A stretch of DNA of 64,000 bases, taken from contig NW_026889755.1 of assembly GCF_033153115.1 (NCBI RefSeq), positions 15,314,001-15,378,000 of the forward strand. Direction: 5' to 3'. Of the stretch, positions 1 to 64,000 are shown piece after piece (position 1 is the first letter of the stretch; each line of letters begins with the position of its first letter). The position numbers and the translations under genes were made by a program. The stretch comes from Saccostrea echinata (Eukaryota). The notes beneath the pieces were generated by a model that was not told the origin of the DNA, did no database searches, and saw only the letters and a program-made list of their open reading frames with translations.

Positions 1-1494
1 ATGTAAACAAGCACTGAAATACTCAATAAAATTCAAAAATACAAATAAATTACATGACTTACTTTAAACAAGCAATATCCAAATAAGAATAAACAAAATT
101 ATCAAATAATTTTACACTTTTATCAGTCTAGAAGTCTTGAAATTCACAAATCCACGTGTGGAAAACAAGTTCAGGTTCAAACCGGATATAGATTTACACT
201 GAAAATGTTAAAGTCTGTATGGACGGAAAAGTAATTTCCGGAAAGTTTATAGTACAAATTTGGATGGACGGAAAACAAATTTCCGGAATGTTTATAGCAC
301 AAGTATATATGTATTCACAATAGTGCAGTTTCTTCTGAACAAAACTCACTCAGGTGTGACACAGGTGGGTTACCTTGTGTGTTGTCAGTCTGTAGCAAAA
401 AAACACAACAGCTGTTGAAATGTTGATTGAAGGCTTTGATCCACCACTGACTTTATTATCTATGGGGGACTGGAGGTGGCTCCTGCAGTTGGTGCCATCA
501 TCATCATTGTCCCAACGTGGGCGCCAAATTTGTAGCAGAGCAGCAATCAAGACAAGATGGTTTTGAAATCAGTGTGATGTTTATTACATGGATTATATAC
601 TTAAGTACCAGATTCTGCAAAACAATATAAAATACATTAACTATATTTGATATCACACGTAACAGCAGAATCTATTGTTATCATAAAATCAAATAATTAC
701 TACATATTAATTAGATCATAAAATAATATTGACACAGGTCAATGAGTTATATCTCTTGACAAATGATATTTCTCTTTATATATTCACTTCATATAGTGGA
801 TAAATATTTACAATATACATGTACATATAGCTACATACCAAACTATGGGTATGAATCCATCTCTATTTCTAATACAGTGTATATGTATTGCTATGGATTT
901 AATATCTACAATTCATAAATAACATTTATACACTATATATTCTTTTGTGTCATAAAATACATTTCATTACAAAGTTTAAAATCAACTAGTTCATCAGCTT
1001 TGACAAACTTAAATAATTTAATAAATTCTCTCATATGCCACTTTTCATTCATACAATTATTAATATGAAAGTATTAATGTGAAATAAGAATGTCAAAAAG
1101 TCAACTTACTGTCAGTGGTCTATAAAATACTCCAAATATCAAAAATACAACTTTACACACTGACTGCTCCTAGGCTAGTAATTATCTGGACACTCTGGAC
1201 AAAGGGGGTTAAAGGTTTTGGTGGGAAAATATTAACCAATGGCAATTCTTACTTATTTATTTATTCAAGGTTAAGAGTTTAACTGTAATTTTAGAACTCT
1301 AGAGATTTCTAGACTTTAATTAGAGGTAGTTGTTATAAATTTATTTAAATGTTTAATATTTAAATAAAACATTTTTATTTTAAATTAAGTTTATTATTGA
1401 AAGTTATTTCATAACTTTCAATGGCATCTGAAAGAAAATTGTTGTTATAATTAAAATCAATTTAAAATCATGACTATTACAGTGCCAACATATA

Positions 1495-1840
1495 AAATAG
1501 ATGGTTTTTAGTAGGCCTAAATTAGCAAGAGTTATTTCCCGTTGGTCGCCATATTGGATGTCAACATGCCCTTATTCCTTCATTATTCAACCAACTTTAA
1601 CTTTTAATATTGGCCATTTTGAGATAAGAAGCATTGTTTTCCTGAAAAAAAAATACGTTTGTTAAAGCCTCCTTTATTTCATAGTTTTTATTCTATAAAG
1701 ATTTTTCTCCAAATATTTCTGCTACATCCTCTTAAATTTGGCATGACAAAGAGGAAAAATTACCATGTTGACCACAAAGACGGCGGCCAAGGGAAATAAC
1801 TCGGAGAGATAAATATGTCATATGAAAACTATCTATATAC
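1495..1840. mobile_element. Degenerate MITE-like inverted-repeat element
   Basis: gagttatttcccgttggtcgcc (~1529-1550) pairs with ggcggccaagggaaataactc (~1782-1802); outer pair tagatggtttt / aaaactatcta. Confidence 0.45.
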
Positions 1841-2137
1841 ACCAACAGAAACCTAAATATATCATAATTATGTTAAAGAAGAAGCCTTTTTGAAACCAGA
1901 AGTTTTTATTGCAATTTTTGCGAGGAGACAGGCTTAGGGTTTTCATTTAAAAGAGAAGAAAATTCTTTTTATCCTTTATGAATATCAAATTATATATGTA
2001 CATGTACATTTATTTTTCCTTCCACTAGCTATCCAAATCACTCAATATACAAGTAAATGTTACCACTTTGTTTAAGTTTTAGCATTAAAATATGATTATT
2101 TTTTCTGATACATCCCTAAATTAACTCTTTTGGCTAG

Positions 2138-2224
2138 ATACTGCTTGAAAATGTCAAGCGTAAATTCAAGGAAGAGCTGATTAAAAGAGGTGAATTAAGA
2201 CGCTTCATTATAAACCTAATGAAG
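2138..2224 (+). CDS. Candidate upstream exon of the IQ gene (ILLENVKRKFKEELIKRGELRRFIINLMK)
   Basis: ctag| ... aag|gtaact; 87 nt, open, phase 0. Confidence 0.45.
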
Positions 2225-2433
2225 GTAACTATGCAAATTTTTTCACTCTGGAAAAAAATCATCTTTGAAAAGTACCAAATACATACTGTATAAAACATTA
2301 TTTTTAAGTCTTTGAGATAACAAACATTTTCTTAAAGGGCAATTTTGTAAAACGTTAACTTAAGATATTGGGATTATTATTTTCAATTTAAAAAGGAAAT
2401 TTTATTATTATTATTTTCTTTTAATTTTGGCAG

Positions 2434-2463
2434 ATGGAAAAAGGCGTCTATGAGAAAAAAGAA
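2434..2463 (+). CDS. Candidate 30-nt micro-exon (MEKGVYEKKE)
   Basis: Pyrimidine tract, then cag| ... gaa|gtaagt; phase 0. Confidence 0.5.
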
Positions 2464-2902
2464 GTAAGTTACTGAGTACATTTTTTAAGTTCACCTTTTT
2501 TTAAATAAAAATAAAGTGATTAAAAGTAACACCCCAAACACGAAGAAAAATATTTTCCATTTTATACTAATTCCTCAACACATGGAATTGAAGAACCATG
2601 CCAAGAGCAGAAAAAAGTTCTTTATGATTTGATGATTTTAGGTTGTTCAAATTCATGGCCAGTGGGGGAGGGGGGGGGGGTCATATATTAGCAAAAATAT
2701 TAAGTTCTTAAAATAGCAAGACTGTTATTAGACATTATTCAGTCATATCTATGTTTAACATCTTCATGCACTGTATATTTCAATTTATATAGAGATTTCT
2801 TGAAATTTATTTCAAATAAGATATTTCAAAATATACAAATTAAATATGATTTGCTGATCTAGTATTTAATATCTTTAAATTTTTTTTTTTCAATTCTGTC
2901 AG

Positions 2903-4255
2903 GAAAATGCTGCAATTGTACTACAGAAAACTTGGAGAGCTTACAGCATAAAATGTTGGTACAAAAGGATACAGTCAAGCACTGTAATTCAAAGAGCATG
3001 GCGTGCACGAAAACTGAGGAAAGATTTTCTAGGGAAACAAAAAGCAGTAGTACTTCTACAACAGAAATATAGAGCCCATCAACTAGCCAGACGACGCAGA
3101 GCTGCATTTATTCAGATGAAATCATCATCCATTGTTATACAGCGGGCCTGGAAGAAGCACAGCAAACAAGCAAATCGAAGAAAACTATTAATTTAACTAC
3201 AGAAAACTTGGAGAGTTTAGAAAGGGAAATGTCGGTACAAAAGGATACAGTTAAGCTCTACTGTGATTCAAAGGCCATGGCGCACACGGAAACAGAGGAA
3301 GGATTATCTAAGGAAACAAAAAGCAGTAGTATTTCTTGAACAGAAATACAAAGCCAATCAACTGGCCAGAAGGCATAGAACCACATTTATTCAGATGAAA
3401 TCCTCCTCAATTGTTATGCAGCAGGCTTTAAAAAAGCAAATGGAAAAGCGCAATCAGGCAGCAATCATTCTTCAGTCGTACTGGAGATGTTTTAAGGCTA
3501 ATCAGCGAGATTACAATCAAAAGAGGCAAGCAATTTTAAAACTGCAGGCATTATTTCGCATGAAAATCCAGAGATATTTTTTTCTGGTCAAAGAGATGGC
3601 TGCCTGTAAAATTCAAAAGTGGTTCAGAAATGAATTACAAAGAGACAGGGTTAAAACAGAATACCAGAGAAAGAGACACTCAATAGTAGTTCTTCAAAGT
3701 GCTTCAAGAGGTTGGATGGCTAGAAAACAAGAAAATCAAAGAAAATTCCTAATTATCCGAATCCAGTCTGTGGCCAGAAAAATAATAAATGAGCGGAAGT
3801 TCCAGATTTGGAGGAAATATACTGTGCTTTGTCAAAGGCGCTATCGAGCTAAGTTGCATGGCAGATTGATCCGTCGTCAGTATTTGAACCTCATTGCAGC
3901 AGCTGTGACAATACAGTCATGTTACAGAGGACTTCAGACTAGAAGGCTGATGTTGCTGAAAGAGGAAAGTGCCAAGGGAATTTAGTCATGGTACAAAGGC
4001 AGAAAACAATACATATTGTACACAGAACTAAGGCAATCAATCCTTGTTTGTCAGAGAACTTACAGAGCTAGTAAGTTAGCACAGTCAGATCGAAGGAATT
4101 TCTTGGTCCTTAAAGGAGCAATTCTTTCTATACAGGCATTTTATAAAGGTTACAAGACAAGATGCATGTACCAAAGAATGGAGCAGGCCATAGTGCTGCT
4201 CCAGACTGGTTCTAGAGGTATGCTAAAGAGAAGAAGGATCAAAGGACTTGTCAAG
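2903..4255 (+). pseudogene. Large IQ-repeat exon, copy 1 (disabled)
   Basis: Acceptor ctgtcag|GAA, donor aag|gttaga. Frameshift near 3190, TAG at 3218-3220, CAG>TAG at 3983-3985. Contains ORFs 3263-3985 and 4016-4303. Confidence 0.8.
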
Positions 4256-4658
4256 GTTAGATCAAGTAAAAATATTAGGATTAATAATCAAAATGTCAAT
4301 TGAATAAAAAGCAACGTTAAAAGAAAAATGCTTTAATGAAATATGTAGACAAAAAGAAGAAATGTAATTTCTTAATTTTAATATGAATGAATCAAAATCA
4401 GGCTTGTTCAAATTGTGGTCTGGGGCCACAATAGGATGTTAATGTTTCTTATGGGAATATTAAGTAAATTCTTTGAAAAAATTAGCAAGGCAGTAATTAG
4501 TCATATTGATGTGCAAGCATCCTCAACTTTAACAGTACATTTAAATTTGTAGTCATAATAAGGCAGATATTCGAAACGGGTGCAAATTAAATTTAATTTA
4601 CTGATATATTCAGTAAAATATGTTTTAAATACTGAGTATATGTAATTATTTCTGTCAG

Positions 4659-5731
4659 GAAAAGGCTGCAATTGTACTACAGAAAACATGGAGAGCTTAC
4701 AAAGTGAAATGTTGGTACGAAAGGATACAGTCAAGCAACACTGTGATTCAAAGAGCATGGCGTGCACGAAAACTGAGGAAAGATTTTCTAAGGAAACGAA
4801 AAGCAGCAGTATCTCAACAACAAAAATACAAAGCTCATCAACTGGCCAGAAGGCATAAAACTACATTTATTCAGATGAAATCGTTAAATGAGAAACTGCA
4901 AGCTCGGGAGAAACAGATGGAAAAACACATTCAGGCAGCAGCCACTCTTCAGTCTTACTGGAGGTGTTTTAAGTCTGATCAGCGAGACTACAATCAAAAG
5001 AGGCAAGCAATTGTAAAACTGCAGGCATTCTTTCGCATGAAAATCCAAAGAGATATATTTTTGGTCAAAAAGATGGCTGTCTGTAAAATACAGAAGTTTT
5101 TCAGAAATAAAATACAAAGAGACAGGGTTAAAAGAGAATACCAGAGAAAGAGACGATCAGTAATAGTTCTACAAAGTGCTGCCAGAGGTTGGCTGGCTAG
5201 AAAACAAGCAAAACAAAGAAAAATCATAATTATCCAAACCCAGGCTGCGGCCAGAAGTCATTAACTGATCGCAAGTTTCACACTTTAAGGAAAGTGTCAG
5301 AATTTTGTAAAGAAATCCAGCAAGCCAAATTGCATGGAAGGTTGATTCATCAACAGTGTTTGGCCCTCCATAAAGCAGCTGTGATAATGCAGTCATGCTT
5401 TACAGGACAGCAGTCTAGTAGGTTGATGTTGCTTGAACAAGAAAGTGCCAGGAGAATTCAGTCATGATACAAAGGCAGAAAACAATACATATTGTACACA
5501 GAACTAAGGCAACCAGTCCTTGTTTGTCAGAAAACTTACAGATCTAGTAAGTTAGCACAGTCAGATCGAAGGAATTTCTTGGTCCTTAAAGGAGCTGTTC
5601 TTACTATACAGGCATTTTATAAAGGTTACAAGACAAGATGCATGTACCAAAGAATGGAGCAGGCCATAGTGTTGCTCCAGACTGGTTCTAGAAGTATGCT
5701 AGAGAGAAGAAGGATCAAAGGACTTGTCAAG
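4659..5731 (+). pseudogene. Large IQ-repeat exon, copy 2 (disabled)
   Basis: 1-nt deletion near 5256 (gccagaagtc versus gccagaaagtc in copy 3) and TGG>TGA at 5465-5467. Confidence 0.8.
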
Positions 5732-7079
5732 GTTAGATCAAGTAAAAATATTAGGATTGATAATCAAAATGTCAATTGAATAAAAGCAACATTCAAAGAA
5801 AAATGCTTTAATGAAATATGTAGACAAAAAGAAGAAATGTAATTTCTTAATTTTAATATGAATGAATCAAAATCAGGCTTGTTCAAATTGTGGTCTGGGG
5901 CCACAATAGGATGTTAATGTTTCTTATTGGAATATTAAGTTAAAATTCTATAAGAAAAAAAAAATAGCAAGGCAATAATTAGTCATATTGATGTGCAAGC
6001 ATCTTCAACTTTAACCGTACATTTAATTTTGTAGTCATAATAAGGCAGATTTTCGAAACGGGTGCAAATTAAGTTTAATTAGTGATATGTTCAGTAAAAT
6101 ATGTTTTAAATACTGAGTATACGTAATTATTTTTGTCAGTAAAATGCTGCAATTGTACTACAGAAAACATGGAGAACTTACAAAGTGAAATGTTGGTACA
6201 AAAGGATACAGTCAAGCAACACTGTGATTCAAAGAGCATGGCGTGCACGAAAACTGAGGAAAGATTTTCTAAGGAAACAAACAGAAGCAGTATCTCAACA
6301 ACAAAAATACAAAGCTCATCAACTGGCCAGAAGGCATAGATCCACATTTATTCAGATGATATCGTCAAATGAGAAACAGCAAGCTCGGGATAAACAGATG
6401 GAAAAACACATTCAGGCAGCAGCCACTCTTCAGTCTTACTGGAGGTGTTTTAAGTCTGATCAGCGAAACTACAATCAAAAGAGGCAAGCAATTGTAAAAC
6501 TGCAGGCATTCTTTCGCATGAAAATCCAGAGAGATTTATTTTTGGTCAAAAAGATGGCTGTCTGTAAAATACAGAAGTTTTTCAGAAATAAAATACAAAG
6601 AGACAGGGCTAAAAGAGAATACCAGAGAAAGAGACGATCAGTAATAGTTCTACAAAGTGCTGCCAGAGGTTGGCTGGCTAGAAAACAAGCAAAACAAAGA
6701 AAAATCATAATTATCCAAACCCAGGCTGCGGCCAGAAAGTCATTAACTGATCGCAAGTTTCACACTTTAAGGAAAGTGTCAGAATTTTGTAAAGAAATCC
6801 AGCAAGCCAAATTGCATGGAAGGTTGATCCATCAACAGTGTTTGGCCCTCCATAAAGCAGCTGTGATAATGCAGTCATGCTTTACAGGACAGCAGTCTAG
6901 AAGGTTGATGTTGCTTGAACAAGAAAGTGCCAGGAGAATTCAGTCATGGTACAAAGGCAGAAAACAATACATATTGTACACAGAACTAAGGCAATCAATC
7001 CTTGTTTGTCAGAGAACTTACAGAGCTAGTAAGTTAGCACAGTCAGATCGAAGGAATTTCTTGGTCCTTAAAGGAGCTG

Positions 7080-7874
7080 TATGCTGTCTGGAACAGCTAG
7101 CTAAACCTCACACCTCACACCTCATACTTGATCATTGAAGAACACATGGTAACTGGTTCCATATTTATTAACAAGCGAATTCATATTCCAATCAGTGAAT
7201 GAGCGAATGAGCCTAGGTGAGTGAGACAAAGTGAGCCTATGTGAGTGAGCCTAAGTGAGCGAGTGAGTCTACACGAGCGAGTAAGCGAATGAGCGAGTGA
7301 GCGAATGAGGTAAATAACTGAAATAAACAAAATCAAATACTATAATACTGATATACCAAAAAGACAATAACGGTGTTCCATAGAAATAGCTCACTTATAA
7401 ACCTTATCATAATAACAAATTACTATAAAGCATATTAGATAAATTGAATAACAATAACTAATTCTCGTGACTTCAGTGACTTTAAACTTTACAAAAAATA
7501 CCGGTCTGAATAAGTTTTCAATACACAAAAACTCTATAAATAATCACCAAAAAACTTTACAAATAATAGGTATGAAGTTACAAAAGTTTCCTATAAAAAC
7601 TTACATGGTAATAGGCCACAAATCGTAAGAAGGTAGAATGTTACATGTACATCCTCATGGATGGAACTCTAATGGCAGACTGAATGAAAACTTGCACGAG
7701 AAAATGAGGGAGATAACTCCTGACACAAAAGATTTCCACTCAAGGAAGATAATTCAAAAATTTACAAAGAAGGATAACTCTTTCTGATATCTGAATAATA
7801 CACATATTTCACTCCGTATAATTACACAAAAAAGCAAACAAAAATAAATAAAAAATAAGAACTGTGACAGCACA
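7080..7874 (-). repeat. 3' LTR of the BEL element
   Basis: Matches the 5' LTR except for one substitution seen by eye (ggtgagtgag versus ggtgattgag). AATAAA on the - strand near 7164-7169. Confidence 0.95.
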
Positions 7875-7916
7875 CTCCCCGTCTGATGTTTCTAACATCA
7901 CATATACAATTACAAG

Positions 7917-8444
7917 CTATACATCAATGTCATTGGATAGTAGCAGCACCATCTCTGTAACTGGACGAATGAATGTTGACGACTGGCAACCGCGTTTCGC
8001 GACACGAATTTCAGCTTTACGAACTTTCCCGTCATCACTGGGAAACACTTTCACAATGACACCCATAGGCCAAAGGTTACGATGAACATCTTTATCGCGA
8101 AGTAACACAATATCACCTTGTGTAATGTTTCTTTCACTACGCGTCCACTTGCGACGAATCTGTAAAGTATAAAGATACTCTTTTCTCCAGCGTGTCCAGA
8201 ATAAATCTGCCATATGCTGTACGCGTTTCCACTGAGCTTGATACATGTTCATCTTGTCAACAGGAAGGTCGACGATCACAGGAGTTTTCTGGGTAAGTAT
8301 CATGGAAGGGCTCAGAGGGTACGGTTCATCTGCATCTTCCGATAAGGGGACTAATGGTCTGGCATTTACGATTGCTGAAACTTCTGCCATAAATGTCGTC
8401 AGTGTTTCATGAGTTAGTGATCTAGCTGGTATCTCCTGCATCAA
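7917..8444 (-). CDS. Out-of-frame C-terminal part of BEL integrase (DUF5641-like)
   Basis: LTHETLTTFMAEVSAIVNARPL...FWTRWRKEYL...WPMGVIVKVFPSDDGKVR is the typical BEL integrase tail. Confidence 0.9.
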   Translation of the reverse strand: MMQEIPARSLTHETLTTFMAEVSAIVNARPLVPLSEDADEPYPLSPSMILTQKTPVIVDLPVDKMNMYQAQWKRVQHMADLFWTRWRKEYLYTLQIRRKWTRSERNITQGDIVLLRDKDVHRNLWPMGVIVKVFPSDDGKVRKAEIRVAKRGCQSSTFIRPVTEMVLLLSNDIDV

Positions 8445-11400
8445 TCACACGTCTTACTACTCCAATGAGGCGTTCCCATGCGCCACCCATATGCGAAGAG
8501 TGGGGTGGATTAAACTTCCAGGTAGTTCCACACTCATAAAGGAAGTTTTTGATTTTACCGTCTTCCAAGTTGAGTCCAGTTGAATCAATTTTCAGGTCAT
8601 TTATAGCACCCACGAAATTGGTTCCTTGATCTGAACGAATTTGGGTAACTTTTCCTCGAATGGCTTCAAACCGCTTAAAGGCATTGATAAATGATGAAGA
8701 GCTTAACTCCTCCACAACTTCAATGTGAATTCTTCTCGTTGTAAGGCAGGTAAATAAGATTGCCCATCTTTTCGAGTTTGCAGATCCTCCACGCGTCCGA
8801 CGAGTAACTATCTCCCATGGTCCAAACGTATCCAGGCCAATGTAAGTAAATGGTGGACTAGGCTCCAAACGATCGGTAGGAAGGTCCGACATTTTTTGAC
8901 ACAATAGCTTTCCACGTAATTTTCTGCATTTGACACAGTTGTGAAGTATGGATGAAACTAATTTTCTGGCTCCTATTATCCAGAATCCAGCACTACGAAT
9001 CGCTCCTGCTGTTAAGTGGCGACCTTGATGTTTACAGAGTTCATGATAGTAACGAACAATCAACAACGCTATATGATGGTTTCTGGGTATTATCACTGGA
9101 TTTTTCTCATTGATTGGTAAAGAACTTTTGTTGAGACGTCCTCCGACTCTCAGTATTCCATCTTTATCCAAGAATGGCGAAAGAGGTAAAATGTTACTAT
9201 CTCTAGGTAGAGGTTTTTCTTTCAATATGCACTGAATTTCTTCTAAATACACTTCATTCTGCACAATTTTGATGATAAGTTTCTCAGCTTTGTTGAAATT
9301 TTCCACAGTTCTTGAATCTTCACACACATGCCACCCAGAGCATTTACTGTCTCCTTGTTGAAAGGAATGTGCTATATGCTGAAGTCTGGCAATAGTTTCA
9401 ACAAGTTTCCTCCATTGCGAAAAACATGAGAATCTTTCTGATTTCAGTCCAAGTCTAGAGATGTCAACCTTTAGACAAGTGATTTCTTGTCTGACTTCCC
9501 TGTCTGAATCTGGGTCCACCATCTCATAAGATACGCATGGGTGCTGAATCTGTTGTAAGTGTGCAGGTGATGGTCCTAAGAGCCAAGTACTGTTTTGTAG
9601 AGCTTTAACTGGTATCTGTCTTGTTGCTTGATCAGCTGGATTTTTGTCTGTTGATATGTATGACCACTGATCTGGTTTGGTCACTTTACGAATTTGCATC
9701 ACTCTGTTTGCCACATACTGATAGAATCTCCTTGAATTGTTGAAAATATATCCCAACACTACTTTACTATCATAGTAAAACTTAAAATGTTCAATCGGTA
9801 ATTCTAGCTGTTCTGATACACACTTAGCAATTTCCACAGCTAGCACAGCGCCACAAAGTTCTAAACGTGGTATCGAATGTCCTTTTAAGGGCGCAAGTTT
9901 TGATTTGCCGAGGATAAATCCAAAGTTTCCTTGTGATTCTACATAGGCCACTGCTGATATTGCTGATTCTGAAGCATCACAAAAAATGTGAATTGTTTTG
10001 TTCATTGTCTCACTCCATGACTGAGTCAGTTCTATGTAAACTCTTGGGATGTGTAGATTTTGGAGATGTTGTAAGGAATTTTTCCATTTTTCCCACTGAG
10101 TAGACTGATTTTCTGGTAAAGGTTCATCCCAGTTGACCGTTTCTTGAAGTAGATTCCTCATAAGTGACTTGCCTTGGATGATAATTGGGGCGAGAAATCC
10201 TAGGGGGTCAAATATACTATTTATTGTTGATAACACACCTCTTCTTGTGAATGGTTTGACATCATTTGAAATTTTAAAGAAAAACGAATCTGACTGTAAG
10301 TCCCAATTAAGTCCTAGACTGCGCTGTGTTGGTAGATTGTCTTTTGATAAATCCAAGTCTTTCATTTCACTTGACAGATCACTAGGTGGAAAAGCGTTCA
10401 TAACTTCCTGGTTGTTTGAAGCTATTTTGTGTAGACGTAATTTCCCATAACTCAATGCTTTCTGTGTTCTTTTCATTAGGTCCACAGCTTTTTCTACGGT
10501 AGGTTGTGATGTTAATCCATCATCCACATAAAAATCACGTTCTACATACTGAGTTACATCTGTCCCAAACATATCTTCTACTTCCTTAACAGTCTTGCGT
10601 AATCCGTAGGTTGCGATGGCTGGCGAGGGACTGTTTCCAAAGACGTGAACAGTCATACGGTATTCGATCAGTCTCTTTTCAGGATTGTTGTCTTCATGCC
10701 ATAGAAATCGCAAGAAATTTCGATGAGGTTCACAGACTTTAAAACAATAAAACATCTGTTCAATATCTCCAATTAATGCGACTTTCTCTCTGCGGAACCG
10801 TAGTAAAACACCCAGAAGACTGTTTGTCAAGTCTGGTCCGGTAAGTAGTACGTCGTTAAGCGACTTTCCTTCGAATTTTGCTGAAGAATCAAACACAACT
10901 CGAATTTTGTTTGGTTTCTTTGGGTTGTAAACTCCAAACAATGGTAAGTACCAACACTCTTCTCCATTCTGTAGAGGCGGTGCTATTTCTGCATGATGAT
11001 TCTTGAACAATGCATCCATAAATTCCACAAAATGTTCTTTCTTTGTAGGATCCTTCTGCAAAGTGTAATCTAACTGTTTTGCTCTCTTCCTAGCTTGATC
11101 ATAGTTGTTTACTAGTCTTTGACGGTCCTTACGAAAAGGAAGTGGAGCTTGCCAATGTCCATCAAGATCTTTTGTAAATTCTGAATTCATGATGTCTAAG
11201 AACTCATGATCATCCATAGAAAGTCCTAACTTTTCATCATTCTCTGTCCTCTGAAAAACACTTTCACCAATTTCAGTTTTTGTACACATGATGTTTGTTG
11301 AGGTTTCATTGAGGATTTTTTCTTTGACCTGTAAGTTACTGTTGCAAGGTAGCATCAGAGTTGGACGGCCATCAGGTAGAACACAAGTTTTCATGACATT

Positions 11401-14085
11401 AATGACATCTGGTTTATGGGTTTTTCCCAAACAAGTCTCACCAATGATAGTCCAACCAAGGGACAGTTTTTGGGCATAGGGTTGATTTCCCAATCCAATG
11501 CGTTGGTCTAAAACGTGATGTGCTTTGGTTATGTCCCTTCCTATCAGTAACAAGATTTCTGCATTAGGATCAACTGGTGGTATGTGATCAGCAATGTCAT
11601 GCAAATGTTCATAATGTAGGGCTACATCTGGTGTAGGAATTTCCTCTCTGACTTCAGGAATTTCATCACACTCAATGATGGTAGGTATATCTATACAGTT
11701 TTGTCCATCTAATGACTCAACAACTAATCCATGAACTTTACGTCCTGACCTTTGAACTTTTCCTGAACAAGATGTTAACAGGTAATTTGTCATAGTTCCA
11801 TGAGTGTCCATAAGATCAAAGAGTTCTGGTTTAGCAAGTGTTCTGTTTGACTGGTCATCAATCACTGCATAAATTTTCACAGATTTTTGCGGACAGTGTT
11901 TTGGGTACACATGCACCAGAATGGTTTTAGCACAAGATTTTCCACCAAATGTTTGTCCACAGATTTGTGTACACTTAGAATTCACAGCTGGGTTGTTCAC
12001 ATTTTCAGAATCTAAAACTTGTCTCTCAGTGAAATTCTCCCCGCCATAGTTTCTCCAAGGGTATGAAGTCTGAACTTTTGTCCTGTTCACATGTAATGGT
12101 GATGTGTGAAATTTGCTTCCACATTCTCCACACTGCACATCAGAATGACACTCTGCTTGTTTATGATCTCTTGAACAACATCTATAACACAAATTGTTAT
12201 CTTTCAAGATCTTCCTCCGTTCGTCAAATGGCTTTGTTCTGAAAGCTCTGCACTGTTCCAAGGAATGGTTTGTCTTATGAAGGGGACACTGGTTTTCTTT
12301 TCCTGAGTTACGAAGAATCTGTGGTTGCCGAGACACAGCTGTTTTCCTGCTTGAAATCTTCAGAGTTTTGTCACTGTGTTTCTGCATATGCAAGTTTCTA
12401 TCTGTATAAGCAAAACTGGGATTGTTCTTGATACGGCTTTGCTCACGAATAAAGTTTGCAAATACATGAAATGGGGGAAACACAACATGATGTTCACTTA
12501 TGTATTTCACTGCTGTATTCGTCCATTTTTCTTGAAGTTGGTACGGAAGCTTCATGACGATAGGTGTCACTCCTGTCGACGCATCAAAATATGCAAGTAA
12601 TGACTGGTAACGAATATCTTCTTTTGCTGCTAGGATTTCATCCAAAATATCAGACAAGTCATATAGACGACGATAATCTTTCGATGTAATAGGAGCAAAT
12701 GAGTTCAGTTTTGTTTTTAAAGCAGATTCTATCATTTCAGGACAACCAAATCTCTCCTCTAATCTTTGCCAAATTCTCTGAAGTCCATGCACTGGATTGC
12801 TCGCACTTGCTGCTTTAATGCTGATAATCTGTTGTTGTGCTGATAGACTAGTGAATTTGATAAGAAAGTCAATTTCCTCTTCTGGTGTCACTTGTAAGTC
12901 TCTCATAACAGATTTAAAGGTTGCTTTCCATGACGGGTAGAATTCAGGTTTGTCATTAAATTTGATGAGACGTGAAAGCATCAAGTCTTTTTTCAAGAGA
13001 TAACGAGTGAAATCTGAAGTCACTGCTTGTCCTCCTACACTCCAGGACGGCTGTGGTGGAAAGTATGGAAGAGCCTGAGGATTCAGTATAGATGTACAAG
13101 GTTCTGGAATGCAACTCTGACTATGTTGATTAACATTTTCTTTCACAATAGTTTCAGGTTCTACACAAATGTTTTTATTTTGAGTTCTGATTTGAGCATG
13201 TTGCTCTACATATGATTTTGTACGTTCTTTACTGTCAACACTCTCTAAATGTTTAATACATGTATCACTATGACCACACTGACTTCCTTCCTCTTCACTG
13301 AGAATTTCCGCTTCAGCAACTGCGACTTCCTTTTTAACAGATAGTAATTGTAGATCTGCTTCTAAATCGTCTGTCATTTTCTGAGACTTAGCTCTTTCTA
13401 ATGCTAGAAGAGATTGTTCCTTCTTAATTTTCATTTCAAGTTCGGTATATTTTAATTTGGCACGGGCAATTTCTGCTTTCTTTCTCTTTTCAGACAATGA
13501 GCTTTGTTTACTGCTGATTGAAGAAGTTTGTGAGGCATTTTCTTGTGATCTCTTAGTTGACCTATTTGAATGAACATCTTCTTCCTGAGGTGGTTTCTGT
13601 TCATGAAGCTGTGGTGACTGTTGGTACAATGCATTCAGTTTTCTGAAAGCAGTATCAAATAAGATAGAATATCCTTTCTTTGAAAACTTGAGTTTTTGAA
13701 GTTCATGTACACATTTTTCAGTTCGATGTCTTTCCAGAAAACCACAGAATTCACTGAAGAGTACGTCGAATGCATCTATTCTTGTTTCTAATTGTGATTT
13801 CAAATGTATGATGAGTTCTGGATTTTTAGAAGATGTGTGGTCTACTTCCTCGATGATAGTGTCTACATTTTTCCATAACTTTTGTAAACGAGCTGAGTAA
13901 GTGTTAATCTGTTTGTCTAGGAGTTCTTGACCTTTCTCAGTTAGATCCCTGTGACGTTTCGGCCTGGCAGAGGCCTGGTTTTTGTCATCTTCTTCTTGAT
14001 CAACCATCTGGTGTTCGTCATCTTCTTCTTCTTGATGATGATCACTCATCCTCAAATTCTGGGTTTGGTTCTGGCCAATTGACAT
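8422..14085 (-). CDS. BEL/Pao Gag-Pol polyprotein (1887 aa), truncated by a frameshift in integrase
   Basis: Three BEL-type Cys/His knuckles (CPLHKTNHSLEQC, CYRCCSRDHKQAEC, CGECGSKFHTSPLH); protease AVIDDQSNRT; RT FYVDD; RNase H FCDASE and IPRLELCGA; integrase HHCC and the D-D-E triad (LDTFG, SDQGTNF, WERLIG). Confidence 0.95.
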   Translation of the reverse strand: MSIGQNQTQNLRMSDHHQEEEDDEHQMVDQEEDDKNQASARPKRHRDLTEKGQELLDKQINTYSARLQKLWKNVDTIIEEVDHTSSKNPELIIHLKSQLETRIDAFDVLFSEFCGFLERHRTEKCVHELQKLKFSKKGYSILFDTAFRKLNALYQQSPQLHEQKPPQEEDVHSNRSTKRSQENASQTSSISSKQSSLSEKRKKAEIARAKLKYTELEMKIKKEQSLLALERAKSQKMTDDLEADLQLLSVKKEVAVAEAEILSEEEGSQCGHSDTCIKHLESVDSKERTKSYVEQHAQIRTQNKNICVEPETIVKENVNQHSQSCIPEPCTSILNPQALPYFPPQPSWSVGGQAVTSDFTRYLLKKDLMLSRLIKFNDKPEFYPSWKATFKSVMRDLQVTPEEEIDFLIKFTSLSAQQQIISIKAASASNPVHGLQRIWQRLEERFGCPEMIESALKTKLNSFAPITSKDYRRLYDLSDILDEILAAKEDIRYQSLLAYFDASTGVTPIVMKLPYQLQEKWTNTAVKYISEHHVVFPPFHVFANFIREQSRIKNNPSFAYTDRNLHMQKHSDKTLKISSRKTAVSRQPQILRNSGKENQCPLHKTNHSLEQCRAFRTKPFDERRKILKDNNLCYRCCSRDHKQAECHSDVQCGECGSKFHTSPLHVNRTKVQTSYPWRNYGGENFTERQVLDSENVNNPAVNSKCTQICGQTFGGKSCAKTILVHVYPKHCPQKSVKIYAVIDDQSNRTLAKPELFDLMDTHGTMTNYLLTSCSGKVQRSGRKVHGLVVESLDGQNCIDIPTIIECDEIPEVREEIPTPDVALHYEHLHDIADHIPPVDPNAEILLLIGRDITKAHHVLDQRIGLGNQPYAQKLSLGWTIIGETCLGKTHKPDVINVMKTCVLPDGRPTLMLPCNSNLQVKEKILNETSTNIMCTKTEIGESVFQRTENDEKLGLSMDDHEFLDIMNSEFTKDLDGHWQAPLPFRKDRQRLVNNYDQARKRAKQLDYTLQKDPTKKEHFVEFMDALFKNHHAEIAPPLQNGEECWYLPLFGVYNPKKPNKIRVVFDSSAKFEGKSLNDVLLTGPDLTNSLLGVLLRFRREKVALIGDIEQMFYCFKVCEPHRNFLRFLWHEDNNPEKRLIEYRMTVHVFGNSPSPAIATYGLRKTVKEVEDMFGTDVTQYVERDFYVDDGLTSQPTVEKAVDLMKRTQKALSYGKLRLHKIASNNQEVMNAFPPSDLSSEMKDLDLSKDNLPTQRSLGLNWDLQSDSFFFKISNDVKPFTRRGVLSTINSIFDPLGFLAPIIIQGKSLMRNLLQETVNWDEPLPENQSTQWEKWKNSLQHLQNLHIPRVYIELTQSWSETMNKTIHIFCDASESAISAVAYVESQGNFGFILGKSKLAPLKGHSIPRLELCGAVLAVEIAKCVSEQLELPIEHFKFYYDSKVVLGYIFNNSRRFYQYVANRVMQIRKVTKPDQWSYISTDKNPADQATRQIPVKALQNSTWLLGPSPAHLQQIQHPCVSYEMVDPDSDREVRQEITCLKVDISRLGLKSERFSCFSQWRKLVETIARLQHIAHSFQQGDSKCSGWHVCEDSRTVENFNKAEKLIIKIVQNEVYLEEIQCILKEKPLPRDSNILPLSPFLDKDGILRVGGRLNKSSLPINEKNPVIIPRNHHIALLIVRYYHELCKHQGRHLTAGAIRSAGFWIIGARKLVSSILHNCVKCRKLRGKLLCQKMSDLPTDRLEPSPPFTYIGLDTFGPWEIVTRRTRGGSANSKRWAILFTCLTTRRIHIEVVEELSSSSFINAFKRFEAIRGKVTQIRSDQGTNFVGAINDLKIDSTGLNLEDGKIKNFLYECGTTWKFNPPHSSHMGGAWERLIGVVRRVIDAGDTS

Positions 14086-14093
14086 TTATTTAC

Positions 14094-14888
14094 TATGCTG
14101 TCTGGAACAGCTAGCTAAACCTCACACCTCACACCTCATACTTGATCATTGAAGAACACATGGTAACTGGTTCCATATTTATTAACAAGCGAATTCATAT
14201 TCCAATCAGTGAATGAGCGAATGAGCCTAGGTGATTGAGACAAAGTGAGCCTATGTGAGTGAGCCTAAGTGAGCGAGTGAGTCTACACGAGCGAGTAAGC
14301 GAATGAGCGAGTGAGCGAATGAGGTAAATAACTGAAATAAACAAAATCAAATACTATAATACTGATATACCAAAAAGACAATAACGGTGTTCCATAGAAA
14401 TAGCTCACTTATAAACCTTATCATAATAACAAATTACTATAAAGCATATTAGATAAATTGAATAACAATAACTAATTCTCGTGACTTCAGTGACTTTAAA
14501 CTTTACAAAAAATACCGGTCTGAATAAGTTTTCAATACACAAAAACTCTATAAATAATCACCAAAAAACTTTACAAATAATAGGTATGAAGTTACAAAAG
14601 TTTCCTATAAAAACTTACATGGTAATAGGCCACAAATCGTAAGAAGGTAGAATGTTACATGTACATCCTCATGGATGGAACTCTAATGGCAGACTGAATG
14701 AAAACTTGCACGAGAAAATGAGGGAGATAACTCCTGACACAAAAGATTTCCACTCAAGGAAGATAATTCAAAAATTTACAAAGAAGGATAACTCTTTCTG
14801 ATATCTGAATAATACACATATTTCACTCCGTATAATTACACAAAAAAGCAAACAAAAATAAATAAAAAATAAGAACTGTGACAGCACA
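14094..14888 (-). repeat. 5' LTR of the BEL element
   Basis: Direct repeat of 7080-7874; ends TGTGCTGTC...GACAGCATA on the - strand. Confidence 0.95.
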
Positions 14889-15279
14889 AGCTGTTCTTAC
14901 TATACAGGCATTTTATAAAGGTTACAAGACAAGATGCATGTACCAAAGAATGGAGCAGGCCATAGTGTTGCTCCAGGCTAGTTTTAGAGGTTTTCTAGAT
15001 AGAAAAAGGATGAAAGAACTTCATGAAGCTGCGGCCTTTATACAGCAGGCTTTTAGAAACCACTGGAACATCAAACTTTTCAAGGTTAGATCAAGTAAAA
15101 AATATTTTCTTTGTCAATCATCAAAATGAATAAAATTAAGGTAATGGTTTAAAGAAAATTGCTTTAGTAAAATACATAGTCATTTGTTAATTTGCTTAGA
15201 TGATTAAAATTGGGTTGCTTTTATAAGAATTAGTTTTTCAAAACAATGAATCAACTAATTGGTTGGTACAAGATGTAAT

Positions 15280-15459
15280 TGTAACAGAGAAATGTCTGTG
15301 CCTTGGAATGGATTTGAACCCAGGACCTCTGACATGCCAGTTCAGTGCCTTACTAGATAAGGAGTTCACCTTTTACTTTGATCGGTAGAGCACGGGACTG
15401 ATATGCCCAATGGTCCCATGTTCAAATCCATTCCAAGGCAGAAACATGTCTCTGTTACA
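15280..15459. mobile_element. 180-bp palindromic element with two tRNA-like arms; probable solo LTR of a tRNA-containing TRIM, or a MITE
   Basis: Ends TGTAACAGAGA...TCTCTGTTACA; 4-bp TSD TAAT; B-box-like GTTCAAATCC in both arms. Confidence 0.65.
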
Positions 15460-15534
15460 TAATTAACTGGTATGCAATCTTGCATTAGATTACCTTATCT
15501 TATTTATAAAAGCGTTTTTCTTTTATTGTATTAG

Positions 15535-15672
15535 GAGAAAGAAAGACAAGACTTCTTTTTACAATTTGCCAAGCAAGTAAAGATTCACTTGTCAGCAACA
15601 GTCCTACAGAGATGCTACAGAAAATATAAAGCACAGGCCAATAAACAACTTCACAGTGCACTCAAAATACAG
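15535..15672 (+). CDS. ASPM-like exon A, copy 1
   Basis: 138 nt, open; tattag| ... cag|gtagag. Confidence 0.75.
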
Positions 15673-16026
15673 GTAGAGTTTACATATTCTTTGTTTTAAA
15701 ATTGGGTGAACAAATTTCTTTCTCAAATATCATATGTTAGATGATAAAATATTAATTGTTGAAATAAAGTTGCGGTCTTGCTAAAATACAGTACTGTTGA
15801 AGTTTGGTATCTCGAACATCAATATCTCGAATATCATGCGTATGAAGTAAGGTAGAGGTCACAACAATCTTTTCTTTATGCATTTTAACCTCAATATTTT
15901 GAATTGTTTGAAATCTCCATTTTTGGCCCACCGAGTGCAAGATAATGAGGTTTACAGTAGGTAAATATGTGCTGTGTGTCAGATAAATTGTTACAAATAA
16001 TGAGTTTAAACATTGATTCATTGCAG

Positions 16027-16179
16027 AACTGGGTGAGAGGGAGATTGTGTCGAATTAGGTTCTTGAAGCTCAAGAAGTCGGTTCTTGTGATTGAAACAGC
16101 AGCATTAAAGTGGAAACACACCTGCCTTCGAAAAGAAAAACAAGCAGCTACCCTAATGCAGGATACACATTTAACAATG
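16027..16179 (+). CDS. ASPM-like exon B, copy 1
   Basis: 153 nt, open; tgcag| ... atg|gtaatt. Confidence 0.7.
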
Positions 16180-16589
16180 GTAATTCTTTTTCAAATATTA
16201 AAGCCTTACATCAAAATGCAGGTGCCCAATGATAATCAACTGTCCCTTTGTCCATTCACCACTACTTTATGTGATAGGGAAAAGTCAGGGTTAAAAGGAG
16301 GGGTTCATATGAGTCACCATGTCCCTCTGTCTATCTGGCCTACTTGTACAATCGTGTTGAGACAATGACTTTGTAATGGAGAAACACTGGAAGCTCATTC
16401 TTGGTGAAAGATTGTTTATGACCTTGGTCAAAACCTCGATCAGTAGAGCACTAAACTGGCATGCCAGAGGCCCCATGTTCAAATCCATTCCAAGGCAGAA
16501 ACATGTCTGTTACATAATTAACTGGTATGTGTATTTGCATTAGATTGTCTTACCTAATTTATAAAAGCATTATTTTCTTTTTGTATTAG

Positions 16590-16727
16590 GAAGAAGAAAG
16601 ACAAGAACAATTACTACAATTTGCCAAGCAAGTAAAGATTCACTTGTCAGCAACAGTCTTACAGAGATGCTACAGAAAATATAAAGCACATGCAAGGAAA
16701 CAACTACACAGTGCTCTCATAATACAG
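16590..16727 (+). CDS. ASPM-like exon A, copy 2
   Basis: 138 nt, open (EEERQEQLLQFAKQVKIHLSATVLQRCYRKYKAHARKQLHSALIIQ). Confidence 0.75.
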
Positions 16728-17064
16728 GTGGAGTTTACATGCTCTTTGTTTTAAAATTGGGTGAACAAATTTCTTTCTCAAAAAGGGTAGGTGATGAAAT
16801 GTTAATTGTTGAAATAAGGTTGTAGTCTTGATAGAATACAGTACTCAAACATTAGTATCTCAAATATCATGCGTATGAAGTAAGGTAGAGGTCACAACAA
16901 TCTTTTCTTTATGTACTTTAACATCAATATCTTGAATCCACGGATATCTCCATTTTTTAATTGGCCCAATGAGTGCGAGATAATGAGGTTTACAGGAGGT
17001 AAATATGAGCTGTGTGTCAGACAGATGGTTACAAAGAATGAGTTTAAACATTGATTGATTGCAG

Positions 17065-17217
17065 AACTGGGTGAGAGGGAGATTGTGTCGCATTAAGTTC
17101 TTGAAGCTCAAGAAGTCGGTTCTTGTGATTGAAACAGCAACATTAAAGTGGAAGCACGTCCGCCTTGAAAAAGAAAAACAAGCAGCCATCATAATGCAGG
17201 ATACAAATTTGACAATG
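17065..17217 (+). CDS. ASPM-like exon B, copy 2
   Basis: 153 nt, open, same splice sites as copy 1. Confidence 0.7.
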
Positions 17218-18345
17218 GTAATTCTTTTAAAGTATTAAGGCCTTACATCAAAATGCAGGTGCCCAATAATAATTACCTGTCCATCTGTCCATTTAACAAA
17301 CTTTTATGTGATGGGGGAAAAGTCAGGGTTAATAGGAGGGGTACATAGGCCTTGTCCCTCTTTCTGCGGGGCCTACTTGTACAATCGTGTTCGGACCATG
17401 ACTTTGTAATGGAGAAACATTGGAAGCTCATTCTTGATGAAGGATTTTTTATGACCTGGGGGGTTGGGGGGGTTGCTGTGGTTGTTTGACTGTTTATGAC
17501 CTGAGAGTGTGTCAAGACCCTGACATCATTTGTACAAGTTCAAGGTAACTGGCAGAAAAACGTGTAATTCCTATCCTGGCCATATCTTGTAATAAAGAAA
17601 CGTTGGGAGGTCGTAGAAAAAATGTTGCCAATCATCTTAAAGTGTGATTTCATTTTCACTTTTTTGGTAAATTCAAGGTAAATTGCAGAAAAGTGTCAAA
17701 TTTATGTTTCGCAGAAAAACCTTGCAAAAACTTTTTGATTGCTTATAACCTGAGCATGTGTTTTGATCCCACAGTCATTTAGGCAAGTTCAGAAAAATGT
17801 ATAATTTCCTTTCATACTGAATGAGGAAGAAACATGTAAAGCTCGTAATAGACAAAAGGATTGCTCATGGCCTCTATACATGTATGTATCTTTGGGGGGT
17901 ATCATTTTGTGAGCTTCGATCCTCAGAGTAATTCTTAGTCTCTCTTTTCCCAGACTTTTGCTCTAATTATGAGACTTCTTTGTGCAAAGTCTTGAGAGTG
18001 AAAATCTGGAAAAAGCGAGACTAATTACATGTAATTTTGGCTGATGTCACCATTCAATTGATATAACATTTTTTTTGGTGAAAAATGGACTACAGCATGA
18101 GCAAATATATTGTCATGCTTGTGGTTAATCAGGCATAAACTGTCTTATGCACCCAGAATATTTTAATTTTGTGATCTCCTTTCAAGCAATATCAACCAAA
18201 CTTGGTGTAATTTGTGTGTCAGATGGGGATTTTAGTATTTTAAAAAAATGGCCCTGCAGGCATTATTCTGTCATTATTATCAGTGTATCTGAAGAAAACC
18301 TATGGTTATTTTTAACATTTTTTGTTACATTTTTTTTTATTATAG

Positions 18346-18399
18346 GTGGAAGAGAAGGTAAAGGAGGAGGAAGAAAAGAAAAAGTGTAAAAAATTAGGG
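18346..18399 (+). CDS. Candidate exon (VEEKVKEEEEKKKCKKLG)
   Basis: T-rich tract, then tag| ... ggg|gtatgt; 54 nt, phase 0. Confidence 0.45.
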
Positions 18400-18401
18400 G
18401 T

Positions 18402-18483
18402 ATGTGTTAGAACATAAACTCTATTATTGTAAAGCTCTAAATGTGTTAGAACATAAACTCTATTATTGTAAAGCTCTAAATGA
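18402..18483. repeat. Short tandem duplication, ~39 bp x2
   Basis: atgtgttagaacataaactctattattgtaaagctctaa is repeated. Confidence 0.85.
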
Positions 18484-18980
18484 TATAGAGTGTTAACATA
18501 TTTACGTCTGATTTTGGTAAACCTTGTTGACATTTTATCCCAAATCTTGAAGAAACCATTAAAAATCATCGGAAACTTGAGAGATTGTTGTATTTAGCAG
18601 TTTTTGCACACAAACAAAATCCAGTACAAATATAGAGAACTGTTGTTATTGTCGTTGTCAAATATTAAAGATACAACTTTACAAACTTTGTCCCAGAATT
18701 TCCAAAGAATTTGATGTTCATAGGAACTAATTTCCATTTAGTATTTCTGAATAAAAGGATAGTCTTTTGATCTAACAAGGAATAATAAATGTCTGTCTTA
18801 GAATGATAAATACCATAGATAATTTAGTATCTTTGTTAAAATCTGGATTTGAGTTCTTGCATGCCAGGCAACTATCCTTGAGATCATAGCTAATCCAATT
18901 TTGATGTAACCAGTAAAACTAAATTACTAAAGAGCATCATTCTGTGCATCTGCATATTGTATCATCTTTCTACATTTCAG

Positions 18981-19052
18981 AGAATGAAAAGATTAAGAAG
19001 ACGGTTCAGAAAAACCTTTAGTTGTGTAGGAGGAAAATCCACGATATATGAA
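18981..19052 (+). CDS. Candidate exon (RMKRLRRRFRKTFSCVGGKSTIYE)
   Basis: tttcag| ... gaa|gtaagt; 72 nt, phase 0. The next acceptor at 19423 gives F-stop followed by AATAAA signals. Confidence 0.5.
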
Positions 19053-20295
19053 GTAAGTTAGTTTTATTTTTTTCTGTGGCTTTCTCAGTCACATCCCGGG
19101 CATTTCTTTACTTTTTATCTGTTCTCGTTTTCGTTCAAAGATAGGTGGTTGGATAGTTGGTATTCAAAATAAGGCTAAACGATTATTTTTTCATAGAATA
19201 ATAGAATTTTAAAATAAATACTAGTGTATCATGATCAGTAATTCTTAGAATCTTGACATTGCTTTGGAAAAAAGATGTTTCAAAATTATATAGCATTTGT
19301 ATAGATAATTGAAGAGCTATCTCTTTCACAATCGTTCTTTTTATCAGCTTTATCTTGCTTGCCCCCCCCCCCCTTTCATGTATATTTTGTTTATAATACA
19401 GTGGTTTTTTTTTCTTTTTTAGTTCTGAAGAGGACATCCAACCCACATTTACAGATTACTATATTAATAAAGTTTAAAATAGGGTCATTAATTTTTTTGA
19501 CAATTCTGTCCATTTTGTATATAAAAGAAGCTTTTAATATTTATTAGTTTTGAATAAACAAGCAATAGAAGATATTCAATGTTTTGTATCAAATAAAGAT
19601 GTAATAAATTGCATTATAAGATATTATTGATTTTTAGTTATAAATTTTGTTTATAACTAATTTTAAAGAAATAACTAAATGTCTTCCAGAAAAAGTAAAT
19701 TTTTCTTACACATTCTCCGAGTCATGAGAATCATAATCTTGTGCTTACACCCATTTTCTGTGGTTCTAAGTGGATAAGAGTCATGGACTTCCCTTAGATG
19801 GGACACAGATCCATCCATTGCCTTATATGCAATTTACATTTTAAAAAACCTTACTCTTCTGTATAGTATTGACTCAAGATTGAAAGCTGTTTTTGACAAC
19901 CTGGTTCACATTTATACCTCCTATTTCCATAGCCAGAATAGACCGAATGGTAGAACTGCTGACTTTATAGATATTGACACCGCGGGTATTTTTTTAGAGT
20001 CATGGTTCGAATCCACCTGGTGTCTCACTTTTATTGTAAAAAATATACGCCTTCTCAGACACTTTTTATAAGGGCTTGTGTATTTTGCTACAATTATCTA
20101 TCCTTTATACGTATATTCATTCTTGATATAAAAGACCCTAAAGTGAAAGCAAATCGTAAATTCCTTTGTAACTAAAACACGATCACTCAGCATAGCACAC
20201 CCTTCTTCGAAGACAAGAATTATTCACTCTGTGTTTATACTCAATACAGGTATTCTCGCCTGTAATGAGTTGCGATGGATTTCTATTTTATATAT

Positions 20296-20857
20296 CATGT
20301 GCGGATCTGGAGAGGGTTCGAGATAGGTTTCGGATCCCCTGAAATTTGTGGAGTTATTATGTGTACATGGTTTTTTGTTTGTTTGTTGTTTAACGTCCCT
20401 CTCGAGAATTTTTCACTCATATGGAGACGCCACCACTTGCCGGTGGAGGGCTGCAAATTTAGACCTATACTCGGCACTCAGTGCCATTGAGCAGTGAGGG
20501 ATCTTTTTCGTGCCAGCACCTACTGCGACACGGAACCTCGGTTTATACTGTTTCATCCGAAGGACCGATCTCCACGTTCCACATGGGATTCGAACCCGCG
20601 ACGTAAAGATTAACTCCTTATACTCCGCGACCCGAGAGCAAACGCCCTAAACACGCGGGCGACTACGTGTACAAAGTAAAGTATGTTTACATAGTAAAGT
20701 AAATAAAAGAAAAATGACCTTGGCCTCCCCCCATCCCCCCCCCCACGAAAACACGGATTCCTGTAAAGTTGATAAGAAACTGAAAGTAAACATTAAATGC
20801 TGTTTTTTTTATTGGGGTGTAACCCCCCCCCCCGAAAAATATCCTGGATCCGCGCTA
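20296..20857. mobile_element. Small inverted-repeat element (gcggatc...gatccgc) hosting a SINE
   Basis: Ends gtgcggatctgg and cctggatccgcgc, with poly-C tracts inside. Confidence 0.45.
20368..20663 (-). mobile_element. tRNA-derived SINE with a V-type central domain
   Basis: - strand B box GGTTCGAATCC; GGTCCTTCGGATGA...AAACCGAGG core; (AAAC)n tail; TSD ta(t/c)gtgtaca; homologous to 56355-56700. Confidence 0.8.
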
Positions 20858-21186
20858 TCCACCGTCAGGCACTTGAAGCGTGAACAACGTAATCTATGCA
20901 TTCCCCCTTTACAAAATAATGTATAAATTACTGAGTGCATTTTCTGGGAAATGAGTGATTTCTCCATCATAGCAATCTTAATGTTATTCTGTGCAATTTC
21001 CAGTTTTATAATTTGGCCAATACGCGGGTGGGGTTGGTGGGGGATGCAGAGTTGTATAGTATCATGGTTAATAACGCTTTGTAGGTGCCTGTGCATCTAA
21101 AATTATGTTGTGTTCGCTCATACATGTATAAATATCGAATACTGGCTATTCATTTTGATCAAAGTGGTCTATTATAAAGTTACTTC

Positions 21187-21317
21187 NNNNNNNNNNNNNN
21201 NNNNNNNNNNNNNNNNNNNNNNNNNNNNNNNNNNNNNNNNNNNNNNNNNNNNNNNNNNNNNNNNNNNNNNNNNNNNNNNNNNNNNNNNNNNNNNNNNNNN
21301 NNNNNNNNNNNNNNNNN
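21187..21317. other. Assembly gap
   Basis: Run of N. Confidence 1.
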
Positions 21318-47180: not shown

Positions 47181-50100
47181 AGCAGACAATATATTTTCTT
47201 TACGCAATAAATTTAAAACGTAACTCGGCTCTCATGACGGTGTTCTTGTGTGTTCGTTCTCAATATACTTTCGATCGAATATACTTGAAGTGAAAGAACT
47301 TATCAAATAGTAACGATTTTATTTTCGTAAAGAAAGCTGGCTTTATTTGGGGAAGGCGTCAACGCGACAATTTTCAATAGTGTCAGGAATTCCCCGTTAT
47401 TATTGTAAACAAAGTAACTAGCGTTTAATTGTAATAAAAGCAATGCTTGAAAGCAAACTGGAGTGAGGACACTATTGAAAACAGGCTTTAACAAACTGAT
47501 CTTCATACCCACTAAATGTATACTTCATTTTCAATTATAAAATCACATACTTTGACACAATTTTTGCAATGGATTTCTCTTTTACTTCCTTTGTAAGCAT
47601 CGAGGTAATATATCTGTGTTGAGGACTATTGAGTTATGGTAAACATGACGCCATTAGTTTTCTGTCATTGTTATATAGCCATCTTTTCCCGAATGATGTT
47701 TGATAATACATCTCTTAAGTGTTTTATCTAACGTACTTGTGAATAGGTTTGAAAACTGTTATCAAGTTTTCAATAATGCTTGAAAATACATGTAGATGTA
47801 GGATTTCGTCGTTATCTTTTTATACATTGAAAGCGAACTGTTTCCTTAATTTTCTTTAAATGTTAATTTCAATTTTATAGAGCAAAAGATTAATAAGAGC
47901 CCGGGAAAACTGCCAGTGATTTAAAATACATGTGATAACCTAATTTGACGATTTTCTTCAACATTTAAAAAAATCAAATACACGATAAGTACACACTTTT
48001 TGGATTTCGTTAAACATCGGCAAAAGAAAAAGTTTAGTTTTGCGACATTCTTCGGCTTGAAAGAGGTTTCTAATTTTGCTTTAAGTTTATGACCTTTTTC
48101 TATAAATAATTATAACCTTGCAAATAAACATATAAGTTCTTTGATGGGATATTTTACATTTATTTTCTTTAGATGTTCGTGATTTACTAAAATACAGGTG
48201 TCCAATTTTTTTAAAAGGAACTTTAAAATCTACTTGACCTAGACTTCTTTAATTGTAATGTACAAACCAACAGCAGGTGCTAGTTTAACTTCAATGTTGA
48301 CCAATGTTTTAAAGAGGTCGTTAAAGTTTTTGTTGACCTTTTGAGAAAGGCAAACATTTAAAGAAGTTTCGTACGAAAAAAAGTATCTACTGATCAGAAA
48401 AAAAGCTTTCTTGTGGGTGATTTGGAACAAGCATAAAGTAATTTAATTTTTTTTAATCAAACAGTTTATCAAACAAACGTCTCATTGGTGTTCTTTGCAA
48501 CATGTTAACATGTGAACGTGGTTTCAAAGCACATGTACTTTCGTATGTTCAAACCTATGCATGTGGTTTCAAAGTGCCTTCGTGTTTACAAAGTACCAGC
48601 ATATGTATGGTTTCAGTGAACCTTCATACATATATATATACATACATGCATATATGGTTTCAAAGTACTAACATGTGTATGTTGTTTCAAAGTACCTTCG
48701 CTGTATAGTTAATTGCCATATGACTAAACTTCAACATTTAAGTCGAAAAAGGGGGAAAATCTACAGGTATAATATTTAAATATTAGCAGTTCCCTTTTTT
48801 ATTAACATACCGGTATGAAGTCGGAGAACTCCAGTTACGTTAATAACGTCTTGATATTATTAAGATATAAAATGGTGTTACGACTATTTTCTCAGTTTAA
48901 TTAATCTTCTTTATTCGGAAAATTCGCACAATTTTCGGCTAATCACAAAAAGAAATACTAACTTTTGCTTGGCTAAATTCCTGTTATCCATGCAAAGAAG
49001 TGGGGTCGGACGGAGGTGGAAATGCGCCCTAATGTGGTAACTTTTATACGTAAAGAGAGAGAGAGAGAGAGAATGTCGTGTACCTTACAACAATACTCGC
49101 CGTTACTGACCAGTTTAATCCAATATCAAAACACTCCAGTCCTAAATAGGCTAGATTTAACGAATTCTAAACTTTGCCTTCATATTTAAACCTGAAATGG
49201 AGCGAATTAATGGCGAGAATTAGAGGGAATTGCAAATCTTGTAAGTTATCTTGATGTCGTTAGAAACTTCTCTGTTTGTTGTTGACTATTTTTTTTAATA
49301 GATCAATTCTAAGTACTTTTTCCCTTGATAGTTCTACAAAGAGACCTTGTTTTCCTTATATTTGCGACTATCGCTTCTTCTGCTTTTTGTGTTAAATGGA
49401 AACGATATGAACCTGAGGAGATTGTGTTGGTATACTAACATGTTTTAGTGTGTGTTCAGGGATCTAAGGTCGATTTTTTCAAGAGATCAGTAAACATATG
49501 TTTTCCGTCAATTGTTTGTTTGATGTTTATGCCGAAATGTTAAGCAAAATATTTTTTTTAAATGAGTATATATAGTAACTTGATGATATTACAATGCATG
49601 TACTTAATTGTTTCTGGAACTTACAAACGGAATCAAATTACTCAGAATACGGCTATGGTGGAGAATGAAAAAGTTATTCCTATACATTTAGTCATGGCGT
49701 TAGTCAAACCACTGATACCGGAAGTCATTTGGACTCTTTGACGTAAAATGTTATCATCGTATAATTCTAAGTGCATTTTTGAAACCTTTTAAACTTTTAA
49801 TTTTATGCCAAATCTTGTCAAAATGCTTTTGTTCAAACGAGAAAATACCTGCGTCAAAAATGTCAAGTTATGTGCAGATCGGAAACTCTATGCACGTCCA
49901 AAAATTCTAACTAAATCATAAATCTTGTCTGCAGACAGTAGCGTATTAGCATGTCTTGATTTATTCATGTGTCGCATTGTGAAGTTCCCTTTTGTTCTTC
50001 TGTGTTTCGTTTTAATCCGATTGACAGTTTCTGCTCGAAACCTGACGGATGGAGAAGCTGTTCAGTGCATTTCAATAATTAAAAAAAAGAGTTCAATGTA

Positions 50101-52374
50101 CAGCTTCATGTTTTGTTATTCTGTGTAATTAAATGTTTATTCTTTCGATGCCACGTATGATAATCTTTTTATTACTTATCCTGTCGGAATCATCCCGGAC
50201 TATAGAGATCGGATACACATCTGTAATATGAAGTCTGCAAGGATTTACAATGTCTCGTATGTTTAGAAATTCGACACCGTTAAAACAAGACTTAAATCAC
50301 GGCATCAATTTTAATGAATAATGATTTTAACGAAACATTACATGCATTGTAAGTGGTTTATGGACTATTTACTGATAAGTTATAATCCGTGAGGGTCTGT
50401 TTATATCTCAAACAGAACAGTTTTTTAATTGATAAGCGGTCAATAATTGTGATTGCAAAATGCAAACAGTCTGAACACAGCAGTCATACGATAAGATTAT
50501 ACACATTTAGGGCTATTTGTATAAGTATTGTCAGTTTCAGAGTGCATTTGTTTGTCCTATGGGTTTTATTTTGAGAGATTGTACGGTTTACTAGACCTCT
50601 TGTCTAGACTTCCTAGCATCAGAGACAAAAAGCAAATGCACAACAAACCGAAAACATCATGACCAGTCATTGAAATAAGCAATTTAAAAGGCAGTTGTGT
50701 TCATTTGAAATGCAATCGCATTCATCTTTTTTGCCGGAATCTATAAGTTGCTGAAACGGAAGAGTCTCAATTGTAGTATTGAAACATCGATCTTTCTCGT
50801 CTGAACAAAAATTAATTTCATCTATCCCTCCCCTCCCCCTTCACGGACACCCTTCTTAAAAATGGATCAGCCAAAAACTTTGAAATATTTTAAACAATGG
50901 CGTGAATATGAAAGATTAAATTATGAAAGTTTTGTCAATGACAATATTTGATCCGTAACTAATTATAACAGTTTTGACATTAAGCAGGTCTGATGGGGTT
51001 ATTAATTTAATCCCAATCATTCGGACCTTTCCTAATCCCTGGAAATCTTTGATATCCCCATTCTTGGCAGGAGGCCGGCAATATCGCGCGAAGTTGCACT
51101 GAAACGAGACAAAACTGATATGTTAAACAATTAGCACTTTCTCCGATATAAAAGAATTCTCTATGAGATACCCAAAATCTTATAAAGTATCTAAGATACG
51201 TGGACTGGTATTGAAATAATCTTATGTAAGGCAATTGAAATCTAAAATGGGAAAGTAAGGTTGATAAAGGAATTCTTTTGAAAAGTAGATTTTTTTCCTT
51301 CAATTTTTTGCGACATTGAAATAATTCTTGTTATGACAGGTGCGCGCAGTAAACAATCAAATTATGTCGGATCATCCTCAGAAAAATGTGTATTCAGTTT
51401 GTTTACCTGAAAATCTACAAGGAAAATATTCAGCGTGTTATAACAATAGAAAATGATCCCCTTTCAAGCGGATTATAAACTGAGATTTTATAATCGTCTT
51501 TTCTTTTGTGTTTAAAGAGTTTTCATATATAACTTTCAATATATGCATTAAGAACACCTTCCACTATTAAGGTGGATTAATACCCCTCCAAGATTTTCAT
51601 TTTATTTTCAATTTTATTGCCCACTCAACATTTTAAGTAAAGATTAATTCAGTAACACCCCATTGACTACGAGCGCGCGTCAGGCCGATAACGGCGTTCT
51701 CCTCAACACCGAAAAACTACCAGGCGGAAATAAAGATGCACTTTATCACATGTTTCGATCATTAGAAACAAGAAGTCAGTCATTTCACACAAAGACATTT
51801 TATTCTTCAGGAATTTGAAGTGTCACTGAAGCAAAAAGCTGCAATGAAAGGAAAGTAATAGGGCTTTTGCGTGATAGTGGCATTTTTTTCTTCCATAAAT
51901 CTCCCCATTAGAAATTTAGTTTCCCCAAGAAATCACATGGAACAACGCGAAGAGGCTATGTTGAACATTAACACAGTTACACAATACTTATTCTGCACCG
52001 ATTCCTTTCTTCAACACTGTCTATTTAATCATTGATATTGATAGAAAAACGATTTTATAGGAAGAGATAGCATGCAAGATCTGGTGTGTAAAAGGCAATC
52101 GATTACATAATTACAGTTTTTTTTACATGATCAATTAAACATATTCGAATGTTGCCCTGTACAATGTTTTTATGTTTGAATACGTATACATTTTACATTT
52201 CAGTCTTTACAATTTTAGGAGTTGACCTGTAGGGCCTTAGACTTGAATATGTACAATTGCTAAATTTGGATCTGCACGATCTTTAATAAGAGTCATAATT
52301 GTTTAATATGGACCTGTGTAAATATGCACAATAAAATATAAACTTCCACCTACAATTGTCTATGTGCAATAATC

Positions 52375-52600
52375 GGCTCTGAACCTAATTTTGCCCTGTA
52401 ACATCTCTGGACCTGATTTTGGCCTCTAACATTTCTGATTTTTTTTTTTCTAGACCCAATGTTGGCCTGTAACATCTATTTTTTTGTCTAGATCTGATTT
52501 TGGCCTGTGGTATCTATTTATTTCTCTGTACCCGATTTTGACCTGTAACATCTATTTATTTCTCTGAATCTGATTTTGGCCTGAAACATCTCTGATTTTT
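52375..52600 (+). repeat. ~39-bp intronic tandem repeat
   Basis: ctgattttggcctgtaacatctatttatttctctg, about 6 degenerate copies, ending at a splice acceptor. Confidence 0.8.
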
Positions 52601-52617
52601 CTCTCCTTGTTTTACAG

Positions 52618-52667
52618 ATCACGTAGAGGAAGTTTATCAACGTCTGCCTCCAATTCTTCTAATGATG
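52618..52667 (+). CDS. 50-nt internal exon of the FAM124-like gene (SRRGSLSTSASNSSND-G)
   Basis: ttttacag| ... g|gtaagt; its phase-1 end matches the exon at 54329. Confidence 0.7.
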
Positions 52668-53146
52668 GTAAGTTCTGACATCATTTGTGTTTATATAAAT
52701 GATAACTGTTCCCTGTTGATTCTGAATATAATTTGGTACTTTACTATAGTTTACTTTATGAGTTAAGTTTTTTTAAGACTTTCGTTTAAATTAGATTGGT
52801 TAAAAAGAAGTGTTAGATATTAACGCCTACTGGTCATTTGATGTCAATGTGGGTTCTATCATTTAAAAAAAAAATAGTTAATTTTTCTACATATTTCTAG
52901 AATTTTGGCAAAATGGAGAGGGGAAGTAAGGAATTTTACTGTTCCAGTATGTCCCATCTTTCGACACCGGATATGCCTCATAATTATACCAAGTTGTTTT
53001 AACGAAATTCGAATTTTCAAGTTCATTGACGGATCACTGTGGATCCAGCAATTATCTTTTCTTTTTTATCGGTCACATAGTCAGTTCATCATGAGCGGAA
53101 GCCATTGACTAATCATCTTAATTATAGTCATGTATTCATGGTGTCT

Positions 53147-53193
<47 letters not shown>

Positions 53194-54328
53194 CCTTAAG
53201 CTGATGACTCAGCATATCTTAAATTTATTCAAAATATGCAGCAGGCAATTATAAAATGAATCTCATTATTTATAACAAAGTAATTATTGCTGTTAATTGA
53301 TACGTTCAAACAACAGCCTGAATGGAAATGTTCGAAATATTCATGAAATGACCATTAAAAAAATCACCCATAATTGTCTTCAAGAGAAAAATGTGCATCA
53401 TTAATATTAAAACATGTCGTAAAATCTTCTTACACGAAAATTCTGTAACAAAGCGTATTCAACTGTTATATCAATTTTCTTTTTACTGTGTTCTTTGTTT
53501 GAGGGGCATCGATGATCTCTTTATGAAATGTTTTACTCTGTTGAACTTCTACAAAAACTTCTTTCAATGCACTTCCATGGAAATTCGATACATTGGACTG
53601 CAATGAACGAGACCAAGGGAATCAATTATGGCAGTCTTTCTTTTGTATTTTTATTTAAAGATAACTTCAATTTTACGTTTCCAATATGAAGTCATTCAAA
53701 CCTCAAACATAACAATTGTATTTCTCTAAAAATCTCTGTGTTTAAAAAACATAATTTCCACTGCAATGAGTATTTTTTTTTATTAAAACCACTAGGGTTA
53801 GGCTCTTTGTTGGCTATAATGGGAATGCTAAAAAAAGAAAAAAAAAACATGTGTAGGGTCATCCTGTTTAAGATATCCAGAACACTTCTGTTAATAAAAC
53901 CATGCTGCGAGGTTGGGGTCTTAAATCTGGTGCATATATTTGAAAATTGAAGAGTTTTTTGGATTTTGCCAGTGTTGGTTTTCCACAGAAGAGGGTAGAC
54001 CCCTCACATCAAACAAGTAAGGTGAAACCTCGAACCATTACTTTGTAACTCCTGACACAACGCAAACAAAACTTCGATGGCAACGGATTTCGTGCTGAGG
54101 AATTACGGACACGATAGGAACATGTGTTTTAGGAATTTTGTTTATCTTTGTCTAGCGTCTAATTTGTAAAACTTGAGATTGAAAATGTGTATGTTGTTTC
54201 ATTTCATTGAAACTTAAGGTACCGAGTGGATATAATATACTTCTAGACCTAGTTTTTTCGATTACAAATGATATGATTTATAATGTTTTTCTCCTTTTTA
54301 TTTTATGTTTATTTTTTTTTCTCCACAG

Positions 54329-55323
54329 GAAGCAGTATTTCTTCCATCGGGTCAATGAGATCGGAAGGGGAAAACATAAGTTTGTCTGGAAATTCCGACA
54401 TTGATTCCATTATGCTGAGCGACCCCTATCGGCTAACTGTGCATTTTTTAGCGGATTCTCACGAAGTTTATCCTATGATGGACATGTATCAGCCCGTAAT
54501 TGACTGGGTGGATCCAGACCTTCATATTTTCAAGGTCTCGGAGCGGATCAATGTTTCTGAACATAGACAGAAAAACTTCCCTGATTCGGATGCCAGCCTC
54601 CCCAGTACCGCCGTTATGATATTCTTACAGGAGGAAGGCATGTTAGGATGTGAAAGAATTCAAACTGCCAAAATTCATTTTGAAAAATCTCCATGGAAAT
54701 TTCACCATTCGGAGCAAGTGTCCCGAGGCCGGGTTAATCCGTATCCATATAACAGTCAGGACTTCTTTTATACCTCAGAAGATCTTCCGCTTTGGGCTGT
54801 TCGGCAGGTGCATTATGGGAAAGAGCATATTCGAATAGTAATATTCGCTAGTGAAGAAAACTGGGACGACATGGTACATTTCTACAAACTTATCATAGGA
54901 GCGGATCCAGAATTGTTACGGGAAGACTTCTGTTTATTTACGGTGCATACTCATACACATTACGACGTTCAATTTGCATTAAAAAGACTCCAAAAGGAGA
55001 CAAAACCTCGACCTCTAGAATGTGTAAAATTACAATTTCGTGTAACGGACGTCGGCCATATTGTGCCACTTTTCCCAAATGTTTGTAAACCTTTATCAGA
55101 CACTCGATGGGAAACCATGGACCATGATGGAAACATCATTGTTTTAGAAGTAACAGGCTGCGTCTTGCCATCAGCAAACAAACCAATAGAGAACAATGTT
55201 ACCCGTAAGAGATCAGACCGGTCCGATACCTCCGATAGGTCACGTGGTTCCAGTCGGTCGTCTTCGGAAACCACATCGAGTCAGTCTGGGAAAACGATAG
55301 AAATGTCAGGGTTTTATGTTTGA
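54329..55323 (+). CDS. FAM124: FAM124-family protein, main and terminal coding exon
   Basis: Motifs DPYRLTVH, PWKFHHSE, NSQDFF, PLWAVRQVHYGKE, LQFRV, LFPNVCKPLSDTRWETMDHDGN match FAM124A/B as recalled; acceptor ctccacag. Confidence 0.9.
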
Positions 55324-56354
55324 AAGTTTGATTTGTTTGGGTTGATACCTCATTACATGTCTGTGATAGTGAATGAATGGTATTTCCGATCACGTAAATA
55401 AGAACTATAATTATGATGAGTATTCAGAAGTATTTTTTTGATAAATCTTGTGTGTGAATCTTTGTTGTTGAAAAAATGTTGTCAGAATTGATAGAAGTGC
55501 AATACATTCATTAGCAGCCAATTAGACAGGATTTGTGAAAAGCAGAGGAAATACCAACTCCTACCTTTCCCATTCAATCTTTTCAATGCATTGATACCTA
55601 AATATTTTTATTTGGTAAAACGAGATCTTCTCTTGTCAAAGGACCTTTAAATATCTTCGATGGTTAGAAGTTTCAAATTCTTGCTAGAATAAATTATATG
55701 CTAATCCAAGTTATCCAAAATGTCATTCGTATTTTCTCAAACTGCCAAATTAAATGTTATTCAATATGACAGTATCATTGTCAACCGACTGTAAGAATTT
55801 GAATTGTTGTAAATGTTGATTGTGTGTCCGAATTTCCTCGTTAGGAGTGAATGGAGATGATTCATGTATAAGTCGTATATTATTTATAATGATTGTAATA
55901 CGCCAATATACCTGTAAGAAAAGCCATTTGTTGCACGCTTCTTCTATATCGGTATACACAAAATTACTCCCAATCATTGTGTAAACACTAAATCTAAAAT
56001 TGAGCAGTTCATTAAATCCCACTTTATTACCCGTGACTGGCCCCACAAAAGATAATTATATCATCAGACACAAAATTATAGGTTATATTCCATTTAAGAT
56101 CCATGTGTATGTATTTGACAACCTAATACTAATTCGTATCTAGAGAGAAATTTTTATAAATCTGACCTGGCACAATGGCTTATTAATATACTTGCACGGA
56201 GTATTATGGCAATTCTGATGTGTTATGATTAATGTAATTACGATATATTTACCATTGTTTATTTGGTAATAAACTTTAAAGAAATATTTGTCTTTGTTAT
56301 GAAAAGCTAATTCAAGGAAATTATGTCCCTACTTAATCAAGAACAGAATAAGTG

Positions 56355-56700
56355 GATCAATTGATTGTATGTTGTTTAACGTCCTGTTCGAGAATTTTCA
56401 CTCATATAGAGACGTCACCCTATGCCGGTGAAGGGCTTCAAATTTAGACCTTTACTCAGCACTCAGGGCCATTGAGCAGTAAGGGTTGTTTATCGTGCCA
56501 ACGCCTAGTGTGACACGGCGCCTCGTCTTTTAAGGTCTCATCCGAAGGACCCGCAACTTTCACTTCAAAGTGCCAAGCGCTTGGTGAAGGAACAGTTGCT
56601 ACCTATTTTCTATCCACTTAGGTTAATCGCGGCCGTGATTCAAACACACAACCTTCCGATCACGGAGCGAGCGCTCTACCGGCTGAGCTACAGTGACGGC
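56355..56700 (-). mobile_element. tRNA-derived V-type SINE, second copy
   Basis: 11-bp TSD CAGAATAAGTG; tRNA-like head (tagctcagccggtagagcgc on the - strand); shared core with 20368-20663. Confidence 0.85.
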
Positions 56701-56749
56701 CAGAATAAGTGAATGGAAGACTTGAAGAATGCAGATGGAGAGAGAAAAG

Positions 56750-57778
56750 ATCGAAGAGTCATGATGTTAAGGATTTATAATATTGTTTTGGTAGAAATCA
56801 TGCAGCACATGTATTGACAAAAGAAAGAATAGCTTCATTCCATATGTGAATTGTGACCTTTATCTTTCCGTCTCAAAATCAAAAGAGATTTTTCTTAAGT
56901 TACAGAGAGTTATCATAATGAGTTTCATTGCAAAAGCTTAAAAAAAACTTAAGTAATCATCAAAAAACATTTTATGCAGTATATGAAATTATGACCGTGA
57001 CCTATGACGTTTTGGCCTCAAATTCAATATGGATCTTCTTGAAGTCATAGGAAAATATGATATAAATGTATATGTAAAAGCTATAATTGAAGAACTTTTG
57101 GAGATATCCAGACACTAAGCTTTTATAGAGTGAGTATGTCCAAATAAAAAAAAAATGTGACCATGACCTTTTAGCCTTTAAATTAATAGTTGTCATTTTT
57201 ATGTTAAAGAGGGTAATCATCTCAAATTTCATAGCAAAAGCTCCAGGAGAACAAAAGTTATCACCAAGAACCTTTTAATGCAGTATTTGAATTTCTGAAC
57301 TTAACCTCTGCCTTTTGACCTAGAAATTAATACAGGTCTTCTTTGAGTCACAGGAAGTTTAAAAAGTAAAAGAACTTGTCATCTGGAAGCCATCTGGAAA
57401 CCAAATTGTTATAGAGTGAATTGATCAAAACCATATGCATGTATGATTTTGAGACCTCGACCTTTCATCTTTTGACCTTCAAATCAATAGGGGTCTTTCT
57501 TAAGTAAGAGAGAGTCATCAGCTCAAGTTTCATTGCAAAGCCAGAACTAAAGTTATAACCAGGAAACCATTTCCTACAATTTTTGACCTTGGACTTTCAC
57601 CTTTTGATATCAAATTCAATAGAGGTATTTTATAAGTCTTAGTGGGTTATGATGTAAAAATTCATTGCAAAAGCTATAGGAATTCTAGAGATATCATTCG
57701 AAAAACGCAGTATTAGACAGACAGAATGACGGATAAACCCAAATTTTAAAATATCACCAGCGAAAGCGGGGGACAAAT
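56750..57778 (-). mobile_element. Degenerate HINE-like element with internal tandem repeats
   Basis: Recurring tgaccttt...aaatcaatag...agtttcattgcaaaagct units; gacagacag microsatellite; end gcgaaagcgggggacaaat. Confidence 0.55.
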
Positions 57779-60759
57779 ATCTTTCATTAAGTGCACGTTC
57801 CTGTGAAGTCGCACGTATGGTTCCTGCTTCTCTTTTTTTTTTTTTTTTTTTTACAATATTGGCAGATCAAATATGCTGCAGGTCAGATGTGGTTGGGAAA
57901 TGAATCATGTTTTGCAGTCGTCCTCAATTTCTTCAATATGATAGCTAATGCTTCTGAAACATGTGCATTTTACACTGAAAACAGACGTTTGGTAACTGAA
58001 AATTTGTACTCTGAAAACGTACTTTAATTTGAAATGGACAATTATTCACATAGAACACGGTTTTAGGCTCAATTTTCTCCCTGTAAATTTACGAAACGAC
58101 TAAGGGATTTTATGCACATTCAGTGAATGTTCAACACAGACTATTTTAATCAAACTTCCCGACCAGGTGAAATTCATTAAAATAGTTGGAGTGTTAAGGT
58201 ATTATGGAAGGTAGAAATGTGGAAAATTGTCCATAGAAGAAATAAAATGTAAACGTATATAGGTACACGTTGATGTGTTTTTGCATGCGATGTCCAACAT
58301 ATGAACAATTTCAAGTTCCCACTATTAACGACAAGAAAAATTTCCGAAACTTATGCTTTTGAATATATTTCGTTTACTTCACCGATCCAGCAAATTAATC
58401 TATAACACATTTTATTTCTTTGCACTCTTTTTCCAAAACACGTAAATGACTGTCAGAAATGTGAAAGAGAACAAAACAATATATTTATGCTAGGCAGTAG
58501 CAATGCAACTTGTACTGTATACAGTAATTTACCATTCCATTTTAATGATTTTCAATTCTAGTCAGTAAGTTTGATGGAAACAATGTATGGTGAGCTCCAC
58601 TGAATGTGTCTTATCAGAATGTTTTTGTTATTTACCATCTTGATATGTTATATGCATTTTAAAACATGTATATATTACAATATTTTAAAATGAAACTATT
58701 TGAAAATATATATGTACATTAAGTGAGTTTCGAGATTCAGTTGCAAACTCCGTGTTGCCAAGCATTTTAAGGGCAGTGGGCAGTAAGGGCAAGAATATGC
58801 ACGCTGTAATTATTATTTGATTTAATAATTATAATCTATAAGCTACTAAAATTGAACTCTGCCACCGTCTACCCAGTGTTACTTATTGAGAAGCGAAGCA
58901 TATTGCGATGAATAATGGTTTGCATCATATAAAATGTTTCTTCCCCGATGTTTTAAAATACTGAACATTATGTGGTTTTGGTACTTTAATAATTTTTCTG
59001 CCCTGTATACGCCTGTGCGTGTGCATTGCCATTCTCTTCTACTGCGAGCGATCGTCGCTCTCCTTTGAGGTCCTTTGCTGAAACAATTTAGGCAGGTATT
59101 TCATATTGAGCCATTTAAAGCCCAGCGTAAACGGTGCCTTTGAATGATAAACTGCAAGGTTAACCCGGGCCTGTAAATTATTATAGCTCGTAATTGATAG
59201 AGATGAATCATTTCATAATTCTTTGTCACCTTTTTAGTCACTTTCCCCCTTTTAGCTTTCACGTGCAGAGTAGCATTTACTAAAAGATCAAAAATGATCA
59301 GAGGCTATTTCCTCTTATTAGGCGTTTTTAATACACTTGTTAATGCACTCCTATCCTCGATTGAGATCTTTTCAAGAATTTTTTGATAGAAATATGAAAT
59401 GATGACTGTTTTGATTTTATCTTGTTCTTGGTGTCGTGTGCGCCAGCTGACAACTCGCTCGAGATTCACTTTTTGATGCATGAGATAAAAAAAGGTTATT
59501 ATAAGACCAGGTTTTCAAATTTTATCATTAAATGTCAAATAAAATTTAAAGATAAAATATTTCAAAAGTTTGTTACTCATTCGAAAAATTATTTTACATT
59601 ACAGCTGTTGATTAGTCCATGCATGACGATCAGTTGTGCCTCAAGGATAAGACAACGAAAGATAACTCCCTTTCCGATATTAAAAGGGAGTTATCCAATC
59701 TTCTAACCCGCCAGTCTAATGAACTTGTACGTACATTTAGCAGTGTAGTCTTTACAGTCGCACCAGTCAGAAATGAAGGCATGTGTGTTGAATTTTGATT
59801 GGCCAATGCATGTACTTTGTAGGCCTATAGCTCTCTTACTTTTCAATGAAATACGTTGAAATTTAAGACAAAGGACAGTATGTACTAGTATATAAAGTAC
59901 GGTACTATTAGAAAGTACGCGCAAAGCACGTATGCTGAAATCTGTTTGGGCAAAAATTGAAAATAGTTAATATATATTTCTTGGTTTTAAGGAAACAAGA
60001 CAAAATATGAGAATTATGTAAATAAATCAAGTCCCTAGGCTAAGTTATGAAATCTTCAGAAATGAATATATACAAAGAGACGCATGCACGTGTGCTAAAT
60101 TCTGATTGATTGATACTCAAATTGCTGAAACTTTCTACGTTTACAGTGATATTTTTTTTAATCTAAAATGCAGCTCTTTATCATGGCATACTATGAGATG
60201 AGGTATAAAATTTTCGAAATCACGTGCGTGTCTTATGCTCGTTTTGATATATGTGTGTTGTTATTTCCCAAAATATTCTGGAAAATAAGTTATAAAAGTG
60301 TATTTTTCCTATAATATAATGAGGCTTATAGGGAACGGTCACAAAAAAGGAAAAGGGGAGTGTTTGGGGAAATTCTGTAACGGCCTCCATTACAAGTAGA
60401 TTTATAGTTAGAAAGAACGAGGGCGCATTTGATTGGCATCAGAAAACTTGAAAAGTGAAAATTTCATCAACCTTCACGTGAAATTTTAACATTATTTTGA
60501 TGTATCGGGCTCCTGTGAAATAGGAAACGGAAATTTTTCCCCGATATTTTTTTTCGATTTGCTAAAACATATCTTAAAATATGGCTAGATGAGTCATTTG
60601 GTACAAAATGTTACATTTTTAAACACGTTTTTCTAAAAATTTGCATCCTCTAGATCATCTCTCTGATCTTAAAACGTTATTTGTATGCAATAATCAAAAA
60701 AACTTTGCAAAAGCAATTAGTAGAATGATCCATGATTTACTCTCTTTTTATTGCAATCA

Positions 60760-61221
60760 GACTAGAACTGTAAGAGGAGTAGCCTTTTGAAAAAAGAAGT
60801 TCAGAAAATTCTATTTTTAGTAACCATGGCAACGTCATTCATAAAAAAAAATGATTAAGACAATTATGTTTCTTAGTGAAGTCTATTGCCTGTCAAGTTA
60901 TATCAAAATCAGACCAAAACTCGGGGGGGGGGGTTAAAAGTATTTCACAGAAATTTCAATTTTAGTACATGTCACCATGGCATCACTTCACTAATATCAA
61001 AAAACGATATACAGAATTATATATCTCATTGTAATCTAGTTGTGTGTCGTTATATTGAAATCATTTAGTATCTTAGTGTATTCTACTTGCGTGCCAAGTT
61101 ATATTGAAATCAGACAAAAACTTTAGGAGAAGTAGCATCTTGAAAAATTGACAGACGGACGGACGACGGACACCTTACTATCGCATAAGCTCTTCTGGTC
61201 TCTGACCAGTACAGCTAAAAA
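60760..61221 (-). mobile_element. HINE-like remnant
   Basis: Recurring gccaagttatat..aaatcagac units, (gacg)n, terminal agctcttctggtctctgaccagtacagctaaaaa. Confidence 0.5.
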
Positions 61222-61227
61222 TGGAGA

Positions 61228-64000: not shown

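Follow-up and report, generated by a model that had tools for sequence, protein, structure and literature searches.

A probable self-primer assembled by splicing within the LTRs of BEL/Pao retrotransposons

A BEL/Pao retrotransposon of Saccostrea echinata and its relatives probably prime their own reverse transcription, in the manner of Tf1, with an RNA that is assembled by splicing. The LTR contains an intron, this intron is removed exactly in RNA that is reverse transcribed, and 10-18 nt spanning the splice junction pair with the sequence beside the 5' LTR. In this pairing, the 3' end of the primer points to the last base of the LTR. From these observations we infer priming by this RNA, the cut that would free it and the place where the RNA would start. 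To our knowledge, LTR elements are primed by tRNAs, by half tRNAs or, in Tf1, by the 5' end of the unspliced RNA. If our reading is correct, a primer made by splicing is a new priming route, and a large lineage of animal transposons depends on the spliceosome for its replication, which would give the host a new control point.

The element lies in a window of 64,000 nt of the S. echinata genome (contig NW_026889755.1; Table 1) and is young. It has an LTR pair, a target site duplication, a polypurine tract and a Pao-type polyprotein, in which Pfam places the Pao peptidase A17 domain (PF05380) followed by a C-terminal DUF5641 and no chromodomain. The gag-pol frame of this copy is broken near 8435, in the integrase region. 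In its LTRs, protein domains, polypurine tract, length of 7.8 kb and animal host, the element resembles the Belpaoviridae, for which the ICTV profile gives tRNA priming and an 18-nt site for tRNA-Arg or tRNA-Gly (PMC8742986). Unlike that description, 29 of the 32 families read in this genome have no TGG site. The 18-nt site, which belongs to the ICTV description and is not a phylogenetic criterion, is absent from this element. As the initial annotation had noted, the 5' LTR is directly followed by GTAAATAAATG, which starts with GTAAAT, and the first gag ATG, which opens a long frame, comes after an 8-nt leader. These data correct the ICTV statement on tRNA priming for most families of this genome and account for annotation screens that find no primer site in these elements.

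Table 1. Features of the BEL/Pao element, in positions of the window.
Feature	Position	Strand	Details
BEL/Pao element	14888-7080	-	7.8 kb
5' LTR	14094..14888	-	795 nt; TG...TA ends
3' LTR	7080..7874	-	1 mismatch vs 5' LTR
Target site duplication	14889..14893 and 7075-7079	-	CAGCT, 5 bp
Exon 1 end	14619..14624	-	CAT, its final 3 nt, is complementary to primer-site positions 9-11
Candidate RNA start (predicted)	14623	-	A at -5 from donor
GT-AG intron within LTR	14332..14618 (14618-14332)	-	287 nt; GTAAGT ... TTTCAG
Exon 2, first 8 nt	14324..14331	-	TTATTTAC; complementary to primer-site positions 1-8
Predicted primer 3' end	14324	-	
Predicted polyadenylation signal	14178..14183	-	AATAAA
Primer-binding position	14083..14093	-	GTAAATAAATG; non-tRNA-type; ends in the long frame's first ATG
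gag-pol frame	8422..14085	-	1887 aa
C-terminal piece with DUF5641	7917..8444	-	different frame
Polypurine tract	7875..7880	-	GGGGAG
Intron copy in 3' LTR	7318..7604	-	predicted intron template for both new LTRs

The initial annotation proposed that this element primes itself with the unspliced first 10-11 nt of an RNA starting at 14333. The sequence features that it named are present: CAGTTATTTAC at 14334-14324 of the minus strand is complementary to the primer site at 10 of 11 nt, 8 of them contiguous, TATTATAG runs from 14361, 28 nt upstream of the claimed start, and an AATAAA is found at 14183. Its caution about so short a duplex was warranted: of 3000 dinucleotide-shuffled versions of the LTR, 231 contained the 8-nt match and 52 the 10-of-11 match. 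Although the complementarity is weak in this LTR alone, it is strong across families. When families were compared for covariation, as the annotation had advised, a perfect 7-8 nt complement was found right after a YAG acceptor in all 25 families with a GT leader, in 19 spellings, compared with 5% of 600 swapped pairs, a comparison that overstates independence because the families share ancestry. Between L081 and L024, two copies of one family, one base distinguishes the exon-2 halves and one base the primer sites. In 25/25 families the pairing begins right at the end of the LTR, and an AATAAA or ATTAAA follows the exon-2 half by 7-140 nt in each of them.

The annotation had also cautioned that tttatttcag might be a splice acceptor. 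The acceptor is real, and the other part of the primer precedes a donor 287 nt upstream. In this element, the 8 nt past the acceptor and the 3 nt before the donor together form a perfect duplex with the 11 nt that follow the 5' LTR. Among the BEL families of this genome, at least 10 nt are paired across the junction in 28 of the 29 non-tRNA families and none of the 3 tRNA-type families, compared with 4 of 812 swapped pairs; the longest match without splicing is 6-9 nt in the non-tRNA families. The introns are of the GT-AG type and 89-539 nt long. A blind best-match scan for the exon-1 half, with no GT requirement, was noisy (a GT donor came top in 15 of 49 copies with the acceptor half), and we therefore chose donors by a rule that takes no account of the primer site. 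With donors chosen by splice-site score alone, pairing continues for 3 nt or more beyond the junction in 23/25 families and in 6.7% of 600 swapped pairs, and none of 200,000 permutations under the same rule reached the observed value; the tie rule was fixed after the donor listing had been seen, and the other tie rule also gives 23/25. Loci beyond the set used to make the rule show junction pairing of 14 nt (L255), 11 nt (L040 and L128) and 13 nt (L257). The fixed rule scored none of L250, L096 and L127; L250 fits solely when the donor of its 3' LTR is used, and the LTR bounds of L096 and L127 were guessed. What the initial annotation offered as the alternative to self-priming, the acceptor, is part of the self-priming mechanism that we propose.

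Natural copies record the removal of the intron. Four elements (L024, L058, L068 and L085) have lost exactly the GT-AG intron from both LTRs, compared with 175 LTRs that bear it, and shared indels indicate at least three separate losses within one family. No mixed element, in which one LTR is spliced and the other is not, was found among 141 loci. In the L034 family, 4 of 11 insertions are intron-less, which indicates that the 3' copy is often spliced there. A further copy, the aberrant L054, has intron-bearing LTRs, and at its primer site the spliced form stands as an inverted copy of 68 nt: the normal 8 nt, then a 60-nt inverted copy starting exactly at the donor. Since the inverted copy begins at the donor, its template was spliced. 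It is likely a fossil of primer copying. This copy lacks about 0.8 kb of the gag region.

We propose the following mechanism. The host spliceosome would remove the intron within the LTR, and the primer RNA would exist solely after splicing. By analogy with Tf1, RNase H may then cut the RNA right after the 7-8 exon-2 bases, and minus-strand DNA would start from the freed RNA end. Once this short DNA had transferred to the 3' LTR copy, usually an unspliced one, the intron would be passed on; a spliced 3' copy would give LTRs without the intron. During plus-strand synthesis the primer sequence would be written back into the primer site, and because of this proposed copying, primer and site would stay matched as families diverge. 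The least certain step is the RNA start, which has about an even chance of lying 3-6 nt before the donor, giving a cap-proximal micro-exon and a primer of 11-14 nt. A short exon 1 is favoured by position -5, which is an A in 22-23 of the 25 families and shows no extra pairing, and by a pairing excess that ends near -6. With a micro-exon start, the intron would hide the primer in the 3' repeat. No promoter word (TATA, YY1-like) upstream of the donor is shared among the families compared. These predictions are base-exact, and mapping of RNA ends alone would suffice as a test.

In a variant of the proposed mechanism, exon 1 of the spliced primer would be long, or a co-packaged RNA would supply the primer from its spliced 3' LTR; such a primer would be trimmed, or just part of it would be copied. 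We regard it as the lesser part of the case for a spliced primer and, taken by itself, rather unlikely. In the L054 template, 60 nt or more preceded the donor, and contigs that exit the LTR at 14619/14617 carry up to 221 nt of the LTR upstream of the donor. Together, these indicate that exon 1 is long in some of the spliced RNAs, which speaks against a strict micro-exon, and splicing of the 3' copy is frequent enough to have produced intron-less elements. However, the pairing excess stops close to the donor, and a long unmodified primer would have no obvious stop for plus-strand copying. In L054, copying ran on and gag sequence was lost, so that this copy looks like a failed case. In contigs of four runs, guessed to be RNA, the joint of 14619 to 14331 occurs in none, but contigs can drop a joint, and this is evidence in neither direction.

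If the spliced RNA does not act as primer, then its duplex might be structural or regulatory, for example by masking the start codon or aiding packaging, while another RNA primes. This is improbable. The first ATG does lie inside the duplex in this family, and priming by the spliced RNA is itself our proposal; however, the ATG of the long frame is outside the 11-14 nt duplex in most families (17-54 nt from the LTR in 17/25), the onset of pairing at the LTR end is invariant, and L054 has the spliced form copied into DNA at the primer site. Less probable still, and by a clear step, is a host tRNA half or fragment. Half-tRNA priming is described for copia lineages in the available text of PMC6317226, but here there is no TGG, and each of the 19 spellings (7-8 nt) matches its own LTR. 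The initial annotation's check for host tRNA complementarity gave longest matches of 4-9 nt to 38 tRNA-like genes, the longer ones mostly in one 818-nt intron-type prediction; these genes, from 63 scored of 92,585 candidates, are a partial tRNA set and thus a partial control. Slightest of all is the chance that an RNA starting at 14333 primes unspliced. The 10 of 11 pairs and the position of TATTATAG speak for such a start, but YAG precedes the complement in 25/25 families, whereas TCAGTT is present in 4/25 and a TATA-like word lies 18-38 nt upstream in 3/25. Moreover, the pairing halts at the AG and resumes at the distant donor, and the deletion in intron-less copies ends at this same AG, so the TCAG at 14333 is a 3' splice site. 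The annotation's view of a BEL element that lacks a tRNA site and probably self-primes therefore stands, without its start at 14333 or its unspliced 11-nt primer.

A spliced self-primer is close to known systems in some respects. Tf1, Tf2, Tj1 and the Tf1/sushi group, which are Ty3/gypsy chromoviruses, have no tRNA site; a stretch of about 11 nt in RNA from their own LTR is complementary to the site beside the 5' LTR, and a cut is required to free the primer (PMC7175516, PMC10085805, PMC4600332). The elements described here share the absence of a tRNA site and the pairing of own-LTR RNA next to the 5' LTR. Unlike those elements, they are BEL/Pao rather than gypsy, have no chromodomain, and have a primer split in the DNA by the intron (in this element, 8 nt contiguous and 11 via the junction). 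A leader stem such as that of the Tf1 'pretzel' was not detected in the 25 families: a family's own leader ranks on average 13.6 of 25 against its own LTR tail, the leader-to-tail duplex is no better than with swapped leaders, and a terminal hairpin has z below -1.5 in 5/25 families. Self-priming has been predicted from LTR-to-site complementarity for the plant TAR copia elements (Houba, Osr-1) and Tcn1 elements, which came from a screen for contiguous matches of 10 bp or more (PMC6317226); the same screen would miss the elements here, with their unspliced match of 6-9 nt. A splice-made primer would suggest that self-priming originated independently outside gypsy and copia. Our literature search found no report of a splice-assembled LTR primer; Repbase and GyDB entries and supplements lay beyond it.

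The lineage may be widespread. We put just under an even chance on a BEL/Pao lineage of molluscs, crustaceans, ticks, fish and frogs that is primed by a spliced, capped micro-exon of 3-6 nt plus 5-8 nt of exon 2, with an intron that makes the LTR repeats unequal in the RNA (5' primer on, 3' primer hidden); the fish, frog, shrimp and tick members enter this comparison as proteins, and the junction data come from this genome and metagenome contigs. Compared by description, this clade resembles the Sailor lineage (Sinbad, Sparrow, Surcouf), the dominant BEL/Pao of molluscs with members in zebrafish (PMC6238403, in the text available). A word search of the available text of PMC6238403, PMC3118150 and PMC554778 found no primer-site discussion for that lineage. 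A search of viral contigs found nothing, and a motif scan of partial metagenome contigs, which is circular and has no control, gave 15 further acceptor halves. Among metagenome-contig elements with both LTR ends, 9/10 have the acceptor half, and a donor adds 3-6 pairs in 9/9; one metagenome element, L168, has the donor half and no clean acceptor half. In a deeper clade (the tree being a quick one without named references, with long-branch warnings on the tRNA-type rows), the junction pairing of all 4 families combines 5 nt of exon 2 and 6-10 nt of exon 1 with a 2-nt spacer.

The window element carries two LTRs of 795 nt with one mismatch between them, TG...TA termini and a 5-bp duplication on both sides. 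Pao peptidase A17 is encoded in its 1887-aa frame and DUF5641 in a second one. The frame of this copy is broken near 8435, and some members of its family have an open frame of 2058 aa. The LTR has at least 45 matches in the genome. Over the RT stretch, locus L019 shows no difference from a protein named from Saccostrea echinata, which makes an oyster the probable host. Short tandem repeats lengthen the LTR tail in this family (214-230 nt versus 32-175 nt elsewhere). TA replaces CA at the LTR end here (14094) and in families L011, L030, L034, L060 and L111, where the 5-bp duplications are clean; families L060 and L039 each include both endings.

Features located in the window
Feature	Position	Strand	Remark
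BEL/Pao retrotransposon	14888-7080	-	young; the finding sits in its 5' LTR
Donor GTAAGT	14618	-	exon end plus rest of leader, duplex of -11.4 kcal/mol
GCTCAC-type tandem repeats	14323-14210		in LTR tail
1.48-kb tandem unit	2894-7138 and 14889-15021		encodes IQ calmodulin-binding motifs; element lies antisense within
FAM124 domain	54277-55323		in open frame

The initial annotation held that this element lacks a tRNA primer site and may prime itself as Tf1 does, from an RNA starting at 14333. Its statements on the LTR, the leader (the bases directly after the 5' LTR) and their complement are all correct. The window match alone is modest, as an 8-nt complement arose in 231 of 3000 shuffled LTRs and a 10-of-11 match in 52 of 3000. 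The promoter signals did not generalize: the initiator TCAGTT occurs in only 4 of the 25 families with GT leaders and the TATA-like word in only 3.

We compared relatives. A PF05380 search of the genome gave 150 scored places, from which 120 were taken by longest open frame, 20 were added later and 9 were left out. With the window, 121 loci were available; 105 have a direct repeat, and in 78 the ends are clean and flanked by a 5-6 bp duplication. A cut-off of 80% DNA identity yielded 30 families (25 with GT leaders, 3 with N-C/T-ATTGA leaders and 2 with TGG); with L099 and L082 joined by hand, there were 29 non-tRNA and 3 tRNA-type families. Because families share ancestry, their counts are not independent trials, against which stands the low identity of their RT stretches to that of the window element (only 33-67%). 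Families L042, L048, L082 and L264 of this genome have TGG-type tRNA sites, LTRs of 140-391 nt and no junction match.

In all 25 GT families, a pyrimidine-rich tract and YAG are followed immediately by a perfect 7-8 nt complement of the family's own leader, which occurs in 19 different spellings. When leaders were paired with LTRs of other families, 5% of 600 swapped pairs showed such a match. With the donor picked by splice-site score alone, pairing extended at least 3 nt beyond the junction in 23/25 families versus 6.7% of swapped pairs; this value was never reached in 200,000 permutations (best, 12). Five other donor-like sites in the window LTR gave only -1.6 to -5.7 kcal/mol, versus -11.4 at 14618. 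One rule was then applied over all donors and acceptors of every family, pyrimidine filter included. Of 29 non-tRNA families, 28 had junction pairing of at least 10 contiguous nucleotides, 27 of them reaching 11 or longer; swapped pairs attained 10 in 4 of 812 cases and tRNA-type families in none of 3. The one exception, L053, did not pass the pyrimidine filter and pairs 7+4 under the donor-score listing. Without splicing, the longest leader match is 6-9 nt. These data indicate that the feature is real: the junction duplex covaries with the primer site, and its 3' end abuts the LTR end.

The LTR intron is real as well. The exact GT-AG stretch is absent from both LTRs of L024, L058 and L068. 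In a census of 141 loci, 175 LTRs bear the intron and 8 do not, the latter in four elements of four families, with no mixed elements. In the fourth, L085, loss from the 3' LTR is exact and the 5' junction has two substitutions. Of 11 well-aligned insertions in the L034 family, 4 lack the intron. The indels that these copies share with intron-bearing ones differ, suggesting three or more independent losses of the intron and not a single lineage that spread. Searches of two other families found one intron-less element apiece.

L054 preserves a further trace. Its LTRs are normal and intron-bearing, but the usual 8 nt after the 5' LTR are followed by a 60-nt inverted copy (98%) that starts precisely at the donor and extends upstream; the gag region has lost about 0.8 kb. 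Judged by its sequence, this copy was made from a spliced template, because the intron would be present had L054 folded back on its own DNA. It is most simply read as the result of plus-strand synthesis copying a spliced primer that was too long; a fold-back on co-packaged intron-less cDNA is a possible alternative source. Among loci with a repeat pair this is the only such copy, two other hits being simple repeats. Spliced RNA has been reverse transcribed, and the spliced form was copied once at the primer site.

Contigs from three sequencing runs (X1, X2 and X4) of two studies, presumed to be RNA, pass from the LTR into other sequence at 14619 or 14617. The donor at 14618 is probably used in these contigs, with a long upstream exon. 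Four or more different sequences from outside seem to be joined to the LTR donor, which may reflect LTR-host chimeric transcripts. In a contig of run X3, the LTR end region connects to 9141 across 16 letters and 4968 nt are skipped (9141-14110); this contig may represent a derivative with an internal deletion, carried by another organism.

Passages of PMC6317226, PMC10085805, PMC4600332 and PMC7175516 describe self-priming for Tf1/sushi and predict it for Tcn1 and TAR; in Tf1, according to a passage of the last, the first 11 bases pair with the primer site, and RNase H cleaves them off. The window element probably resembles Tf1 in priming itself, but it is not a member of Tf1/sushi, and splicing appears to put its primer together, rather than the primer being taken from unspliced RNA. 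We consider this Tf1-like use of a splice-assembled primer likely. By analogy with Tf1, the RNA would be cut directly after the exon-2 half, the cut end would prime reverse transcription, transfer would use a short repeat preceding the polyadenylation site, and the intron would be inherited from the 3' LTR copy. Both LTRs always share intron status, which fits a single 3' template. A flanking stem like the Tf1 pretzel was looked for and not found. Position -5 from the donor is an A in 22-23 of 25 families, with no added pairing at that base, and the pairing excess upstream stops near -6. Both observations fit a micro-exon, in an RNA that starts 3-6 nt before the donor, a form we put at somewhat under an even chance. 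A longer exon 1 does exist, as seen in L054 and the donor-exit contigs.

The ICTV profile of BEL/Pao states family-wide tRNA-Arg or tRNA-Gly priming (PMC8742986). Word searches within PMC554778, PMC6238403 and PMC3118150 turned up nothing on the primer site, and passages of PMC6934838 and PMC3601003 mention self-priming for other elements only. Our search of full texts, few of them from subscription journals, found no paper on BEL/Pao self-priming or an LTR intron.

The pattern extends to another clade and to metagenome loci. In 4/4 families of a separate clade (support 98, quick tree), pairing follows a 2-nt spacer and uses 5 exon-2 nt and 6-10 exon-1 nt. Among near-identical copies in families L031, L032, L093, L098 and L109 of this clade, the first spacer base varies (G, A or T), with all other positions of the site fixed. 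Metagenomes and MAGs gave 84 loci, 33 with a repeat and 10 with both LTR ends. In nine of the ten, the acceptor half is present, as is a donor with 3-6 more pairs, top-ranked in 7/9 (two of the nine are one family); the other, L168, does not fit cleanly. Placed by protein alone, a 44-row clade with all 25 GT families (support 99) includes shrimp, tick, fish, frog, priapulid and mollusc proteins. In genomes titled Sedimenticola and Endozoicomonas, some contigs hold whole BEL/Pao elements (L241-L244); these contigs are most likely DNA of an animal host that was binned into bacterial MAGs.

The window element is inserted in a tandem unit (Table). A + strand frame (6143-7138) continues into its 3' LTR, so a host exon has probably been interrupted.
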